A stretch of DNA of 32,000 bases from an uncultured Alphaproteobacteria bacterium (GTDB lineage Bacteria; Pseudomonadota; Alphaproteobacteria; Rs-D84; CACZYB01). The translations under genes were made by a program, and so were the position numbers. The notes beneath the pieces are model-generated. The model did no database searches, was not told the origin of the DNA, and saw only the letters and a list, made by a program, of their open reading frames with translations. The number at the start of each line of letters is the position of its first letter. Positions within the stretch are counted from its first letter, which is position 1. Where the stretch lies: positions 1 to 32,000 of the forward strand of contig CAKQHZ010000002.1 in NCBI GenBank assembly GCA_934246625.1, given 5' to 3'. Of the stretch, positions 1 to 32,000 are shown piece after piece.

Positions 1-29
1 AGGAAGAAACACCCTCGAAGGAGAAAAAA

Positions 30-779
30 ATGAAAACCATGAAGAAAAAGAAATTAGCGGTGATAGGGATAGCGGGAGTAGCGGGAATGCTTTACTCTGC
101 AACACCAGCCTCCGCTCAAACATTTTATCAATGTATGCCGATAACTTGCCCAGCAGGAAGTTATCTTTTAAATGGAAAATGTGAAATTTGCCCAAGAGAT
201 TCTTATTGCGTAAATTCACAAAAGACAGCTTGCCCAACTGGAACCTATTCACATTTTGGTGCAAGAAGTTTCAACGATTGTGCAAATAATTCGGTATCTT
301 GGAGCTTTAATTATGTATATCAAGGAGAAAATTGCACTAAACAATCTAGTGCTGGTGGATGTTGTTTCTCAAATGTATTGTTTGATAGAAATGAAATAAC
401 AACCAATGCAACTCGAGGATATTTCTGTCAAACTTATGGAAAAAACGGCAACAACAGTGCAACAGATTGTGTTTCTAAAGTAGAAGGTTCTGATACATTA
501 ACATACGATAGAAATACAAAATATCTTGTATCAATCTCAGGGCAAACAGATATTTCAAACCTTCCAATATCTGAAAAACTTGCAATAATACAAAATTGTG
601 AAAATAATCCAAAAACTTGTGCTCTCATTATTGGTTATGACACATTCTGCAAACCAGGTTGCGGTAACGAATACAAATATATATCTTCATCATGCAATGG
701 CGGTGGTTCAACTTGTAAAAGAGAAAATGGAAAACTATATATCTATAATGCAAGTGTTCACGCTCAAAAAAGTCTATAA
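30..779 (+). CDS. secreted cysteine-rich protein with CxxCPxG[ST]Y repeats (ephrin-receptor-like / GCC2_GCC3 / furin-like type), paralog 1
   Basis: 249-aa ORF with a GGAG Shine-Dalgarno 7 nt before the ATG. Sec-type signal peptide MKTMKKKKLAVIGIAGVAGMLYSATPASA|Q. Motifs CPAGSY, CEICPRDSYC, CPTGTYS and AGGCC. 18 Cys in the mature part by my count. A hairpin terminator follows immediately. Confidence 0.8.
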   Translation: MKTMKKKKLAVIGIAGVAGMLYSATPASAQTFYQCMPITCPAGSYLLNGKCEICPRDSYCVNSQKTACPTGTYSHFGARSFNDCANNSVSWSFNYVYQGENCTKQSSAGGCCFSNVLFDRNEITTNATRGYFCQTYGKNGNNSATDCVSKVEGSDTLTYDRNTKYLVSISGQTDISNLPISEKLAIIQNCENNPKTCALIIGYDTFCKPGCGNEYKYISSSCNGGGSTCKRENGKLYIYNASVHAQKSL

Positions 780-785
780 AACAAT

Positions 786-809
786 CCCCTCCTTTGAGGG
801 GAATTTTTT
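786..809 (+). terminator. intrinsic terminator of the 30..779 gene (inside repeat copy 1)
   Basis: Stem CCCCTC (786-791) / GAGGGG (796-801), loop CTTT, then AA + T6 (804-809). Confidence 0.8.
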
Positions 810-813
810 ATAC

Positions 814-842
814 TTGCAAAAAGAAGCGAATCGTGATAATAT
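814..842 (+). promoter_or_regulatory. sigma70-like promoter inside repeat copy 1
   Basis: TTGCAA (814-819), 17-nt spacer, TAATAT (837-842). The same cTTGCAA -35 form recurs at other promoters in this window (6207, 24694). Confidence 0.6.
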
Positions 843-848
843 ATAAAA

Positions 849-919
849 CATAGACATAGAGAATAAGAAACAAACAACTCTTTGAAAGGCTGATTACCTT
901 TAAAGGGATTTTTTATTTT
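849..919 (+). ncRNA. candidate ~70-nt sRNA, copy 1
   Basis: Predicted TSS is about 7 nt after the -10 element. An A-rich, apparently unstructured 5' part (cauagacauagagaauaagaaacaaacaac) is followed by a hairpin of 879-889 with 897-907 (7-nt loop, one mismatch, two G-U pairs) and a U-rich tail. There is no ORF. The next gene has its own promoter. Confidence 0.5.
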
Positions 920-932
920 TATAAAATAATTG

Positions 933-958
933 TTGACAAATAAATAAATTGGTATAAT
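933..958 (+). promoter_or_regulatory. promoter of the 971..1252 ORF (extended -10)
   Basis: TTGACA (933-938) and TGgTATAAT (950-958). The spacer is only 14 nt, but an extended -10 TGn is present. The -10 ends 12 nt before the ATG and there is no Shine-Dalgarno, so the mRNA is nearly leaderless. Confidence 0.5.
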
Positions 959-970
959 AATACAATCATT

Positions 971-1252
971 ATGAATATAAAAAATGCAAATATAAAAGAT
1001 TTACTTGAATTAAAACGAGAACTTACCATAAACCTAAATATGGCACAGAATGAATGCAACCGCACAAAATGTCCAAAGTTAGCTAAAATTCAAAACTCAG
1101 ATAATAAACAAACATCAATTATCACAATGGCTGAACAATGTGCTGACATTTGTCCTAATAAATACGCAATGGAAAAACTTTTCCTTTTAAAACAAATAAA
1201 CGAACTTAACCATATAATTGATGATAAAATAAACGAATCTAAATCACGATAG
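971..1252 (+). CDS. hypothetical small protein (93 aa) with two Cys pairs
   Basis: ORF with ATG start and its own promoter. Cys pairs CNRTKC and CADIC lie between predicted helical/coiled segments. No family recognised. Confidence 0.45.
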   Translation: MNIKNANIKDLLELKRELTINLNMAQNECNRTKCPKLAKIQNSDNKQTSIITMAEQCADICPNKYAMEKLFLLKQINELNHIIDDKINESKSR

Positions 1253-1253
1253 T

Positions 1254-2129
1254 TTATTTTTCACACTCGCCACAATCAGAACAACCATTGCAACAAAGTC
1301 TAAGTCCACAAGTATCACAACGGCTTCTGAAATGTGGAACATATTCTTCTACATTTTCAAACAAAGATAGTTGAGGTTTAGTCAAATTAAATTTGAACTC
1401 CCTGCCCTTGAATTGAAGTCCAGATTTAAAAGCCATCTGACTTTGTAATTGTTTGCTTGGCATATTATAAAGTTTACCATCTTTAATAAAATTCGTGCCA
1501 GTTTCCATAAAACAAAATGTAGTATTTGCCTCTACACACTCGTCATACAAACTTTTAACCCAATCATAATTTAGTGGTCGTGAACCATCATAATTTTCAC
1601 CACAAGCAATAACTTGTTCTATAACACCCTTTGACAGATATTGTTTTATTGACATAGGCCCAATAAACGGAGCAACCATAATTCCCTTATGTTTAAATGG
1701 CAAATCAAATAATATTGGAATTCGCTCATCTGCCCTTTTTTGATTTTCACATGTTGTATTAAAGAAAATATTTTCCCAACCATCACCCCAATCCTTTGGA
1801 AGATGATTCGCAACACGTTCAGGTCGTTTTGTAAGCAAAAAGAATATAACATCTGGGCGTTGTTTCATAATGGACCAAGCCTCATCTCGCCAAACATCAG
1901 CTTCCTCAAGAAAAAAATCAGATGTCATACAAACACGAAGTTGTTCGCCACTTTTTATTTTAAAATTACCATTTTTATCTTTTGAAAGCGGATAATAAAA
2001 GTTGTTTTTCACCTTAAATATTCTGGAACCATCTTGATTGCGTTGTTTATCTAAAAAATACATATAGCAATTCGCACAACCTTCACTTTTCTTTAAACAA
2101 CCATGCCAAGGATTCCAAATATCGTGCAT
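1254..2129 (-). CDS. DUF5131 / phage Gp37-Gp68 family protein with a Cys-rich C-terminal tail
   Basis: N-terminal WNPWHGCLKKSEGCANCY matches the family signature WNPxxGCxxxSxGCxNCY. LLTKRPERV and the CGENYDGSRP..DWV blocks are also present. The extra tail CDTCGLRLCCNGCSDCGECEK is unusual. GAGG Shine-Dalgarno upstream. Confidence 0.8.
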   Translation of the reverse strand: MHDIWNPWHGCLKKSEGCANCYMYFLDKQRNQDGSRIFKVKNNFYYPLSKDKNGNFKIKSGEQLRVCMTSDFFLEEADVWRDEAWSIMKQRPDVIFFLLTKRPERVANHLPKDWGDGWENIFFNTTCENQKRADERIPILFDLPFKHKGIMVAPFIGPMSIKQYLSKGVIEQVIACGENYDGSRPLNYDWVKSLYDECVEANTTFCFMETGTNFIKDGKLYNMPSKQLQSQMAFKSGLQFKGREFKFNLTKPQLSLFENVEEYVPHFRSRCDTCGLRLCCNGCSDCGECEK

Positions 2130-2152
2130 TTACAACCTCATATAATTTCCAG

Positions 2153-2186
2153 ATAAAAAAAATAAGTTTTAGCAGAAACTAAAACT
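2153..2186 (-). terminator. intrinsic terminator downstream of tRNA-Ser
   Basis: On the minus strand, an 8-bp stem (2179-2186 with 2165-2172, AGTTTTAG/CTAAAACT) is followed by TTA + T9 (plus-strand A-run 2154-2162). Confidence 0.65.
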
Positions 2187-2198
2187 TTTAAAACCTAA

Positions 2199-2288
2199 TG
2201 GCGGATGGGGAGGGATTCGAACCCCCGGTGGAGTTGCCCCCACAACGGTTTTCAAGACCGCCGCATTCGACCGCTCTGCCACCCATCC
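2199..2288 (-). tRNA. tRNA-Ser (anticodon UGA)
   Basis: Reverse complement reads GGATGGG-TG-GCAGAGCGGTCGAATGC-GGCGGT CTTGAAA ACCGT-long variable arm-GGGGG TTCGAAT CCCTC-CCCATCC-G-CCA. It folds as a cloverleaf with a long variable arm, anticodon loop CU-UGA-AA and an encoded CCA. Confidence 0.93.
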
Positions 2289-2340
2289 ACAAAAGATAGA
2301 GGAATTATACATCATATAAAAATAATTTGCAAGAATTTTA

Positions 2341-3309
2341 TCAATATTTTTTATTTAATTCCCAATTCCACGCAGTTTTTATAATATCTTCCATAGTCAA
2401 CTTTGGCTTCCAACCCAAAATTTCTTTGGCTTTCCCAGAAGTTGCACTTAAAATTGCTGGATCACCTGCACGCCTTCCCTCAATAATCACAGGACATTTC
2501 TTACCTGTAATATTTTCGGCTATATCAATGATTTCTTTCACACTTGTTCCATTTGATGTGCCAAGGTTAAGAACACCTGTAAATTTATCAATATTTTCAA
2601 CTGCAAGTCTATGAGCCTCTGCCAAATCCTCAACATGAATATAATCACGAATACATGTTCCATCAGGAGTTTCATAATCATCACCAAAAATTTTAATATT
2701 CGCACGTTCACCCTTTATCGCCTTTAAAACAAGAGGTATAAGGTGAGTTTCAGGATTATGGCTTTCTCCAATACTTCCATCTACTGCACAACCAGAAGCA
2801 TTAAAATATCTGAATGCAATATATTTAAGTCCATAAGCCCTTTGATAATCAGCAAAAATTTTTTCAATCATCAACTTTGTTTGACCATACGGATTTATTG
2901 GATTCGTAATATGTTTTTCATCAATCGGCACATATAATGGATTTCCAAAAACCGCAGCCGTAGAAGAAAACACAATCTTTTTCACATTATTTTCCAACAT
3001 AATATCCAAAAGATTCAATGTCCCAACAACATTGTTTTGATAATACTTTGCTGGATTTTCAACACTTTCCCCAACTGCAATAAATCCCGCAAAATTTATA
3101 ACTGTATCAATCGGATATTTTTTAAACACAACCCTTAAACTTTCCTTATCCATCAAATCGGCTAATTCAAATTTATCAGTTTTAACCGCCTCTCTATGAC
3201 CCATAGAAAGATTATCTGCGACAATAACATTATACCCATTTTCAACCAAATGTTTCACAGTATGCGAACCAATATAACCTGCGCCACCCATAACTAAAAT
3301 ATTTTTCAT
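2341..3309 (-). CDS. galE: UDP-glucose 4-epimerase
   Basis: 322 aa. N-terminal Rossmann motif VMGGAGYIGSH, YGQTK active-site motif, and full-length resemblance to GalE. Confidence 0.92.
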   Translation of the reverse strand: MKNILVMGGAGYIGSHTVKHLVENGYNVIVADNLSMGHREAVKTDKFELADLMDKESLRVVFKKYPIDTVINFAGFIAVGESVENPAKYYQNNVVGTLNLLDIMLENNVKKIVFSSTAAVFGNPLYVPIDEKHITNPINPYGQTKLMIEKIFADYQRAYGLKYIAFRYFNASGCAVDGSIGESHNPETHLIPLVLKAIKGERANIKIFGDDYETPDGTCIRDYIHVEDLAEAHRLAVENIDKFTGVLNLGTSNGTSVKEIIDIAENITGKKCPVIIEGRRAGDPAILSATSGKAKEILGWKPKLTMEDIIKTAWNWELNKKY

Positions 3310-3389
3310 AAACTCTCCTTAAATAAGACTTTACACTTAATTAGACTTAGAATATCATATTATATCAGCAAGAAAAAGGAAAGAAAAAT

Positions 3390-3971
3390 ATGTTCGAAGA
3401 ATTAGAAATTGCAAAATCAAAATGTGCAACTTGCACAAAATGCCCCCTTCATAAAACAAAACACAATATGGTATTTTCAGATGGTATTCCAAACACAAAA
3501 CTTATGTTAATTGGTGAAGCACCAGGATATTACGAAGATATGGAGGGCAAACCTTTCGTCGGTCGTTCTGGACAATTACTTGATAAAATATTTGAATCTG
3601 TAGGACTTTCACGTGAAAAAAATATTTATATTTGCAACACAATAAAATGCCGTCCACCAGAAAATCGTAATCCACTACCCGAAGAAAAAATTGCTTGCCG
3701 TGAATATTTAGATGTGCAATTAAACACACTTAAACCAAAAATAATTTTACTTTGTGGAGCAGTTGCTGTTCAATCACTTCTTCCAAATATAAATTCTGGA
3801 ATAACAAAAATTCGTGGACAATGGTTTGATGGTCCAAATGGTGCAAAAATGATGCCAATTTTTCACCCATCTTATTTATTAAGAAATCCATCAAAGGAAG
3901 TTGGCAAACCAAAATGGCTTATGTGGCAAGATATGAAAGAAATCAAAAAAGTTTATGATGAACTTGATTAA
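3390..3971 (+). CDS. uracil-DNA glycosylase, family 4
   Basis: 193 aa. Contains CxxCxL (CTKCPLH), GEAPG, FVGRSGQLL and HPSYLLRN, which are family-4 UDG motifs including the 4Fe-4S cysteines. Confidence 0.9.
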   Translation: MFEELEIAKSKCATCTKCPLHKTKHNMVFSDGIPNTKLMLIGEAPGYYEDMEGKPFVGRSGQLLDKIFESVGLSREKNIYICNTIKCRPPENRNPLPEEKIACREYLDVQLNTLKPKIILLCGAVAVQSLLPNINSGITKIRGQWFDGPNGAKMMPIFHPSYLLRNPSKEVGKPKWLMWQDMKEIKKVYDELD

Positions 3972-3975
3972 AAAA

Positions 3976-3992
3976 TCCCCCATTTCGGGGGA
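3976..3992. terminator. bidirectional hairpin terminator between convergent genes
   Basis: Stem TCCCCC / GGGGGA with a 5-nt loop, A-run upstream and T-rich run downstream. Confidence 0.7.
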
Positions 3993-3999
3993 CTTTCTT

Positions 4000-4380
4000 T
4001 TACTTTGATAATTTTTTAATATTTTTAACTTCAATACTGTCTGCTTCAAACCAATTACCTTTATCAACCTCACCAGTAATTTGAATACTTTCACCCGCAG
4101 AAACAACTACACCATTAAAATCATCATCGTCAATTTCAATTATTATTGTTCCTGTGCCATCATTAAATAAATACTTTTCATCACCCAAAGCACGTTCAAT
4201 AACACCTTGAAGAACAATAATTTCATCATCTTTTTTATTTTTTATATCATCAATAGTTTCAACTGTAATATTTGTTGGTTTAAAAACAAAACCTTCCCCC
4301 TTACCTTTCTTTGCCATTACAGCACCAGAAAGTAAAAGACAAGACATAGCAACCATAAACATAGTTTTTAAATTTTTCAT
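4000..4380 (-). CDS. YgiW/YdeI (BOF) family periplasmic OB-fold protein
   Basis: 126 aa. Signal peptide ending in AVMA|KK. Blocks VLQGVIERALGDEKYLFNDGTGTIIIEIDDD and ITGEVDK are typical of the family. Confidence 0.8.
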   Translation of the reverse strand: MKNLKTMFMVAMSCLLLSGAVMAKKGKGEGFVFKPTNITVETIDDIKNKKDDEIIVLQGVIERALGDEKYLFNDGTGTIIIEIDDDDFNGVVVSAGESIQITGEVDKGNWFEADSIEVKNIKKLSK

Positions 4381-4458
4381 CGAAAGCTCCTTTACTTTTA
4401 TTAAATATAAGATATATTATACTTTAAATAAAAACTCAATCAACTGAAATAAAATCCT

Positions 4459-5085
4459 ATGGTTATAGATATAAACAATTTTTGCGAATTTATAACAAAT
4501 AATCAAAAGGAAAATGAAAAAATTCTTTTTGATATAGGAAGCTATATTATAAAAAATTTCCAACTTACCTCCAAAATTACAAATAAAAAATTTTTCATAA
4601 ATGATATAGAATTTTATATATCATCACCAAACCATCAAATTGATAAAAACATTGAAAACCATCGTGAAATAACACATTGCAATCAAAGACAACTTGAAAA
4701 TTCAGTATATTATATACACAAAACAGGAAAATCTTACTCTCTTATCCAAGGTTCTGGTATTGATTTTTGCTTTGGTTGTGCAAAAAAAGGTATATACACA
4801 GGAATCTTAATCCGTGAACTTTTTGATACACAAACAAATGAAATATTTCACGGACCACAAAAGGTATTAAGGACTCTTTTAAATCTTCCAAAATTTTACG
4901 GCGAATATAAAAATGATTATATAAACTACGCCTCACAAATCGAAAAATATAAAATATATGATAAGGAAAACTTACTTCAAATTGATATACTAAAACCACC
5001 ACGCAATATAACAACTTGTCTTGATAAACGTGTAAATGTCAAAAGCAATCTTTATTATAGAGTAAAAGCCAATGACAATATTTAA
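4459..5085 (+). CDS. hypothetical protein, possibly a divergent AAG/Mpg-like 3-methyladenine DNA glycosylase fold
   Basis: 208 aa. By-eye motif order is DIEFY (cf. ETEAY), SVYYIH (cf. G.VY.Y), GILIREL (cf. AVLIRA.EP) and HGPQKVLRTL (cf. NGPGKLTKAL). Similarity is weak. Confidence 0.35.
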   Translation: MVIDINNFCEFITNNQKENEKILFDIGSYIIKNFQLTSKITNKKFFINDIEFYISSPNHQIDKNIENHREITHCNQRQLENSVYYIHKTGKSYSLIQGSGIDFCFGCAKKGIYTGILIRELFDTQTNEIFHGPQKVLRTLLNLPKFYGEYKNDYINYASQIEKYKIYDKENLLQIDILKPPRNITTCLDKRVNVKSNLYYRVKANDNI

Positions 5086-5117
5086 AAAGCCTATAAAAAA
5101 TAAGGAGTTTTTATATT

Positions 5118-6194
5118 ATGAAATGGGTAAAACAACAACAAAACGCAATTACATCAATCGAAACTTTATCAAAAAAATTTCCGAAATATAATATTGCGAA
5201 ACAAACAAACTTTAATTTAAAAATCACCCCTTACTATCTTTCATTGATTGATAAGGATAATCCAAACGACAAACTTGCAAAAATAGTTATTCCCTCATCA
5301 AAGGAATTAAATATAAAACCCGAAGAACTTGACGACCCAATCGGAGATAAAACAAAAAACGAAGATTTAGATAATTCTCCTGTAAAGGGACTTGTTCACC
5401 GCTATGACGACCGTGTATTGATATATATGGGAAATGTTTGCAGTTCATATTGTCGTTATTGTTTAAGAAAAAATATAATCAAAAATACACCAATAACAAA
5501 AAAGGATATTGAAACAGCAATAAATTACATAAAAAAAACAAATGTAATAAAAGAGGTAATTTTAAGTGGTGGCGACCCACTTATGAATTCTGACGAATTT
5601 TTGTTTGATACAATAAGGAAAATTGAAGCAATTCCGCATATCAAAGCAATTCGAATTCATACAAAAATGCCAATTTACAATCCATTCAGGATTACAAATG
5701 ATTTCATAAAACAAATCAAAACTATAAAAAAGCCACTTATAATAATAATTCACGCATCACACGAACGCGAACTTACAGATATAGTCAAAACAAAACTTAA
5801 AAAACTTCAAAAATGCGGTGTAATACTTTTAAATCAATGTCCATTACTAAAGGGAATAAACGACACCATCGAAGAACAAACAAAACTTGGCTACAGACTT
5901 CAAGAATGTGGAGTTTTGCCACATTATCTACACTATATTGATTTGGCAAAGGGCACATCACATTTTCGTGTTCCATTAAAGGACGCAAGAAAACTTATGA
6001 AAGATTTACGTGGACACATAAGCGGACAACTTATACCAAAACTTATACTTGATATACCAAGTGGATACGGGAAAATCCAACTTGAAGATACATTTATAAA
6101 GGAAATATATAACGACGGGAAAAATACCTTTATCAAAATTCAAAGTCCAAATATCAAGAATAAAATCCTAACATACAAGGAAGTTTTGGAATAA
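5118..6194 (+). CDS. KamA-family radical SAM protein (lysine 2,3-aminomutase / EpmB-like)
   Basis: 358 aa. Radical SAM cluster motif CSSYCRYCLRK, SGGDPL, and N-terminal ITPYYLSLID typical of the KamA family. AAGGAG Shine-Dalgarno upstream. Confidence 0.88.
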   Translation: MKWVKQQQNAITSIETLSKKFPKYNIAKQTNFNLKITPYYLSLIDKDNPNDKLAKIVIPSSKELNIKPEELDDPIGDKTKNEDLDNSPVKGLVHRYDDRVLIYMGNVCSSYCRYCLRKNIIKNTPITKKDIETAINYIKKTNVIKEVILSGGDPLMNSDEFLFDTIRKIEAIPHIKAIRIHTKMPIYNPFRITNDFIKQIKTIKKPLIIIIHASHERELTDIVKTKLKKLQKCGVILLNQCPLLKGINDTIEEQTKLGYRLQECGVLPHYLHYIDLAKGTSHFRVPLKDARKLMKDLRGHISGQLIPKLILDIPSGYGKIQLEDTFIKEIYNDGKNTFIKIQSPNIKNKILTYKEVLE

Positions 6195-6206
6195 TAAAAT
6201 TCCTTC

Positions 6207-6235
6207 TTGCAAAAATCAATTTAAAAATATATAAT
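6207..6235 (+). promoter_or_regulatory. sigma70-like promoter upstream of the structured region
   Basis: TTGCAA (6207-6212), 17-nt spacer, TATAAT (6230-6235). Confidence 0.65.
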
Positions 6236-6241
6236 AAACCT

Positions 6242-6448
6242 CGGATAAGGCAAAATCCTTATCTGGGGTCGTAGAAAGCCTCTAGTAGATTGCTTGTAGT
6301 CATATCAAAATGCTACATTCTAAAACTCAGTCTGGGATTCAACCTTTGGGTTGGATATCGGCTGAATAAGGTATTGGCTGAATAAGCCGAGCCATAAATC
6401 TACATGGTTTTCTAATATCCACCCCTTACAAAAGCTAAGGCTTTTTTT
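6242..6448 (+). ncRNA. candidate structured RNA (riboswitch-like 5' leader or independent ~205-nt ncRNA), class not recognised
   Basis: Visibly GC-enriched relative to its flanks. 5' hairpin 6243-6250/6257-6264. A three-segment long-range helix (6265-6269/6421-6425, 6273-6280/6406-6413, 6285-6290/6398-6403) encloses hairpins 6295-6300/6312-6317, 6337-6344/6349-6356 and 6358-6363/6385-6390. A weak hairpin 6424-6428/6436-6440 plus T7 follows. The only ORF here is an implausible antisense one. Confidence 0.5.
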
Positions 6449-6470
6449 ATAACTAAAGGGAGGAAAAACC

Positions 6471-6908
6471 ATGAACAAATCTTTTATCTTTAGTTGTTTA
6501 TTTTGTGCAACTATACCTTTCAACACCTCGTCCTTTGCAAACGAAGGATATGGAGCTTACCCTGGAGGAGGCACAAGTTATACAACTTTTCCAACCAACA
6601 CAATATCCGAACTTACAAAAGTTTTACAAAAATATTGTGTTCCAGATAATGCCTCAGTTTGTAATTCCAAATATCAGGCAACTTTTAATGAAAGTTTCAA
6701 CACGTGTGAATGCAAAAGCTGTGGACTTTTTTATAACAAAAAAACACGTCTATGTGAACAATGTCCAAAGGGAACATACACAACCGACCGACACTCTTCT
6801 GAATGTTTAAAAATTGATTGCGGTGGCGGTTATCGTGTTGTTTTAATGGAAGACACAGAAACTTGTCCAAAAGGTTATAAAAAAATCAAAGTATCAATAT
6901 GTAATTAA
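6471..6908 (+). CDS. secreted cysteine-rich protein, paralog 2
   Basis: 145 aa. GGGAGG Shine-Dalgarno upstream. Signal peptide ending in SSFA|NE. Contains CEQCPKGTYTT and ETCPKGY. 11 Cys after the signal peptide by my count. Confidence 0.75.
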   Translation: MNKSFIFSCLFCATIPFNTSSFANEGYGAYPGGGTSYTTFPTNTISELTKVLQKYCVPDNASVCNSKYQATFNESFNTCECKSCGLFYNKKTRLCEQCPKGTYTTDRHSSECLKIDCGGGYRVVLMEDTETCPKGYKKIKVSICN

Positions 6909-6913
6909 AATAT

Positions 6914-6982
6914 GGGTGGAAGTTTTTTTATCATAGTCTTTGCTTCCACCCTCCCAAAAGCACTTATTGGGGAAAGTGCTTT
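6914..6982 (+). other. two perfect 9-bp stem-loops in the paralog 2 - paralog 3 spacer
   Basis: GGGTGGAAG (6914-6922) pairs with CTTCCACCC (6943-6951) around a 20-nt U-rich loop. AAAGCACTT (6957-6965) pairs with AAGTGCTTT (6974-6982). Confidence 0.6.
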
Positions 6983-7013
6983 GATAAATTATTCACCCCA
7001 AAAGGAGACCATT

Positions 7014-7466
7014 ATGAAAATAAATACTATACTTGCAATCGGAACATTACTTTATCCACAAATTGCAAAAGCAGACTTATATAAATGTGAACTTTGCCCT
7101 GCTGGAACCTACAGCGATGGTAAAAGTCTTGAATGTTCAAAATGTCCAGTTGGAACCTATTCAAACAAAAGTGGTGTATCATCTTGCACCCCTTGCACAA
7201 ACTTTCGTCCTGGTTTTTCTCACTATACAACAAGTGGTGGCACAAAAAATGAATGTGCTTGGAGTTGTAATGCTGGCCTTATTTACACATCTAGCAATGC
7301 TGGGGGTTGTTGCCATGAACCTGCTACCCCAAACCATAACTCCTCATCACCAAAAACATGTAAAAGAGAAGCCATTTGCAGAAGTTATTCTGGAACATTT
7401 TTATGGTCAATTGGAGGCGGTGCCTGCACTCCTCTTGGTTCAAAAAAATGTATTGAATACAACTAA
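7014..7466 (+). CDS. secreted cysteine-rich protein with CxxCPxGTYS repeats, paralog 3
   Basis: I chose the start at ATG 7014 (AAGGAGA Shine-Dalgarno 6 nt upstream), not 6912. Signal peptide MKINTILAIGTLLYPQIAKA|D. Contains CELCPAGTYS, CSKCPVGTYS and AGGCC (shared with paralog 1). 14 Cys by my count. Confidence 0.8.
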   Translation: MKINTILAIGTLLYPQIAKADLYKCELCPAGTYSDGKSLECSKCPVGTYSNKSGVSSCTPCTNFRPGFSHYTTSGGTKNECAWSCNAGLIYTSSNAGGCCHEPATPNHNSSSPKTCKREAICRSYSGTFLWSIGGGACTPLGSKKCIEYN

Positions 7467-7499
7467 ATACTCCCCTCCTTTGAGGGGAATTTTTTATAC

Positions 7500-7528
7500 T
7501 TGCAAAAAGAAGCGAATCGTGATAATAT
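7500..7528 (+). promoter_or_regulatory. sigma70-like promoter inside repeat copy 2
   Basis: TTGCAA (7500-7505), 17-nt spacer, TAATAT (7523-7528), identical to copy 1. Confidence 0.6.
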
Positions 7529-7534
7529 ATAAAA

Positions 7535-7605
7535 CATAGACATTGAGAATAAGAAACAAACAACTCTTTGAAAGGCTGATTACCTTTAAAGGGATTTTTT
7601 ATTTT
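7535..7605 (+). ncRNA. candidate ~70-nt sRNA, copy 2
   Basis: Same promoter, A-rich body and terminator hairpin as copy 1. The next gene downstream is convergent, so this promoter has no mRNA to drive. The one a/t difference (7544) lies in the single-stranded part. Confidence 0.5.
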
Positions 7606-7649
7606 CAATCCTTACAAATTAAAAAACTCCCCATAAAGAGGAGTTTATT

Positions 7650-8195
7650 TTACTTTTTCAATTTAATATATGGTCCAACAGTAAAAATCTTATTTGGGTC
7701 ATCAAATTTTAATTCCACAAAGTATTTTTTTGTATCAATATCCTTTCCAACAAAAAATTCAACTTCAGGAAGCTCTTTTACCCCCTCACCTTCCTTTACA
7801 TTAAATGAAAGAAGATAAGGCATATTTTTTTCACTATCCCAACCATCAACGAACCAAATTAGTTTATTTGCATTTCTATTTATAACATATCCACCATTGC
7901 TAAACACTTCATACTTTACCATATAATAAGTTCCAGCATCTAACTTTTTAACATCTGGTCTGAATTTTGAAGGAGGCATATTAAATATAGCTTTAAAAGT
8001 TCCCATTCCAGCATGAAAGATAGAAGAATCATCTTCACTAAAACCTTTTTTTCTCCAATATGTTTTTACATTATATCCATTTTCATCTTTAAATCTAAAG
8101 GCAACCTCTGTTGGATTAGATGATTTTAATTTTGGTTGACTTAACGCACACGCAGTCAAAAATACAAAAACAAATAATGTTAAAATTTTTTTCAT
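7650..8195 (-). CDS. hypothetical lipoprotein
   Basis: I chose the start at the MKKILTLFVFVFLTAC lipobox methionine (AAGGA Shine-Dalgarno upstream), not the ORF-track start at 8237. 181 aa. No family recognised. Confidence 0.6.
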   Translation of the reverse strand: MKKILTLFVFVFLTACALSQPKLKSSNPTEVAFRFKDENGYNVKTYWRKKGFSEDDSSIFHAGMGTFKAIFNMPPSKFRPDVKKLDAGTYYMVKYEVFSNGGYVINRNANKLIWFVDGWDSEKNMPYLLSFNVKEGEGVKELPEVEFFVGKDIDTKKYFVELKFDDPNKIFTVGPYIKLKK

Positions 8196-8276
8196 AATAA
8201 ATCCTTTCGTTTTTAACAAAACTATTGTCGCAAACAAAATAAAATAGTCAATAAAAAAGATTATTTTACTATAATT

Positions 8277-9566
8277 TTAAGAATTTTTCTTTCGTCTTAG
8301 GTTTTCCCAATAATCAAGACGCTTTTTAATTTCACGTTCAAACCCACGTTCCACAGGTGTATAAAACTTTTGTCGTTTCATACTTTCTGGGAAATAATTT
8401 TGCCCTGAAAATCCCTCTTTTGTATCTGGGTCATAAATATATCCCTTTCCAAAACCTTGCTTTTCCATCAATTTTGTTGGTGCATTGATTATATGCATAG
8501 GAGGATTAAGGGAACCCGTAGATTTTGCCACCGCAACCGCATTATTCCAAGCAACTTCACTTGCATTTGATTTTGGTGCAGTCGCAAGATATATAACCAA
8601 AGACGCAACCGCCAAATCACCCTCAGGAGAACCCAATCTTTCGTATGCTTGCCAAGCATTTATTGCATAAGGCAAAGCGTGAGGGTCCGCAATTCCAACA
8701 TCTTCCACCGCAAAACGAGTAAGTCTTCGCAAAATATACTTCACATCTTCACCACCTGTAATCATTCTTGCAAGCCAATAAAGCCCCGCATCAACATCAC
8801 TACCACGAAGTGATTTATGAAGTGCGGAAATAAGTGAATAGTGTGCATCTCCCATTTTATCATAATTAGGAAGTCGTGTTTGAATAACCTTTGGCAAAGT
8901 CGCCTCATCAATAATTTTACCATTTGCAAAATCATAAATCATTTCAATCATATTAAGCAAATAGCGACCATCACCATCAGAAATTGCCACCAAATTTTTT
9001 CTTGCTTGCTCGGTCAAGGGAAGAGCCTGCTCCATCTCGGACTCTGCACGGGAAATAAGTTTTTCCAATGCTTCCTCATTAAGGCGTTTTAAAATAATCA
9101 CCTGACATCGTGAAATCAAAGCAGAATTAAGCTCAAACGATGGATTTTCTGTTGTCGCACCAATAAGTGTAATTGTCCCATCTTCCACATAAGGAAGGAA
9201 ACTATCTTGTTGAGCCTTATTAAAACGATGAATTTCATCAACAAAAAGTATAGTTCTTTTACCAACATTACGCAAACTTACCGCATCGGCAAAAACTTTT
9301 TTCAAATCGGCAACCCCAGAAAAAACCGCAGACAACATAACAAACTCTGCATCAGCATACTTTGCAACCAATTTTGCAATAGTTGTTTTACCACAACCAG
9401 GAGGTCCCCATAAAATCATAGACTTTATATTACCACTTTTAAGCTGATTAGTAATAATTCCATCATCACCCAAAATATGTTCCTGACCAACGACATCAGC
9501 AAGACTATCAGCACGAAGTCGTTCAGCAAGCGGAGTCCCAATTTTTGTTTCAAAAAGTTCGTTCAT
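8277..9566 (-). CDS. rarA: replication-associated recombination protein A (AAA+ ATPase, MgsA/RarA)
   Basis: 429 aa. Walker A GPPGCGKTT, Walker B FVDEIHRFNK, and C-terminal MgsA blocks (HYSLISALHKSLRGSD, YLARM). Confidence 0.92.
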   Translation of the reverse strand: MNELFETKIGTPLAERLRADSLADVVGQEHILGDDGIITNQLKSGNIKSMILWGPPGCGKTTIAKLVAKYADAEFVMLSAVFSGVADLKKVFADAVSLRNVGKRTILFVDEIHRFNKAQQDSFLPYVEDGTITLIGATTENPSFELNSALISRCQVIILKRLNEEALEKLISRAESEMEQALPLTEQARKNLVAISDGDGRYLLNMIEMIYDFANGKIIDEATLPKVIQTRLPNYDKMGDAHYSLISALHKSLRGSDVDAGLYWLARMITGGEDVKYILRRLTRFAVEDVGIADPHALPYAINAWQAYERLGSPEGDLAVASLVIYLATAPKSNASEVAWNNAVAVAKSTGSLNPPMHIINAPTKLMEKQGFGKGYIYDPDTKEGFSGQNYFPESMKRQKFYTPVERGFEREIKKRLDYWENLRRKKNS

Positions 9567-9734
9567 AATAAATCCTTAATAAAAAAGGATTATAAACTAA
9601 AAATAAATAATTGCAAGCCCTACTTGTTCATATTTTGTTTTGGTCTATTTGTGAAATATTTTGAAATAATTCTTGTATTGAGCTTTTTTCAAAGAAATTG
9701 TAAAATAAAAACAAATAAATTTAAGGATATAAAT

Positions 9735-10571
9735 ATGAGTTTTGAAAACGTTGTAATTCACCCTACATCAATTGTTGATGAAAATGCTCAAATCGGTGAA
9801 GGCACAATCATTGGTCCATGGTGTATGATTGGTCCAAATGTTAAAATCGGTAAAAATAATAAACTAAAATCAAATGTTATTATCGAAGGAAAAACAACTA
9901 TAGGTGATAATAACCTTATCCATCAATTCGTTGTTATCGGAAATAAATCACACGATTTAAAATTTACAGAAGAACAGGCAACTACAACAACTATTGGAAA
10001 TAATTGTGATATTCGCGAATTTACAAATATTCATGCTGGAACCCCAAACGGACCTCGTGGAACATGGATTGGAAATCACGTTTTTTTAATGAGCCATACT
10101 CACATAGGACACGATTGCGAAGTTCACGATTACGCTCTTCTTTCACAAGCAACAACCTTGGGCGGTGAAGTTTATATTTACACACACGCAATTATTGGTG
10201 GAAAAACTGCAATTCATCAGTTCTGTAGTATTGGTCAATACGCAATCCTTGGTGGTTGTTCAAAAATTACACAAGATGTAATACCTTTTTCAATGAGTGA
10301 TGGAAATCCTCAAAGCCTTGACGGACTAAACCTTGTTGGACTTAAACGAAACAACTTTTCAACCGAAGATATACGAACAATAAAGGAAATTTACAAGGAT
10401 TTATTTATGTCTGACGAACTTGTATGGACTGAAAGAGTTCAAACAGCAAAAAAAGTTTATGCAAACAGCCCTATTGCAATGCAAATAATCGACTTTATTG
10501 AAAATAAATCTCGCCGTATTATTTGTAAGCCAAGACAAAGACATAATACTGAAAGCTCATCTGAAAACTAA
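9735..10571 (+). CDS. lpxA: acyl-ACP--UDP-N-acetylglucosamine O-acyltransferase
   Basis: Start taken at MSFENVVIHPTSIVD. Hexapeptide repeats throughout, with the HIGHDC and GLNLVGLKR blocks typical of LpxA. The 86-aa upstream extension in the ORF track is low-complexity and overlaps rarA. Confidence 0.9.
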   Translation: MSFENVVIHPTSIVDENAQIGEGTIIGPWCMIGPNVKIGKNNKLKSNVIIEGKTTIGDNNLIHQFVVIGNKSHDLKFTEEQATTTTIGNNCDIREFTNIHAGTPNGPRGTWIGNHVFLMSHTHIGHDCEVHDYALLSQATTLGGEVYIYTHAIIGGKTAIHQFCSIGQYAILGGCSKITQDVIPFSMSDGNPQSLDGLNLVGLKRNNFSTEDIRTIKEIYKDLFMSDELVWTERVQTAKKVYANSPIAMQIIDFIENKSRRIICKPRQRHNTESSSEN

Positions 10572-11377
10572 TGAAAAAATTAGGTCTTATCGCAGGAGAT
10601 AAAAACTTACCATTTGAAATAACAAAATGGGCAAAAAATAATAATGTCGAACTTTTCGTTGCTGGAATAAAGGAATGTGTTAACCCAAAACTTAAAACCT
10701 TTATTAACAAAGCAAACTATATTGAACCTCATCTTTCCCAATTATCAAAGGTTATTAAATTTTTCAAAAAAAACAATGTTGATACTATCACTCTTGCAGG
10801 CGGGGTAAATAATTCATCAATAAAAATCACATTTGATGTAATAAAACTTTTTACAAAACTTTTGTTTATAAAAAATAAATATGATGGCATTTTACGACTT
10901 GTAATAAAGGAATTTGAAAAAAATAAAATAAAGGTCATTGGTATTGATGAAATCCTAACCCAAAATGTTATTACAAAGGGTATTCATACAACAACAAAGC
11001 CAACAAAATCTGAACTTAATCAAATAAAATCTAACTGGCAAAATGCAATCAATTTTGCATCAAACGATTTGGGACAATCAATAATAATTTTTAATGACAA
11101 AGTCATTGCAACCGAAAGTTTCAAGGGAACTGATGATTTAATTGCACGTGCAACAAAAATAAAAAATGGTAAAAAGGGAGGTATCCTTTTAAAGGTTCTT
11201 AAACCTCACCAAGAACGCCGTGCCGATTTACCTGTCATTGGTGAAAAAACAATTCAAAACCTTATCACAGGGCAATTTTCAGGCATCGCTATTGATGCAA
11301 ACAATGCTATCTTTGAAGACAAAAATAAGGTTTTATCACTTGCAAATAAAAATAATATATTTATAATAGCTTTATAA
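10571..11377 (+). CDS. lpxI: LpxI-family (DUF1009) UDP-2,3-diacylglucosamine diphosphatase
   Basis: 268 aa. TAATG 1-nt overlap with lpxA. Contains MKKLGLIAGDKNLP, TESFKGTDDLIAR and RRADLPVIG. lpxA-lpxI adjacency is typical of alphaproteobacteria. Confidence 0.8.
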   Translation: MKKLGLIAGDKNLPFEITKWAKNNNVELFVAGIKECVNPKLKTFINKANYIEPHLSQLSKVIKFFKKNNVDTITLAGGVNNSSIKITFDVIKLFTKLLFIKNKYDGILRLVIKEFEKNKIKVIGIDEILTQNVITKGIHTTTKPTKSELNQIKSNWQNAINFASNDLGQSIIIFNDKVIATESFKGTDDLIARATKIKNGKKGGILLKVLKPHQERRADLPVIGEKTIQNLITGQFSGIAIDANNAIFEDKNKVLSLANKNNIFIIAL

Positions 11378-11380
11378 TTT

Positions 11381-11857
11381 ATGACAAAAAACTATAAAAT
11401 GACAACTATTATTCACAGATATTTAGAAAACCTAACTCCACAACAAAAAAATCAAATCAACATAATTTGCGTAAATGAATGCTGGCGTGAAATTTTGTAT
11501 CCTTGCCGTGCAAAGGGCAACAACGAAACAAAAATATTACTAACTATAGCTATAAACAAGGCAAATAACATTGTTGGTTTTGCAAAAACAATTACGATAA
11601 ACAACTCTGCACTAATTACCGATATCCTTGTATCAAAAAAATACAGAAATCAAAACATAGGACAACAACTTATCCATAACATAGAAAACCTTTTGATAAC
11701 CTATTCCATATCAAAAATGATGATATATGCAACAAACCCAACTTGCCAACATATAATGGAAAAAAATGATTTCAAATTCAAAGGTGAAATTCGACTTCCT
11801 TTTTATAAGGATAAAAAGAAATTTTATGAAGGTTATAATATGCAAAAAGAATATTAA
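11381..11857 (+). CDS. GNAT-family N-acetyltransferase
   Basis: 158 aa. Acetyl-CoA motif A-like VSKKYRNQNIGQQLIHNIENL. Starts 3 nt after the lpxI stop. Confidence 0.7.
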   Translation: MTKNYKMTTIIHRYLENLTPQQKNQINIICVNECWREILYPCRAKGNNETKILLTIAINKANNIVGFAKTITINNSALITDILVSKKYRNQNIGQQLIHNIENLLITYSISKMMIYATNPTCQHIMEKNDFKFKGEIRLPFYKDKKKFYEGYNMQKEY

Positions 11858-11862
11858 AAAAA

Positions 11863-11882
11863 ATCCTCTTAAAAAAGAGGAT
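11863..11882. terminator. bidirectional terminator between the GNAT gene and rpmE
   Basis: Stem ATCCTCTT / AAGAGGAT with a 4-nt loop, flanked by an A-run and a T-run. Confidence 0.7.
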
Positions 11883-11908
11883 TTTAATTTTTTCTAATCC
11901 AAAATAAT

Positions 11909-12136
11909 TTATGCTTTCTTTGTTGTAAATCCAGCAAATTTTTTCTTAAATTTATCAGCAGCACCACCGCCAATATCTTTAACATTTCTTTTACCTGTCC
12001 AAGCAGGATGTGTATTTGGATCAATATCCAACTTTAAAGGTTCTTTTCTTTCCAAAGTTGAACGCATTTTAACAACTTCACCAGTTGTAAGAATAACATC
12101 ATATTCGTTATATTTTGGATGAATTCCTGATTTCAT
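11909..12136 (-). CDS. rpmE: 50S ribosomal protein L31
   Basis: 75 aa. MKSGIHPKY... and HPAWTG are L31 signatures. Confidence 0.92.
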   Translation of the reverse strand: MKSGIHPKYNEYDVILTTGEVVKMRSTLERKEPLKLDIDPNTHPAWTGKRNVKDIGGGAADKFKKKFAGFTTKKA

Positions 12137-12226
12137 AATAAATTCCTTTTATTTTTTTGACATTTAATGTGAAGTATTATATTATATAAAAATAATATTT
12201 CAAGTAAAAAATGAGTTTTTTAAGAA

Positions 12227-12793
12227 ATGAGAACAATTTTTGTAATATCAGGTCCAACAAATGCAGGTAAAACAACTGTTGTCAACAGATTGTTAAACGA
12301 TAATCTTGGGCTTACTCGCATAATAACTTCAACATCTCGCCCTCCTCGTCCAAATGAAAAGGAAGGTATTGATTATCATTTCTTTTCAAAAGAGGTTTTT
12401 GAACAAAAAATCCAAAATAACGAATTTTTCGAATGGGCAAATGTCTATAATGATTACAAGGGTATTCTTAAAACATCAATTTATGACGATATTCCAAAGG
12501 ACAAAAACATTATAATCACCCTTGATATTCAAGGTTATATGAATATAAAAAGAAATATTGATAAAAATATATATAGGATTATAGGAATTTTCATTTATCC
12601 CACATCAATGGAGGAATTAAAACGTCGTATGGAAAAACGCGGTGTAAATATCACTGACGAAGAAATTCGCCTTACCATTGCGAAACAAGAAATGGAAGAA
12701 AGATTCCTTTACGAATATTGTGTTTTAAATGACGATTTGGAACTTTGTATAAAACAGGTTGAAAATATCATTACCGAAAATTCACTTATCTAA
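12227..12793 (+). CDS. gmk: guanylate kinase
   Basis: 188 aa. P-loop GPTNAGKTT and TSRPPRPNEKEGIDYHF. Confidence 0.9.
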   Translation: MRTIFVISGPTNAGKTTVVNRLLNDNLGLTRIITSTSRPPRPNEKEGIDYHFFSKEVFEQKIQNNEFFEWANVYNDYKGILKTSIYDDIPKDKNIIITLDIQGYMNIKRNIDKNIYRIIGIFIYPTSMEELKRRMEKRGVNITDEEIRLTIAKQEMEERFLYEYCVLNDDLELCIKQVENIITENSLI

Positions 12794-12794
12794 C

Positions 12795-13709
12795 CTATGG
12801 TCGTTCCAACTTTATATTTGATTTTTTATTGGTCATAAAAATCCCCAAAAGAACAAGTATTCCACCATAAATTTGTGCAGGATAAATATTTTCTCCTAAT
12901 AAGAAATAAGCCTCGACCGAGCTAAAAACTGGCATCAAATAATAAATCATACTTGTTTTAAGAGAACCAATTTTTTCCAATGATATATTCCAAAACAAAT
13001 AAGAAAGCACAGAATTAAACAACCCCATACCAACCAAAACCCACACTTCCAAACTATCCCAATGTAAAATCGGATTTATATGATTATCATAAACAAAAAA
13101 TGGAAATATTATAATAACCGCTAAAAATATAGTAAATGAAAGTGTTGTTATTTGAGATAAATCCTTCGGCTTAAATTGTGAAAGCACACTATAAATCGCA
13201 AAAAACAAAGCAAGACACGCCATATACAAATCACCTATTTGAAAGGACAAATCACCCACAGAAATAAATTTTCCATGAAGGATTATTATAATCACCCCAA
13301 CAAAGGAAACAAAAATCCCCCAAAATTGAAATTTTGAAACATAAGTATGTAAAAAGATTCGAGAAAGAATCACAATAAACACAGGCCCCATCACACCAAT
13401 CAAACTCATTTCAACGGCACTTACTGTTTGACCAGCAATATATGAAAAAGTATTCATCAAAACAATACCTGTAAAACTTAACCAAAAAAGAATTTTAAAA
13501 TTTTGTAAAATCTTATCCCAATTTTTAAATACACTTTTAAGGACAAACGGCATTAAAAAAATCGTTGCAAAAAACCATCTGTAAAATGCAATTTGCCAGG
13601 GTGTAAAAACATCTGCAAAATATCTTGCAACAATAACATTAAAACTCCAAAACAAAACCGCAAGAACGGCATAAACATAACCTATAATTGTATTTTTTAT
13701 ATTACTCAT
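12795..13709 (-). CDS. EamA/DMT-family transporter
   Basis: About 10 predicted TM helices with a duplicated EamA-like architecture. ATG 13709 is preferred (AGGTGG Shine-Dalgarno 5 nt upstream) over GTG 13718. It overlaps the upstream outer-membrane-factor gene by 8 nt. Confidence 0.8.
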   Translation of the reverse strand: MSNIKNTIIGYVYAVLAVLFWSFNVIVARYFADVFTPWQIAFYRWFFATIFLMPFVLKSVFKNWDKILQNFKILFWLSFTGIVLMNTFSYIAGQTVSAVEMSLIGVMGPVFIVILSRIFLHTYVSKFQFWGIFVSFVGVIIIILHGKFISVGDLSFQIGDLYMACLALFFAIYSVLSQFKPKDLSQITTLSFTIFLAVIIIFPFFVYDNHINPILHWDSLEVWVLVGMGLFNSVLSYLFWNISLEKIGSLKTSMIYYLMPVFSSVEAYFLLGENIYPAQIYGGILVLLGIFMTNKKSNIKLERP

Positions 13710-15099
13710 ATTTACCACCTATTGCCTTATAAAAAGTAATAATATTTTTATATAAATTTGCATTTGAATTTACCATATTTGTTTGTGCCTCAAGCCTGTT
13801 TTGTTCAGCAGTCAACACATCAGTATATTCAACCAAACCACTTAAATATTTTTTCCACATTAAATAAGAAACCTCACTCATTTTTTGATATGCTAACGAA
13901 GCAGACTTATTGACCTTATACTCTTTATCTATTGCAACAATCGCATTTCGCAATTCTGCCACAGCATTAAGCAAAGTTTGTTCATAATTAACTTCTGCCT
14001 CATCACGTTTTAATTTTTGCACTTCTATATTGTTTCGAAGTTGTGAAAAATGGAACAATGGCAAAACCATTTTTGGGACCAAAGAATGCCCTACACTATC
14101 CCTTTCAATTAAATTAGAAAACTTAAGAGATTGAAATCCCAAAAATCCAGACAAAGAAAACGAAGGATAAACATTTGCCACTGCGACACCAATTTCAGCA
14201 TTTTGCGAAATTAAATTTTCCTCTGCCATACGGACATCTGGTCTGCTTCGAATAATTGACACAGGAAGTCTGTAAAGTTTTTCAACATCATATTCAAAAA
14301 CCCTACTTACCAAATTTTTATTTTCACTTTGCAAAAATTCATCTAAACTTTGCGGTAATTTTCCCAACAACACAGCCAAAGCATTTGCATACATTTCTCG
14401 TTGATATTCAAGCATTGGCACTTGCATTTTCATATTTTCAAGCAAATATTTTGATTGTGAAAGAGTCATTTCATCAACCAAATCAGCATTAAATCGTTCC
14501 GAAATAATATTATAAACATCTTCTTGAAGAAGTATATTTTCACGCATATTTTTAAGATTTTGTTCAGCCATACGCAAATTTATATAATTTGTTGCAATAT
14601 CAGAAATCAATGACACATTAACGTTTTTAAGGTTTTCAACCATAGCTCTATATTGAGCCTTTGAAGATTCAGCCTCTCGTCGTGTTTTACCAAAAATATC
14701 AATTTCCCAAGCCATATCTACACCAATCTGATAATAATCATTTTTAATCAAAGTTTCCATATTATCGGATTCGTTCACATAGTTATATTTTGCACTTATA
14801 TCAAAAGTTGGAAACCCATTTTTCACATCAATTTTTAAAACTTCTCTTGCTTGTCTAAGTTTCAAAATTGCCATTTTCAAATTCGGACTTGATATTTCTG
14901 CATCTTTAATAAGTTGATTTAAAACATCATCACCAAAATCCACAATCATAAAATTTTTTTGATTTTGAAATGGTGTTTGCAAATTCAATGACTTTGAAAT
15001 TTCATCATCTGAAAATAACTTTTCTTGTTTATAATCTGGTCCCACAGAACACGCCATCATCAATAAAGAAGTTAAAAAAGCAAGTTTTGAATATTTCAT
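13702..15099 (-). CDS. RND efflux outer-membrane factor lipoprotein (NodT/TolC family)
   Basis: 465 aa. Lipobox LMMAC followed by SVGPDY, then two OEP-type repeats. ATGA overlap with the RND pump gene. Confidence 0.88.
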   Translation of the reverse strand: MKYSKLAFLTSLLMMACSVGPDYKQEKLFSDDEISKSLNLQTPFQNQKNFMIVDFGDDVLNQLIKDAEISSPNLKMAILKLRQAREVLKIDVKNGFPTFDISAKYNYVNESDNMETLIKNDYYQIGVDMAWEIDIFGKTRREAESSKAQYRAMVENLKNVNVSLISDIATNYINLRMAEQNLKNMRENILLQEDVYNIISERFNADLVDEMTLSQSKYLLENMKMQVPMLEYQREMYANALAVLLGKLPQSLDEFLQSENKNLVSRVFEYDVEKLYRLPVSIIRSRPDVRMAEENLISQNAEIGVAVANVYPSFSLSGFLGFQSLKFSNLIERDSVGHSLVPKMVLPLFHFSQLRNNIEVQKLKRDEAEVNYEQTLLNAVAELRNAIVAIDKEYKVNKSASLAYQKMSEVSYLMWKKYLSGLVEYTDVLTAEQNRLEAQTNMVNSNANLYKNIITFYKAIGGKYE

Positions 15100-18000
15100 T
15101 TTACCTCCTTTACTGACTTATTTTTCAAAGAAAATTTTAAAGCCAAAATATCAAATATCATAAATAAAACTGGCACAAAAATAATTCCAATAAATGTTGC
15201 TAAAAGCATACCAAAGAACACAGTTGTTCCCATTGATATTTGACTTGCTGCTCCTGCACCACTTACAAATAACATAGGGAGCACACCTAAAATAAATGTA
15301 AACGCAGTCATAAGCACAGCCCTAAATCTTTCTCCTGATGCTTCAACAGAAGCCTCCAACACCTCGACACCCTTTTTTCGATAATCCAAGGCAAATTCGA
15401 CAATCAAAATTGCATTCTTACTTGCAAGCCCGATAAGAAGAACCAATCCCAGCTGAGCATAAATACTAAGTGGTAAACCCATAACCCACAAACCAACCAA
15501 TGCTCCAAGCACCGCAAATATTGTTGAAAACATAACTGAAAATGCAATCAAAAAACTTTCATACAAGGCAACCAAAAACAAATAACCAAAAATCGCCGCC
15601 AAAGATATAAGTATCATTATCAAACCTCTGGTTTTCACCTCTTGCAAACTTAATCCAGTCCAAGAAATAGAATAACCATTACCAAGTTTTTGTGCAATTT
15701 TTTCAACTTCTTTTATTGCAGTTCCACTACTTACATTTTCTTGAGATTCTGCGGTAATACCACTACTTAAATACTGATTAAATCTGTAATAAATTTTTGG
15801 GCTTAAAGAAAAAGAAAGCTCGGCAAAATTTTTCACCTGAACAAACTTATTATCCAAAGATTTAATATAAATATTTTTAATATCGTCAAATGATTTTCTA
15901 TACTTATCCTCCGCCTGAATAATAACTTTATTAACCTGACCCAAAAGAACAATATTATTTACATAAGTTGACCCCAAATTGTTATTCAAAACAGAAAAGA
16001 ATGTTGAAAGAGGCACATTAAGAGAAGCCAACTTCACCCTATCAATATCAAGATAGATATGAGGAGTTGATGCCACAAACGGAGCAAATGCAAACTTAAA
16101 TATAGGAGAAATATTTAACTCATACAACAAACGTTCCTGAGCTTTAAACAAATCTTCTGCTGTCAAAGCCTGATTAACAGCATTAAGCTGGAAAGAAAGA
16201 CCACTACTATTTCCAACCCCAGGTATAGCAGGCAAAGAATAAAAATTCACACTCATTCCAACATCAGTTGCATAAAAACTTCTTATCTTGTTCATAATAC
16301 TTTGAAGAGAAAGATTTTTCGTTGTTCGCTTGCTCCAATCTTCAAGTCCAACAACACCCATTCCAATATTTTCACCACTTCCACCCACAAAAGAAGTTCC
16401 CGAAATACCAATAATATATTTTACACCAGGGACCTTTAAAACCTTGTCCGCCATATCCTGTAAAACTTCCTTTGTTTTATTTATACTATCTGTATCAGAA
16501 AGCTGAATATTTGCAAATAAAATACCCTGATCTTCCTCTGGAATAAAAGAAGTAGGAGTTATATAAAAAAGCCCCGCAATAACTCCGCTAACACAAAGCA
16601 AAATTACCAAAGACAATTTAATTTTCTGACAAAAGTATTTAACCACAACCAAATACTTTGATTTTGAATAATCAAGTGCATTATTAAACCACGCGAAATG
16701 ATTTTTAATTTTTAAATCGACATCACTATCAACACCTTTTTTCAAAAATATTGCACATAAAGCCGGACTTAAAGTCAAAGCATTTACTGATGAAAAAGAA
16801 ACTGCCGTTGCAATAGTTATCGCAAATTGCTTATAAATTTCACCTGTTAATCCAGCCATCAAACCAACAGGCACAAAGATTGCAAGCAAAACCAAAGTCG
16901 TTGCAACAACTGCACCACTAATTTCTTGCATAGCCAACACCGATGCAGAAGTTGAATCCATATTTTTATTTTTCATCAAATACTGAACACGTTCAACAAC
17001 CACAATCGCATCATCAACAACCAATCCAATTGCAAGTATCATTGCAAACAAAGTCAAAATATTTATATCAAATCCAAAAAGATATAAAACCGCAAATGTT
17101 GCAATCAAGGAAACAGGTATAGTAATCGTTGGAATAAGCACCGCATAAATGTTTTGCAAAAATATAAATACAACCAAAACCACCAAAACAAATGTTAAAA
17201 GCAAAGTCGAAATAATACTTTCAATAGAAGCCTTAACAAACTTTGTTGAATCATAGGCAATCTCAAATGTCATATCTTCTGGAAATGATTTTTCCAAGGA
17301 TTTCATCTCTGCTTCTAATGATTTCATAATAGTCAAGCTATTTGTATCAGGAGTTTGAGAAAGCCCTAAAATCACACCAGCAGTTCCATTATAACTCGCA
17401 CTAACATTGTATGAATCCGCACCAATATCAACTCTTGCCACATCAGAAAGTCTTACAATTCCACCATCTTTACTTGTTGCAACAATAATATTCTCAAAAT
17501 CCTTTACATCGGAAAGAAGTCCCTTTGCAGTCAATGTCAAAACCAATTCCGTATCTTTATCACTTGGAGCACTTCCAATACTTCCCATTGATGCCTGTAT
17601 ATTTTGTTCTCTAATCGCTTGTATAATATCTTGAGAATTAAGTCCAAGAGAAGTCATTTTATAAGGGTTTATCCAAACACGAATACTATATTGTGGGCCA
17701 TAAACATTTACATCACTAATACCATTTACACGAGACAAAGGATTAACCAAATTTGTATAGGCATAATTACTTAAATACAAATCACTATAGGTATTATTGG
17801 GTGAACGAAGTACAAGCATACCCAAAATATTTGAAGATTGAGTTCTTACATTAAGACCTTCTTTATTAACAACATCTGGTAAAATAGAAGTAATTTGTTG
17901 TAATCGGTTTTGCACCTTTACCTGTGCCATATCGTCATCAACACCAATATCAAAAGTAATAGTTAGCTTATATACACCCCTATCCTCACTGTTTGATGAC

Positions 18001-18239
18001 ATATAAAGCATACCATCAACACCATTGATTGCATTTTCTATTGGCACTGCAACCATATCTTGTAAAACCGAAGCATTTGCACCTGGGTATCTTGCTTCTA
18101 CAATAATTTGTGGTGGCGTAATTTTAGGATATTGTGAAACTGGCAACACAGCTATTGCCATAAGCCCAAACAAAACCATAACCAAGGCAATAACAATAGC
18201 AAATCGCGGACGTTTAATAAAAAAAGCTGAAAAGTTCAT
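15096..18239 (-). CDS. RND (HAE1/AcrB-type) efflux permease
   Basis: 1047 aa. N-terminal FFIKRPRFAIVIAL, a 12-TM architecture and conserved VVDDAIVVVE. Confidence 0.93.
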   Translation of the reverse strand: MNFSAFFIKRPRFAIVIALVMVLFGLMAIAVLPVSQYPKITPPQIIVEARYPGANASVLQDMVAVPIENAINGVDGMLYMSSNSEDRGVYKLTITFDIGVDDDMAQVKVQNRLQQITSILPDVVNKEGLNVRTQSSNILGMLVLRSPNNTYSDLYLSNYAYTNLVNPLSRVNGISDVNVYGPQYSIRVWINPYKMTSLGLNSQDIIQAIREQNIQASMGSIGSAPSDKDTELVLTLTAKGLLSDVKDFENIIVATSKDGGIVRLSDVARVDIGADSYNVSASYNGTAGVILGLSQTPDTNSLTIMKSLEAEMKSLEKSFPEDMTFEIAYDSTKFVKASIESIISTLLLTFVLVVLVVFIFLQNIYAVLIPTITIPVSLIATFAVLYLFGFDINILTLFAMILAIGLVVDDAIVVVERVQYLMKNKNMDSTSASVLAMQEISGAVVATTLVLLAIFVPVGLMAGLTGEIYKQFAITIATAVSFSSVNALTLSPALCAIFLKKGVDSDVDLKIKNHFAWFNNALDYSKSKYLVVVKYFCQKIKLSLVILLCVSGVIAGLFYITPTSFIPEEDQGILFANIQLSDTDSINKTKEVLQDMADKVLKVPGVKYIIGISGTSFVGGSGENIGMGVVGLEDWSKRTTKNLSLQSIMNKIRSFYATDVGMSVNFYSLPAIPGVGNSSGLSFQLNAVNQALTAEDLFKAQERLLYELNISPIFKFAFAPFVASTPHIYLDIDRVKLASLNVPLSTFFSVLNNNLGSTYVNNIVLLGQVNKVIIQAEDKYRKSFDDIKNIYIKSLDNKFVQVKNFAELSFSLSPKIYYRFNQYLSSGITAESQENVSSGTAIKEVEKIAQKLGNGYSISWTGLSLQEVKTRGLIMILISLAAIFGYLFLVALYESFLIAFSVMFSTIFAVLGALVGLWVMGLPLSIYAQLGLVLLIGLASKNAILIVEFALDYRKKGVEVLEASVEASGERFRAVLMTAFTFILGVLPMLFVSGAGAASQISMGTTVFFGMLLATFIGIIFVPVLFMIFDILALKFSLKNKSVKEVK

Positions 18240-18248
18240 ATTAACTCC

Positions 18249-19394
18249 TTACATAGAAGACTCAGGTTTCACATTTTTAATTAAATCACTAGTTGAAAGT
18301 TTATTAAGGATAACTTTATCCCCAACCAATAATCCCTTTGTTATAATAAAATTATTTTCAAATTGCTCACCAAGGACGATAAATACCTTTTGTGGCTTTT
18401 GATTTTCACCAATCACATATACATAACTATCACCATCTTGAAGATACACTGAACTTTGAGGAATAAGTATTACATCTTTTAAATATTTTTCCATTATCAC
18501 ATCGACATAGGCATTGGTATATAAAACTTTATTCGGATTTGAAAAATCAGCAAACACACGCACAGACCCAGTGGAATTTGCAACCTCGTTATCCCAAAAT
18601 TTCACAACTCCAACCTTATCAAATATAATACCATTTGAAAGTTTCAATTTTATATCCCAACCTGAAAAAGGACGTTTTCCATTTACCAACTTAATTTCAT
18701 TCAAATATTCTTTATCTGATATTGAAAATACTACACGAATAGGATTGTATTGAATTATTTTAAGAAGAGCTTGCCCCTGTGGTGAAACATAATCACCCTT
18801 TGAAATATTAACATTTCCAACCATTCCAGAAATAGTTGCCTTTATCACAGTATAATTATAATTGATTTTTGCCTTTTCATAATTTGCTATTGCCTGAGCC
18901 AACTCTGCTTCACTTGATAAAAAAGAAGTTTTTGCATTATCAAGTTCAGTTTTTGAAATCGCTCTACTTCCAGCCTTTATCATACGTTCATAATAAATTT
19001 TTGCATTTTCAAGATTTGCCTTTGCCTGCAAAATTCCAGCATAAGCAGAATCTAAATTTGCCTTATATTCATCTTGACGAATAACAAACAAAACATCATT
19101 AACCTTCACATCTTGCCCACCAACAACTTTTACCTTTTCAATAAACCCAGAAATAAAAGGCAAAACCTCCACCGAATTGATAGGAGAAATAAAACCGACA
19201 TACTTTTTTTGTAATGTAATATTTTGAGGTTCAATATTTAATATATTAACATTCAACAAATTGTCTTGCTTTATAACCTTTTTCAACTTATGAAAGGGGA
19301 AGAAAAAATAAACCAAAAAACAAATAATAACAAATAAAAAAATTCCCCATAAAAGTTTATGATGATTATCATTTTTCATACTAACTTTTTCCAT
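18249..19394 (-). CDS. RND efflux periplasmic adaptor (membrane fusion protein)
   Basis: Start taken at MEKVSMKN (GGGAGG Shine-Dalgarno upstream). One N-terminal TM helix, then lipoyl/coiled-coil/beta-barrel blocks typical of the HlyD_D23 family. Confidence 0.85.
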   Translation of the reverse strand: MEKVSMKNDNHHKLLWGIFLFVIICFLVYFFFPFHKLKKVIKQDNLLNVNILNIEPQNITLQKKYVGFISPINSVEVLPFISGFIEKVKVVGGQDVKVNDVLFVIRQDEYKANLDSAYAGILQAKANLENAKIYYERMIKAGSRAISKTELDNAKTSFLSSEAELAQAIANYEKAKINYNYTVIKATISGMVGNVNISKGDYVSPQGQALLKIIQYNPIRVVFSISDKEYLNEIKLVNGKRPFSGWDIKLKLSNGIIFDKVGVVKFWDNEVANSTGSVRVFADFSNPNKVLYTNAYVDVIMEKYLKDVILIPQSSVYLQDGDSYVYVIGENQKPQKVFIVLGEQFENNFIITKGLLVGDKVILNKLSTSDLIKNVKPESSM

Positions 19395-19492
19395 AAGTTT
19401 CACCCTCCCAAGTTGTATATAACAACTAAGGCAAGGATACATAAATAAAGGATATTATGCAATAATCTGATATTCCTAAGAATAAAAGCAAA

Positions 19493-20161
19493 CTACAAAG
19501 AAAGAATTTTACAATCCTTATCAATAATCAAATCAGCTTCGGTTGATGCAATCACATCTTCCACAGAAGAATAAGGACTTACCTCAACCAAATGAAGACC
19601 ATCTGACATAACCTTAATAACGGCTTTTTCAGTAATAATCAAATCAACCGCTCCAACTGCAGTCAAAGGCAAAGTGCATTTTTTAAGGATTTTAGGAGAA
19701 CCATCTTTTACACAATGTTCCATTGTAATAATAACTTTTTTTGCACCAACAACCAAATCCATTGCGCCACCCATTCCAGGAACAAATTTCCCAGGGATAA
19801 GATAGTTTGCAAGATTTCCCTTTTCATCAACTTGTAATGCCCCAAGCACTGTTGTGTCAATATGACCACCACGTATAATTGTAAATGATAAAGCACTATC
19901 AAAAAAGGCACCACCTTCAAGGATAGTAACATTTACACCACCAGCATTTGTTATATGAAAATCTTCCTTTCCAGCCTCTGGCTTTGGACCACATCTTACG
20001 ATTCCATTTTCTGCTTGTATAGAAATATGCACACCTTCAGGGAGATAATTTGCCGCCTCTGTTGGCATACCAATACCAAGAGTTACAATATCACCATCTT
20101 TAAATTCTTTTGCAACACGTCTTACAATATATTCACGAATTTGTTCTTTTGAAAGTTCCAT
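19493..20161 (-). CDS. scoB: 3-oxoacid CoA-transferase subunit B
   Basis: 222 aa. Catalytic Glu motif QAENG and full-length resemblance to ScoB/AtoA. Confidence 0.88.
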   Translation of the reverse strand: MELSKEQIREYIVRRVAKEFKDGDIVTLGIGMPTEAANYLPEGVHISIQAENGIVRCGPKPEAGKEDFHITNAGGVNVTILEGGAFFDSALSFTIIRGGHIDTTVLGALQVDEKGNLANYLIPGKFVPGMGGAMDLVVGAKKVIITMEHCVKDGSPKILKKCTLPLTAVGAVDLIITEKAVIKVMSDGLHLVEVSPYSSVEDVIASTEADLIIDKDCKILSL

Positions 20162-20163
20162 TT

Positions 20164-20814
20164 TTAATCCTTTTGTTTAACAATATAATCAATAAAAAGA
20201 CCAGGAATTACAACCTCGTTTGGATTAAGGTATCCATCAACAAATTCCTCTGCTTCTACTATCACAACATCTGCAGCCGTTGCCATAACAATATTTGTAT
20301 TTCTTGTTGTTCCAACAAATGATATATTTCCAGCCTTATCAACCTTTGAACCATAAATAAGGGCGACATCACCCTTCAAAGGTTTTTCAAGCAAATAATC
20401 CTTTCCATCAATGGTAATAACCTGCTTGCCCTTTTGAACTTCTGTTCCAATACCAGTTGGAGTAAGCACACCACCAAGCCCAGCACCAGCACTTCGAATT
20501 CTTTCTGACAAGGTTCCTTGTGGCACAAGTTCCACTTCCATTTCACCAGCATTCATTTGACGACCAGTTTCAGGGTTAAGCCCAATATGTGAAGCAATAA
20601 CTTTTTTTACCTTTTTTGCGGAAACAAGACTTCCTCTATCTGAATCAACAAAAGAAGTATCATTACCAACCAAAGTTAAATCCTTTGTATCTGTTTTCAA
20701 AATTTCCTTAATAACTTCTGTTGGTGTTCCACATTTAAGAAACCCACCAACAAACAATGTCATTCCTGATTTTATCAAAGAACACGCATCTTTCGCAGAA
20801 ATAATTTTAGCCAT
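20164..20814 (-). CDS. scoA: 3-oxoacid CoA-transferase subunit A
   Basis: 216 aa. The GGF..CGTP block and full-length resemblance to ScoA/AtoD. Ends 2 nt upstream of scoB. Confidence 0.88.
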   Translation of the reverse strand: MAKIISAKDACSLIKSGMTLFVGGFLKCGTPTEVIKEILKTDTKDLTLVGNDTSFVDSDRGSLVSAKKVKKVIASHIGLNPETGRQMNAGEMEVELVPQGTLSERIRSAGAGLGGVLTPTGIGTEVQKGKQVITIDGKDYLLEKPLKGDVALIYGSKVDKAGNISFVGTTRNTNIVMATAADVVIVEAEEFVDGYLNPNEVVIPGLFIDYIVKQKD

Positions 20815-20935
20815 CTATTTTCCTAATAGTTAAAGTTATTTACCAATAATAAAGTAAAACAAGTTTTTTTTCAATAAAAAGATAAATTTAGTAAAAAAAT
20901 AGATATTTTATCCTATCTTTTAATCAAAACTTAGA

Positions 20936-20961
20936 AATAAAAAATTCCCCATTTAGGGGAA
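20936..20961 (-). terminator. intrinsic terminator after the MarC-family gene
   Basis: Stem TTCCCC / GGGGAA with a 5-nt loop. On the minus strand it is followed by a T-run. Confidence 0.7.
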
Positions 20962-20964
20962 CCT

Positions 20965-21549
20965 TTAAATTTGTTCAACAATATAAGTTATATTCGTAAT
21001 AAAAAGTTTTAATGCAATCGCAAGCAAAATTACACCAAAAAACTTTTGTATCATATAAATCAAAGCATCACCCAAAAATTTTTCAATATAATCAATTAAA
21101 AGTATCACAAAATAAACAACTATAATATTAAGTCCCATTGCAATAAGCATATTTATATCAGAATATTGTGCACGTATAGAAAGCACAGTTGTAAACACTC
21201 CCGCACCTGTCAATAATGGGAAAACCACAGGAATAAATGTTGCATCACTACCCTGAGTTTTACTATCTCTAAAAATACGAATATTCAAAGTCATTTCCAA
21301 ACCAATAACAAAAATAACTATACTTCCAGCAACGGCAAAAGAAGGCAAATCAATATGAAACAATCTAAGCATTGCATCACCGACATAGAAAAACACTAAT
21401 AACATAATAGTAGAATATAATCCAGCACGTGAAGCAGATACTATTTTCCCTTGTTTTTTAAGCTCTATTACTGTTGGCACAGCAGCAAACACGTCAATAA
21501 TTGCAAAAAGAACCAAAAAAGCCTCTAAAATTTGATTTGTATTAAACAT
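20965..21549 (-). CDS. MarC-family (UPF0056) integral membrane protein
   Basis: 194 aa, 6 TM helices, with blocks typical of the MarC/NAAT family. Confidence 0.75.
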   Translation of the reverse strand: MFNTNQILEAFLVLFAIIDVFAAVPTVIELKKQGKIVSASRAGLYSTIMLLVFFYVGDAMLRLFHIDLPSFAVAGSIVIFVIGLEMTLNIRIFRDSKTQGSDATFIPVVFPLLTGAGVFTTVLSIRAQYSDINMLIAMGLNIIVVYFVILLIDYIEKFLGDALIYMIQKFFGVILLAIALKLFITNITYIVEQI

Positions 21550-21677
21550 TTTTATCTCCTAATTAAATAGGCAAGTAGAATATAACTAAATTAAAAAAAA
21601 TCAAGCACTAAATAAAAAATTATTGCTTTATTCCTAAATTTATTAAATAATAAAATTATAACAAAACGAGGTGTAAA

Positions 21678-21947
21678 ATGAAAAAATATTTACTTACTTT
21701 TACATTTATAACTTTAATATCTTCAACTGCATTTGCAACAATTGATGTTCCACAAAAAATAAAGGTCGGGAATGCAACCTATTCTTGCACACGAAAATCT
21801 TGTGAACTTGTTGATGGCAAGGCTGAAAAAAATGCAGAATTCGAATACACTTCAATCACAACTTCAAATTCGGGAAATTCGGTTGTAAAAAAACAATATA
21901 AATGCAAAACCACCGAAAACGGAGTTCACTGCAAATCAAAATATTAA
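21678..21947 (+). CDS. small secreted hypothetical protein (4 Cys)
   Basis: 89 aa. GAGG Shine-Dalgarno upstream. Signal peptide ending in AFA|T. No family recognised. Confidence 0.55.
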   Translation: MKKYLLTFTFITLISSTAFATIDVPQKIKVGNATYSCTRKSCELVDGKAEKNAEFEYTSITTSNSGNSVVKKQYKCKTTENGVHCKSKY

Positions 21948-21948
21948 A

Positions 21949-24627
21949 CTATTCAAAAACCTTTAAATCATTCAAAATATTTTTGGGTATAGTATAATCT
22001 TGTTGCCATTCGCTCATATTCCATGGGCGTTTTCCAATATATTGTTCCACAGTTTTGTATAAAATTTTACCCTTGCTAATAAAAAATTCCGCACCTTCTG
22101 AAAACTTAAAAAACTTTCTATCAAAAACTTTTTTATTGCACTTATAATATGCCTTTGAGGAATCAAATCCCGCAAATATCACATCTGCCTCACCCTGACA
22201 AACCTTTTTATACTCAAAAAATTTATTGATAAAGGCAACATTAACACCATTTATGTTTAAAATCTTTTTATCTTCAACACTTGAATTTGATACACCAACA
22301 ACCTTTTTCCAATCATCAATCAACCTTACCGACAAAGGATAAGACGAATTGTTCACAACCTTTATTTGTTTATCGGAAACAATACCAAAAACCTGACCAT
22401 ACTTATTTGCAAATATTGATGGCACAGGAGCCAAAATATACAAATACACCCCACAAACAACAGGAATTATTCCAAAATAACGCCACTTTCTTTGCCAAAT
22501 AAAAAACCACATAATACCAGCAATAATCAAAAGCAATGCCATCATTGACATAGACTTTACATCAAATGAGGCATAAGGCAATCTTGCAACAACTTTTGCA
22601 ACAAAATTGATGGCATCAACCCCAAATTCAGTAATCTTAAGTGGCACATATTCAAGCCCAAATGGAAAAGCAAAAAATGAAAGCAATATTGCTGGCATAA
22701 CAATAATACTGCAAATCGGAATTGCAAATAAATTACCCAACACACTATAAATTTGAATACTATTAAAATGATATATTATAACAGGAGCAATCACCAAACT
22801 TGTGCAAAAGGCAACCAAAATATTCGCCCACACAATATTAACAAAATCAAAAAACTTCTTTTTTACCCCTTCTAACTTATCATTTTTAATAATCCAATAC
22901 TCTCTATATTCATAAAGTTTTATAAGTGTTATCACCGCCAAAAACGACATTTGAAAACCCGCATTGATTAAGGCTTCAGGAGACAACACCAAAATAATTA
23001 TCGCAGTAATAGATAAAAACCTTAATGAAAACGGACTTCTATCAATAAGTATGGCAATAAGTCCCAAAAATATAGTAATAAATGCTCGTTGTGTAGGGAT
23101 TCGTGCACCACTTAAAAGCAAATAAAACGTTGCCACAAACAAAGCAAAAAATACCGCCAACTTTTTTGTATTATAACGAGAAGCAATCGGCATATAAAAA
23201 GCCAACAACAACCTTATAAACAAAAATGCCACACCAACAATAAGTGTCATATGAATACCAGATATCGAAAGCAAATGTGAAATTCCTGCACTGTTATAAT
23301 TTTCAGAAATATCCTTTGGCACAGAATATCTTTCTCCTGTCATCATTGACATAATCACACCAGAAGTATTTTCAGAATTTATCTTTTCAATTCTTTTATT
23401 TATAAAATCTCGCATATTTAAAAATTTGAAATAAATATCTTCAAAATATGTATTCTTTGAAGCAACATTAACCACTTCCCAAGGTTTAGAAATTCTTCCA
23501 CTTGCAGATAATTTTTTATAATAACTATATCTTGCAAAATCAAACCCACCAATAACATTTGGCAAAAATGGAGGAAGCAAAGTTGATTCGAATTTTATAT
23601 AATCCCCAAGCAAAGGAAGTCCAAATTTTTTTGAAACCTTAACCCTAACCTTATCAACCTTTACATCGCTATAATTTAAAATTGAAACCTTATCCACAGT
23701 AAAGCGATAGTCATCATCAAAATATTCCACTTCAATAAGACGACCAACGACCTGAGCATCTTTTAACTTTGAAAATAATAAATTTGTATCAAGCATATTT
23801 GTTCTTAGTTTTATAAGGAAAAATCCAAAAATAAAAAAGAACAAAATAAAATTCACAGAAAAAACTATTTGAACAAACTTTTGAATAACTCGCTTTGGAA
23901 TAAACAAATTTATAAACTTTAAAACCTTTTGTTTTAACTTTTTAAAAAATTTATTTATCTTTTTATGTAAAAATGCAATAAACATAAACAAAGGATTATG
24001 AAAAAACTTTTTTAATATTTTCATCAAAAAACGATAAATATCCTTTGTTTTTCGAAGCAAAAGTTTCCACAACTTTTCACTTTTATCCTTTTTTGAATGA
24101 GAAGTTTTCACAACATCTTTTGAAAAAGAAAATAAAAAAGTTCGCTTAAACCAATTTATAATCGGTGCAAAAATAAACTTAATTCCCTTTAAAATATCCT
24201 TCATCAAAGCATTATCATAAAGCAAAGCAAAATACTTCAAAAACTTTGAATACTCAAAAATCGAATACACCCAACCACCAACCAATAAAAACAAAGTAAT
24301 ATGACCCAACACAGGTATAAAAAATAAAAAGATTGTAAATTTCAAAACCTTTTTCAAAATATATTTAAGTGTAGACCAAGCAAAAATTTTTTTATATTTT
24401 TTAATTTTATCAGAAGAATTTCCAGCATTAAGGAAAATCAAAATAAACAAACTTACCCCAAAAATTGTATTTACAAACCATGATTTAGGTTCATTATACA
24501 AATGGAAATAAAAAGCAATACCACACGAAATAAAAACAGGAATCCATAATGGAAAATTATGAATTTCGCCTGACAAATTTTCAGAAATATAATTAAAAAA
24601 TCGTTTTAACATTTTAATTTTTCCCAA
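21949..24627 (-). CDS. comEC: ComEC/Rec2-family DNA internalisation channel with a Lys-rich N-terminal insertion
   Basis: 892 aa. A DUF4131-like OB region (VVGRLIEVEY..FTVD) and a competence-domain core (GISHLLSISGIHMTL). I see no obvious metallo-beta-lactamase motifs at the C-terminus. Confidence 0.82.
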   Translation of the reverse strand: MGKIKMLKRFFNYISENLSGEIHNFPLWIPVFISCGIAFYFHLYNEPKSWFVNTIFGVSLFILIFLNAGNSSDKIKKYKKIFAWSTLKYILKKVLKFTIFLFFIPVLGHITLFLLVGGWVYSIFEYSKFLKYFALLYDNALMKDILKGIKFIFAPIINWFKRTFLFSFSKDVVKTSHSKKDKSEKLWKLLLRKTKDIYRFLMKILKKFFHNPLFMFIAFLHKKINKFFKKLKQKVLKFINLFIPKRVIQKFVQIVFSVNFILFFFIFGFFLIKLRTNMLDTNLLFSKLKDAQVVGRLIEVEYFDDDYRFTVDKVSILNYSDVKVDKVRVKVSKKFGLPLLGDYIKFESTLLPPFLPNVIGGFDFARYSYYKKLSASGRISKPWEVVNVASKNTYFEDIYFKFLNMRDFINKRIEKINSENTSGVIMSMMTGERYSVPKDISENYNSAGISHLLSISGIHMTLIVGVAFLFIRLLLAFYMPIASRYNTKKLAVFFALFVATFYLLLSGARIPTQRAFITIFLGLIAILIDRSPFSLRFLSITAIIILVLSPEALINAGFQMSFLAVITLIKLYEYREYWIIKNDKLEGVKKKFFDFVNIVWANILVAFCTSLVIAPVIIYHFNSIQIYSVLGNLFAIPICSIIVMPAILLSFFAFPFGLEYVPLKITEFGVDAINFVAKVVARLPYASFDVKSMSMMALLLIIAGIMWFFIWQRKWRYFGIIPVVCGVYLYILAPVPSIFANKYGQVFGIVSDKQIKVVNNSSYPLSVRLIDDWKKVVGVSNSSVEDKKILNINGVNVAFINKFFEYKKVCQGEADVIFAGFDSSKAYYKCNKKVFDRKFFKFSEGAEFFISKGKILYKTVEQYIGKRPWNMSEWQQDYTIPKNILNDLKVFE

Positions 24628-24693
24628 ATAAAATTAAAATATAATCGCAAAACAAAATAAAATCAATAATTTCAATAAAGTTAAAAAAATTAC

Positions 24694-24721
24694 TTGCAAA
24701 CAAAAAGTAATATGATATAAT
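24694..24721 (+). promoter_or_regulatory. promoter of tRNA-Pro
   Basis: TTGCAA (24694-24699), 16-nt spacer, TATAAT (24716-24721), about 20 nt before the mature tRNA 5' end. Confidence 0.55.
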
Positions 24722-24740
24722 ACCTTATGTTTTTTCAAAG

Positions 24741-24817
24741 CGGGGAGTAGCTCAGTCTGGTAGAGTACTAGTTTTGGGAACTAGGTGCCGCAAGTTCAAA
24801 TCTTGTCTCCCCGACCA
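24741..24817 (+). tRNA. tRNA-Pro (anticodon UGG)
   Basis: CGGGGAG-TA-GCTC AGTCTGGTA GAGT-A-CTAGT TTTGGGA ACTAG-GTGCC-GCAAG TTCAAAT CTTGT-CTCCCCG-A-CCA. Perfect cloverleaf with an encoded CCA. Confidence 0.95.
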
Positions 24818-24922
24818 TTTCAAAAAAATCCAATATAAAGTTATTACTCATATTTATTCAAATTTTTTGAAAAGCATTTTAAGCTCTTCTAACAAATCAA
24901 TTCCAGAAATAAAAAAACAAGT

Positions 24923-24953
24923 AAAATAAAAAAATCCCCTTAAAAAGAGGATT
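24923..24953 (-). terminator. intrinsic terminator of the orphan two-gene operon
   Basis: Minus strand: AATCCTCT-ttttta-AGGGGATT (8 bp, one G-U) followed by a T-run. Confidence 0.7.
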
Positions 24954-24976
24954 TATAAAAGCAAAAGGAAAATACA

Positions 24977-25768
24977 CTATTTAATATTTCCCATAACTTC
25001 TTTTAACTTAGAAATATTTAACTTTCTTGCCTTTCTATCAGCATCAATTTTATTTAAAATTTCATTATATAAATCTTCGTCTGAAAAAACTGTTTTTGCT
25101 TTTTTTTCATTCATCAAAGAAAGTTTTGCCATAGTATCAACTGATAAAATTTCACCCTTTGTAAGCTCAGTATGATAAAAAGTTTTATGAAGTTCTTTCA
25201 AAAATCCACTATACATATTTTCTGGGAAAAATGATTTATCTGCAATTTCCTTTGCAAAACTTAAACATTCGCTTGTTGAAAGATTATATCTTTCCTTAAT
25301 AACATATTTGTGAGCAATTCTTAAATAACTTTCAACAGATTCTTTTTTTGTTTTACTTCCCAAATATCCAAGGATTAAACGAATTTTCAAAACATTGATA
25401 AGTTCAGAATAAAAATCACGTCTTGCAACACTTTTTACATCATATTCTTCACCAAAAGCATCAATAAGACTGCCTTTTCTATCAAAAAATCCATTTTCTT
25501 TGTTATAAAGGAAATAATAATCCAAACCACTTGTCAAAGAAATCTTTTTTGCTAACTTATGGCCTATTTTTTTATAAGACAAACTTGCAACTTCAGAATG
25601 GTTTTCGACATTAAGGAAAGCCTTTTTTGGAAATGACAAGGATAATTCACCTTGTTTATTTCGTGAACCATCAGCGTGAAGTTCTATTTCACCAACACCA
25701 TCATCAGAAACACAAAGAATGTTTTGTTCAGATATTTTAATTTTTGGAAAATCAAATTTATAAATCAT
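24977..25768 (-). CDS. hypothetical protein (263 aa), second gene of the orphan operon
   Basis: ATG lies 9 nt after the upstream stop. Its GAGGTG Shine-Dalgarno overlaps that TGA stop codon. No recognisable domain, signal peptide or TM helix. Confidence 0.6.
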   Translation of the reverse strand: MIYKFDFPKIKISEQNILCVSDDGVGEIELHADGSRNKQGELSLSFPKKAFLNVENHSEVASLSYKKIGHKLAKKISLTSGLDYYFLYNKENGFFDRKGSLIDAFGEEYDVKSVARRDFYSELINVLKIRLILGYLGSKTKKESVESYLRIAHKYVIKERYNLSTSECLSFAKEIADKSFFPENMYSGFLKELHKTFYHTELTKGEILSVDTMAKLSLMNEKKAKTVFSDEDLYNEILNKIDADRKARKLNISKLKEVMGNIK

Positions 25769-25777
25769 AATAGCACC

Positions 25778-26803
25778 TCATAAATCTCTACAACCACAAA
25801 GTAGTTTAGTAAATGTAAAAGAAGACCCAACATTATTCAAAATATCTTCTCTTAGTTTTTTATTATCCTTATAAGGAAGAATTTTTATAGAATCCTTATG
25901 TTCTTCATTATATTTTGTAATAACATCATCAACGTGAATACCACGAAGCAAAGCATTCAAAGCAAGTATCAAAGTATCTGGTTCTATATCATCTTCTTTG
26001 AAATGTTGAAAAGTTCTTAATGCTTCAAATATGACATGAGTTTTTGCCCCAACATGATAAAAACAATCCAATGTTGCAATAACTTCACAAATCATATAAT
26101 CATTAACACTTTTATCTTCCAAAGAAGGAATAGGAATATAAATATAGAATTTAAAATCCATATAATTACTATCCTTTACACTAAACTTTGATAAAAATTT
26201 ATATTTTTCAATCAATTCAGGTGTTGTATCCAAATGAAAAGCATTTTTAATATGCACATTTGTTTCAGGAAGTTTAGTTATCAACCCTTTTTGCTTAATA
26301 TTATTAAACTTTTTAACAATTAAATCGGTTTGATGAGTTTCTTCCAAAACCAACTTACCATCTGCATTTGTAATTGGTTGATCATTTTCATCTTTTTTTT
26401 CATAATTATAAGAAATAGTTTTATCATTAAAAGAAGGCTTAGTAAAATCATATTCTTCCTCAAAACTATTTCTATCAATCGGATTAGTAGAAATAAATTG
26501 CAAAAATTCCAATAATTCTTCTACTGTTTTCAATGAAACAGTTGCTCTTACAATATCAAGAATATCAGAAGCATTTTCAATATCATCTTCTTTAAGTTTT
26601 TCCTTCACACGATTAGGAGTCTTTAATGGAACCATAGTTGTGTGCAACTTTGTATTATGAGTTTTTTCAAACTTTTCCTTTAAAATAAGCAATACATAAT
26701 CAAAAATAACCTTAGAATAAACACCATTTTCGAATAAATCTTCGACACTGATATTCTCAGGTTGTATTGGTTTTCCACGTTTTCCAAATTTTATATTTGC
26801 CAT
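25778..26803 (-). CDS. hypothetical protein (341 aa), possibly a RelA/SpoT-like nucleotidyltransferase fold with a large insertion
   Basis: GAGGGTG Shine-Dalgarno upstream. By-eye motif order: LKTPNRVKEKLK, DILDIVRATV, (about 110-aa insertion), YMDFKFYIY, ICEVIATLD...THVIFEALR. Ends in CGCRDL. The fold assignment is weak. Confidence 0.6.
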   Translation of the reverse strand: MANIKFGKRGKPIQPENISVEDLFENGVYSKVIFDYVLLILKEKFEKTHNTKLHTTMVPLKTPNRVKEKLKEDDIENASDILDIVRATVSLKTVEELLEFLQFISTNPIDRNSFEEEYDFTKPSFNDKTISYNYEKKDENDQPITNADGKLVLEETHQTDLIVKKFNNIKQKGLITKLPETNVHIKNAFHLDTTPELIEKYKFLSKFSVKDSNYMDFKFYIYIPIPSLEDKSVNDYMICEVIATLDCFYHVGAKTHVIFEALRTFQHFKEDDIEPDTLILALNALLRGIHVDDVITKYNEEHKDSIKILPYKDNKKLREDILNNVGSSFTFTKLLCGCRDL

Positions 26804-26839
26804 AATAGTTATTACACCCTCATTGAAATATTAAATATT

Positions 26840-26881
26840 TATATAACACCTTTTATTTTATTTGTCAATAGTTTTTGTCAA
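26840..26881 (-). promoter_or_regulatory. promoter of the orphan operon with a duplicated TTGACA
   Basis: Minus strand: TTGACA (26868-26863), 17-nt spacer, TGtTATATA (extended -10, 26848-26840). A second TATTGACAAA copy lies 13 nt upstream (26881-26876). Confidence 0.6.
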
Positions 26882-26891
26882 TATTTTTTTA

Positions 26892-28979
26892 TTATCCAGC
26901 CAAAATATTGCAAACCTGCTCCTTATATCCAAAAAGAAGTAATAAATTTCGCAAATTTTTTCCTCTTTCAGATAATAAATTTTTATCCTTTGCCATAATG
27001 TTTCGCACATCTTGCATAGATGCAAAAAACAAATCTGTATCTTCACTTAAATCAGCAAGCCTAAAATCAATTTGCCCGCTTTGCCTTACACCCAACACAT
27101 CACCAGCACCGCGAAGTTTTAAATCTTCCTCGGCAATAGTAAATCCATTAGTTGTCTTTTTTAACACAGAAAGCCTTGCCCTTGCAAGTTTAGTCAATTT
27201 ATCACTATGAAGCAAAAGACAAGTAGATTTATCGCAACCACGACCAATTCGTCCACGAAGTTGATGAAGAGAAGAAAGCCCAAAACGTTCAGAATGTTCT
27301 ATAATCATAAGGGTTGCTTCTGGCACATTAACCCCAACTTCAATAACTGTTGTTGCAAGAAGTATTTTGATTTTTCCGTTTGGATTAACAAAATCTCGCA
27401 TAACAGAATCTTTTTCTTCCTGTTTCATTTTTCCATGAATAAGGCCAACTTTTTCACCAAAATATTTTTTTAATTTCTCAAATCGGTCAACAACAGCACT
27501 TAAATCCAATTTTTCACTTTCCTCCACCAAAGGACATACCCAATATAACTTTTGTATCTGTCCTGCGGAAAGTCGCATATCAATCAAAGAAATAATTTTA
27601 TCAATTTTTGACATACTCCATAAATTAGTTTCAACTACTTTTCTGTTTGGTGGCATTTCATCAATTATCGATAAATCCATATCCCCAAACGAAGTCATTG
27701 CCAAAGTCCTTGGTATAGGAGTTGCTGTCATAGCAAGGATATTTGACATATTTTCACTTCCTTTATTTGAAAGTTCCAAACGTTGATGCACTCCAAACTT
27801 ATGTTGTTCATCAATCACGGCAAGCATCATATTTTTAAACTCAACATCTTTTTGAAAAAGTGCATGCGTTCCAATAACAATATCAACCTCACCATTTTTA
27901 ATTGCATCAAGTTTTGCCTTTTTAACTTTACCCTTATCACTTCCAGTCAAAAGCACAACCTTTATATTAAAAAGCCCTGATTTTTCAAGTATATCTGTTA
28001 AGGTTTTAAAATGTTGTTCCGCCAAAATTTCTGTTGGCACCATAAATGCACCTTGACCTCCAAATTCAACAACTTCCAACAAAGCAAGTATTGCGACAAT
28101 AGTTTTGCCACTTCCAACATCTCCTTGTAAAAGTCGAAGCATTTTATAATCACTTGCTAAATCTGTAAAAATTTCATCAACGACTCGTTTTTGAGCATTT
28201 GTTAATTCATACCCCAAATTTTTAAGGACACAATTTTTATAAACACCTTTACTTTTAACACAAATACCTTTTTGAGCCTTAAACTTATTTCTTATCACCG
28301 AAAGAGAAAGTTGATTTGCCAACACCTCATCATAGGCAAGCCTTTGCCTTGCAATCTGCCTTAACTTTTCATTTGAAAAATCTGTATGAAGAACCTTTAT
28401 TGCATTTTTAAATGAAATTTCCGCACCATCTTGCCACTCATCAACATCTGGCAAATCCTTTAACACTTGACGAACAAGGTTCACAATCATTTTATTACTA
28501 ATCGCATAAGTCAATGGATACACAGGCTCCATCACACAAACTTCATCGAAATTTTCCACTGGAAATATTTCGGGGTGGGACATACACAATCCACCTGCAA
28601 ATTCTTCTATTTTTCCACTTATACAAATTTTTTTACCAACTTCCAATGCCTTTTTCTGACTATCATAAATTTGAAAAAAATTAAGAGTTATAAAACCTGT
28701 TTCATTTGAACAAAGGACCTTATACGGAACTTTTTTACCTCTTATAAATGGCGAAGGAATATGCTTTACAACATCAACTTTTAATGTGGCGACTTTTCCA
28801 ACTTCACAATTTGAAAGTGATGGAGAATACGTTCTATCAATAAATCCAGTTGGAAAATGAAATAACAAATCAAACACCCTCGCCTTACCAAGAAGACGGA
28901 CCAATCCCTTATTAAAATTGGGACCCACACCTTTGAAATTTTCAAGAGGTTTAAAAAAATATAAAAAATCGTTATTCAT
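26892..28979 (-). CDS. recG: ATP-dependent DNA helicase RecG
   Basis: Start taken at MNNDFLYFF (GAGGA Shine-Dalgarno upstream). Wedge/OB N-terminus, helicase motifs GDVGSGKT, DEQHKFG, TATPIPRTL and QLRGRIGRG. Confidence 0.92.
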   Translation of the reverse strand: MNNDFLYFFKPLENFKGVGPNFNKGLVRLLGKARVFDLLFHFPTGFIDRTYSPSLSNCEVGKVATLKVDVVKHIPSPFIRGKKVPYKVLCSNETGFITLNFFQIYDSQKKALEVGKKICISGKIEEFAGGLCMSHPEIFPVENFDEVCVMEPVYPLTYAISNKMIVNLVRQVLKDLPDVDEWQDGAEISFKNAIKVLHTDFSNEKLRQIARQRLAYDEVLANQLSLSVIRNKFKAQKGICVKSKGVYKNCVLKNLGYELTNAQKRVVDEIFTDLASDYKMLRLLQGDVGSGKTIVAILALLEVVEFGGQGAFMVPTEILAEQHFKTLTDILEKSGLFNIKVVLLTGSDKGKVKKAKLDAIKNGEVDIVIGTHALFQKDVEFKNMMLAVIDEQHKFGVHQRLELSNKGSENMSNILAMTATPIPRTLAMTSFGDMDLSIIDEMPPNRKVVETNLWSMSKIDKIISLIDMRLSAGQIQKLYWVCPLVEESEKLDLSAVVDRFEKLKKYFGEKVGLIHGKMKQEEKDSVMRDFVNPNGKIKILLATTVIEVGVNVPEATLMIIEHSERFGLSSLHQLRGRIGRGCDKSTCLLLHSDKLTKLARARLSVLKKTTNGFTIAEEDLKLRGAGDVLGVRQSGQIDFRLADLSEDTDLFFASMQDVRNIMAKDKNLLSERGKNLRNLLLLFGYKEQVCNILAG

Positions 28980-28996
28980 AATTTTCCTCAATAAAA

Positions 28997-29025
28997 ATAA
29001 TAACATAAAATAAAGGCAAGGTCAA
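28997..29025 (-). promoter_or_regulatory. putative recG promoter
   Basis: Minus strand: TTGACC (29025-29020), 17-nt spacer, TATTAT (29002-28997). Confidence 0.5.
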
Positions 29026-29086
29026 CAAAACCACTAGCATAAAAATTTTTATTTTACTTTTAAAGAATCTATGTTATATTGAATAT

Positions 29087-29202
29087 CAGATATAGCACAT
29101 AGCTATGTTTAGTATCAGTGTATAGCGATACGGAGCTGTCAGAAGCTTTAATTAGACAGGGTATGAAATAACCATCAGATACTCTTGCAGTATCTTTTTT
29201 TT
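29087..29202 (+). ncRNA. candidate ~115-nt sRNA in the merR-recG spacer
   Basis: Extended -10 TGtTATATT at 29072-29080. Intrinsic terminator AGATACT (29177-29183) / AGTATCT (29189-29195) followed by a T-run through 29202 (the stem's last t plus 7 more gives T8). Internal hairpins such as CTGTC/GACAG at 29136-29140/29155-29159. No ORF longer than 10 codons. Confidence 0.4.
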
Positions 29203-29463
29203 ATACCCAAAGCCCCAGCCTTTGTTGGTTGGGGAGCTGTAGTCATACAACAGGAATATTGTCCCTATATAATATTCTAAAAGCTACAAAGTCATTGTCT
29301 AATATGATTTCTGAACTGCCCGACCACTATCTTTGATACGTGGAATTATTTTTATAAAGGGGGTAGTAAAAAATGTAATGTCTGTGGAATAATAAACTTA
29401 TTACAAAAATGAAAGTATAGACACTATGATAGATAGAAAAATAAATAAACAAACTAACAAAAC

Positions 29464-29490
29464 TCCCCAGTAAAAAGCTGGGGATTTTTT
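29464..29490. terminator. bidirectional terminator at the 3' end of merR
   Basis: Stem TCCCCAG / CTGGGGA (29464-29470 with 29478-29484) and a 7-nt loop. T6 follows on the plus strand and AGTTTTGTT follows on the minus strand. Confidence 0.7.
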
Positions 29491-29911
29491 ATTCATCAAG
29501 TATATCTTCTATATCTGAAAGTTTTTGAATAATTCGTTTTATATCCACCTTTGGACTTTCTTCAATCGGTGGTGTAAAATTAAATTTTGTAAGGATTTTA
29601 TTTTCTTGAACTGGCTTCAATGAACCTTGCTCTTCGTCCATTTTGAAATCAGAATAAACTTTTGTTTTTGATGCAGTTTTTGAATCGTGTAAAAACTTTT
29701 TTGCACCCTTTATTGTAAACCCCTGTTTATAAAGCAAATCTTTGACTTTTAAAATAACATCAATATCAGATTGACGATAATATCTTCGTCCTGCACGTCT
29801 ATCAGGGGAAATTTCCGCAAACTCTGTTTCCCAAAAACGGATAACATATTTAGGGAGGTCTGTAGCTTCCGCTACCTCAGCAATACTATAAAAAATTTTT
29901 TCTGTATCCAT
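29489..29911 (-). CDS. MerR-family transcriptional regulator
   Basis: 140 aa. N-terminal winged HTH YSIAEVAEATDLPKYVIRFWETEF...RRYY. Sits downstream of ihfA, as in alphaproteobacteria. Confidence 0.85.
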   Translation of the reverse strand: MDTEKIFYSIAEVAEATDLPKYVIRFWETEFAEISPDRRAGRRYYRQSDIDVILKVKDLLYKQGFTIKGAKKFLHDSKTASKTKVYSDFKMDEEQGSLKPVQENKILTKFNFTPPIEESPKVDIKRIIQKLSDIEDILDE

Positions 29912-29930
29912 AACTCCCTCCCCTTAAAAA

Positions 29931-30221
29931 TTATACTTTAAGAGTATTTTTCAAATTTTTTGCTGGTCTAAAAGAAATAACATTTCTTGATTCGATTTTT
30001 GCAGTTTCACCAGTCTTTGGATTTCTTCCAACACGTTCAGCTTTGTGCTTTACAACAAAAGTGCCAAGTCCCATAATCTTAACTTCCTTTTCCAAAGCAA
30101 TTCCATTTGAAAGAATATTAAAGAAAAGATCCACAATTTCAGAAGAATCAACCAAACTTAAACCAGTCCCCTTGCTTACTTCCATTGCCAAATCAATTTT
30201 TTTTATGTTCTTCTTTTCCAT
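29931..30221 (-). CDS. ihfA: integration host factor subunit alpha (HU/IHF family)
   Basis: 96 aa. The GRNPKTGE..I..R.V..F arm motif. The alpha subunit is assigned from the fabH-ihfA-merR synteny. Confidence 0.8.
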   Translation of the reverse strand: MEKKNIKKIDLAMEVSKGTGLSLVDSSEIVDLFFNILSNGIALEKEVKIMGLGTFVVKHKAERVGRNPKTGETAKIESRNVISFRPAKNLKNTLKV

Positions 30222-30235
30222 TTAAAACCTCTCTA

Positions 30236-31198
30236 TTAAAATTTAAGGAATACTGAACCCCAGGTAAAACCTGCACCCATAGCAGTCAATAAAACCTTAT
30301 CACCCTTTTTAACTTGACCATTATTGTGTGCAATATCCAAAGCAAGTGGGATACAAGCAGAAGATATATTTCCGTGTGTTTGTATAGATTTTACAACCTT
30401 TTCTTCTGGAATATCCAAATTTTTAAGTGCAGCATCAATAATTCTGATATTTGCTTGATGAGGAATAAAACAATCAACATCAGCCATTGTATATCCAGCC
30501 TTTGCAACAACTTCCTTTGAAATTTCAGGCATTCTTGAAACAGCAAGTTTGAAAACTTCCTTACCTTCCATCAAAATATAGCCTGATGTTTTTGTAGAAG
30601 ATGGACCACCAGTTGCCTTTAAAATATCAACATAATCACCATCAGATTTTATTGAATATGAAAGAATACCTGTTTTTTCTTCTGTTGCACGAAGCACCGC
30701 AGCTCCTGCACCATCACCAAACAAAACACAAGTTGTTCTGTCATTCCAATCCATAATTCTTGACAAAGTTTCAGCACCAACAATCACAGCATTTTTATAA
30801 ACACCAGATTTCAACATACCATCAGCCATAGTAAGACCGAATACGAAGCCAGAGCAAGCAGCCTGTATATCCATAGCCACAGCCTTTTTCATACCCAACT
30901 TTTTTTGCACGATACAAGCGGTTGATGGGAAAACCAAATCGGGAGTAATTGTTGCAACGATAAGCAAATCAACCTCTTCTGGTTTCAAAGAAGCATTTTT
31001 CAAGGCATTTTCAACAGCCTTTACTGCCAAATCAGAAGTGCATTCTGAATCATCTGCAATATGACGTTCCTTAATCCCAGTTCTTGTGAAAATCCATTCA
31101 TCAGAAGTATCAACCATTTTTGCTAAATCATCATTAGTCAATACCTTTTTTGGAAGATATGAACCAGTCCCAATAATTTCTGAAAAAATTTCTGCCAT
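30236..31198 (-). CDS. fabH: 3-oxoacyl-ACP synthase III
   Basis: 320 aa. Active-site context AACSGF, HQANIRI, GNISSACIP and the C-terminal GAGFTWG. Confidence 0.93.
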   Translation of the reverse strand: MAEIFSEIIGTGSYLPKKVLTNDDLAKMVDTSDEWIFTRTGIKERHIADDSECTSDLAVKAVENALKNASLKPEEVDLLIVATITPDLVFPSTACIVQKKLGMKKAVAMDIQAACSGFVFGLTMADGMLKSGVYKNAVIVGAETLSRIMDWNDRTTCVLFGDGAGAAVLRATEEKTGILSYSIKSDGDYVDILKATGGPSSTKTSGYILMEGKEVFKLAVSRMPEISKEVVAKAGYTMADVDCFIPHQANIRIIDAALKNLDIPEEKVVKSIQTHGNISSACIPLALDIAHNNGQVKKGDKVLLTAMGAGFTWGSVFLKF

Positions 31199-32000
31199 TA
31201 TTCTTTTACCTTTTCAATTTCATTTTGAACTTTTGTTTCAAAATCATTTACAACTAAGCGAACAGCATATTTCACAGCATTTGAAAAACCAAACGCATCT
31301 GTTCCACCATGACTTTTTACAACGATACCATTTAAACCTAAGAACACAGCACCATTGTATTTTCGTGGGTCCATAGAAGATTTAAACTTATTAAGTGAAT
31401 TTTTTGCAAACAAAGCACCTATTATTGAAAAAATAGATTGCTTAAAATACTTTTTCAACCCCTTAATAATAAATTTAGAAGTTCCCTCTAAGGTTTTAAG
31501 TGCAACATTTCCAGTAAAGCCATCAGTAGTAATAACATCAACTTTTCCCTTGAAAATATCATCACCTTCAACAAAACCATAGTAATCAAAAGATAGTTTA
31601 TCTTTATTTGCCTGCATTTTTTCGGCTGCCAAAGAAAGATATTCAAATCCCTTTCCTGACTCTGAACCGATATTAAGGATACCAACCTTTGGGTGAGATT
31701 TACCAAGAATAATTTTAGAATACAAACTTCCCATAATAGCAAATTGGAAAATATTGTTTTCATCACATTCTGTATTTGCACCCAAATCAAGCATAGTTGT
31801 ATAAGATGTTTCTGTTGGAAGCAAAGTAGTAATTGCTGGTCTTCTTATTCCATCAATCATAGAAATAAGAATTCGAGAAATTCCCATAAGACAGCCAGTA
31901 TTACCACCACTTACAACGGCATCAGCAGTCTTATTTCTTACGGCCTCTATTGCCTTCCACATAGAAGTATTTCTTCCTGAACGAATAATACGAGAAGGTT
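31198..32000 (-). CDS. plsX: phosphate acyltransferase PlsX (5' end outside the window)
   Basis: The frame stays open upstream of the first Met up to the window edge (..PSRIIRSGRNTSMWKAIE..). The SGGNTG block is present. TAATG 1-nt overlap with fabH. Confidence 0.9.
   Translation of the reverse strand, partial: PSRIIRSGRNTSMWKAIEAVRNKTADAVVSGGNTGCLMGISRILISMIDGIRRPAITTLLPTETSYTTMLDLGANTECDENNIFQFAIMGSLYSKIILGKSHPKVGILNIGSESGKGFEYLSLAAEKMQANKDKLSFDYYGFVEGDDIFKGKVDVITTDGFTGNVALKTLEGTSKFIIKGLKKYFKQSIFSIIGALFAKNSLNKFKSSMDPRKYNGAVFLGLNGIVVKSHGGTDAFGFSNAVKYAVRLVVNDFETKVQNEIEKVKE

Follow-up and report, generated by a model that had tools for sequence, protein, structure and literature searches.

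A near-identical 135-bp repeat in an uncultured gut alphaproteobacterium as a probable small-RNA gene of a multi-copy family

We analysed a stretch of 32,000 nucleotides of alphaproteobacterial DNA, hereafter the window, in which a 135-bp non-coding repeat occurs twice on the plus strand, at positions 785–919 (copy 1) and 7471–7605 (copy 2). Each copy is likely to combine the terminator of the upstream gene with a complete small-RNA (sRNA) gene that is transcribed independently. A sigma-70-type promoter (CTTGCAA, 17-nt spacer, TG-extended TAATAT) would drive the transcription of an RNA of ~70 nt, which would consist of an unstructured purine-rich 5′ half followed by a Rho-independent terminator hairpin with a U-tail. 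We infer transcription from this promoter, the ends of the RNA and its action in trans from the sequence, and a trans-acting regulatory RNA is the most likely putative function. The unit would belong to a multi-copy family of ‘sibling’ sRNAs, outside Rfam, in a clade of AT-rich uncultured gut Alphaproteobacteria. The element is thus of an ordinary kind with a conventional explanation and involves no new type of mechanism. It adds a putative, unannotated sRNA family, predicted to be strongly expressed, to this uncultured lineage, for which we know of no regulatory RNAs.

The repeat and its anatomy

A first-pass annotation had described the two copies as identical except for one position, and direct comparison bears this out: within 135 bp there is a single mismatch, with A at 858 in copy 1 and T at 7544 in copy 2. 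In a repeat search of the window, the match widens to 141 nt at 98% identity (779–919 and 7465–7605). A match of 134 out of 135 positions within 32 kb cannot have arisen by chance. The identity had been placed 5–6 nt past the stop codons of the upstream genes; it does begin just past the stops, at measured distances of 5 nt for copy 1 and 4 nt for copy 2.

The first-pass annotation had also considered that the region might be an assembly duplication artefact, for which only the near-perfect identity of the copies speaks. Both copies, each with its own unique flanks, are present in more than 10 independent assemblies from various gut samples and assemblers (L001/L004, L002, L005, L006, L013, L026–L031 and L036–L038), and strain- and locus-specific substitutions are found in some of these. 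The artefact is thus already refuted and retains practically no probability. Short Logan contigs (L003, L015, L018 and L020) have an end inside the unit, as would be expected if a true repeat exceeds the k of the assembler, and the repeat explains why contigs of these genomes recurrently break when assembled from short reads.

Each copy consists of two modules, the terminator of the upstream gene (785–811 in copy 1) and a gene-like unit (813–919), so that there are two separate hairpins, each followed by a T-run, with a promoter-like site in between. The first hairpin (785–811, plus strand; stem TCCCCTC/GAGGGGA, loop CTTT, T-run) serves the upstream 249-aa gene as its intrinsic terminator. These first 27 nt occur only in the species of the window and are missing from the copies of other genomes. 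The T-run of this terminator may double as an A/T-rich UP-like element for the promoter of the RNA.

The predicted promoter of copy 1 (813–842, plus strand) has the pattern CTTGCAA-N17-TGaTAATAT, with the −35 element CTTGCAA at 813–819, a 17-nt spacer that holds the invariant GCGAATCGTG (826–835) and the TG-extended −10 element TAATAT at 837–842. The predicted promoter of copy 2 (7499–7528, plus strand) has the same sequence. Across 15 copies from five genomes, the −35 element, the spacer core and the −10 element are invariant. With 8/12 matches to the Escherichia coli consensus (4/6 in TTGCAA and 4/6 in TAATAT), this promoter falls below the threshold of our generic promoter scan (9/12) and was therefore not listed by it. 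The −35 heptamer CTTGCAA is common to the unit and to both tRNA genes of the window, which suggests a lineage-specific consensus for strong promoters. The promoters of these tRNA genes (Ser-tga, 2297–2332, minus strand; Pro-tgg, 24693–24726, plus strand) have the form CTTGCAA-N16/17-TATAAT. As they share CTTGCAA at a spacing of 16–17 nt, the promoter of the unit would represent a strong promoter in its local form.

The predicted transcript of copy 1 is non-coding, has a length of ~70 nt and would extend from about 849 to 918 on the plus strand, with a single-stranded A/G-rich part at the 5′ end followed by the terminator hairpin. Its start and first ~11 nt are predicted to lie in a variable patch at 848–859 (plus strand). 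The corresponding transcript of copy 2, also ~70 nt, would extend from 7535 to 7604 (plus strand), with the patch at 7534–7545 and the hairpin at 7564–7593. The ~30 nt between the −10 element and the second hairpin are unstructured and purine-rich. The Rho-independent terminator of the RNA (878–919, plus strand) has the stem CTCTTTGAAAGG / CCTTTAAAGGG, the loop CTGATTA and the U-tail T6AT4-5. Its hairpin (878–907) comprises 11 pairs and one bulge, with −7.4 kcal/mol when folded alone, and the terminator is the most conserved part of the unit across species.

The predicted transcript contains no start codon on the plus strand, and there is no open reading frame (ORF) on that strand. When the covariance models of Rfam 15 were run on the window, only the two tRNAs reached the gathering score, and the region of the unit returned only chance-level matches at E ≤ 10 (E ≥ 1.1, at most 18 bits).

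On the minus strand, an ORF starting with ATG lies over the promoter region in all copies; a 3-nt indel keeps its frame, and the motif RF(A/V)xFCK is common to these ORFs. The minus strand might thus encode a small hydrophobic peptide similar to type I toxins, with the plus-strand RNA as its antisense partner, a reading that we consider extremely improbable. The ORFs have no Shine–Dalgarno sequence, although the genes of this genome have strong ones; they vary in length between 19 and 35 aa with a variable C-terminus, and the first ATG is lost in one strain. Furthermore, the shared residues overlie the −35 element and the spacer motif, so that conservation at the DNA level explains them. The small minus-strand ORF was therefore rejected as a coding sequence.

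A more serious alternative is that the unit is transcriptional punctuation only, that is, a (bidirectional) terminator or an insulator, with any short transcript being functionless. An A-rich tract, a hairpin and a U-tract are also compatible with a plain bidirectional terminator, and the predicted fold pairs the A-rich tract with the U-tail, as in such terminators. The conservation would then reflect the needs of termination and promoter insulation in a compact genome. A convergent downstream gene is present in 5/9 loci, and the unit lies 5–22 nt behind a co-oriented gene in four loci. In addition, no target was found with RNAduplex among the 33 translation-initiation regions of the window, where the best energy was −14.1 kcal/mol compared to a mean best of −14.6 kcal/mol for shuffled RNAs. 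A terminator, however, has no need of a promoter 60 nt upstream, yet the −35 element, the spacer motif and the −10 element are invariant across genomes. The genes upstream of both copies are already served by the separate terminator hairpin inside the repeat, and the convergent gene beside copy 2 has its own terminator at 7624–7646. Moreover, the ordinary terminators of the window are neither repeated nor conserved like the unit, and the conservation of the loop and the bulge far exceeds what termination needs. We thus regard mere punctuation as unlikely and prefer the reading as an sRNA gene.

Further promoter-like sites are found directly beyond the unit. Downstream of copy 1, the site TTGACA-N17-AATAAT (933–961) has its start within ~15 nt of the U-tail, and the same applies to a site TTGACA-N17-TATAAT at a copy in another MAG (L008, ~60–100, minus strand). 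With such a site right beyond the U-tail, the putative sRNA gene would be squeezed tightly between two transcription units.

Family members in related genomes

Using an exact 22-mer of the hairpin, we found four copies in another MAG, JAAVBN01 (‘Mgla_MAG_18-bin_5’). Further loci were taken around orthologues of RNase E/G and scanned with an nhmmer profile, which detected two copies in L017 (JAAVBO01), two in L019 and one in L024 (CALXYK01). The RNase E/G of these genomes is 95% (JAAVBN01), 94% (L017 and L019) and 82% (L024) identical to that of the window species. In two further species, with RNase E/G identities of 84% (L021/L047) and 67% (L046), nhmmer detected no unit within the 20-kb loci, and the syntenic site in the former contains an ordinary terminator without the unit. 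Two matches to a 20-mer of the hairpin in JGI metagenomes were rejected as chance matches of 20–21 nt on contigs of 39–42% GC, with no further similarity.

The part comprising promoter, RNA and terminator is thus present in at least four other related genomes, with 1–4 copies found per genome. At least two homologous copies occur in the window (two), JAAVBN01 (four), L017 (two) and L019 (two). The possibility that the repeat is a generic high-copy intergenic repeat, which the first-pass annotation had left standing, does not hold as formulated, as we find a low-copy gene family.

Similarity among the copies extends from ~8 nt 5′ of the −35 element (about −45) through the U-tail, and the flanks beyond are unrelated among all copies. 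Since the similarity is confined to the stretch from the −35 region to the U-tail, the unit has limits as expected for a gene. Within it, the blocks CTTGCAAAA, [G/A]CGAATCGTG, the −10 element, ACAT and the 3′ 44 nt (hairpin and U-tail) are invariant or nearly so, whereas neighbouring positions vary. The single-stranded part of the RNA differs strongly between species. The helix of the terminator is kept via one compensatory change (U·G to A–U in L024), two consistent changes and a shifted bulge; this covariation is weak, as 8/11 pairs are invariant and 33 of 500 shuffles score as high or higher.

The spacer motif [G/A]CGAATCGTG (826–835 and 7512–7521) is invariant across the family members, and it is a perfect palindrome, CACGAATCGTG, in three of the JAAVBN01 copies. 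By its sequence, the motif could be an operator, and the unit might be controlled by a regulator that recognises it. The RNA itself might act via base-pairing of its single-stranded A/G-rich segment or via a protein bound at the invariant hairpin and U-tail.

The genomic contexts of the family members are diverse. In one context, the unit follows priA by 22 nt and precedes groES by 86 nt; in another, it follows a miaB-like gene by 16 nt. Elsewhere it is flanked by a 212-aa gene and secG, or is divergent from paralogous genes of ~200 aa. One copy in the JAAVBN01 MAG is divergent from a Cys-rich gene. Because these contexts are unrelated, the tie to the two paralogous genes of the window is not a property of the family. 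The first-pass annotation had regarded the module as a 3′ flank associated with these genes and had proposed to count copies and upstream genes in relatives. The count results in 1–4 copies found per genome with a Cys-rich neighbour found once and otherwise unrelated neighbours, and the association is not supported, as the conserved core recurs elsewhere.

The paralogous ~200-aa proteins (L008:393–980, L010:2279–2884 and L017:11839–12477) have no Pfam match and are encoded divergently beside three members of the family. This suggests that, in those genomes as well as in the window, gene and sRNA were duplicated jointly as segments.

Multiple copies, sharp boundaries, positions near stop codons and broken assemblies might also be explained by a small non-autonomous mobile element or cassette (MITE-like, Correia-like or similar to integron attC sites) that inserts after genes. 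Such an element would be expected to show terminal inverted repeats and target-site duplications, which are absent, and the flanks are not duplicated. A search for terminal repeats in the unit detected only the two internal hairpins and the complementarity of the A- and T-runs. A domain search of the window ORFs found no integrase or transposase, and the number of copies found per genome is low. Furthermore, positional orthologues are kept between related genomes (L017 and L019). No match to the unit was found by BLASTN in distant mode against plasmids and phages or in a scan of viral contigs. An integron attC site was rejected specifically, as the fold consists of two independent hairpins and not of one long imperfect palindrome, and as the integrase domain is absent from the window ORFs. 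The mobile-element reading is thus largely refuted already, and we rate it as very improbable.

Divergence of the unit and of the neighbouring genes

To put the near-identity of the copies into context, we compared the window to strain L013 (96.6% identity over 17.5 kb). Between the two, divergence is ~9% at 4-fold degenerate sites, 2.3% in intergenic DNA and 2–3% at the nucleotide level in most other genes (range 0.4–4%). In contrast to these values, there are no substitutions in the 2 × 122 (244) sites of the unit that lie outside the variable patch, where the intergenic rate would predict 5.6 (P = 0.003) and the rate of 4-fold degenerate sites 22 (P = 1e-10). All seven substitutions found in copies 1 and 2 fall into the 12-nt patch (848–859 and 7534–7545).

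Within the species, the patch is polymorphic at 848, 849, 850, 855, 858 and 859, with seven alleles among 14 full copies. In these 14 copies, 6/13 sites in the patch are segregating compared to 2/122 in the rest of the unit (Fisher P = 6e-6). The seven changes in 26 patch sites exceed the genome-wide rate at 4-fold degenerate sites (P = 0.007), but not the rate of the adjacent genes, which is elevated locally (P = 0.14). On the latter ground, the patch is not demonstrably under positive selection, and we regard it as unconstrained.

Several observations point to exchange between the loci. Two alleles of the patch (…AAAACATAGACATTGAG… and …AAAATATAGACATTGAG…) are located at copy 1 in some strains and at copy 2 in others. 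Copies are 91–97% identical within a genome and 70–85% identical between genomes. For instance, the positional orthologues M10 and L017_a, which both lie 3′ of RNase E/G, are 79% identical, whereas M10 and its own paralogues share 92% identity.

The absence of substitutions outside the patch and the restriction of polymorphism to the patch indicate that purifying selection freezes the module except for the patch. The sharing of alleles between loci and the higher identity within genomes indicate that homogenisation is also at work. We therefore conclude that purifying selection and gene conversion both contribute to the near-identity. In the proposed scenario, purifying selection would spare only the first ~12 transcribed nt, and occasional gene conversion would add concerted evolution. 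The first-pass annotation had offered either a stronger constraint on the module than on the upstream genes or recent copying, homogenisation or a mobile cassette. The former is supported, with 0/244 non-patch substitutions compared to a divergence of 14.8% and 7.1% in the upstream genes; of the latter, homogenisation is retained and the mobile cassette is dropped.

The gene upstream of copy 1 (30–779, plus strand; stop codon TAA at 777–779) encodes a Cys-rich protein of 249 aa, and the gene upstream of copy 2 (7014–7466, plus strand; stop codon TAA at 7464–7466) encodes a Cys-rich protein of 150 aa. Both have an apparent N-terminal signal peptide, as read off the translations by eye. The two proteins are distant paralogues, in agreement with the earlier description (BLASTP, 29% identity over 108 aa, E = 9e-6), and a third paralogue is the 145-aa Cys-rich gene at 6471–6908. 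The 150-aa protein matches the Cys-rich repeats Ephrin_rec_like and TNFR_ELAPOR1, and a homologue search with it returned only three close relatives.

Between the window and L013, the nucleotide divergence quoted above (14.8% for the 249-aa gene and 7.1% for the 150-aa gene) compares to 2–3% for their neighbours. Among strains, two alternative C-terminal modules occur in the 150-aa gene, and both stop 5–7 nt before the unit. In the window, L036–L038 and L015, these modules end in …GACTPLGSKKCIEYN and …CKTPGQVIYR. In L036 and L037, the flank directly 5′ of copy 2 resembles the copy 1 flank of L013. Judged from these sequences, the divergence and the module swap look like cassette-type variation of surface proteins. 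The contrast between unit and genes thus arises because the genes of the Cys-rich secreted proteins are themselves hypervariable. The sharp junction past the stop codon is most simply explained by a frozen gene that abuts a fast-turnover gene in a compact genome, with the unit being, at least passively, a conserved end-point for allelic recombination. The locus neatly illustrates, on a small scale, a common pattern in which a non-coding gene is frozen and the neighbouring genes of secreted proteins diversify fast.

By analogy with the Sma/Cla repeat on the 3′ side of the pilin loci of Neisseria, the unit could have its main function in recombination, as a homology anchor for swapping alleles or modules of the Cys-rich secreted-protein genes. 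The hypervariability of the upstream genes, the C-terminal modules that both stop shortly before the unit, the copy 1-like flank upstream of copy 2 and the Cys-rich gene that adjoins one copy in the other MAG would fit such a role. However, Cys-rich neighbours are absent at most copies in other genomes, and the architecture of promoter, RNA and terminator is left unexplained. In addition, any conserved flank is a passive end-point of recombination, which may be a side effect. We thus consider a dedicated anchor improbable.

Just as improbable in our estimate is a modular RNA, in which a frozen scaffold carries a fast-diversifying 5′ segment that might be under diversifying selection and provide each strain with its own guide or seed, and/or in which the unit might drive the cassette-like exchange of the adjacent surface-protein genes. 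The scaffold in this doubtful reading would extend from the promoter, whose spacer resembles an operator, over the A-rich tract to the invariant hairpin. The 12-nt 5′ segment evolves at or above the neutral rate, with its seven alleles in 14 copies exchanged between loci, and is located near hypervariable secreted-protein genes. The 5′ end of the predicted RNA is the least constrained segment of the unit. Normally, an sRNA with a 5′ seed is conserved most strongly in that seed. The unconstrained 5′ end is thus unusual and counts against our preferred reading as an sRNA gene, as does the strong divergence of the single-stranded part between species.

Another similarity was observed near the third paralogue. 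The stretch at 6899–6955 is 84% identical to L007:1218–1278 and comprises a gene 3′ end with a terminator hairpin (GGGTGGAAG…CTTCCACCC). These stretches follow the 145-aa Cys-rich gene in the window and, in the JAAVBN01 MAG, a Cys-rich gene of 139 aa, and the DNA around them shows no similarity at the nucleotide level.

Known systems and genomic setting

Our preferred reading as an sRNA gene places the unit closest to sibling trans-acting sRNAs, such as Qrr1-5, LhrC1-5, NgncR_162/163 and the duplicated CsrB (PMC4211561; PMC6262261; PMC9973317). Like these, the unit occurs as near-identical copies that are intergenic, non-coding and short (~70 nt for the predicted RNA), with a predicted promoter and Rho-independent terminator of its own. 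The copies of sibling sRNAs arise by duplication and stay similar, as is the case here. There is no sequence or Rfam relationship to them, and in most of them the seed is the most conserved part, whereas in the unit conservation is lowest at the 5′ end and highest in the terminator hairpin.

Other sRNA genes with their own promoter, such as MicL and DapZ, lie in or just past the 3′ end of protein genes. The unit resembles this type in that its predicted promoter lies only a few tens of nt past the stop of a co-oriented upstream gene and in that the terminator is possibly shared after priA and the miaB-like gene. It differs in that the window contains a separate terminator hairpin between the stop codon and the sRNA promoter. 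Furthermore, other members are divergent from their neighbours, and the position at a 3′ end is not a trait of the family.

Multi-copy sRNA families of Alphaproteobacteria include alpha-r14 or ‘cuckoo’ RNAs and AbcR1/2. With these, the unit shares an alphaproteobacterial host and several dispersed copies per genome. Unlike them, it has no C-rich anti-SD loops of the CCUCCUCCC type, a single hairpin and no Rfam match.

In Neisseria, the conserved Sma/Cla repeat is located 3′ of the pilin loci pilE/pilS. The repeat studied here is similar in being conserved, non-coding and directly 3′ of diverged surface-protein paralogues that exchange sequence, but members of its family are also found apart from such genes and are built like transcription units. 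Like attC sites, MITEs and Correia elements, of which the last can carry promoters and terminators, the repeat is short and follows the stop codons of unrelated or diverged genes. In contrast to them, the unit has a low copy number and lacks a spanning palindrome, terminal inverted repeats, target-site duplications and an integrase.

The window has a GC content of 31.6% and is an ordinary Gram-negative chromosomal segment. It contains genes for LpxA/LpxI, an RND efflux system, MgsA, UDG, L31 and Gmk, as well as ComEC, RecG, HU, FabH, PlsX, tRNA-Ser and tRNA-Pro. For L31 and the neighbouring RNase E/G, close homologues carry the label ‘Alphaproteobacteria bacterium’, and the nearest cultured relative that we found is Caenispirillum, whose RNase E/G is 57% identical. 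Based on the source names of the homologues, the host is therefore an uncultured gut alphaproteobacterium. The unit was seen in Hadza and other human-gut assemblies, and the MAG names suggest a rodent gut source for some of the relatives.

Two further observations concern other parts of these genomes. First, beyond the DUF5131 gene near copy 1, a 217-aa gene and a resolvase replace the tRNA-Ser and epimerase genes in one strain (L027:2459–3736), which may be a strain-specific insertion or rearrangement. Second, the window shares another non-coding repeat of ~330 nt with L004 (29050–29380, plus strand, and L004:9099–9400; 76% column identity). In L004, it forms a long leader directly 5′ of a gene of 138 aa; in the window, an SD-like site, the destroyed ORF ATG-TAA and a terminator come after it. 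This repeat contains conserved hairpin blocks and has a sub-threshold match to the Rfam family sRNA-Xcc1 (25 bits compared to a gathering score of 53), and it may be an undescribed cis-regulatory leader.

What the first reader, a model, noticed from the sequence alone, without database searches (positions are those of the whole stretch)
6207..6470. GC-enriched ~205-nt region with nested helices between a good promoter and the paralog-2 gene: unclassified riboswitch or ncRNA candidate
A TTGCAA-17-TATAAT promoter at 6207-6235 fires into about 225 nt that precede the paralog-2 ATG, a very long leader for this compact genome. I can pair the sequence as follows. A 5' hairpin forms at 6243-6250/6257-6264. 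A 19-bp interrupted long-range helix (6265-6269/6421-6425, 6273-6280/6406-6413, 6285-6290/6398-6403) closes a junction with three hairpins at 6295-6300/6312-6317, 6337-6344/6349-6356 and 6358-6363/6385-6390. Directly after this comes a weak hairpin (6424-6428/6436-6440) plus T7. The 5' arm of that hairpin shares nucleotides with the 3' strand of the long-range helix. That gives mutually exclusive structures, as in a riboswitch expression platform. A near-duplicate GGCTGAATAAG(G/C) occurs twice at 6360-6388. I could not match the region to any riboswitch, tmRNA, 6S, SRP or RNase P consensus.
Basis: partly seen in the sequence, partly recalled or inferred. Interest (0 to 1): 0.65.

Follow-up and report, generated by a model that had tools for sequence, protein, structure and literature searches.

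The report
Structured leader RNA before surface-protein genes
The spacer encodes a real, roughly 205-base folded RNA, the most divergent known copy of an apparently undescribed family that sits in front of lipoprotein, pilin and adhesin genes in uncultured gut Alphaproteobacteria, and it probably decides whether transcription stops before the gene.

Summary
Window 6242-6448 (+) folds far better than shuffled sequence (z = -7.2). It shows no polymorphism in six other strains.

It is the most divergent member of a family I recovered from public data: 134 full-length copies and 70 distinct sequences. All named genomes are gut or rumen Alphaproteobacteria MAGs, and several carry 2-3 copies.

Every copy has the same layout:
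- a promoter
- a variable 5' hairpin
- a multi-helix core (P2-P6)
- an intrinsic terminator
- a ribosome-binding site and gene; 56 of 66 downstream genes encode exported proteins

Covariation supports P2, P3, P4 and the terminator.

A second, mutually exclusive fold of the 3' half is also supported. It has an outer helix P7 and two hairpins. One hairpin pair shows five apparently independent G-C to A-U double changes. The window preserves the fold through its own double changes. This second fold gives consistent but sub-threshold Rfam hits to sRNA-Xcc1 and the phage c4 antisense RNA.

The 3' strand of P7, and of the candidate helix P1, overlaps the 5' arm of the terminator.

Best reading: a cis-acting attenuator leader built on a c4-like scaffold. 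The signal that switches it is unknown. A ligand riboswitch is not excluded. No Rfam family passes threshold, and I found no published description.

The parts
6207..6235 (+). Sigma-70-type promoter: TTGCAA (6207-6212), 17-nt spacer, TATAAT (6230-6235).
   Evidence: Found by the consensus scan, 10 of 12 matches. The -10 hexamer ends 30 nt before the core, and the family median is 29.5 nt. Function is inferred.
6242..6265 (+). P0: 5'-terminal hairpin CGGAUAAGG / CCUUAUCUG.
   Evidence: Present in the minimum-energy fold. Essentially every family copy has a hairpin of unrelated sequence at this position.
6265..6269 (+). P1 5' strand GGGGU. It pairs with ACCCC at 6421-6425. Candidate anti-terminator helix.
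   Evidence: Present in the minimum-energy fold. The family has GGGC/GCCC invariant, with no covariation apart from the window's own changes.
6272..6281 (+). P2 5' strand UAGAAAGCC (strand alpha). It pairs with 6406-6414. It is also complementary to the terminator 3' arm plus U tract at 6438-6446.
   Evidence: P2 covariation: CG 41 / AU 25, GC 46 / AU 19 and AU 47 / GC 19 at three pairs. The alpha:delta pairing is available in all copies, and the window keeps it through two double changes.
6285..6291 (+). P3 5' strand GUAGAUU. It pairs with AAUCUAC at 6397-6403.
   Evidence: P3 is hypervariable in sequence but always complementary. Cognate duplexes average -8.8 kcal/mol against -2.5 for non-cognate pairs, p = 1e-22. 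Covariation also seen.
6295..6317 (+). P4 hairpin: UGUAG.CAU / AUG CUACA.
   Evidence: Present in the minimum-energy fold. Family P4 has double changes at 3 of 5 pairs.
6327..6365 (+). P5 hairpin. Its 3' half (6348-6358) is also the 5' strand of P7.
   Evidence: Present in the minimum-energy fold. P5a is 98% paired in the family, with many G-U pairs that fix the strand as +.
6364..6393 (+). Most conserved block: GAAUAAGG, then the P6 hairpin (6370-6379 / 6385-6393) with loop GAAUA.
   Evidence: This is the block that recovered the family. Note that conservation here is partly imposed by the search patterns.
6348..6428 (+). c4/sRNA-Xcc1-like domain in the alternative fold. P7 is 6348-6358 / 6415-6425. 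Hairpin 1 is 6359-6363 / 6385-6389. Hairpin 2 is 6390-6395 / 6404-6409. It is followed by UUA.
   Evidence: The isolated fragment adopts this fold as its minimum-energy structure. The window preserves P7 and hairpin 2 through double changes. Family copies hit RF02221 and RF01695 below threshold.
6397..6414 (+). 3' strands of P3 (6397-6403) and P2 (6406-6414).
6415..6425 (+). Shared 3' strand AUAUCCACCCC. It can pair with P7 5' (6348-6358), with P1 5' (6265-6269), or, through CCACCCCUU, with the ribosome-binding site.
   Evidence: In the family the equivalent ACAUCCGCCC overlaps the 5' arm of the terminator.
6430..6448 (+). Weak intrinsic terminator: AAAAGC / GCUUUU (6430-6445) with a U tract at 6442-6448. 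The alternative stem is 6424-6428 / 6436-6440.
   Evidence: Present in the minimum-energy fold. It is too weak for the terminator scan. It corresponds to the strong family terminator, which covaries at GC 42 / GU 15 / AU 11.
6457..6473 (+). Ribosome-binding site AGGGAGG (6457-6463) and ATG (6471) of the downstream gene.
   Evidence: Read directly from the sequence. It pairs with 6419-6427 in the longer fold.
6471..6908 (+). Downstream gene p2: a 145-aa cysteine-rich protein with a signal peptide and no homologues outside its own 90%-identity cluster. It is followed by paralogue p3 (6912-7466).

Best explanation
**What it is.** Window 6242-6448 encodes the leader RNA of the p2-p3 operon. It is a divergent member of a family of roughly 190-nt leaders in gut Alphaproteobacteria.

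**How it most likely works.** The leader controls the downstream gene by transcription attenuation.

- *Ground state (state A).* The 5' half pairs with the 3' half through P2 and P3. This closes a junction that carries hairpins P4, P5 and P6. The segment ACAUCCGCCC (AUAUCCACCCC in the window) stays free, so it can form the terminator with the downstream G-rich arm. Transcription stops and releases a short RNA.
- *Read-through state.* Read-through requires that this segment be captured instead. It can be captured by the 5' GGGC(G) strand (P1) or by the internal GGACGGAUGU strand (P7).
- *State B.* When P7 forms, the 3' half refolds into a c4/sRNA-Xcc1-like shape: P7 plus two hairpins. The released P2 5' strand (AAAACCC) can then pair with the terminator 3' arm and U tract (GGGUUUU).
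- *Translation.* In most copies, P7 also removes an anti-Shine-Dalgarno element (ACAUCC) from the ribosome-binding site (GGAUGU).

**Status of each step.**
- Shown: the family, both folds, their mutual exclusivity, and the position upstream of exported-protein genes.
- Inferred: attenuation, and which state is ON or OFF.
- Unknown: the signal that shifts the balance. It could be a small ligand, a protein, a processed c4-like RNA or a processing event.
For: **Membership**
- A profile built without the window finds 6266-6428 as the only hit in 32 kb, with E = 9e-19.

**Size and range of the family**
- 38 loci in species-representative genomes. All that carry a name are Alphaproteobacteria MAGs.
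- 97 further metagenome loci.
- 134 full-length copies and 70 distinct sequences.

**State A**
- 96.8% of cells paired, with 94 double-change cells against 33 in shuffles; 0 of 500 shuffles reach this.
- P3 cognate duplexes average -8.8 kcal/mol against -2.5 for non-cognate pairs, p = 1e-22.

**State B**
- 95.8% of cells paired.
- Hairpin 2 pair: G-C in 63 sequences and A-U in 5. Each of those five has G-C nearest neighbours.
- The window keeps P7, hairpin 2 and the alpha:delta pairing through double changes.
- The isolated 3' fragment folds into state B.

**Overlap with the terminator**
- The P1/P7 3' strand overlaps the terminator's 5' arm.
- State A with P1 is only about 5 kcal/mol above state A with the terminator.

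**Leader position**
- The ATG lies 16-65 nt after the U tract, on the same strand.
- 56 of 66 downstream genes encode exported proteins.
- The ribosome-binding site is complementary to the anti-SD element in 44 of 70 copies, plus 6 with GGAUGC.

**Purifying selection**
- No polymorphism at 6180-6553 in six strains that differ by 0.9-1.3% elsewhere.

**Precedent**
- Weinberg 2010 notes that some c4 P1 stems overlap terminators, and that c4 pairs with upstream a1/b1 sites.
Against: - There are no expression data. The transcript ends and the read-through fraction are unknown.
- State B is predicted to be 12-28 kcal/mol less stable than state A plus terminator in the full-length RNA. It should therefore not form spontaneously and needs a helper or cleavage.
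- P1 and hairpin 1 show no covariation.
- The only double changes in P7 come from the window itself.
- The window's terminator is weak, so its copy may read through constitutively.
- The window's ribosome-binding site lacks the GGAUGU element.
- Conservation of the P5-P6 block is partly imposed by the search patterns used.
- The downstream genes give no hint of a signal.
Confidence: 0.55

Rival explanations
1. Small-molecule or second-messenger riboswitch. The P2-P6 junction is an aptamer. Ligand binding stabilises P1 (GGGC/GCCC; GGGGU/ACCCC in the window) against the terminator and turns the gene on.
For: - Position in the 5' untranslated region, with P1 overlapping the terminator.
- The energy gap between state A with P1 and state A with the terminator is about 5 kcal/mol, which is typical of riboswitches.
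- The junction has near-invariant unpaired stretches: GAAUAAGG, AAAUAA and CUUAAAA.
- Several copies occur per genome.
- From my own knowledge: the downstream gene set of pilins, an autotransporter, lipoproteins and a glycosyltransferase resembles the gene sets controlled by cyclic-di-GMP riboswitches.
Against: - No Rfam riboswitch class matches.
- P1 has no covariation.
- This model does not explain the covariation of hairpin 2, which is incompatible with P3.
- The downstream genes share no metabolic or transport theme.
- Part of the apparent conservation is imposed by the search patterns.
Confidence: 0.2
2. A c4-type processed antisense RNA. The roughly 85-nt 3' domain is cut out, as RNase P does for phage P1 c4, and acts by base pairing. 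The upstream P2/P3 strands are its a1/b1-like partner.
For: - 19 of 20 copies tested match sRNA-Xcc1 over the full model at 30-35 bits. One copy scores 36.7 bits with E = 4e-5, and it scores 29.5 bits against c4.
- Covariation supports the c4-like fold.
- The isolated domain folds this way.
- P7 is followed by RCC, as in c4.
- c4 is known to pair with upstream a1/b1 sites.
- The c4 precursor is an RNase P substrate, according to the title of Hartmann 1995, cited in PMC4919922.
- P3 differs between copies within one genome.
Against: - Scores are well below the gathering thresholds.
- The window copy gives no Rfam hit at all.
- No a2/b2-like second target lies near the downstream ribosome-binding site or elsewhere in the loci. 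Complementarity to a copy's own downstream region equals that to other copies' downstream regions: -5.4 against -5.5 kcal/mol.
- The context is neither prophage nor integron.
- Processing is untested.
Confidence: 0.15
3. A constitutive element. Either a stabilising, highly structured 5' leader with a leaky terminator, or a stand-alone small RNA gene whose link to the downstream gene is incidental. Neither involves a switch.
For: - A 5'-terminal hairpin and compact fold, a strong promoter, and its own terminator.
- A few copies have no exported-protein gene downstream.
- Tandem copies exist.
Against: - Two mutually exclusive folds are both maintained.
- The terminator overlap and the anti-SD/SD complementarity are conserved.
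- The distance and orientation to the next gene are constant in more than 90% of copies.
- There is no room for another promoter between the U tract and the ribosome-binding site.
Confidence: 0.08
4. A DNA-level feature, such as a repeat, a mobile-element end or a recombination site, rather than an RNA.
For: - Multi-copy, sometimes tandem.
- In the window it sits at a break in gene order.
- One copy is a target of a MITE-like insertion.
Against: - The fold is strand-specific: z = -7.2 against -2.9.
- Many helix positions are G-U pairs, which would be A-C mismatches on the other strand.
- The promoter and terminator are conserved.
- Compensatory changes occur without sequence conservation in P3 and P0.
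- No transposase or integrase lies nearby.
Confidence: 0.02

Closest known systems
sRNA-Xcc1 (Rfam RF02221), an 88-nt small RNA of Xanthomonas campestris
   Same: The 3' half of the family aligns to the full 87-position model in 19 of 20 copies tested. It shows an outer helix enclosing two hairpins, a conserved GCCG.../...CGGUUU..GA.C segment, and a ...CC(A/G)CC tail.
   Different: - Scores are 30-37 bits against a gathering score of 53. The window copy does not hit at all.
- The family here is roughly 190 nt, with an extra 5' half that pairs with the Xcc1-like part.
- It lies in 5' leaders of exported-protein genes in gut Alphaproteobacteria, not in Xanthomonas.
c4 antisense RNA of phages P1/P7 (Rfam RF01695), with its upstream a1/b1 sites (c4-a1b1 motif, Weinberg 2010)
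   Same: - Same three-helix shape.
- Complementary partner sites lie upstream in the same transcript. These are P2/P3 here and a1/b1 in c4.
[quoted passage not shown]
- The element lies upstream of the gene it would control.
   Different: - 29.5 bits against a gathering score of 45.
- No a2/b2 target at the downstream ribosome-binding site.
- No prophage context.
- The upstream partner is part of one large compact fold with three extra hairpins (P4-P6).
- Processing is untested.
Terminator/anti-terminator riboswitches and attenuators (generic class)
   Same: A conserved structured domain in a 5' leader, whose closing-helix 3' strand is shared with an intrinsic terminator. In most copies the ribosome-binding site can also be sequestered.
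   Different: - No match to any curated riboswitch or leader family.
- No ligand is suggested by the gene set.
- The alternative fold is a large c4-like refolding rather than a simple anti-terminator hairpin.

Membership tests
New gut-alphaproteobacterial leader RNA family (defined here) | Significant match to a family profile built without the window sequence. | tested here: met
   nhmmer gives E = 9.1e-19 and 61.8 bits for window 6266-6428, the only hit in the window.
New gut-alphaproteobacterial leader RNA family (defined here) | Architecture: P0, P2, P3, P4, P5, P6, then a terminator, upstream of a same-strand gene. | tested here: met
   The window's minimum-energy fold has every helix at the homologous position. 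The gene starts 25 nt after the end of the family-profile match, at about 6445.
sRNA-Xcc1 (RF02221) | Covariance-model score at or above the gathering threshold of 53 bits. | tested here: not met
   The window gives no hit at E <= 10. Other family copies score 29.8-36.7 bits.
c4 antisense RNA (RF01695) | Covariance-model score at or above the gathering threshold of 45 bits. | tested here: not met
   29.5 bits for L015. No hit for the window.
c4 antisense RNA (RF01695) | An outer helix enclosing two hairpins, supported by covariation. | tested here: met
   - P7 is 92% paired, hairpin 1 is 99.7% and hairpin 2 is 98.3%.
- Hairpin 2 shows five apparently independent G-C to A-U changes.
- P7 double changes occur only in the window.

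c4 antisense RNA (RF01695) | The a'/b' regions pair with upstream a1/b1 sites. | tested here: met
   The loop of hairpin 2 and the following GGUUUUCGA pair with upstream strands (P3, P2), with strong covariation. The definition of a1/b1 is from Weinberg 2010.
c4 antisense RNA (RF01695) | The a'/b' regions also pair with a2/b2 sites overlapping the ribosome-binding site of the downstream target gene. | tested here: not met
   No second complementary site on the same strand. Complementarity to a copy's own downstream region equals that to other copies' downstream regions.
c4 antisense RNA (RF01695) | Phage or prophage context. | tested here: not met
   Neighbouring genes are chromosomal housekeeping and envelope genes. 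The one 'phage' record (MT836653.1) carries an autotransporter gene and looks bacterial.
c4 antisense RNA (RF01695) | Processed from a longer precursor by RNase P to about 77 nt. | not testable with these tools
   This needs RNA end mapping or a cleavage assay. The only indication is an RCC tail after P7.
Riboswitch (generic) | A conserved structured domain in the 5' leader of the regulated gene, with an expression platform of mutually exclusive helices. | tested here: met
Riboswitch (generic) | Direct, specific binding of a small ligand. | not testable with these tools
The gene set gives no ligand hint.
Any curated Rfam family (4227 models), including tmRNA, 6S, SRP, RNase P and known riboswitches | A match at gathering score. 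| tested here: not met
   The window and 18 family loci yield only tRNAs. ARAGORN finds no tmRNA.

The most novel reading that the evidence does not exclude
Each copy is a self-addressed RNA switch derived from a c4-like antisense RNA.

- Terminated leaders are self-masked, because the 5' half covers the c4-like loops.
- A processed c4-like fragment could bind the copy-specific P2/P3 5' strands of nascent leaders from the same locus.
- That would force the nascent leader into the anti-terminated fold and produce more of the fragment.
- Such positive feedback would give heritable ON/OFF (phase-variable) expression of individual lipoproteins, pilins and adhesins without any DNA rearrangement. 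The hypervariable P3 would keep the several copies in one genome from cross-talking.

An almost equally novel alternative is a new class of second-messenger riboswitch.
Probability: 0.12. Interest if true: 0.85.

Novelty: new variant of a known kind. Interest (0 to 1): 0.62.

Why it matters
Gut Alphaproteobacteria of this type are uncultured. Almost nothing is known about how they regulate genes. This family is widespread in human, ruminant and poultry gut data and occurs in several copies per genome. It sits in front of the proteins these bacteria expose to the host: lipoproteins, pilins, autotransporters and secreted peptides.

If the attenuator reading is right, it is a main control point for their surface composition. 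It also suggests that the phage c4 / sRNA-Xcc1 RNA scaffold has been adopted for host gene control as a cis-acting switch. Weinberg and colleagues raised that possibility for c4 in 2010 without an example of this kind. Two mutually exclusive folds, each with covariation support, make it a clean system for studying RNA strand-exchange switches.

Tried and rejected
**Searches that led nowhere**
1. *Orthologous-spacer comparison.* A protein-based search of genome contigs with the upstream KamA-like gene found nothing. The closest KamA homologues, at 71-73% identity, have no spacer: a DUF3781 gene follows directly.
2. *Homologues of the downstream gene p2.* It has none outside its own 90%-identity cluster.
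3. *Strain comparison.* The spacer is 100% identical in six strains. That is informative about selection but not about structure.
4. *Other collections.* Plasmids and viral contigs gave no matches.
5. *Literature.* I found no description of this family. The sequence motifs are absent from the first 200 of 408 supplementary files of Fremin and Bhatt 2021, which is inconclusive.

**Ideas considered and rejected**
6. *tmRNA or tRNA-like reading of GGGGUCG...CCACCCC.* Rejected. There is no G3-U70 pair and no CCA end, ARAGORN and Rfam are negative, and the strand is used by P2.
7. *Leader-peptide attenuation.* The short ORF in GGAUGUCGGCGAAUAAGG... is not kept in frame, because several copies carry a 1-nt indel (CGGC-G against CGGCUG).
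8. *One pseudoknotted structure instead of two folds.* Rejected by inference. The linker between the P3 3' strand and the hairpin 2 3' strand is 0-2 nt, too short to span an 8-11-bp P3.
9. *An a2/b2-type target near the downstream ribosome-binding site.* None found. A first, heavier duplex scan timed out.
10. *An alternative pairing suggested by RNAalifold (GACGG with CCGUU).* It fits only 2 of the 5 sequences that changed, against 5 of 5 for hairpin 2.
Full report
**1. The observation**

TTGCAA-17-TATAAT lies at 6207-6235. The next ORF starts at 6471.

The 235 nt in between fold at -82.3 kcal/mol, against -51.9 +/- 4.2 for dinucleotide shuffles. That gives z = -7.17, and no shuffle of 200 folds as well. 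The opposite strand gives only z = -2.85.

The minimum-energy fold contains:
- the three-part long-range helix
- two of the three internal hairpins

The third hairpin (6358-6363 / 6385-6390) is an alternative pairing, discussed in section 5.

The terminator is weak. GC enrichment is modest: 0.38-0.40 against 0.23-0.33.

Rfam gives nothing for the window at gathering score, and nothing credible at E <= 10. ARAGORN finds no tmRNA.

**2. Source organism and local context**

The upstream KamA-like radical-SAM protein occurs with identical sequence on many human gut metagenome contigs. Its nearest relatives, at 71-73% identity, include one protein named 'MAG: Alphaproteobacteria bacterium'.

In six other strains the flanks differ from the window by 0.9-1.3%. 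Positions 6180-6553 carry no difference in any of them, and this is the longest polymorphism-free stretch in the 7 kb compared.

In the more distant relatives the KamA gene is followed directly by a DUF3781 gene. The RNA and the two cysteine-rich secreted-protein genes p2 and p3 therefore sit at a break in gene order. Gene p2 has no homologues outside its own 90%-identity cluster.

**3. Finding the family**

- A sensitive blastn search against phage records gave one hit: MT836653.1, labelled 'Bacteriophage sp.' from human faeces.
- That region (L010 560-760) has the same architecture, with different helix sequences, and folds with z = -6.4.
- A 21-base pattern taken from the shared block found 38 loci in the species-representative genome collection. 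Every one is titled Alphaproteobacteria, 'uncultured Azospirillum sp.', 'uncultured proteobacterium', 'Pseudomonadota' or Candidatus Scatocola (Rhodospirillales). The sources are human, chicken, deer, sheep and other guts, and several genomes carry 2-3 copies.
- A second pattern found 97 metagenome loci.
- nhmmer then counted 134 full-length copies and 70 distinct sequences. The window copy scores lowest, 77 bits against 102-164 for the others.
- A profile built without the window still finds 6266-6428 as the only hit in the window, with E = 9e-19.

The window element is therefore a divergent member of a real family.

**4. Common anatomy**

| Element | Description |
|---|---|
| Promoter | Often TTTACA-17-TAATCT; ends about 22-30 nt before the core |
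| P0 | 5'-terminal hairpin of unrelated sequence in each copy |
| P1 5' strand | AGGGCG |
| P2 5' strand | UCGAAAACC |
| P3 | Hypervariable in sequence |
| P4 | Hairpin |
| Linker | A-rich |
| P5 | Hairpin ending in GGACGGAUGUCGGC |
| Junction | GAAUAAGG |
| P6 | Hairpin with loop AAAUAA |
| P3 and P2 3' strands | ACGGUUUUCGA |
| Shared segment | ACAUCCGCCC |
| Terminator | CCCGCC...GGCGGG UUUUGUUU |
| Gene start | 10-25 nt after the terminator: ribosome-binding site and ATG |

*Downstream genes.* Of 66 distinct copies with a downstream ORF, 35 encode lipobox lipoproteins, 15 have other signal-peptide-like N-termini, and 6 encode type IV pilin-like proteins.

Among the 36 distinct downstream proteins scanned against domain libraries, the matches were:
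- PEGA domain (7)
- LEPBI_I2678 family (5)
- DUF3244 (4)
- autotransporter beta-domain (2)
- a GT2 glycosyltransferase (1)

**5. Two folds**

*State A.* This is the minimum-energy fold and the RNAalifold consensus. It is well supported.
- On the 70-sequence alignment, 96.8% of cells pair. There are 94 double-change cells against 33 expected, and 0 of 500 shuffles reach this. Slid controls collapse to 27-44% paired.
- P2 varies as CG 41 / AU 25, GC 46 / AU 19 and AU 47 / GC 19 at three pairs.
- The terminator varies as GC 42 / GU 15 / AU 11 at one pair.
- P3 has at least 31 different 3' strands, each matching its own 5' strand: -8.8 against -2.5 kcal/mol for mismatched partners, p = 1e-22.
- Abundant G-U pairs in P5, P6 and the terminator fix the strand as +.

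*State B.* A consensus-like copy gave sub-threshold Rfam hits to sRNA-Xcc1 (36.7 bits, gathering score 53, E = 4e-5) and to c4 antisense RNA (29.5 bits, gathering score 45). In a second search, 19 of 20 copies matched sRNA-Xcc1 over the whole model at 30-35 bits.

These alignments imply a different fold of the 3' half:
- an outer helix P7: GGACGGAUGU with ACAUCCGCCC
- hairpin 1: UCGGC / GCCGA
- hairpin 2: GCCGU / ACGGU, whose loop is the P3 3' strand

This fold is 95.8% paired.

Evidence that it is maintained:
- One hairpin 2 pair is G-C in 63 sequences and A-U in 5, with no true single-sided break. Each of the five A-U sequences has G-C nearest neighbours, so the changes look independent.
- The window keeps P7 by two double changes: GGUUGGAUAU / AUAUCCACCC.
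- The window keeps hairpin 2 by one double change: GCCAU / AUGGU.
- The isolated 3' fragment adopts this fold as its minimum-energy structure in the window and in two of three other copies.

*Mutual exclusivity.* Hairpin 2 cannot coexist with P3. The P3 3' strand is the hairpin 2 loop, and the linker to the hairpin 2 3' strand is only 0-2 nt (inference from geometry). The family therefore maintains two mutually exclusive structures.

**6. The switch logic**

The segment ACAUCCGCCC(GCC) has several possible partners:
- the terminator 3' arm
- the P7 5' strand
- through GCCC, the 5' GGGC(G) strand, forming P1
- through ACAUCC, the ribosome-binding site GGAUGU, in 44 of 70 copies plus 6 with GGAUGC

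The P2 5' strand AAAACCC is complementary both to GGUUUU (P2) and to the terminator 3' arm plus U tract, GGGUUUU. This holds in all copies. The window preserves it through two double changes: AGAAAGCCU / AGGCUUUUU.

This gives a four-strand exchange:
- State A is P2 plus the terminator.
- State B is P7 plus the alpha:delta pairing.

Predicted energies for three consensus-like copies:

| Conformation | Energy (kcal/mol) |
|---|---|
| State A + terminator | -79 to -81 |
| State A + P1 | -74 to -75 |
| State B | -52 to -68 |

The default is therefore termination. P1 is within riboswitch range of the terminator. State B needs help, or removal of the 5' half.

**7. Interpretation**

I commit to a cis-acting attenuator leader (confidence 0.55). 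The downstream gene has no room for its own promoter and lies behind a conserved terminator. That terminator competes with conserved alternative helices.

The input signal is unknown. A ligand-stabilised P1 (riboswitch, 0.2) fits the conserved junction and the energy gap, but it leaves the hairpin 2 covariation unexplained.

A c4-type processed antisense RNA (0.15) fits three things:
- the Rfam resemblance
- the RCC tail
- the upstream partner sites

Weinberg 2010 describes c4 as pairing with upstream a1/b1 and downstream a2/b2 sites. The same text notes that some c4 outer stems overlap terminators.

No a2/b2-like site exists here, and the context is not phage. A constitutive element (0.08) or a DNA-level repeat (0.02) fit poorly.

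**8. Known or new**

No Rfam 15 family reaches threshold on the window or on 18 family loci. I found no description in the searchable literature.

The closest known RNAs are sRNA-Xcc1 and c4. The defining score thresholds, the a2/b2 target and the phage context were tested and are not met. I therefore do not file the element as a member of either. I describe it as a new variant of that kind: a c4-like domain fused to its upstream partner in a roughly 190-nt leader of host surface-protein genes.

**Caveats**
- There are no expression data.
- Conservation of the P5-P6 block is partly imposed by my search patterns.
- P1 and hairpin 1 have no covariation.
- The double changes in P7 come only from the window copy.

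Noticed in passing
window 779-919 and 7465-7605: A 141-nt direct repeat, 98% identical, follows each of two paralogous cysteine-rich secreted-protein genes (30-779 and 6912-7466). The second copy includes a bidirectional terminator-like hairpin at 7471-7488.
   Followed up: no
L020 about 1625-1352 (minus strand): An upstream copy of the RNA is split inside the hairpin 2 loop by an insert of about 270 nt. The insert is bounded by 18-bp inverted repeats (GACCTTAAGTAACCTCCC ... GGGAGGTTACTTAAGGTC), which is MITE-like. An intact copy follows.
   Followed up: partly
L010 (MT836653.1, 'UNVERIFIED: Bacteriophage sp.'): This 'phage' record carries the leader RNA followed by an 890-aa autotransporter gene. 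It is probably a gut alphaproteobacterial contig mislabelled as viral.
   Followed up: partly
L045 5989-6156 and 6293-6467; L030 1978-2069 and 1716-1899: Tandem copies of the whole unit, including the promoter (L045), and a partial copy followed by a full one (L030). The P3 sequences of the tandem copies differ.
   Followed up: partly
window 6195-7466 compared with L005-L007: In relatives with 71-73% identical KamA, the gene is followed directly by a DUF3781 gene. The leader RNA plus p2 and p3 look like an insertion or rearrangement specific to this lineage.
   Followed up: partly
window 6912-7466: The mechanical ORF for p3 probably starts too early. Other strains call a 150-154-aa product, which corresponds to a start near 7014 (MKINTILAIG..., signal-peptide-like).
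   Followed up: no
window 6236-6270, minus strand: Read on the minus strand, the P0 hairpin is followed by UUUAUUAUAUAUUUUU and would look like an intrinsic terminator. No minus-strand promoter or gene that would use it was seen nearby.
   Followed up: no

What the first reader, a model, noticed from the sequence alone, without database searches (positions are those of the whole stretch)
6471..7466. Family of three secreted cysteine-rich proteins with eukaryote-type CxxCPxG[ST]Y repeats
The genes at 30-779, 6471-6908 and 7014-7466 all encode Sec signal peptides followed by Cys-dense domains. I count 18, 11 and 14 Cys respectively. They contain repeats such as CELCPAGTYS, CSKCPVGTYS, CEICPRDSYC, CPTGTYS and CEQCPKGTYT. 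This CxxCPxGxY pattern is characteristic of ephrin-receptor-like (GCC2_GCC3), furin-like and TNFR-like Cys repeats. Those repeats are found mostly in eukaryotic surface proteins, including protist variant surface proteins, and are uncommon in bacteria. Paralogs 1 and 3 also share AGGCC. Three copies within 7.5 kb, two of them in tandem, each with unusual flanking RNA elements, suggests a lineage-specific, possibly host-interaction, surface or secreted protein family.
Basis: partly seen in the sequence, partly recalled or inferred. Interest (0 to 1): 0.65.

Follow-up and report, generated by a model that had tools for sequence, protein, structure and literature searches.

The report
Variable secreted cysteine-rich two-gene modules
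An uncultured human-gut alphaproteobacterium carries several copies of a two-gene unit, each led by a conserved folded RNA and encoding exported, disulfide-rich proteins with a cysteine repeat otherwise typical of eukaryotic surface receptors; the second protein is reshuffled and replaced between strains, as expected for a molecule that meets a host or competitor.

Summary
The three ORFs, their Cys counts and the CxxCPxG[ST]Y motifs are real and occur nowhere else in the window. P3 passes Pfam's Ephrin_rec_like and TNFR_ELAPOR1_6th thresholds. P2 falls just short and P1 has no hit, but 22 of 52 P1 relatives do.

They are not three paralogues. P1 and P3 belong to one variable family of at least 50 clusters, nearly all from metagenomes. 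P2 belongs to a separate, conserved partner family that sits directly upstream of every family gene whose upstream sequence was available.

The unit is: structured leader RNA, P2-like gene, covarying hairpin, variable gene. A roughly 650-nt 5' block is 97-100% identical between loci, and identity then drops to about 40% inside the variable gene. The breakpoint differs between paralogues, which indicates a recombination mosaic.

P1 and P3 accumulate amino-acid changes 10-60 times faster than neighbouring genes while keeping every Cys.

The window holds two intact modules (the first cut by the window start) and one decayed module at 29.0-29.5 kb that is intact in another strain.

A 99.6%-identical contig comes from a Hadza gut metagenome.

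Function is inferred: exported binding proteins under diversifying selection. Nothing matching was found in the libraries or papers searched.

The parts
1..29 (+). Last 29 nt of the conserved 5' UTR block (Shine-Dalgarno GAAGGAGA) of module 1. The leader RNA and P2-like gene of this module lie just outside the window.
   Evidence: Identical to the UTR upstream of paralogues in L001, L087, L088 and L089. In the syntenic contig L091 a 138-aa P2-like gene precedes the P1 orthologue.
30..779 (+). P1: variable family gene of module 1. It has a signal peptide ending ASA|QTFYQCMP, an N-terminal Ephrin/TNFR-like Cys repeat region, and 18 Cys.
   Evidence: dN against L001 is 0.134, compared with about 0.01 for neighbouring genes. 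In residues 85-150 there are 20 nonsynonymous and 3 synonymous differences from the closest strain.
779..919 (+). 3' element, copy A: intrinsic terminator (785-802), then a promoter-like TTGCAA-17-TAATAT, then about 75 nt ending in a second terminator-like hairpin.
   Evidence: 98% identical to 7465-7605. Also present after both genes in L001 and L091. Terminator scan.
6207..6235 (+). Promoter-like site TTGCAA-17-TATAAT for module 2.
   Evidence: 10 of 12 matches. It lies at the start of the invariant intergenic block.
6236..6462 (+). Structured leader RNA of module 2. The core motif is at 6255-6430 and a weak hairpin plus U-run lies at about 6429-6450, just before the P2 ribosome-binding site.
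   Evidence: Invariant in four strains that otherwise differ by 1.5-3.4%. MFE -79.5 kcal/mol, z = -6.3. It shares a four-helix architecture with leaders of other P2-like genes: 30 pairs, 87% paired, 12 pairs with double changes, 0 of 500 shuffles as good. Covariance-model match of 63 bits, though this sequence was in the model's seed alignment. No Rfam family.
6471..6908 (+). P2: conserved partner gene, a secreted Cys-rich protein with one Ephrin-like repeat and CPxGY motifs.
   Evidence: Homologues sit directly upstream of every family gene examined. 96-97% amino-acid identity between strains.
6914..6951 (+). Intercistronic hairpin directly after the P2 stop codon: 9-10 bp G+C-rich stem, about 18-nt loop, no U-run.
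   Evidence: Fold. Conserved at every module; pair 4 is C-G, U-A or A-U in three lineages and 100% of cells are paired.
6957..6982 (+). Second short hairpin in the P2-P3 spacer, upstream of the P3 ribosome-binding site (AAGGAG at about 7002).
7014..7466 (+). P3: variable family gene of module 2. It has a signal peptide ending AKA|DLYKCELCP, two Ephrin_rec_like/TNFR-like repeats, a Pro/Ser-rich linker and a replaceable C-terminal Cys module; 14 Cys. The upstream in-frame ATG at 6912 is probably not the start: it has no Shine-Dalgarno sequence and lies inside the hairpin.
   Evidence: In L003 the C-terminal 48 codons are saturated at both dN and dS, which indicates segment replacement.
7465..7605 (+). 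3' element, copy B (terminator at 7471-7488).
   Evidence: z = -3.8.
29040..29371 (+). Orphan leader of a decayed third module. The covariance-model match is at 29211-29330, followed by a ribosome-binding site and ATG-TAA.
   Evidence: 44 bits, E 4e-10; this sequence was not used to build the model. 99% identical to the leader of an intact module in strain L101.
29368..29516 (+). Degenerate remnant of the 3' end of the deleted family gene, plus its terminator (about 29463-29490).
   Evidence: 80% identical to the last roughly 135 nt of the L101 module. L101 carries a 138-aa P2-like gene and a 209-aa P3-like gene between recG and merR; about 1.1 kb of this is missing here.

Best explanation
Shown: the finding is part of a multicopy two-gene module of an uncultured human-gut alphaproteobacterium. 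Each module has a promoter, a roughly 190-nt structured leader RNA, a conserved P2-like gene (130-210 aa), a covarying hairpin and short UTR, and then a variable gene (150-250 aa). Both proteins carry Sec-type signal peptides and are Cys-dense, and neither has a membrane anchor. The variable protein begins with a near-invariant leader and mature N-terminus (ASA|QTFYQCMP; a diverged form in P3). This is followed by one to four Ephrin_rec_like/TNFR-like Cys repeats and then one of at least five unrelated Cys-rich C-terminal regions. The 5' block is kept 97-100% identical between loci. Downstream sequence is exchanged, replaced or deleted between strains, and at least six chromosomal sites can hold a module. 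Inferred: both proteins are exported by Sec and oxidised in the periplasm into rigid disulfide scaffolds. The conserved P2-like protein and the conserved N-terminus of its partner act together, for example as a constant plus a variable subunit. The variable part binds an external target, either a host molecule or a competitor or phage, and is under diversifying selection. The identical 5' block serves as the homology tract for recombination between paralogues. The leader RNA sets expression in cis in response to an unknown signal.
For: Domain class. Export signals and absence of an anchor. Family and invariant leader. The P2-like partner precedes every family gene with upstream sequence, across at least two genera. 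The 5' block is 97-100% identical between loci, with a sharp drop at different codons in different paralogues. Fast evolution on a conserved Cys framework: dN is 0.134 (P1) and 0.067 (P3) against a median of about 0.009 for neighbours, all 18 Cys are conserved, and residues 85-150 of P1 show 20 nonsynonymous against 3 synonymous differences from the closest strain. The P3 C-terminus is replaced in L003. Different variable genes occupy the same locus in different strains: fabZ site with P0015, P0050 or P0054; rpsD site with P0029 or P0052. Module present in L101 and deleted in the window. Leader RNA. Hairpin. A DsbA-like gene lies next to one module. Habitat: the Hadza gut contig L097 is 99.6% identical to the window, and the dataset is described in bioRxiv 10.1101/2022.03.30.486478.
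Against: There is no experimental or expression data. Export beyond the periplasm is not shown. The AlphaFold models are poor (mean pLDDT 44-45), so the fold and disulfide map are unconfirmed and the fold matches are weak (best E 7.5e-3). Gene-wide dN/dS is below 1 (0.38-0.57), and the omega above 1 rests on 23 substitutions. P1 itself has no Pfam hit. No target is known. The proposed P2-partner interaction is inferred only from gene order and co-conservation. The identical 5' block could reflect selection on RNA or leader function rather than recombination. The leader structure rests on about six independent sequences, and the structure was derived from the same alignment used to test it.
Confidence: 0.55

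Rival explanations
1. The module encodes a secreted antibacterial protein (bacteriocin-like) whose conserved leader directs export and whose variable part kills competitors in the gut. P2-like would be a helper or an immunity protein.
For: The layout of conserved N-terminus plus polymorphic C-terminus, replacement of alleles at a fixed locus and presence/absence between strains resembles polymorphic toxins and bacteriocins of gut bacteria (own knowledge).
Against: No toxin, pore-forming or enzyme domain was found. No small gene co-varies with the variable part: P2-like is about 98% identical upstream of unrelated variable genes, and the downstream neighbours orf93 and the 181-aa gene are 98-99% conserved while P1 and P3 vary. 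There is no dedicated exporter nearby.
Confidence: 0.15
2. The proteins stay in the periplasm as protease-resistant inhibitors or immunity proteins. They would act against incoming enzymes such as lysozymes, proteases or effectors from competitors, and would diversify to track those attackers.
For: There is a Sec signal only and no outer-membrane secretion signal or anchor. The proteins are small, disulfide-rich and polymorphic. The organism has a two-membrane envelope (lpxA, lpxI, bamA, RND pump).
Against: There is no similarity to known inhibitor or immunity families. The repeat class is otherwise found in extracellular receptors and surface proteins. The conserved two-protein arrangement and the RNA leader are not typical of immunity gene arrays.
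Confidence: 0.12
3. The family forms a cell-surface coat that undergoes antigenic variation, with one or a few paralogues expressed at a time. This would be analogous to the Cys-rich variant surface proteins of Giardia.
For: There are many paralogues with CxxC-rich repeats, shared 5' regions that could support gene conversion, and strain-level turnover.
Against: There is no membrane anchor, lipobox or C-terminal sorting signal. Every copy seen is a complete gene with its own promoter region and leader, not a silent cassette. No invertible promoter or recombinase is linked.
Confidence: 0.1
4. The ORFs are chance open frames or eukaryotic contamination in a metagenome assembly.
For: None beyond the eukaryote-like repeat.
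Against: Orthologues are syntenic within bacterial housekeeping genes on contigs up to 316 kb from many samples. Strong ribosome-binding sites and terminators are present. Cys residues are conserved under substitution.
Confidence: 0.01

Closest known systems
Ephrin_rec_like (PF07699, formerly GCC2_GCC3) and TNFR-like cysteine-rich domains of eukaryotic surface and secreted proteins (Eph receptor CRD, ELAPOR1, DR6, mastigoneme Mst1, giant protist repeat proteins)
   Same: The same CxxCPxGxY repeat. P3 passes the curated thresholds for PF07699 and PF23091. The family profile retrieves these proteins with E down to 1e-77.
   Different: Here there are only 1-4 repeats in 15-25 kDa bacterial proteins with a Sec signal peptide, fused to unrelated Cys-rich C-termini. 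There is no transmembrane or kinase part. TNFR_c6 itself is not met. Ligand binding is untested.
Phytoplasma SVM (sequence-variable mosaic, PF12113) effector proteins such as SAP11 and SAP54
   Same: A shared, conserved signal-peptide motif precedes otherwise unrelated secreted proteins in a multicopy, mosaic family (PMC8026896). The logic of conserved export leader plus variable mature part is the same.
   Different: There is no sequence relation: no PF12113 hit at E up to 10. The organism here has two membranes. The proteins are Cys-rich. They come with a conserved partner gene and an RNA leader, and are not on potential mobile units.
Giardia variant-specific surface proteins and other protist Cys-rich surface antigens (own knowledge)
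   Same: CxxC-rich repeats of a related class, large paralogous families and rapid diversification.
   Different: VSPs have a conserved C-terminal transmembrane anchor and tail. Here the conserved end is N-terminal and no anchor exists.
Paralogous surface-protein families kept similar at their 5' ends by recombination: Borrelia Erp/Mlp 'upstream homology box' genes and Anaplasma msp2/p44 (own knowledge)
   Same: Near-identical upstream region and leader are shared by paralogues whose mature parts differ. Breakpoints are mosaic.
   Different: Different proteins (lipoproteins and porin-like proteins). Anaplasma uses one expression site plus pseudogene cassettes, whereas here each copy is complete.
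Secreted viral TNF-receptor decoys (poxvirus CrmB-E) and host DcR3
   Same: Small secreted proteins built from TNFR-type Cys-rich domains. DcR3, CD40 and CrmE appear among the weak fold matches.
   Different: The matches are not significant (E of 0.25 or worse). There is no evidence of cytokine binding.

Membership tests
Pfam Ephrin_rec_like (PF07699) | HMM score at or above the gathering cut-off of 23.1 bits | tested here: met
   P3 scores 32.4 bits over two stretches. P2 scores 20.7 (not met). P1 has no hit (not met), but 22 of 52 P1-family members hit at E <= 0.01.
Pfam TNFR_ELAPOR1_6th (PF23091) | HMM score at or above the cut-off of 33.2 bits | tested here: met
   P3 scores 34.9 bits, a narrow pass. 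15 of 52 P1-family members hit at E <= 0.01.
TNF receptor superfamily (TNFR_c6, PF00020) | HMM score at or above the cut-off of 29.4 bits, together with canonical CRD disulfide modules | tested here: not met
   P3 scores 16.6 bits, E 0.011. The PDB sequence match to DR6 is 6.7e-5. Disulfide topology cannot be read from the low-confidence models.
Ephrin/TNFR-like CRD fold | A confident 3D model superposing on solved CRDs | tested here: inconclusive
   Mean pLDDT is 44-45, reaching 70-80 only in the repeat region. Foldseek gives local matches of about 50-60 residues to EphA2/EphA4 CRD, thyroglobulin, ELAPOR1 and DcR3, with best E 7.5e-3 and none at or below 1e-3.
Sec-exported soluble protein | N-terminal signal peptide with an AxA-type cleavage site, no lipobox and no later transmembrane segment | tested here: met
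   Direct reading plus hydropathy. No SignalP-type predictor was available, and export has not been shown experimentally.
Phytoplasma SVM signal family (PF12113) | Match to the SVM signal motif | tested here: not met
   No such hit in the Pfam scan at E up to 10. The resemblance is in gene-family logic only.
Giardia-type variant surface protein | C-terminal transmembrane anchor with a conserved tail | tested here: not met
   No hydrophobic segment follows the signal peptide; the highest 19-aa Kyte-Doolittle mean is 0.67 or less.
Polymorphic toxin / bacteriocin with cognate immunity | A recognisable toxin domain and an adjacent gene that co-varies with it | tested here: not met
   No toxin or defence domain in Pfam, NCBIfam or PHROGs. 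Neighbouring genes stay 98-99% conserved while P1 and P3 vary. P2-like is constant upstream of unrelated variable genes.
Known cis-regulatory RNA or riboswitch (Rfam 15) | Covariance-model match at the gathering score | tested here: not met
   No hit at gathering scores. Only chance-level hits (E 0.13-0.44) in 6150-7700.
Cis-regulatory leader RNA (generic) | Conserved structure with covariation, in a fixed position upstream of the same gene family, with instances that were not used to build the model | tested here: met
   30 pairs, 12 with double changes, 0 of 500 shuffles as good; slid controls give 42-45% pairing against 87%. Model hits on sequences outside the seed alignment: upstream of the P2-like genes in L096 and L101, and at window 29211-29330. 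Regulation itself was not tested.

The most novel reading that the evidence does not exclude
The modules may be a recombination-diversified set of secreted receptor mimics. In this reading the bacterium exports TNFR/Eph-receptor-like decoys as a heterodimer of a constant P2-like subunit and a variable subunit. These would capture host ligands (TNF-superfamily cytokines, ephrins or mucosal glycoproteins) or surface molecules of a gut protist host. The repeat would have been acquired from a eukaryote, and the leader RNA would be a new riboswitch class that switches the whole family on in response to a gut metabolite.
Probability: 0.1. Interest if true: 0.88.

Novelty: new variant of a known kind. 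Interest (0 to 1): 0.62.

Why it matters
Cys-repeat domains of the Ephrin-receptor/TNFR type are known almost entirely from eukaryotic surface biology. Here a human-gut bacterium found in a non-industrialised population carries them in a multicopy, actively reshuffled and apparently RNA-regulated secreted family. That gives a concrete candidate for direct molecular contact between an uncultured commensal and its host or co-resident eukaryotes. It also offers a compact case of how bacteria keep an export-and-regulation 'head' constant while swapping the functional 'tail'. Finally, it provides a structured RNA motif with no Rfam match and a defined genetic context, which can be tested for ligand binding.

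Tried and rejected
1. Structure prediction of P3 and P1 from family alignments gave mean pLDDT 45 and 44. The fold search therefore gave only weak local matches, and no disulfide map was attempted.

2. A scan of GTDB species genomes with the P3 alignment found nothing. A scan with RarA gave at best 61% identity to uncultured alphaproteobacterial MAGs. The organism is placed no more precisely than Alphaproteobacteria.

3. A JGI metagenome scan with the family alignment returned a single locus.

4. Word-indexed homologue searches found only close orthologues for P3 and P2.

5. NCBIfam and PHROGs gave no hits. Rfam gave none.

6. Literature searches on accession numbers, Ephrin_rec_like or GCC2_GCC3 in bacteria or symbionts, and eukaryotic-like Cys-rich secreted proteins found no description of this family.

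7. I considered and rejected a short peptide ORF (MGGSF...) as the explanation for the conserved P2-P3 spacer. The reading frame is broken in L088, while the stem is kept by compensatory changes.

8. I considered a diversity-generating retroelement, because an Mtd_N tail-fibre gene lies next to the module in L090. No reverse transcriptase or template repeat is present in the window, so I did not pursue this.

9. I considered P2 as a cognate immunity protein. I rejected this because it does not co-vary with the variable gene.
Full report
**Observation**

The window is low in G+C (about 32%) and reads as ordinary bacterial chromosome. It carries galE, a uracil-DNA glycosylase, a KamA/EpmB-like radical-SAM enzyme, rarA, lpxA, lpxI, gmk, an RND efflux system, scoAB, comEC, recG, fabH and plsX.

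- P1 at 30-779: 249 aa, 18 Cys.
- P2 at 6471-6908: 145 aa, 13 Cys, of which 11 lie after the signal peptide.
- P3 at 7014-7466: 150 aa, 14 Cys.

In all six reading frames of the 32 kb, the motif CPx[GDS][STA][YFW] occurs six times, and every occurrence is in these ORFs. They are also the most Cys-dense open frames.

Each protein starts with a basic n-region, a hydrophobic core and a small-x-small cleavage site (ASA|Q, SFA|N, AKA|D). None has a lipobox or a later hydrophobic segment. No signal-peptide predictor was available, so export is inferred from the sequence.

**Domain class**

- P3 passes the curated Pfam cut-offs for Ephrin_rec_like (32.4 against 23.1 bits, two stretches) and, narrowly, TNFR_ELAPOR1_6th (34.9 against 33.2).
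- P2 is just below the Ephrin_rec_like cut-off (20.7 bits).
- P1 has no Pfam hit, and TNFR_c6 is not met.
- Against PDB sequences, P3 matches the Ephrin_rec_like repeats of the Chlamydomonas mastigoneme protein Mst1 (4e-13), death receptor 6 (6.7e-5), thyroglobulin and ELAPOR1.

**Not three paralogues**

BLASTP links P1 and P3 over about 100 residues (E 9e-6), including the shared AGGCC. P2 shares only a single repeat with either.

Word-indexed searches of 5.8 billion proteins found only close orthologues of P3 (88% and 78% identity) and of P2 (97%). P1, by contrast, has 51 related clusters of 175-250 aa, almost all from ENA metagenome assemblies.

These relatives share an almost invariant N-terminus, MKTMKKKKLAVIGIAG(VAG)MLYSATPASA|QTFYQCMP. 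After one to four Cys repeats they diverge into at least five unrelated Cys-rich C-terminal types, one of which carries a Gly_rich_2 domain.

A profile of the family, searched against 1.84 billion representatives, found 2101 proteins at E <= 1e-3. About 20 are further short family members from related lineages, with other leaders but the same AQ(T/K/N)FYQC(M/L)P start. The rest are mostly proteins of 1000-8000 aa with up to 41 matched repeats. Of 20 of these looked up, all four that carry an organism name are eukaryotic: Naegleria gruberi, Barthelona, Carpediemonas membranifera and an oyster. 22 of the 52 aligned family members hit Ephrin_rec_like.

**The real unit is a two-gene module**

Every family gene for which upstream sequence could be obtained is preceded by a P2-like gene. 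The cases are:
- window P2 before P3;
- L091, a 172-kb contig syntenic with the window, where a 138-aa P2-like gene precedes the P1 orthologue;
- L087, L088, L090 and L093;
- L085 and L096, which are more distant members of the lineage.

Contigs that begin 25-150 nt upstream of a family gene start inside the same conserved spacer, or in the last codons of a P2-like gene. This shows that the repeat breaks assemblies. The window itself starts 29 nt before P1, so the first module is cut by the window edge.

**Conserved head, variable tail**

Between the RNase E-side locus (L091) and the fabZ-side locus (L087), a block of about 650 nt is 96-100% identical. It begins about 20 nt before the P2-like start codon and runs through the hairpin, the UTR and the first 37-58 codons of the family gene. 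Identity then falls to 30-50%.

Against window P1, paralogue P0015 diverges at about nucleotide 130 and paralogue P0029 at about nucleotide 175. Breakpoints that differ between paralogues indicate a mosaic produced by recombination. The P2-like genes of L087, L088 and L090 are themselves mosaics of shared segments.

**Rate and mode of evolution**

Against strain L001, the neighbouring genes are 97-100% identical in protein (dN 0.001-0.024, dS about 0.1). P1 is 80% identical (dN 0.134, dS 0.30), P3 is 89% (dN 0.067) and P2 is 96%.

All 18 Cys of P1 are conserved in all seven orthologue clusters, apart from two that fall in a deletion in P0008, and substitutions are concentrated between them.

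Against the closest strain (L091), residues 85-150 of P1 carry 20 nonsynonymous and 3 synonymous differences (omega about 1.7). The rest of the mature protein carries 10 nonsynonymous and 0 synonymous differences. These numbers are small, but they point to positive selection.

In P3 the signal peptide and repeats are nearly invariant. After a Pro/Ser-rich linker, the last 48 codons are replaced in strain L003, with both dN and dS saturated. That pattern indicates segment exchange rather than point mutation.

**Turnover between strains**

The same chromosomal site holds different variable genes in different strains or species:
- after fabZ: P0015, P0050 or P0054;
- before rpsD: P0029 or P0052.

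Modules were seen at six sites or more. A DsbA-like gene lies next to one of them.

In the window, the recG-merR spacer (29.0-29.5 kb) retains a leader RNA, a ribosome-binding site and ATG-TAA, followed by an 80%-identical remnant of a gene end and its terminator. Strain L101 is 99.3% identical in the flanks and has an intact P2-like gene (138 aa) and a P3-like gene (209 aa, AQNFYQCTPCPAGTY...) at that site. About 1.1 kb has been deleted in the window. The window therefore contains two intact modules and one decayed one.

**RNA elements**

1. Leader RNA. The 277-nt spacer before P2 is invariant from position 17 onward in four strains that differ by 1.5-3.4% overall. It carries a TTGCAA-17-TATAAT site and folds far better than shuffled controls (-79.5 kcal/mol, z = -6.3).
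   - Structural alignment with the leaders of four other P2-like genes gives four helices with 30 pairs, 87% of cells paired, and 12 pairs with changes on both sides. None of 500 shuffles reached this, and slid controls gave 42-45% pairing. The caveat is that there are few sequences and the structure was derived from the same alignment.
   - A covariance model built from that alignment found instances it had not been given: upstream of the P2-like genes in L096 and L101, and at window 29211-29330. It found nothing else in about 250 kb.
   - No Rfam family matches.
2. Intercistronic hairpin. A 9-bp hairpin directly follows the P2 stop codon at every module. Its fourth pair is C-G, U-A or A-U in three lineages.
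3. 3' element. A 141-nt element directly follows both P1 and P3 (779-919 and 7465-7605) and the two copies are 98% identical, although the two genes share only 29% amino-acid identity. It contains a terminator, a promoter-like TTGCAA-17-TAATAT and a second terminator-like hairpin. It may encode a small RNA of about 75 nt.

**Habitat**

A contig from a Hadza faecal metagenome (L097) is 99.6% identical to the window over 7.1 kb, and other family members lie on Hadza contigs. The dataset is described in bioRxiv 10.1101/2022.03.30.486478.

RarA is at most 61% identical to any genome found in the GTDB scan, and the best matches are uncultured alphaproteobacterial MAGs. That scan was not exhaustive.

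Related loci carry scattered virB-type type IV secretion genes and a type IVb pilus or type II secretion-like cluster.

**Mechanism**

Shown: the module anatomy, the export signals, the repeat class, the conserved 5' block, the mosaic breakpoints, the fast evolution on a fixed Cys framework, and the gain, loss and replacement of modules between strains.

Inferred:
- Both proteins cross the inner membrane by Sec and fold into disulfide scaffolds.
- The constant P2-like protein works with the constant N-terminus of the variable protein.
- The variable part binds an external partner and is under diversifying selection.
- The identical 5' block is the recombination substrate.
- The leader RNA regulates expression in cis.

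A bacteriocin or immunity reading is less likely because nothing co-varies with the variable gene and no toxin domain is found. An anchored antigenic coat is unlikely because there is no anchor.

**Comparison with known systems, and novelty**

At domain level the proteins are members (P3) or relatives (P1, P2) of Ephrin_rec_like/TNFR-like Cys-rich domains.

At the level of gene-family logic they resemble phytoplasma SVM effectors, which pair a conserved signal peptide with variable mature proteins (PMC8026896). From my own knowledge they also resemble the Borrelia upstream-homology-box families, but there is no sequence relation to either.

I found no Pfam, NCBIfam, PHROG or Rfam model, and no paper in the searched library, for the P1-type family, the P2-type family, the module or the leader RNA.

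I rate it a new variant of a known kind. It is of moderate-to-high interest because it combines three things in an uncultured human-gut bacterium: eukaryote-type receptor repeats, an actively reshuffled secreted family, and a candidate new regulatory RNA.

Noticed in passing
window 779-919 and 7465-7605: A 141-nt element is 98% identical after P1 and P3, although those genes share only 29% amino-acid identity. It contains a terminator, a promoter-like TTGCAA-17-TAATAT and about 75 nt ending in a second terminator-like hairpin, so it may be a duplicated small-RNA gene. It is present at both sites in L001 and L091 but not after other family genes. The few strain differences cluster just after the putative transcription start.
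   Followed up: partly
window 24977-26803 (- strand): Two adjacent ORFs of 263 and 341 aa lie in the lowest-G+C stretch of the window (25-28%). They have no Pfam hit. They are conserved in other strains, where the gene beyond them is either comEC or a cation-efflux gene.
   Followed up: no
L090 136-1266 (- strand); L087 and L088 16.5-20.7 kb: A tail-fibre-like gene with an Mtd_N (major tropism determinant) domain lies next to one module. Phage capsid and scaffold genes lie 6-9 kb from another. No phage genes lie near the window's modules.
   Followed up: partly
L096 2019-2861: A DsbA/thioredoxin-like gene lies directly upstream of the leader and P2-like gene of the rpsD-side module. This fits a need for periplasmic disulfide formation.
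   Followed up: no
L087 versus L088, around 9.3-10.0 kb: The same variable gene and downstream region are joined to two different upstream contexts (fabZ or a glycosyltransferase). The switch point lies inside the P2-like gene, which has two different N-termini. This is either a real duplication or translocation, or an assembly join across the repeat.
   Followed up: partly
window 1254-2129 (- strand): The DUF5131 (phage Gp37/Gp68-like) protein ends in a Cys-dense tail, CDTCGLRLCCNGCSDCGECEK. This tail is conserved in L001.
   Followed up: no
window 29177-29206, and the equivalent in L091 at about 9225-9255: A terminator-like hairpin with a run of 8 U lies between the promoter-like region and the conserved leader core in two module leaders. 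It is absent from the P2 leader at 6236-6462. The leader may therefore be preceded by a separate short transcript or an additional control point.
   Followed up: no
whole window: GC skew is negative throughout (cumulative -6.6) and most genes are on the - strand. All module genes (P1, P2, P3 and the decayed copy) are on the + strand, opposite to the predominant gene orientation.
   Followed up: no

Follow-up and report, generated by a model that had tools for sequence, protein, structure and literature searches.

What does a near-perfect direct repeat encode when its two copies lie 6.7 kb apart among the genes of an uncultured alphaproteobacterium? The window (the whole stretch of DNA analyzed here, 32,000 nt in length, with a GC content of ~31%) contains one long direct repeat, which a search of the entire window delimits at 779-919 versus 7465-7605 (141 nt, 98% identity). 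Within these limits, copies of about 137 nt at 784-919 and 7470-7605 differ by a single mismatch (858 A / 7544 T): in a pairwise alignment, identity is unbroken from TCCCCTCC (785/7471) to ATTTT (919/7605) save for this one position, and it ends exactly where a T tract ends. A sequence-only reading of the window had proposed that each copy holds the terminator of the upstream gene, followed by TTGCAA, a 17-nt spacer, TAATAT, an A-rich stretch, an 11-pair hairpin, and a U tract, an arrangement that is borne out on the sequence. More fully, the order in each copy is upstream-gene terminator, cTTGCAA, 17-nt spacer, TGaTAATAT, ~29 unpaired A-rich nucleotides, hairpin, and a T6AT4 tract, with the following features:

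784-919, + strand: repeat copy 1, upstream-gene terminator plus the entire putative small-RNA unit (repeat search, alignment).
7470-7605, + strand: repeat copy 2, upstream-gene terminator plus the entire putative small-RNA unit (repeat search, alignment).
7471-7496 (copy 1: 785-810), + strand: terminator 1, of the cysteine-rich gene 6912-7466, with TCCCCTCC-TTTG-AGGGGA and T6 read at 7471-7488 / 785-802 (sequence, terminator scan).
7500-7505 (copy 1: 814-819), + strand: -35 element TTGCAA (sequence, family alignment).
7513-7524 (copy 1: 827-838), + strand: invariant block CGAATCGTGATA, a candidate operator (family alignment, mismatch scan).
7520-7528 (copy 1: 834-842), + strand: extended -10, TG-a-TAATAT, with TG at 834-835 / 7520-7521 and TAATAT at 837-842 / 7523-7528 (sequence).
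7535-7600 (copy 1: 849-914), + strand: predicted RNA of ~62 to 66 nt (promoter geometry, fold).
7540-7546 (copy 1: 854-860, where it reads ACAUAGA), + strand: conserved 5' motif ACAUUGA, a candidate seed (alignment).
7547-7563, + strand: A-rich linker, unpaired (alignment, fold).
7564-7593 (copy 1: 878-907), + strand: terminator hairpin of 11 bp with a bulged G and the loop CUGAUUA (covariation).
7594-7605 (copy 1: 908-919), + strand: A-U6-A-U4 tail, the end of the repeat (sequence, alignment).
933-958, + strand: separate promoter of a 93-aa gene, TTGACA ... TGgTATAAT, outside the unit (sequence, promoter scan).

Terminator 1 belongs to the repeat in the window species and lies outside the unit that is shared across the family described below; one copy in a related species (L012 copy a) does without it. 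As such, the repeat measures 137 nt in the window, as against ~107 nt for the family-wide unit, because the homogenized tract takes in the upstream terminator. The genes upstream of the two copies (30-779 and 6912-7466) are distant paralogues whose cysteine-rich products have Ephrin-receptor-like/TNFR-like repeats, and in both cases a strong GC-rich terminator separates the gene from the unit. On the downstream side, the two claims made by the sequence-only reading are correct: the gene 3' of copy 2 is convergent (7650-8195/8237, minus strand, with its own terminator at 7646-7624), and the 93-aa gene 3' of copy 1 (971-1252) has its own promoter at 933-958, so the unit does not drive it. The 6.7 kb between the copies encode DUF5131, tRNA-Ser, GalE, UDG, BOF, and a KamA-like radical SAM enzyme, and the genes around and between the copies also include those for LpxA, LpxI, guanylate kinase, and an RND efflux pump. 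We considered, and rejected, a repeat-bounded mobile element, since these genes are ordinary chromosomal ones and the interval is made up of housekeeping functions.

The promoter-like part of the unit is more elaborate than had been proposed, in that a TG upstream of TAATAT (a feature absent from the sequence-only reading) forms an extended -10 element. Scored against TTGACA/TATAAT, the Escherichia coli consensus, the site reaches 8/12, and a generic promoter scan did not report the site because of this score. The composite pattern TTGCAA-N14-TGnTAnnnT occurs twice in the window, against 0.08 occurrences expected, and both occurrences are the repeat copies. The heptamer cTTGCAA is four-fold over-represented in the window, where, as a -35 element, it also precedes the genes for tRNA-Ser, tRNA-Pro, and MgsA, at the right distance from TATAAT.

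From 7 nt past the -10 element to the U tract, the predicted RNA folds into a 29-nt unpaired 5' part followed by the hairpin (CTCTTTgAAAGG / CTGATTA / CCTTTAAAGGG, at 878-907 / 7564-7593; 11 pairs and one bulged G); the energy comes to about -8.5 kcal/mol over the entire RNA, whose AU-rich hairpin is weak. These limits follow from promoter geometry, which would place the RNA start 7 to 8 nt past the -10 element, and from the U tract, inside which the RNA would end. On the forward strand, inspection of the sequence shows no conserved ATG or TTG frames.

Both copies are present in all six nonredundant conspecific loci (L002-L007), at 96 to 100% identity. The few strain polymorphisms fall just upstream of and in the -35 element, between the -10 element and the 5' motif, and in the 5' motif, the linker, and the loop; across L002-L007, the stem and the CGAATCGTGATAATAT block are free of them. 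The A at position 858 that distinguishes the two window copies is a minority allele, common to L005 only: copy 1 has T in four of these strains and ACATTAAG in one, and T is the family consensus. The window lies on a 56.6-kb contig assembled from a human gut metagenome, and its MgsA/RarA protein occurs unchanged on 76 contigs.

Beyond the species, exact matching failed: the unit's own seed 22-mer had no match in genome contigs, its hairpin 24-mer none in metagenome contigs, and a hairpin 23-mer none in viral contigs. It was a diverged copy in L012 (a locus whose MgsA is 85% identical to that of the window) that, after these scans came up empty, revealed a conserved block and thereby the family. 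L012 contains two diverged copies, each with ~70% identity to the window copies, in which the block TTGCAAAA-N4-GCGAATCGTGATA(A/T)TAT is intact and the transcribed part is changed; at this identity to a species with an 85% identical MgsA, the RNA body diverges fast. A scan of 185,579 species-representative genomes with TTGCAAAANNNNGCGAATCGTGATA returned 15 sites in seven MAGs (1 to 3 sites each), all seven being gut or rumen bins of the Alphaproteobacteria type, although their depositors label two of them Bacteroidales. Every one of the 15 sites is followed by the 5' motif, a hairpin, and a T tract: (A)TACATTGA lies ~8 nt past the -10 element, then come a variable 16 to 22 nt, and then C(A/T)CTTTGRAAGG-loop-CCTTTAAAG(T/G)G-ATTTTTT. 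The converse scan, in which metagenome contigs were searched with an anchor from the RNA part only (ACATTGA...CTTTAAAGKGATTTTT), returned five sites: one is a fortuitous match inside a coding region, and the other four have the promoter block (with -35 variants TTGCGT), which the pattern had left open.

A covariance model built on 27 distinct units scores known units at 91 to 121 bits and everything else in 240 kb at no more than 25 bits, and it added two copies with a variant -35 element or spacer (L019:5986-6096 and L021:1246-1350). Altogether, 29 distinct units were recovered beyond the window's two copies, from conspecific strains, seven other gut/rumen alphaproteobacterial MAGs, one scaffold of a related species, and four metagenome contigs; at least two to three copies occur per MAG. 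No unit was found within about 10 to 21 kb in three further loci with related MgsA proteins (L008 and L009, 92 to 94%; L010, 86%), an absence that is uninformative because synteny breaks right past MgsA.

Across the 27 aligned units, conservation is concentrated in DNA that would precede the transcript, with the promoter block better conserved than the RNA body. Invariant are the TTG of the -35 element, the 13-nt GCGAATCGTGATA (which takes in the extended -10 TG plus the T and A that begin the -10 hexamer), and the last two bases of the -10 hexamer (A and T, positions 5 and 6). In that hexamer, position 3 varies freely among A, T, and C, and position 4 is T with an occasional C, so that hexamers across the family read TAATAT, TATTAT, TACTAT, or TATCAT. 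There are no indels from the -35 to the -10 element, and they start directly past the latter. What is conserved, then, is TTG, a fixed 17-nt spacing, TG, and TAnnAT. In housekeeping-sigma promoters, TTG, TG, and TAnnnT are the positions of greatest importance, and we read the conservation pattern as the signature of a putative housekeeping-sigma (sigma-70) promoter.

One stretch of this conservation goes further. The leading GC of GCGAATCGTGATA varies in the later-found second copy of L021, such that the family-wide invariant core is the 12-mer CGAATCGTGATA, which runs from the spacer into the start of the -10 element and holds the palindrome CGAaTCG, the extended -10 TG, and the TA with which the -10 hexamer opens. 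In a scan of ~0.24 Mb that excluded the conspecific strain loci, this 12-mer occurs at zero mismatches in the units only. A plain promoter does not account for an unchanging 7-bp palindrome (CGAATCG) in the spacer, and the palindrome block is a candidate operator. A response-regulator site of the direct-repeat form TTGC-N6-TTGC was also considered and rejected: the second TTGC varies, being AAGC in the window and TAGC, CAGC, or CCAC elsewhere.

The hairpin is conserved in a different manner, by covariation, as the sequence-only reading had suggested looking for in homologous loci. Standard pairs are formed in 97.0% of 297 cells, against 91.4% +/- 0.9 in column shuffles, and sliding the 3' partner by 1 to 3 columns lowers pairing to 24 to 72%. 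Both sides change in five of the 11 pairs, with compensatory outcomes, and none of 500 shuffles matches any of five measures. Pair 2 alternates between U.G and A-U (15 versus 12 sequences); other double changes replace A-U by G-C, A-U by U-A, and, in two pairs, G-C by A-U. The structure tested was that of one aligned sequence (the window copy), which favors the percentage paired somewhat and leaves the double changes unaffected, and RNAalifold independently predicts the same helix. Taken with the U tract, the compensated stem has the properties of an intrinsic terminator that would close a short transcript.

The 5' part of the RNA separates into two segments. ACAUUGA is conserved at the predicted 5' end, the full cross-species stretch being ACAUUGA(G/U)RR; it falls at +6 to +12 in the window and at +3 to +9 in most members, owing to a 3-nt insertion in the window species. 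The linker that follows (about 7547-7563 in the window, roughly 16 to 22 nt) differs in both sequence and length among paralogues and species. The sequence-only reading had placed a seed across the whole of 849-878: the 5'-most ~10 nt of that interval are indeed conserved across species, whereas the remaining A-rich tract is variable. Its further claim, that the only difference between the copies falls in the putative seed, survives this narrowing, since 858/7544 lies inside the conserved ACAUUGA motif. Several well-studied sRNAs, among them RybB and OmrA/B, carry their seed at the extreme 5' end, and for this reason we propose the conserved, unpaired 5' motif as the candidate seed; the linker would be a spacer or a paralogue-specific extension.

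Together, these observations lead us to a reading to which we assign a probability of roughly 0.7: both repeat copies are independent genes, each of which specifies a noncoding RNA of ~62 to 66 nt and belongs to a multicopy family of siblings in low-GC, gut-associated, uncultured Alphaproteobacteria. The anatomy of the unit, its pattern of conservation, the covariation of its stem, and its independence from neighboring genes are observed directly in the family. Mechanistically, RNA polymerase with the housekeeping sigma factor would start transcription from cTTGCAA-N17-TGnTA(A/T)TAT, ~7 nt past the -10 element (near 849/7535), possibly under a putative regulator that recognizes the invariant CGAaTCG palindrome in the spacer as its operator. 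The covarying 11-bp hairpin and U tract would end the transcript near 914/7600, leaving a single-stranded 5' region in which ACAUUGA(G/U)RR is the likely seed, followed by the variable A-rich linker. Such an RNA may base-pair in trans with mRNAs, and in many family members the same hairpin would serve, in addition, as the sole terminator for flanking genes on either strand.

A related possibility, improbable in our estimation, is that the product is something other than an ordinary base-pairing sRNA. The RNA consists of a constant 5' handle (AUACAUUGA), a paralogue-variable segment of roughly 16 to 22 nt, and a constant 3' hairpin, and this could describe "programmable" siblings under one dedicated regulator, with a different specificity segment in each copy. 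Alternatively, the promoter-plus-terminator cassette itself could be what is selected, for example, to titrate a regulator or to insulate convergent genes.

An alternative of similarly low probability would make the unit a 3'-UTR or terminator cassette that is transcribed only by read-through from upstream, with the "promoter" block acting as an RNA processing or protein-binding element and the hairpin as a shared bidirectional terminator. Genomic contexts speak partly for this alternative. Nearest ORFs were listed for 23 units (the downstream gene being scorable in 21), and in seven of the 23, a co-oriented upstream gene ends 2 to 15 nt before the unit and has no other terminator than its hairpin; in nine units, the hairpin lies no more than 16 nt from the end of a convergent gene, and the A- and T-rich tracts that flank the hairpin could terminate transcription on both strands. 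From these seven co-oriented and nine convergent gene ends, we conclude that the hairpin probably doubles as a terminator for neighbors on two strands, and part of the RNA pool at the seven units could be 3'-UTR read-through. As an account of the family as a whole, this fails on the other contexts: the upstream gene is divergent in ten of the 23 units, leaving no source of read-through, and a strong GC-rich terminator stands between gene and unit in the window, in L012b, and in L013. Moreover, the indel-free pattern TTG / N17 / TG / TAnnAT is that of a promoter and not of a folded RNA, and the only helix predicted in the block consists of four invariant pairs without covariation.

Less probable still is that the unit acts in cis on the gene downstream, whether as a portable promoter cassette or as a promoter with an attenuator or leader. 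Eight units are followed by a co-oriented gene 6 to 224 nt away (e.g., the 93-aa gene in the window and rppH in L014, L015, and L030), but 13 of the 21 scorable units face a convergent downstream gene, the orthologous rppH has the opposite orientation in L019, and window copy 1 has a separate strong promoter past its terminator; nor is an alternative, anti-terminator fold apparent. Five units have no co-oriented neighbor on either side. With ten of 23 upstream genes divergent and 13 of 21 downstream genes convergent, neither read-through from a neighbor nor service as leader of the gene that follows explains the family. The sequence-only reading had held that the internal promoter appears to make only the short RNA, and it is the independent-gene reading that these gene contexts support, as do the conservation of the whole unit in seven MAGs and four metagenome contigs and the covariation of the hairpin.

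It is very unlikely that the units are intergenic repeats of a nonfunctional or selfish kind (similar to MITEs or REPs) or the trace of a recent gene-conversion tract or segmental duplication. In three species (the window species, E19_bin253, and E20_bin364), the copies of one genome are nearly identical, while those of different species differ, and the window repeat takes in a neighboring terminator, both of which would suit such an origin. Against it, the unit ends lack terminal inverted repeats and target-site duplications, both copies are fixed in the six strain loci, and clearly different paralogues coexist in four MAGs (RGIG8969, RUG13061, SRP199465_co2_466, and Mgla_MAG_30). Units also occupy orthologous positions in different species, namely, between tolQ and rppH (L014, L015, L019b, L028, and L030), after a 98-aa gene (L016, L017, and L031), and after a MiaB-like gene (L024 and L032), which indicates vertical inheritance; invariant positions and compensatory stem changes, furthermore, indicate selection. 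That near-identical and divergent paralogues are both seen implies that siblings undergo homogenization as well as divergence.

The least probable alternative, a micro-ORF on the opposite strand that might encode a type I toxin like Ibs/Sib of E. coli, draws on a reverse frame through the block (M-Y-x-x-I-I-S-R-F-A-x-F-C-K) that is open in every copy, has an ATG in most of them (which arises because the complement of ACATTGA contains ATG), accommodates the 3-nt insertion of the window species in frame, and would fit a known arrangement of sRNA and antisense ORF in multicopy intergenic repeats, but it founders on the lack of a Shine-Dalgarno sequence (pyrimidines dominate the 20 nt upstream in every copy), of a start codon in six copies (those of L012, L013, and L021, and L015), of a hydrophobic helix, and of a conserved promoter on that strand, as well as on a stop two codons past the ATG in L019b and at codon 12 in L028 and L032, on unrelated tails of 0 to 30 aa, on unconstrained codons 3 and 4 (V/K/E/S and Y/T/I/C/S), and on the location of the ORF downstream of the hairpin.

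Returning to the independent sRNA gene, searches of databases place it in no existing family, in keeping with the statement of the sequence-only reading that it recognized none. Against Rfam 15, only tRNAs pass the gathering threshold in the window and ten related loci, and nothing credible falls on the unit at E<10, where the best matches score 14 to 22 bits against thresholds of 40 to 195. No paper with the block sequence turned up in the literature library searched. Viral contigs had no match to the promoter plus 5' motif, phage records had no match, and plasmid records had one 48-nt chance match. Duplex energies against the window's 33 translation-initiation regions and local leaders were no better than those of shuffled seeds, in a comparison of very low power given the few loci; the complement of the 5' motif was likewise absent from gene starts in the loci searched, again at very low power. 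As to chaperones, the predicted RNA ends in a U tail, the linker shows no more ARN (Hfq-type) periodicity than its composition would give, and neither hfq nor proQ occurs in the DNA examined, which is a small part of the genome.

Some well-known systems share parts of this design. OmrA/OmrB of enterobacteria and Qrr1-5 of Vibrio are families of trans-acting sRNA siblings whose 5' seed is conserved and which end in a Rho-independent terminator. The present units resemble them in specifying a short RNA (~60 to 90 nt) with its own promoter and several paralogues per genome, and in combining a conserved single-stranded 5' end with a middle that varies and with a terminator (hairpin and U tail); as in those siblings, the extra conserved promoter sequence suggests one common regulator. 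They differ in having no sequence or Rfam relationship to either system, a single hairpin, and an uncultured alphaproteobacterial gut host. AbcR1/AbcR2 and other multicopy alphaproteobacterial sRNA families, which are in Rfam, have two or three hairpins, with C/U-rich anti-Shine-Dalgarno motifs in loops. Although the present RNA is, like AbcR1/AbcR2, multicopy and intergenic and found in Alphaproteobacteria, it is purine- and A-rich with one hairpin and matches no Rfam model.

Other parallels concern genomic location. DapZ and MicL are sRNAs embedded in 3' ends, with an internal promoter and a terminator shared with the host gene, a situation approached by the seven family members that lie 2 to 15 nt past a co-oriented stop; it does not extend to the window copies, both of which are preceded by the upstream gene's own strong terminator, or to the ten members without a co-oriented upstream gene. 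The Ibs/Sib (QUAD) repeats, a type I toxin-antitoxin system, were first noticed as multicopy intergenic repeats encoding small RNAs, and the present repeat is also multicopy and intergenic with a readable opposite-strand ORF; here, however, that ORF is without a ribosome-binding site, promoter, or hydrophobicity, and its start is absent or the frame truncated in several copies. With the layout of sibling sRNAs that have a 5' seed and membership in none of the described families, the units constitute, by the sequence comparisons made here, a putative and undescribed sRNA family.

To our knowledge, next to nothing has been charted of regulatory RNAs in uncultured gut Alphaproteobacteria, and gut samples from the Hadza and from ruminants are rich in this lineage. 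Defined by sequence alone, the proposed family is supported by several independent lines (promoter conservation, stem covariation, and independence of context). It provides a covariance model for annotating uncultured gut alphaproteobacterial MAGs, an invariant spacer block as a candidate regulon marker, and precise predicted ends (a start at about 7535 and an end at about 7600) that are checkable in existing gut metatranscriptomes. An sRNA family is unsurprising in kind; the finding would carry more weight if the invariant operator or the variable middle defines a new regulatory logic.

The cysteine-rich gene at 6471 is preceded by a candidate for a new structured leader or noncoding RNA, proposed from sequence and predicted folding. 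The features concerned are as follows.

Window 6206-6452, + strand: promoter plus structured region (promoter match; folding against shuffles)
Window 30-779, 6471-6908, and 6912-7466, + strand: three genes for cysteine-rich proteins (Pfam PF07699, PF23091)
L012:13050-13180, - strand, in a related species: intergenic stretch with a -10-like TATATT, a GC-rich core, and a hairpin/T-tract (from sequence)

The promoter (cTTGCAA-N17-TATAAT, 6207-6235) is followed by a folded region of ~210 nt, whose folding energy is -73.5 kcal/mol, versus -46.6 in shuffles (z = -6.7), and whose 3′ end forms a weak hairpin and T7 directly 5′ of the ribosome-binding site. Rfam returned no match for 6206-6452. Among seven conspecific loci, the window's own contig included, the 271 nt of 6200-6470 are 100% identical in six and differ by a single base in the remaining one, in contrast with the adjoining genes, which vary between these loci.

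All three cysteine-rich proteins, which are fast-evolving and presumably secreted or exposed on the surface, contain eukaryote-type repeats (Ephrin-receptor-like/TNFR-like); the product of 6912-7466 has 184 aa in the window versus 149 to 154 aa in other conspecific strains. In the related species, the L012 stretch lies 3′ of the terminator that closes a further cysteine-rich gene; it contains the TATATT and the core GGGCCGUCAGAAGCC and ends in the hairpin and T-tract. Its sequence is unrelated to that of the sRNA unit (the predicted promoter-to-terminator gene), and it may be another small RNA.

The heptamer CTTGCAA occurs at 27 sites in the window versus 6.9 expected, for example:

Window 2327-2333, - strand: CTTGCAA site
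Window 9611-9617, - strand: CTTGCAA site
Window 24693-24699, + strand: CTTGCAA site

Several sites constitute the -35 element of evident promoters (tRNA-Ser, tRNA-Pro, MgsA, the 6207 promoter, and both sRNA units), and three of the 27 are intragenic, with the palindromic sequence CTTGCAAG.

The remaining features belong to the window and to the MAG RUG13061 (L019), which carries members of the unit family.

Window 1254-2129, - strand: DUF5131 protein gene, adjoining tRNA-Ser
Window 2199-2288, - strand: tRNA-Ser, adjoining the DUF5131 gene
Window 7650-8237, - strand: ORF of 195 aa with a TTG start (ORF list)
L019:5317-5420, + strand: unit paralogue
L019:5986-6096, - strand: unit paralogue

DUF5131 proteins are usually found in phages; here the gene stands isolated in a housekeeping context, and no further phage genes occur near it. 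The public gene call for the 7650-8237 ORF starts at 8195 and gives 181 aa, versus 195 aa in the ORF list. In RUG13061, rppH (NUDIX RNA pyrophosphohydrolase-like) lies between the two different, mutually facing paralogues.

When window 7650-9566 is compared with two relatives whose MgsA is 92 to 94% identical (L008 and L009), synteny ends directly downstream of MgsA: genes for an HTH protein, DsbA, DciA, and MreC replace the window's 181-aa gene, cysteine-rich genes, and sRNA unit. The first 8 kb of the window are therefore a variable chromosomal region.

Follow-up and report, generated by a model that had tools for sequence, protein, structure and literature searches.

A diverged RelA/SpoT-homologue synthetase-fold protein and a coupled partner at a fixed site beside recG in uncultured Alphaproteobacteria

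In the window, the stretch of 32,000 nucleotides analysed here, two translationally coupled genes lie directly downstream of recG. [quoted passage not shown] Throughout a clade of uncultured Alphaproteobacteria from gut and rumen, the module is chromosomally fixed, and it is not mobile cargo. We tentatively read the pair as a chromosomally fixed, toxSAS-like nucleotide pyrophosphokinase with its cognate inhibitor or regulator, gene 1 being a new RSH subfamily and gene 2 a new family of partner proteins.

Layout of the gene pair and its transcription unit

An earlier note, made from the sequence alone, had described two ORFs of 341 and 263 aa, and both were found, on the minus strand. The features of the locus are as follows.

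24741..24817, plus strand: tRNA-Pro(tgg)
24891..24912, no strand: variable insertion point and module boundary, between the terminator and the 3' flank of tRNA-Pro
24922..24954, minus strand: intrinsic terminator of the pair; 10-bp stem, 3-nt loop, then a T-run
24977..25768, minus strand: gene 2, 263-aa ORF; partner protein of a new family
25769..25780, minus strand: coupling junction; gene 1 TGA (25778-25780) within the gene 2 Shine-Dalgarno sequence GAGGTG (25775-25780), 9-nt gap to the gene 2 ATG
25778..26803, minus strand: gene 1, 341-aa ORF; divergent RSH synthetase-fold protein
26815..26821, minus strand: gene 1 Shine-Dalgarno sequence GAGGGTG, 11 nt before the ATG, read from the sequence
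26840..26881, minus strand: promoter block; tandem TTGACAAA boxes plus TG-extended -10
26840-26845, minus strand: -10 TATATA, TG-extended (TGtTATATA), with a 17-nt spacer from TTGACA
26861-26868, minus strand: second TTGACAAA box, acting as -35; contains TTGACA at 26863-26868
26874-26881, minus strand: upstream TTGACAAA box
26892..29006, minus strand: recG, conserved neighbour upstream of gene 1

Both ORFs are genuine genes, since homologues exist, pN/pS of the pair within the species is low (0.18-0.24) and synonymous divergence is similar to that of the flanks. They are translationally coupled just as proposed, with the TGA of gene 1 inside GAGGTG and a gap of 9 nt. The neighbours in the window are indeed housekeeping genes (recG, comEC, marC, a CoA-transferase gene, fabH, plsX and merR), and an Rfam scan of positions 24600-27100 gave tRNA-Pro as the sole match above threshold. 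The claim that the pair has a terminator of its own also holds (24954..24932 on the minus strand, a 10-bp stem, then a T-run), and equivalent hairpins with T-runs are found downstream of gene 2 in lineages L002, L004 and L041. Between recG and gene 1, no terminator was detected. This fits an alternative that we consider possible but rather unlikely: gene 1 may be a lineage-specific small alarmone synthetase (SAS) that is not toxic but has a housekeeping or regulatory role, with an activating or sensing partner; the pair would be tied to recG in a vertical recG-gene 1-gene 2 unit and make its nucleotide messenger on replication or DNA-damage stress. Against a unit of this kind, the pair has a strong and conserved promoter of its own, which argues for expression independent of recG.

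That near-consensus promoter (TTGACA, 17-nt spacer, TGnTATATA and a second TTGACAAA) had been reported before, and sequence and conservation bear it out. Tandem TTGACAAA boxes plus TATAtt were found in every carrier spacer examined, even where the proteins of the lineages share just 30-45% identity. A search for the exact tandem pattern gave a single occurrence, always in this spacer, at each of 7 carrier loci and none at 29 recG loci without the pair. A generic promoter scan of this AT-rich region gave 19 promoter-like sites versus 14.8 expected, that is, no enrichment, and it missed the promoter of the pair because the -10 lacks the final T. We thus regard the promoter as real because of its conservation across lineages and not because of the generic scan. 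It would transcribe both genes up to the terminator, and the tandem TTGACAAA boxes are a candidate site for autoregulation.

Fold, relatives and predicted catalytic residues of gene 1

Neither protein was placed by Pfam, NCBIfam, PADLOC or PHROGs, in agreement with the earlier failure to assign the ORFs to a family, and gene 1 did not match Pfam PF04607 or NCBIfam RelA_SpoT even at E <= 10. Weak PHROG and DUF7332 matches (E > 0.006) were dismissed as noise. The guess of a RelA/SpoT-like fold for the 341-aa protein nevertheless proved right. Its AF2 model (pLDDT 86, pTM 0.86) was compared with the PDB by Foldseek, and the top 23 matches were all RSH synthetases (probability 1.00, E 7e-5 to 1e-2, TM(target) 0.48-0.63), led by RelP (6EWZ, 7e-5) and CapRel (1.7e-4) and followed by RelQ (5DED) and Tas1. 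A search of a viral structure library also gave RelA/SpoT and YjbM proteins. When the 22-sequence gene 1 family was aligned with 23 Apk1/Tas1 toxin domains by hhalign, the probability was 94.5-95.4% (P 5e-9 to 8e-8), with reversed and column-shuffled controls at <=0.3%. HMM matches of gene 1 to Tas1 (E 0.013) and SaEAS land on both catalytic motif regions. Matches to PF04607 below threshold, in consistent register, were seen in 6 of 29 distant relatives and serve as a consistency check, not as proof. The relatives with these matches are RSH-plus-TPR proteins. The gene 1 family is small, with 40 representatives in 1.84 billion.

The predicted catalytic elements of gene 1 and its insertion are as follows.

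26597..26623, minus strand: K61-x3-R65-x3-K69, predicted ATP triphosphate clamp in the basic helix after beta-1
26540..26557, minus strand: D83-x-x-R86-x-T88, predicted Mg2+-binding Asp and ATP-binding Arg
26270..26485, minus strand: variable acidic/Lys-rich insertion, residues ~107-178 and on to ~200, between the Asp strand and the acceptor strand
26144..26164, minus strand: Y214-M-D216-F-K218-F-Y220, predicted acceptor-site (G-loop) strand, in which the Tyr would stack the acceptor base
26015..26086, minus strand: E240-V-I-A-T strand (ExQ equivalent) and T255-H256-x3-E260-x2-R263 helix

The four strings that the earlier note had picked as RelA/SpoT-like are the conserved catalytic motifs. 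Among 22 sequences, K61, R65 and K69 are near-invariant; they align with PIKSRERAMQK of Tas1 and are analogous to R64, K66, K74 and R77 of FaRel2 (PMC11782079). D83 and R86 are invariant in the same set, align with KDLARNT of Tas1 and match D121/R124 of SaEAS and R330 of Apk1. A mismatch in the spacing of Asp and Arg had raised doubts about this motif. The spacing is that of the Apk1/SaEAS-type D-x-x-R, represented by D121/R124 in SaEAS (PMC12691689). The acidic/Lys-rich insertion of ~110 aa is likewise present (residues ~107-200) and forms beta-hairpins plus one helix in the AF2 model; its length varies across the family, its segment identity is 3-38% and it is missing in family members of 297-306 aa. 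In the acceptor strand, N213-Y220 is almost entirely invariant among close relatives, and Y214 aligns with the Tyr of Apk1 GYSGVN. The position of K218 (Y+4) is occupied by His in canonical SAS and by Asn in Apk1. E240, H256 and R263 are again invariant (22 sequences) and align with FEVQ...TTHKLYEEQR of SaEAS, in which E182 binds ATP (PMC12691689), and with EIQV...GHKYYEDWR of Apk1; the Gln of ExQ is not conserved and is Ile242 in gene 1. Across gene 1 relatives down to 22% identity, Y214, D216 and K218 are near-invariant, as are K61, R65 and K69, and the conserved residues map to ones that are essential or ATP binding in SaEAS, Apk1 and FaRel2.

With ExI and the Lys at Y+4, chemistry or substrate could differ from those of known enzymes. 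If the change went further, gene 1 might be an RSH-fold protein with altered catalysis: it could be a pseudoenzyme, or it could use a different transfer chemistry or acceptor. Together with gene 2, it would then have a structural or regulatory role and would not synthesize alarmones. Both substitutions, the large variable insertion at the substrate-specificity region and the negative RelA_SpoT searches in Pfam and NCBIfam are in line with such a role. We still consider it improbable, because conservation across the family is strongest exactly at the donor-ATP, Mg2+ and acceptor residues. A pseudoenzyme is not expected to keep these, so the conservation pattern fits an active pyrophosphokinase.

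Apk1/Tas1, a T6SS (p)ppApp synthetase of P. aeruginosa (PDB 6OX6), and SaEAS (8VX3) belong to the RelV-like RSH branch. Judged from its motifs, gene 1 is closest to this Apk1/Tas1-SaEAS branch of highly active, toxic alarmone synthetases, which argues against the housekeeping synthetase introduced above. Gene 1 shares with Apk1/Tas1 and SaEAS the RSH SYNTH fold, K-x3-R-x3-K, the Tyr acceptor strand, the Glu strand and the H-x3-E-x2-R helix, and with Tas1 also the 13 residues between K-x3-R-x3-K and D-x-x-R-x-T; however, identity to Apk1/Tas1 and SaEAS is only ~15%, at an hhalign probability of 94-95%. Compared with Apk1/Tas1, gene 1 has an insertion of 50-110 aa before the acceptor strand; the Apk1-type helical insertion behind the Glu strand is missing, and gene 1 carries Ile in place of Gln and Lys in place of Asn370. 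Since Apk1/Tas1 and SaEAS are the nearest relatives of gene 1 at sequence level, since the partner gene lies downstream, in the position of an immunity gene, and since divergent alleles occupy a fixed locus, one could think of a secreted interbacterial effector-immunity pair like Apk1/Tas1-Tis1, in which gene 1 is delivered to competitors and gene 2 confers immunity. This is highly improbable: gene 1 has no signal peptide, no PAAR, LXG, MIX or other delivery domain and no secretion context, secretion-system genes being absent from the window and ~15 related loci; the signature motifs of the gene 1 family are absent from a published survey of Apk1 homologues; and a relation of gene 2 to Tis1 is not detectable.

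By Foldseek, gene 1 is matched best by the housekeeping synthetases RelP (6EWZ, E 7e-5) and RelQ (5DED), also called SAS1/SAS2, with TM(target) 0.54-0.63, and it shares their core topology. Unlike gene 1, they have R-x-K-x3-S-x3-K, D-x2-G-x-R, G-Y-x-S-x-H and E-I-Q-I-R-T and match PF04607, and unlike the pair, they have no conserved coupled partner. This, too, weighs against a housekeeping SAS, since the known housekeeping SAS (RelP, RelQ and RelV) match PF04607, and for none of them has a conserved partner coupled in this way been described.

The layout of the pair resembles that of the toxSAS modules (FaRel, FaRel2, PhRel, PhRel2 and CapRel; PMC7229694): in both, the gene for a small RSH synthetase shares a conserved, tightly coupled operon with one partner gene, and the operon has a promoter and a terminator to itself. 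Jimmy et al. (2020, PMC7229694) take such coupling of two genes as a sign that a toxSAS is toxic. In contrast to toxSAS modules, however, the pair is clade-fixed beside recG and not patchy or mobile, its 263-aa partner falls outside the known antitoxin classes, gene 1 is not recognised by PF04607 or PADLOC, and one lineage (L047) lacks the partner. Could gene 1 be a toxSAS that targets translation? CapRel ranks near the top of the structural matches (E 1.7e-4, 335 aligned columns), the bicistronic layout is toxSAS-like, and a long N-terminal helix packs ahead of the core, as in tRNA-binding toxSAS. Yet the TM-scores to CapRel are low (0.37-0.38), the motifs are of the Apk1/SaEAS type and not of the CapRel type, and the PADLOC-DB defence models, those of CapRel included, matched neither protein at E <= 10, a negative outcome also for the idea of a defence candidate. 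The site is a fixed chromosomal one and no defence island. Furthermore, gene 1 is not basic; its pI is 5.6-8.2 across lineages, acidic to neutral in most, and the conserved Lys residues (K200, K211 and K218) cluster near Y214, as in alarmone synthetases and unlike in FaRel2. These two properties favour a nucleotide over tRNA as the acceptor, and we regard a translation-targeting toxSAS as very unlikely.

The partner protein and the evolution of the locus

Gene 2 encodes a basic protein (pI ~9) with an N-terminal beta domain and a C-terminal helical domain. Homologues fall into only 6 clusters in 5.8 billion, and a conserved core, F119-Y120..K128..L133-G134-Y135..H153, reaches distant members. 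The AF2 model is weak (pLDDT 61), and the Foldseek matches to the PDB that it gave (Qbeta coat, CorA and the DnaK SBD) were rejected as low-probability and scattered hits from a weak model. The gene 2 profile had no match among PDB sequences, and no known antitoxin class (SAH, pZFD, Tis1-like or Panacea) was found in it by Pfam, NCBIfam, PADLOC or PHROGs. With 263 aa, the protein is large for an antitoxin.

Of 13 lineages, 12 have a coupled or overlapping homologous partner, with a gap to gene 1 of 2-14 nt or an overlap of 8 nt; one of the 12 is an organism of 58% GC. The toxSAS-like two-gene layout noticed in the window is thus a conserved one. In the exception, L047, recG is followed by an intact gene 1-like gene without a partner, and the encoded protein has a C-terminal extension of ~90 aa. 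Retention of gene 1 without gene 2 suits a housekeeping SAS and fits poorly with an obligate toxin, except if the extension replaces the partner.

The pair had been regarded as an orphan accessory cassette at tRNA-Pro. This view did not survive the comparison of lineages: the pair lies directly downstream of recG in 9 of 9 related low-GC lineages with a visible upstream flank, and the variable segment is found between the terminator and tRNA-Pro. In strains 99% identical to the window, ~1.2 kb with a CDF efflux gene and a CsoR-like repressor gene is found at 24891/24912, and other lineages have different cargo at the same terminator-tRNA-Pro spot. An empty recG-tRNA-Pro junction had been suggested as a check; the pair is present in all related strains and clade lineages sampled, and it is beside the pair that cargo varies. 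The pair is missing from the next-nearest recG loci. As stated before, neither an integrase nor an att duplication was found in the neighbourhood, and an integrative element at the tRNA gene was rejected on these grounds and because the pair is not polymorphic across strains and lineages.

The fixed position after recG, kept though the genes upstream of recG vary among lineages (priA, merR or a CSD gene), is again in favour of a housekeeping SAS, as is within-species purifying selection near that of the flanks. A precedent for an RSH gene linked with recG is known from E. coli, where the spoT operon (gmk-rpoZ-spoT-trmH-recG) ends with recG, the long bifunctional SpoT is encoded upstream of recG, and (p)ppGpp interacts genetically with RecG. 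The likeness to the pair is the physical linkage with recG; in contrast to E. coli, it is a divergent short RSH gene that lies here, downstream of recG and with its own promoter, and the resemblance may be a coincidence. A literature search for SAS, recG and Alphaproteobacteria found nothing. Against the tie to recG, the pair also occurs apart from recG (L048) and in the 58%-GC organism, in unrelated lineages.

The divergence of the pair is also decoupled from RecG and ComEC, a further point against a housekeeping unit. Among non-independent pairs from just 6-7 lineages, pairwise identities of gene 1 and gene 2 correlated (Spearman 0.78, p 6e-4), whereas those of gene 1 and RecG did not do so significantly (Spearman 0.29). 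Between the window and L041, RecG is 69% and ComEC 68% identical, yet gene 1 is only 32% and gene 2 only 26% identical, and this closest RecG is found together with the gene 1 that differs most. The two genes of the pair thus diverge in step with each other and out of step with RecG and ComEC, and their phylogeny is incongruent with the flanks. The earlier note had held that the same position in all relatives, together with core-gene behaviour, would speak against a toxin-antitoxin or defence module; the position is indeed fixed, but the evolution of the sequences is not core-like. A fixed position and nearly core-like purifying selection within the species are unusual for toxin-antitoxin or defence genes, which are typically patchy.

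Proposed function and meaning

If the pair is, as we tentatively prefer, a toxSAS-like pyrophosphokinase with a cognate inhibitor or regulator, ATP would be the pyrophosphate donor, with its triphosphate clamped by K61, R65 and K69, D83 would hold Mg2+, and R86 and E240 would contact ATP. A purine nucleotide, stacked on Y214 beside the Lys-rich patch of K200, K211 and K218, would receive the beta-gamma pyrophosphate on its 3'-OH, and the product would be a nucleotide of the (p)ppApp or (p)ppGpp type. Gene 2 would most likely bind the enzyme directly and hold it inactive, like a type II antitoxin or an immunity protein, until a trigger arrives. An unlikely, more far-reaching possibility is that recG, gene 1 and gene 2 form an unrecognised nucleotide second-messenger system of gut Alphaproteobacteria, in which a clade-fixed, non-canonical RSH (ExI, Y+4 Lys, specificity-loop insertion) under a new partner would produce either an alarmone or some uncommon pyrophosphorylated compound and would be coupled to RecG-dependent fork or DNA-damage processing, and not a selfish toxin-antitoxin system.

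Stress signalling in bacteria centres on RSH enzymes, whose toxic relatives have roles in toxin-antitoxin systems, in defence against phages and in killing between bacteria. Gene 1 represents an RSH subfamily that is invisible to standard annotation by Pfam, NCBIfam and PADLOC, with only ~40 cluster representatives in 1.84 billion. The pattern of the locus is unusual: its address beside recG is fixed and its promoter is conserved, yet the alleles of the pair are out of step with the host genes. If gene 1 is toxic, the pair would be a case of a toxSAS-like module that became domesticated or fixed throughout a clade of uncultured gut bacteria; if not, it would newly connect alarmone-type signalling with DNA repair.

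Architecture of the locus and fold of the gene 1 protein

Both ORFs that the earlier note had placed between recG and tRNA-Pro were confirmed on the minus strand, where the TGA of gene 1 sits within the GAGGTG Shine-Dalgarno sequence of gene 2 and the intergenic gap is 9 nt:

25778..26803, minus strand: gene 1, ORF of 341 aa
24977..25768, minus strand: gene 2, ORF of 263 aa
24954..24932, minus strand: terminator, 10-bp hairpin plus T-run, 3' of gene 2
24741..24817, convergent with the pair: tRNA-Pro(tgg)

The neighbours in the window are recG, comEC, marC, CoA-transferase subunits, fabH, plsX, a MerR regulator and an RND efflux operon. The latter, at 13702-19442, comprises an outer-membrane factor, a 1047-aa transporter and a membrane-fusion protein; it is located downstream of the CoA-transferase genes, with conserved synteny in the related loci L005 and L006. 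The GC content is 26.7% for gene 1, 27.3% for gene 2, 33.6% for recG and 28.7% for comEC; the pair is somewhat richer in AT than recG and comparable to comEC, and a strong compositional anomaly is absent. RecG (26892-29006) has 704 aa from the first ATG in a mechanical ORF call. In near-identical strains it is called as a protein of 695 aa, so that translation probably begins 9 codons further downstream.

Pfam, PADLOC, NCBIfam and PHROGs placed neither protein in a family. The gene 1 family is tiny, with 12 clusters (35-99% identity) among 5.8 billion proteins, and when 1.84 billion representatives were searched exhaustively with the profile, 40 matched at E <= 1e-3, 12 of them below 1e-30. 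An AlphaFold2 model built from the family alignment was confident (pLDDT 86, pTM 0.86), and the top 23 Foldseek matches in the PDB were without exception synthetase domains of RelA/SpoT homologues (RSH), with a probability of ~1.0 and target-normalised TM-scores of 0.48-0.63. Among them were RelP (6EWZ, E 7e-5), the toxic small alarmone synthetase (toxSAS) CapRel (7ZTB, 1.7e-4), Tas1 (6OX6, 3.9e-3), RelQ (5DED/5DEC) and the small alarmone synthetases (SAS) of S. pneumoniae and S. mutans; a viral structure library returned proteins annotated as RelA/SpoT or YjbM. Tas1 was also the best PDB match of the family profile, with an E value that improved from 0.88 (13 sequences) to 0.013 (22 sequences) and a match spanning PLK-x3-R-x3-K...LD-x-x-R-x-T. 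A second, independent profile match, to SaEAS (8VX3), covered the E-V-x strand and the T-H-x3-E-x2-R helix. When the 22-sequence alignment was compared by hhalign with 23 bona fide Apk1/Tas1 toxin domains (File S3b of Ahmad et al. 2025, PMC12691689), the probability was 94.5-95.4% (P 5e-9 to 8e-8), against <=0.3% for the controls, a reversed and ten column-shuffled templates. Pfam RelA_SpoT was matched below threshold, in a consistent register, by 6 of 29 remote relatives. Gene 1 is shown to be an RSH-fold protein that retains the catalytic residues and is homologous to the Apk1/Tas1-SaEAS branch.

Outside the window, four fusion proteins of 600-950 aa (P0042, P0045, P0046 and P0047) are remotely related to the N-terminal half of gene 1. 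They join a divergent RelA_SpoT-like domain (sub-threshold PF04607) to extended TPR arrays, a layout that recalls sensor-effector conflict proteins.

Down to relatives of 22% identity, D83, R86, F189, E240, H256, R263, Y298 and N299 of gene 1 are invariant, and K61, R65, K69, Y214, D216, K218, T255 and E260 nearly so. D83 and R86 align with the D-x-x-R of Apk1 and SaEAS, in which the D121A exchange inactivates SaEAS and R124 (Apk1 R330) binds ATP (PMC12691689); the D..R spacing that had worried the earlier note is that of the Apk1-type variant. E240 aligns with the ATP-binding residues E182 of SaEAS and E382 of Apk1 (PMC12691689), K61/R65/K69 with the basic triphosphate clamp, whose analogue in the toxSAS FaRel2 is R64/K66/K74/R77, and Y214 with the acceptor-base tyrosine, Y128 in FaRel2 (PMC11782079). 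Unlike canonical RSH proteins, gene 1 has Ile242 in place of the Gln of ExQ, and the Y+4 position is Lys218 instead of the His of canonical SAS or the Asn of Apk1. We regard a pseudoenzyme, or a changed chemistry, as improbable.

Variability within the protein is greatest in an insertion in the substrate-specificity region, which ranges from 0 to ~110 aa across the family and covers residues ~107-200 in the window. Conserved lysines (K200, K211, K218) lie near Y214, and the pI of 5.6-8.2 is non-basic; by the charge-patch argument of PMC11782079, a nucleotide acceptor would therefore be favoured over tRNA. A tRNA-targeting toxSAS is accordingly quite unlikely.

The partner and the promoter

Gene 2 is an orphan, with only 6 clusters even by profile search. 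It had no match to a family, to PDB sequences or to a credible fold, and its model was weak (pLDDT 61 overall; ~80 in the N-terminal beta domain, with poorly defined C-terminal helices). An HD/SAH-type hydrolase signature was absent. Gene 2 codes for a basic protein in 7 of the 9 lineages, and its conserved core (Y65, F86, G93, F95, F119-Y120, K128, L133-G134-Y135, H153, P182) is recognisable in the partners of distant gene 1 relatives, one of them from a 58%-GC organism. Among 15 pairs compared over gap-free columns, the identities of gene 1 and gene 2 correlated with each other (Spearman 0.78, p 6e-4; the pairs are non-independent), and neither correlated with those of RecG (0.29, p 0.30 for gene 1; 0.49, p 0.065 for gene 2). 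Gene 2 is shown to be a coupled, co-varying partner of a new family.

Upstream of gene 1 (minus strand, 26881..26840) lies TATTGACAAAAACTATTGACAAA, followed after 17 nt by TGtTATATA. A generic promoter scan did not list this site because of the A at the end of its -10 element, and promoter-like sites were not enriched in the 32%-GC DNA of the window; therefore, its credibility must rest on comparative data. All carrier spacers examined between recG and gene 1 contain TTGACAAA-N4-5-TTGACAAA followed by TATAtt. Seven carrier loci had the exact tandem pattern, each of them a single time; it was absent from all non-carrier loci, and TTGACAAA itself was not over-represented in the window (4 copies, 5.1 expected). 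In the window the boxes are:

26874-26881 and 26861-26868: two TTGACAAA boxes, 13 bp apart, start to start

Only the second box has a -10 element at the proper distance. The first is conserved as strongly and is thus more likely to bind a protein than to serve as another promoter; the product of gene 2, which is basic, is a candidate for this protein. The pair has a dedicated conserved promoter, a terminator and a position fixed after recG.

Position after recG and divergence of the pair

The carriers are MAGs of uncultured Alphaproteobacteria from gut and rumen, 4 of 185,579 species representatives. In every lineage with a visible upstream flank (the window, L001/L006, L002/L003/L008, L004, L005, L007, GCA_016648615, L041 and L047), recG directly precedes gene 1, and the genes upstream of recG vary (priA, merR or a CSD gene). 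A second ascertainment via RecG instead of gene 1 yielded 29 metagenome loci, none of which had the pair; RecG of the nearest non-carrier was 49% identical over its full length, compared to 58-69% for the carriers. Synteny with recG and the absence from these loci indicate that the pair is clade specific and positionally fixed, and the orphan insertion proposed earlier has to be given up.

The same two-gene module was found in a 58%-GC organism (L046:67-2063) and, with an 8-nt overlap and without recG as the upstream neighbour, in a 37%-GC organism (L048:462-2472); hence, the two genes can move together on long evolutionary time scales.

The variable DNA lies outside the pair:

~24891/24912, between the gene 2 terminator and the 3' flank of tRNA-Pro: strain-level insertion hot spot (cf. 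L042:8703-9904)

Here, strains with 99% identity to the window contain a ~1.2-kb insertion with a CDF cation-efflux gene and a CsoR-like metal repressor, which the window lacks; in other lineages the cargo at this spot consists of ADP-ribosylglycohydrolase, carbamoyltransferase fragments, His_Phos_1 or DIT1_PvcA genes. In two lineages (L004:11184-11978, L005:3267-4052) an ADP-ribosylglycohydrolase gene follows the pair at a distance of a few kb, and a small DUF4223 ORF recurs near the pair in several loci. The merR-recG spacer (~29036-29451) is strain variable as well, with DUF8003 and a 140-aa ORF in L042 (3229-4403) that are absent from the window.

By RecG and ComEC, the nearest relative of the window is L041 (69% and 68%), yet no lineage is further from it in gene 1 (26-32%) and gene 2 (23-26%). 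L001 and L002 share 71% identity in RecG and only 33-42% in gene 1, and the window and L001 share 63% and 54-58%, respectively. Within species, pN/pS was 0.18-0.24 for gene 1/gene 2 and 0.10-0.13 for RecG/ComEC, synonymous divergence of the pair resembled that of the flanks, and both genes are under purifying selection. The pair is unlike a core gene, and its divergence is decoupled from its flanks. This small sample of non-independent pairs agrees with alleles being replaced or diversifying episodically at a fixed locus, as is common among toxin-immunity loci.

The main rival of a toxSAS-like reading, a non-toxic regulated synthetase functionally tied to recG, is supported by the strict synteny, by purifying selection near core level and by L047, in which recG is followed by a gene 1-like gene and a convergent dnaE and the partner is absent; we consider this rival the less likely of the two. 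The L047 protein (P0021, 499-1797, 432 aa) has intact catalytic residues and a C-terminal extension of ~90 aa, and could represent a variant that is self-contained or regulated in cis.

Relation to toxSAS modules

Jimmy et al. found toxicity to be indicated when SAS genes keep a bicistronic arrangement like that of TA pairs (PMC7229694), and the pair has this arrangement. We tentatively read it as toxSAS-like. Gene 1 would then be a pyrophosphokinase acting on a purine nucleotide, gene 2 would inhibit it by direct binding, uninhibited gene 1 protein would be toxic and the pair would be autoregulated at the tandem TTGACAAA boxes. The pair might operate in the manner of a toxSAS or an Apk1-type module. 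In contrast to these it lacks a match to PF04607 or in PADLOC, an antitoxin of a known class and a delivery domain, and its distribution is not clearly patchy. A secreted effector-immunity pair is very improbable. The signature motifs of the gene 1 family are absent from published lists of Apk1 homologues. New are the RSH subfamily, the partner family and the unusual recG-anchored chromosomal fixation. The significance of the module would rise considerably if it links alarmone-type signalling to RecG-dependent processes, or if it makes a new product.
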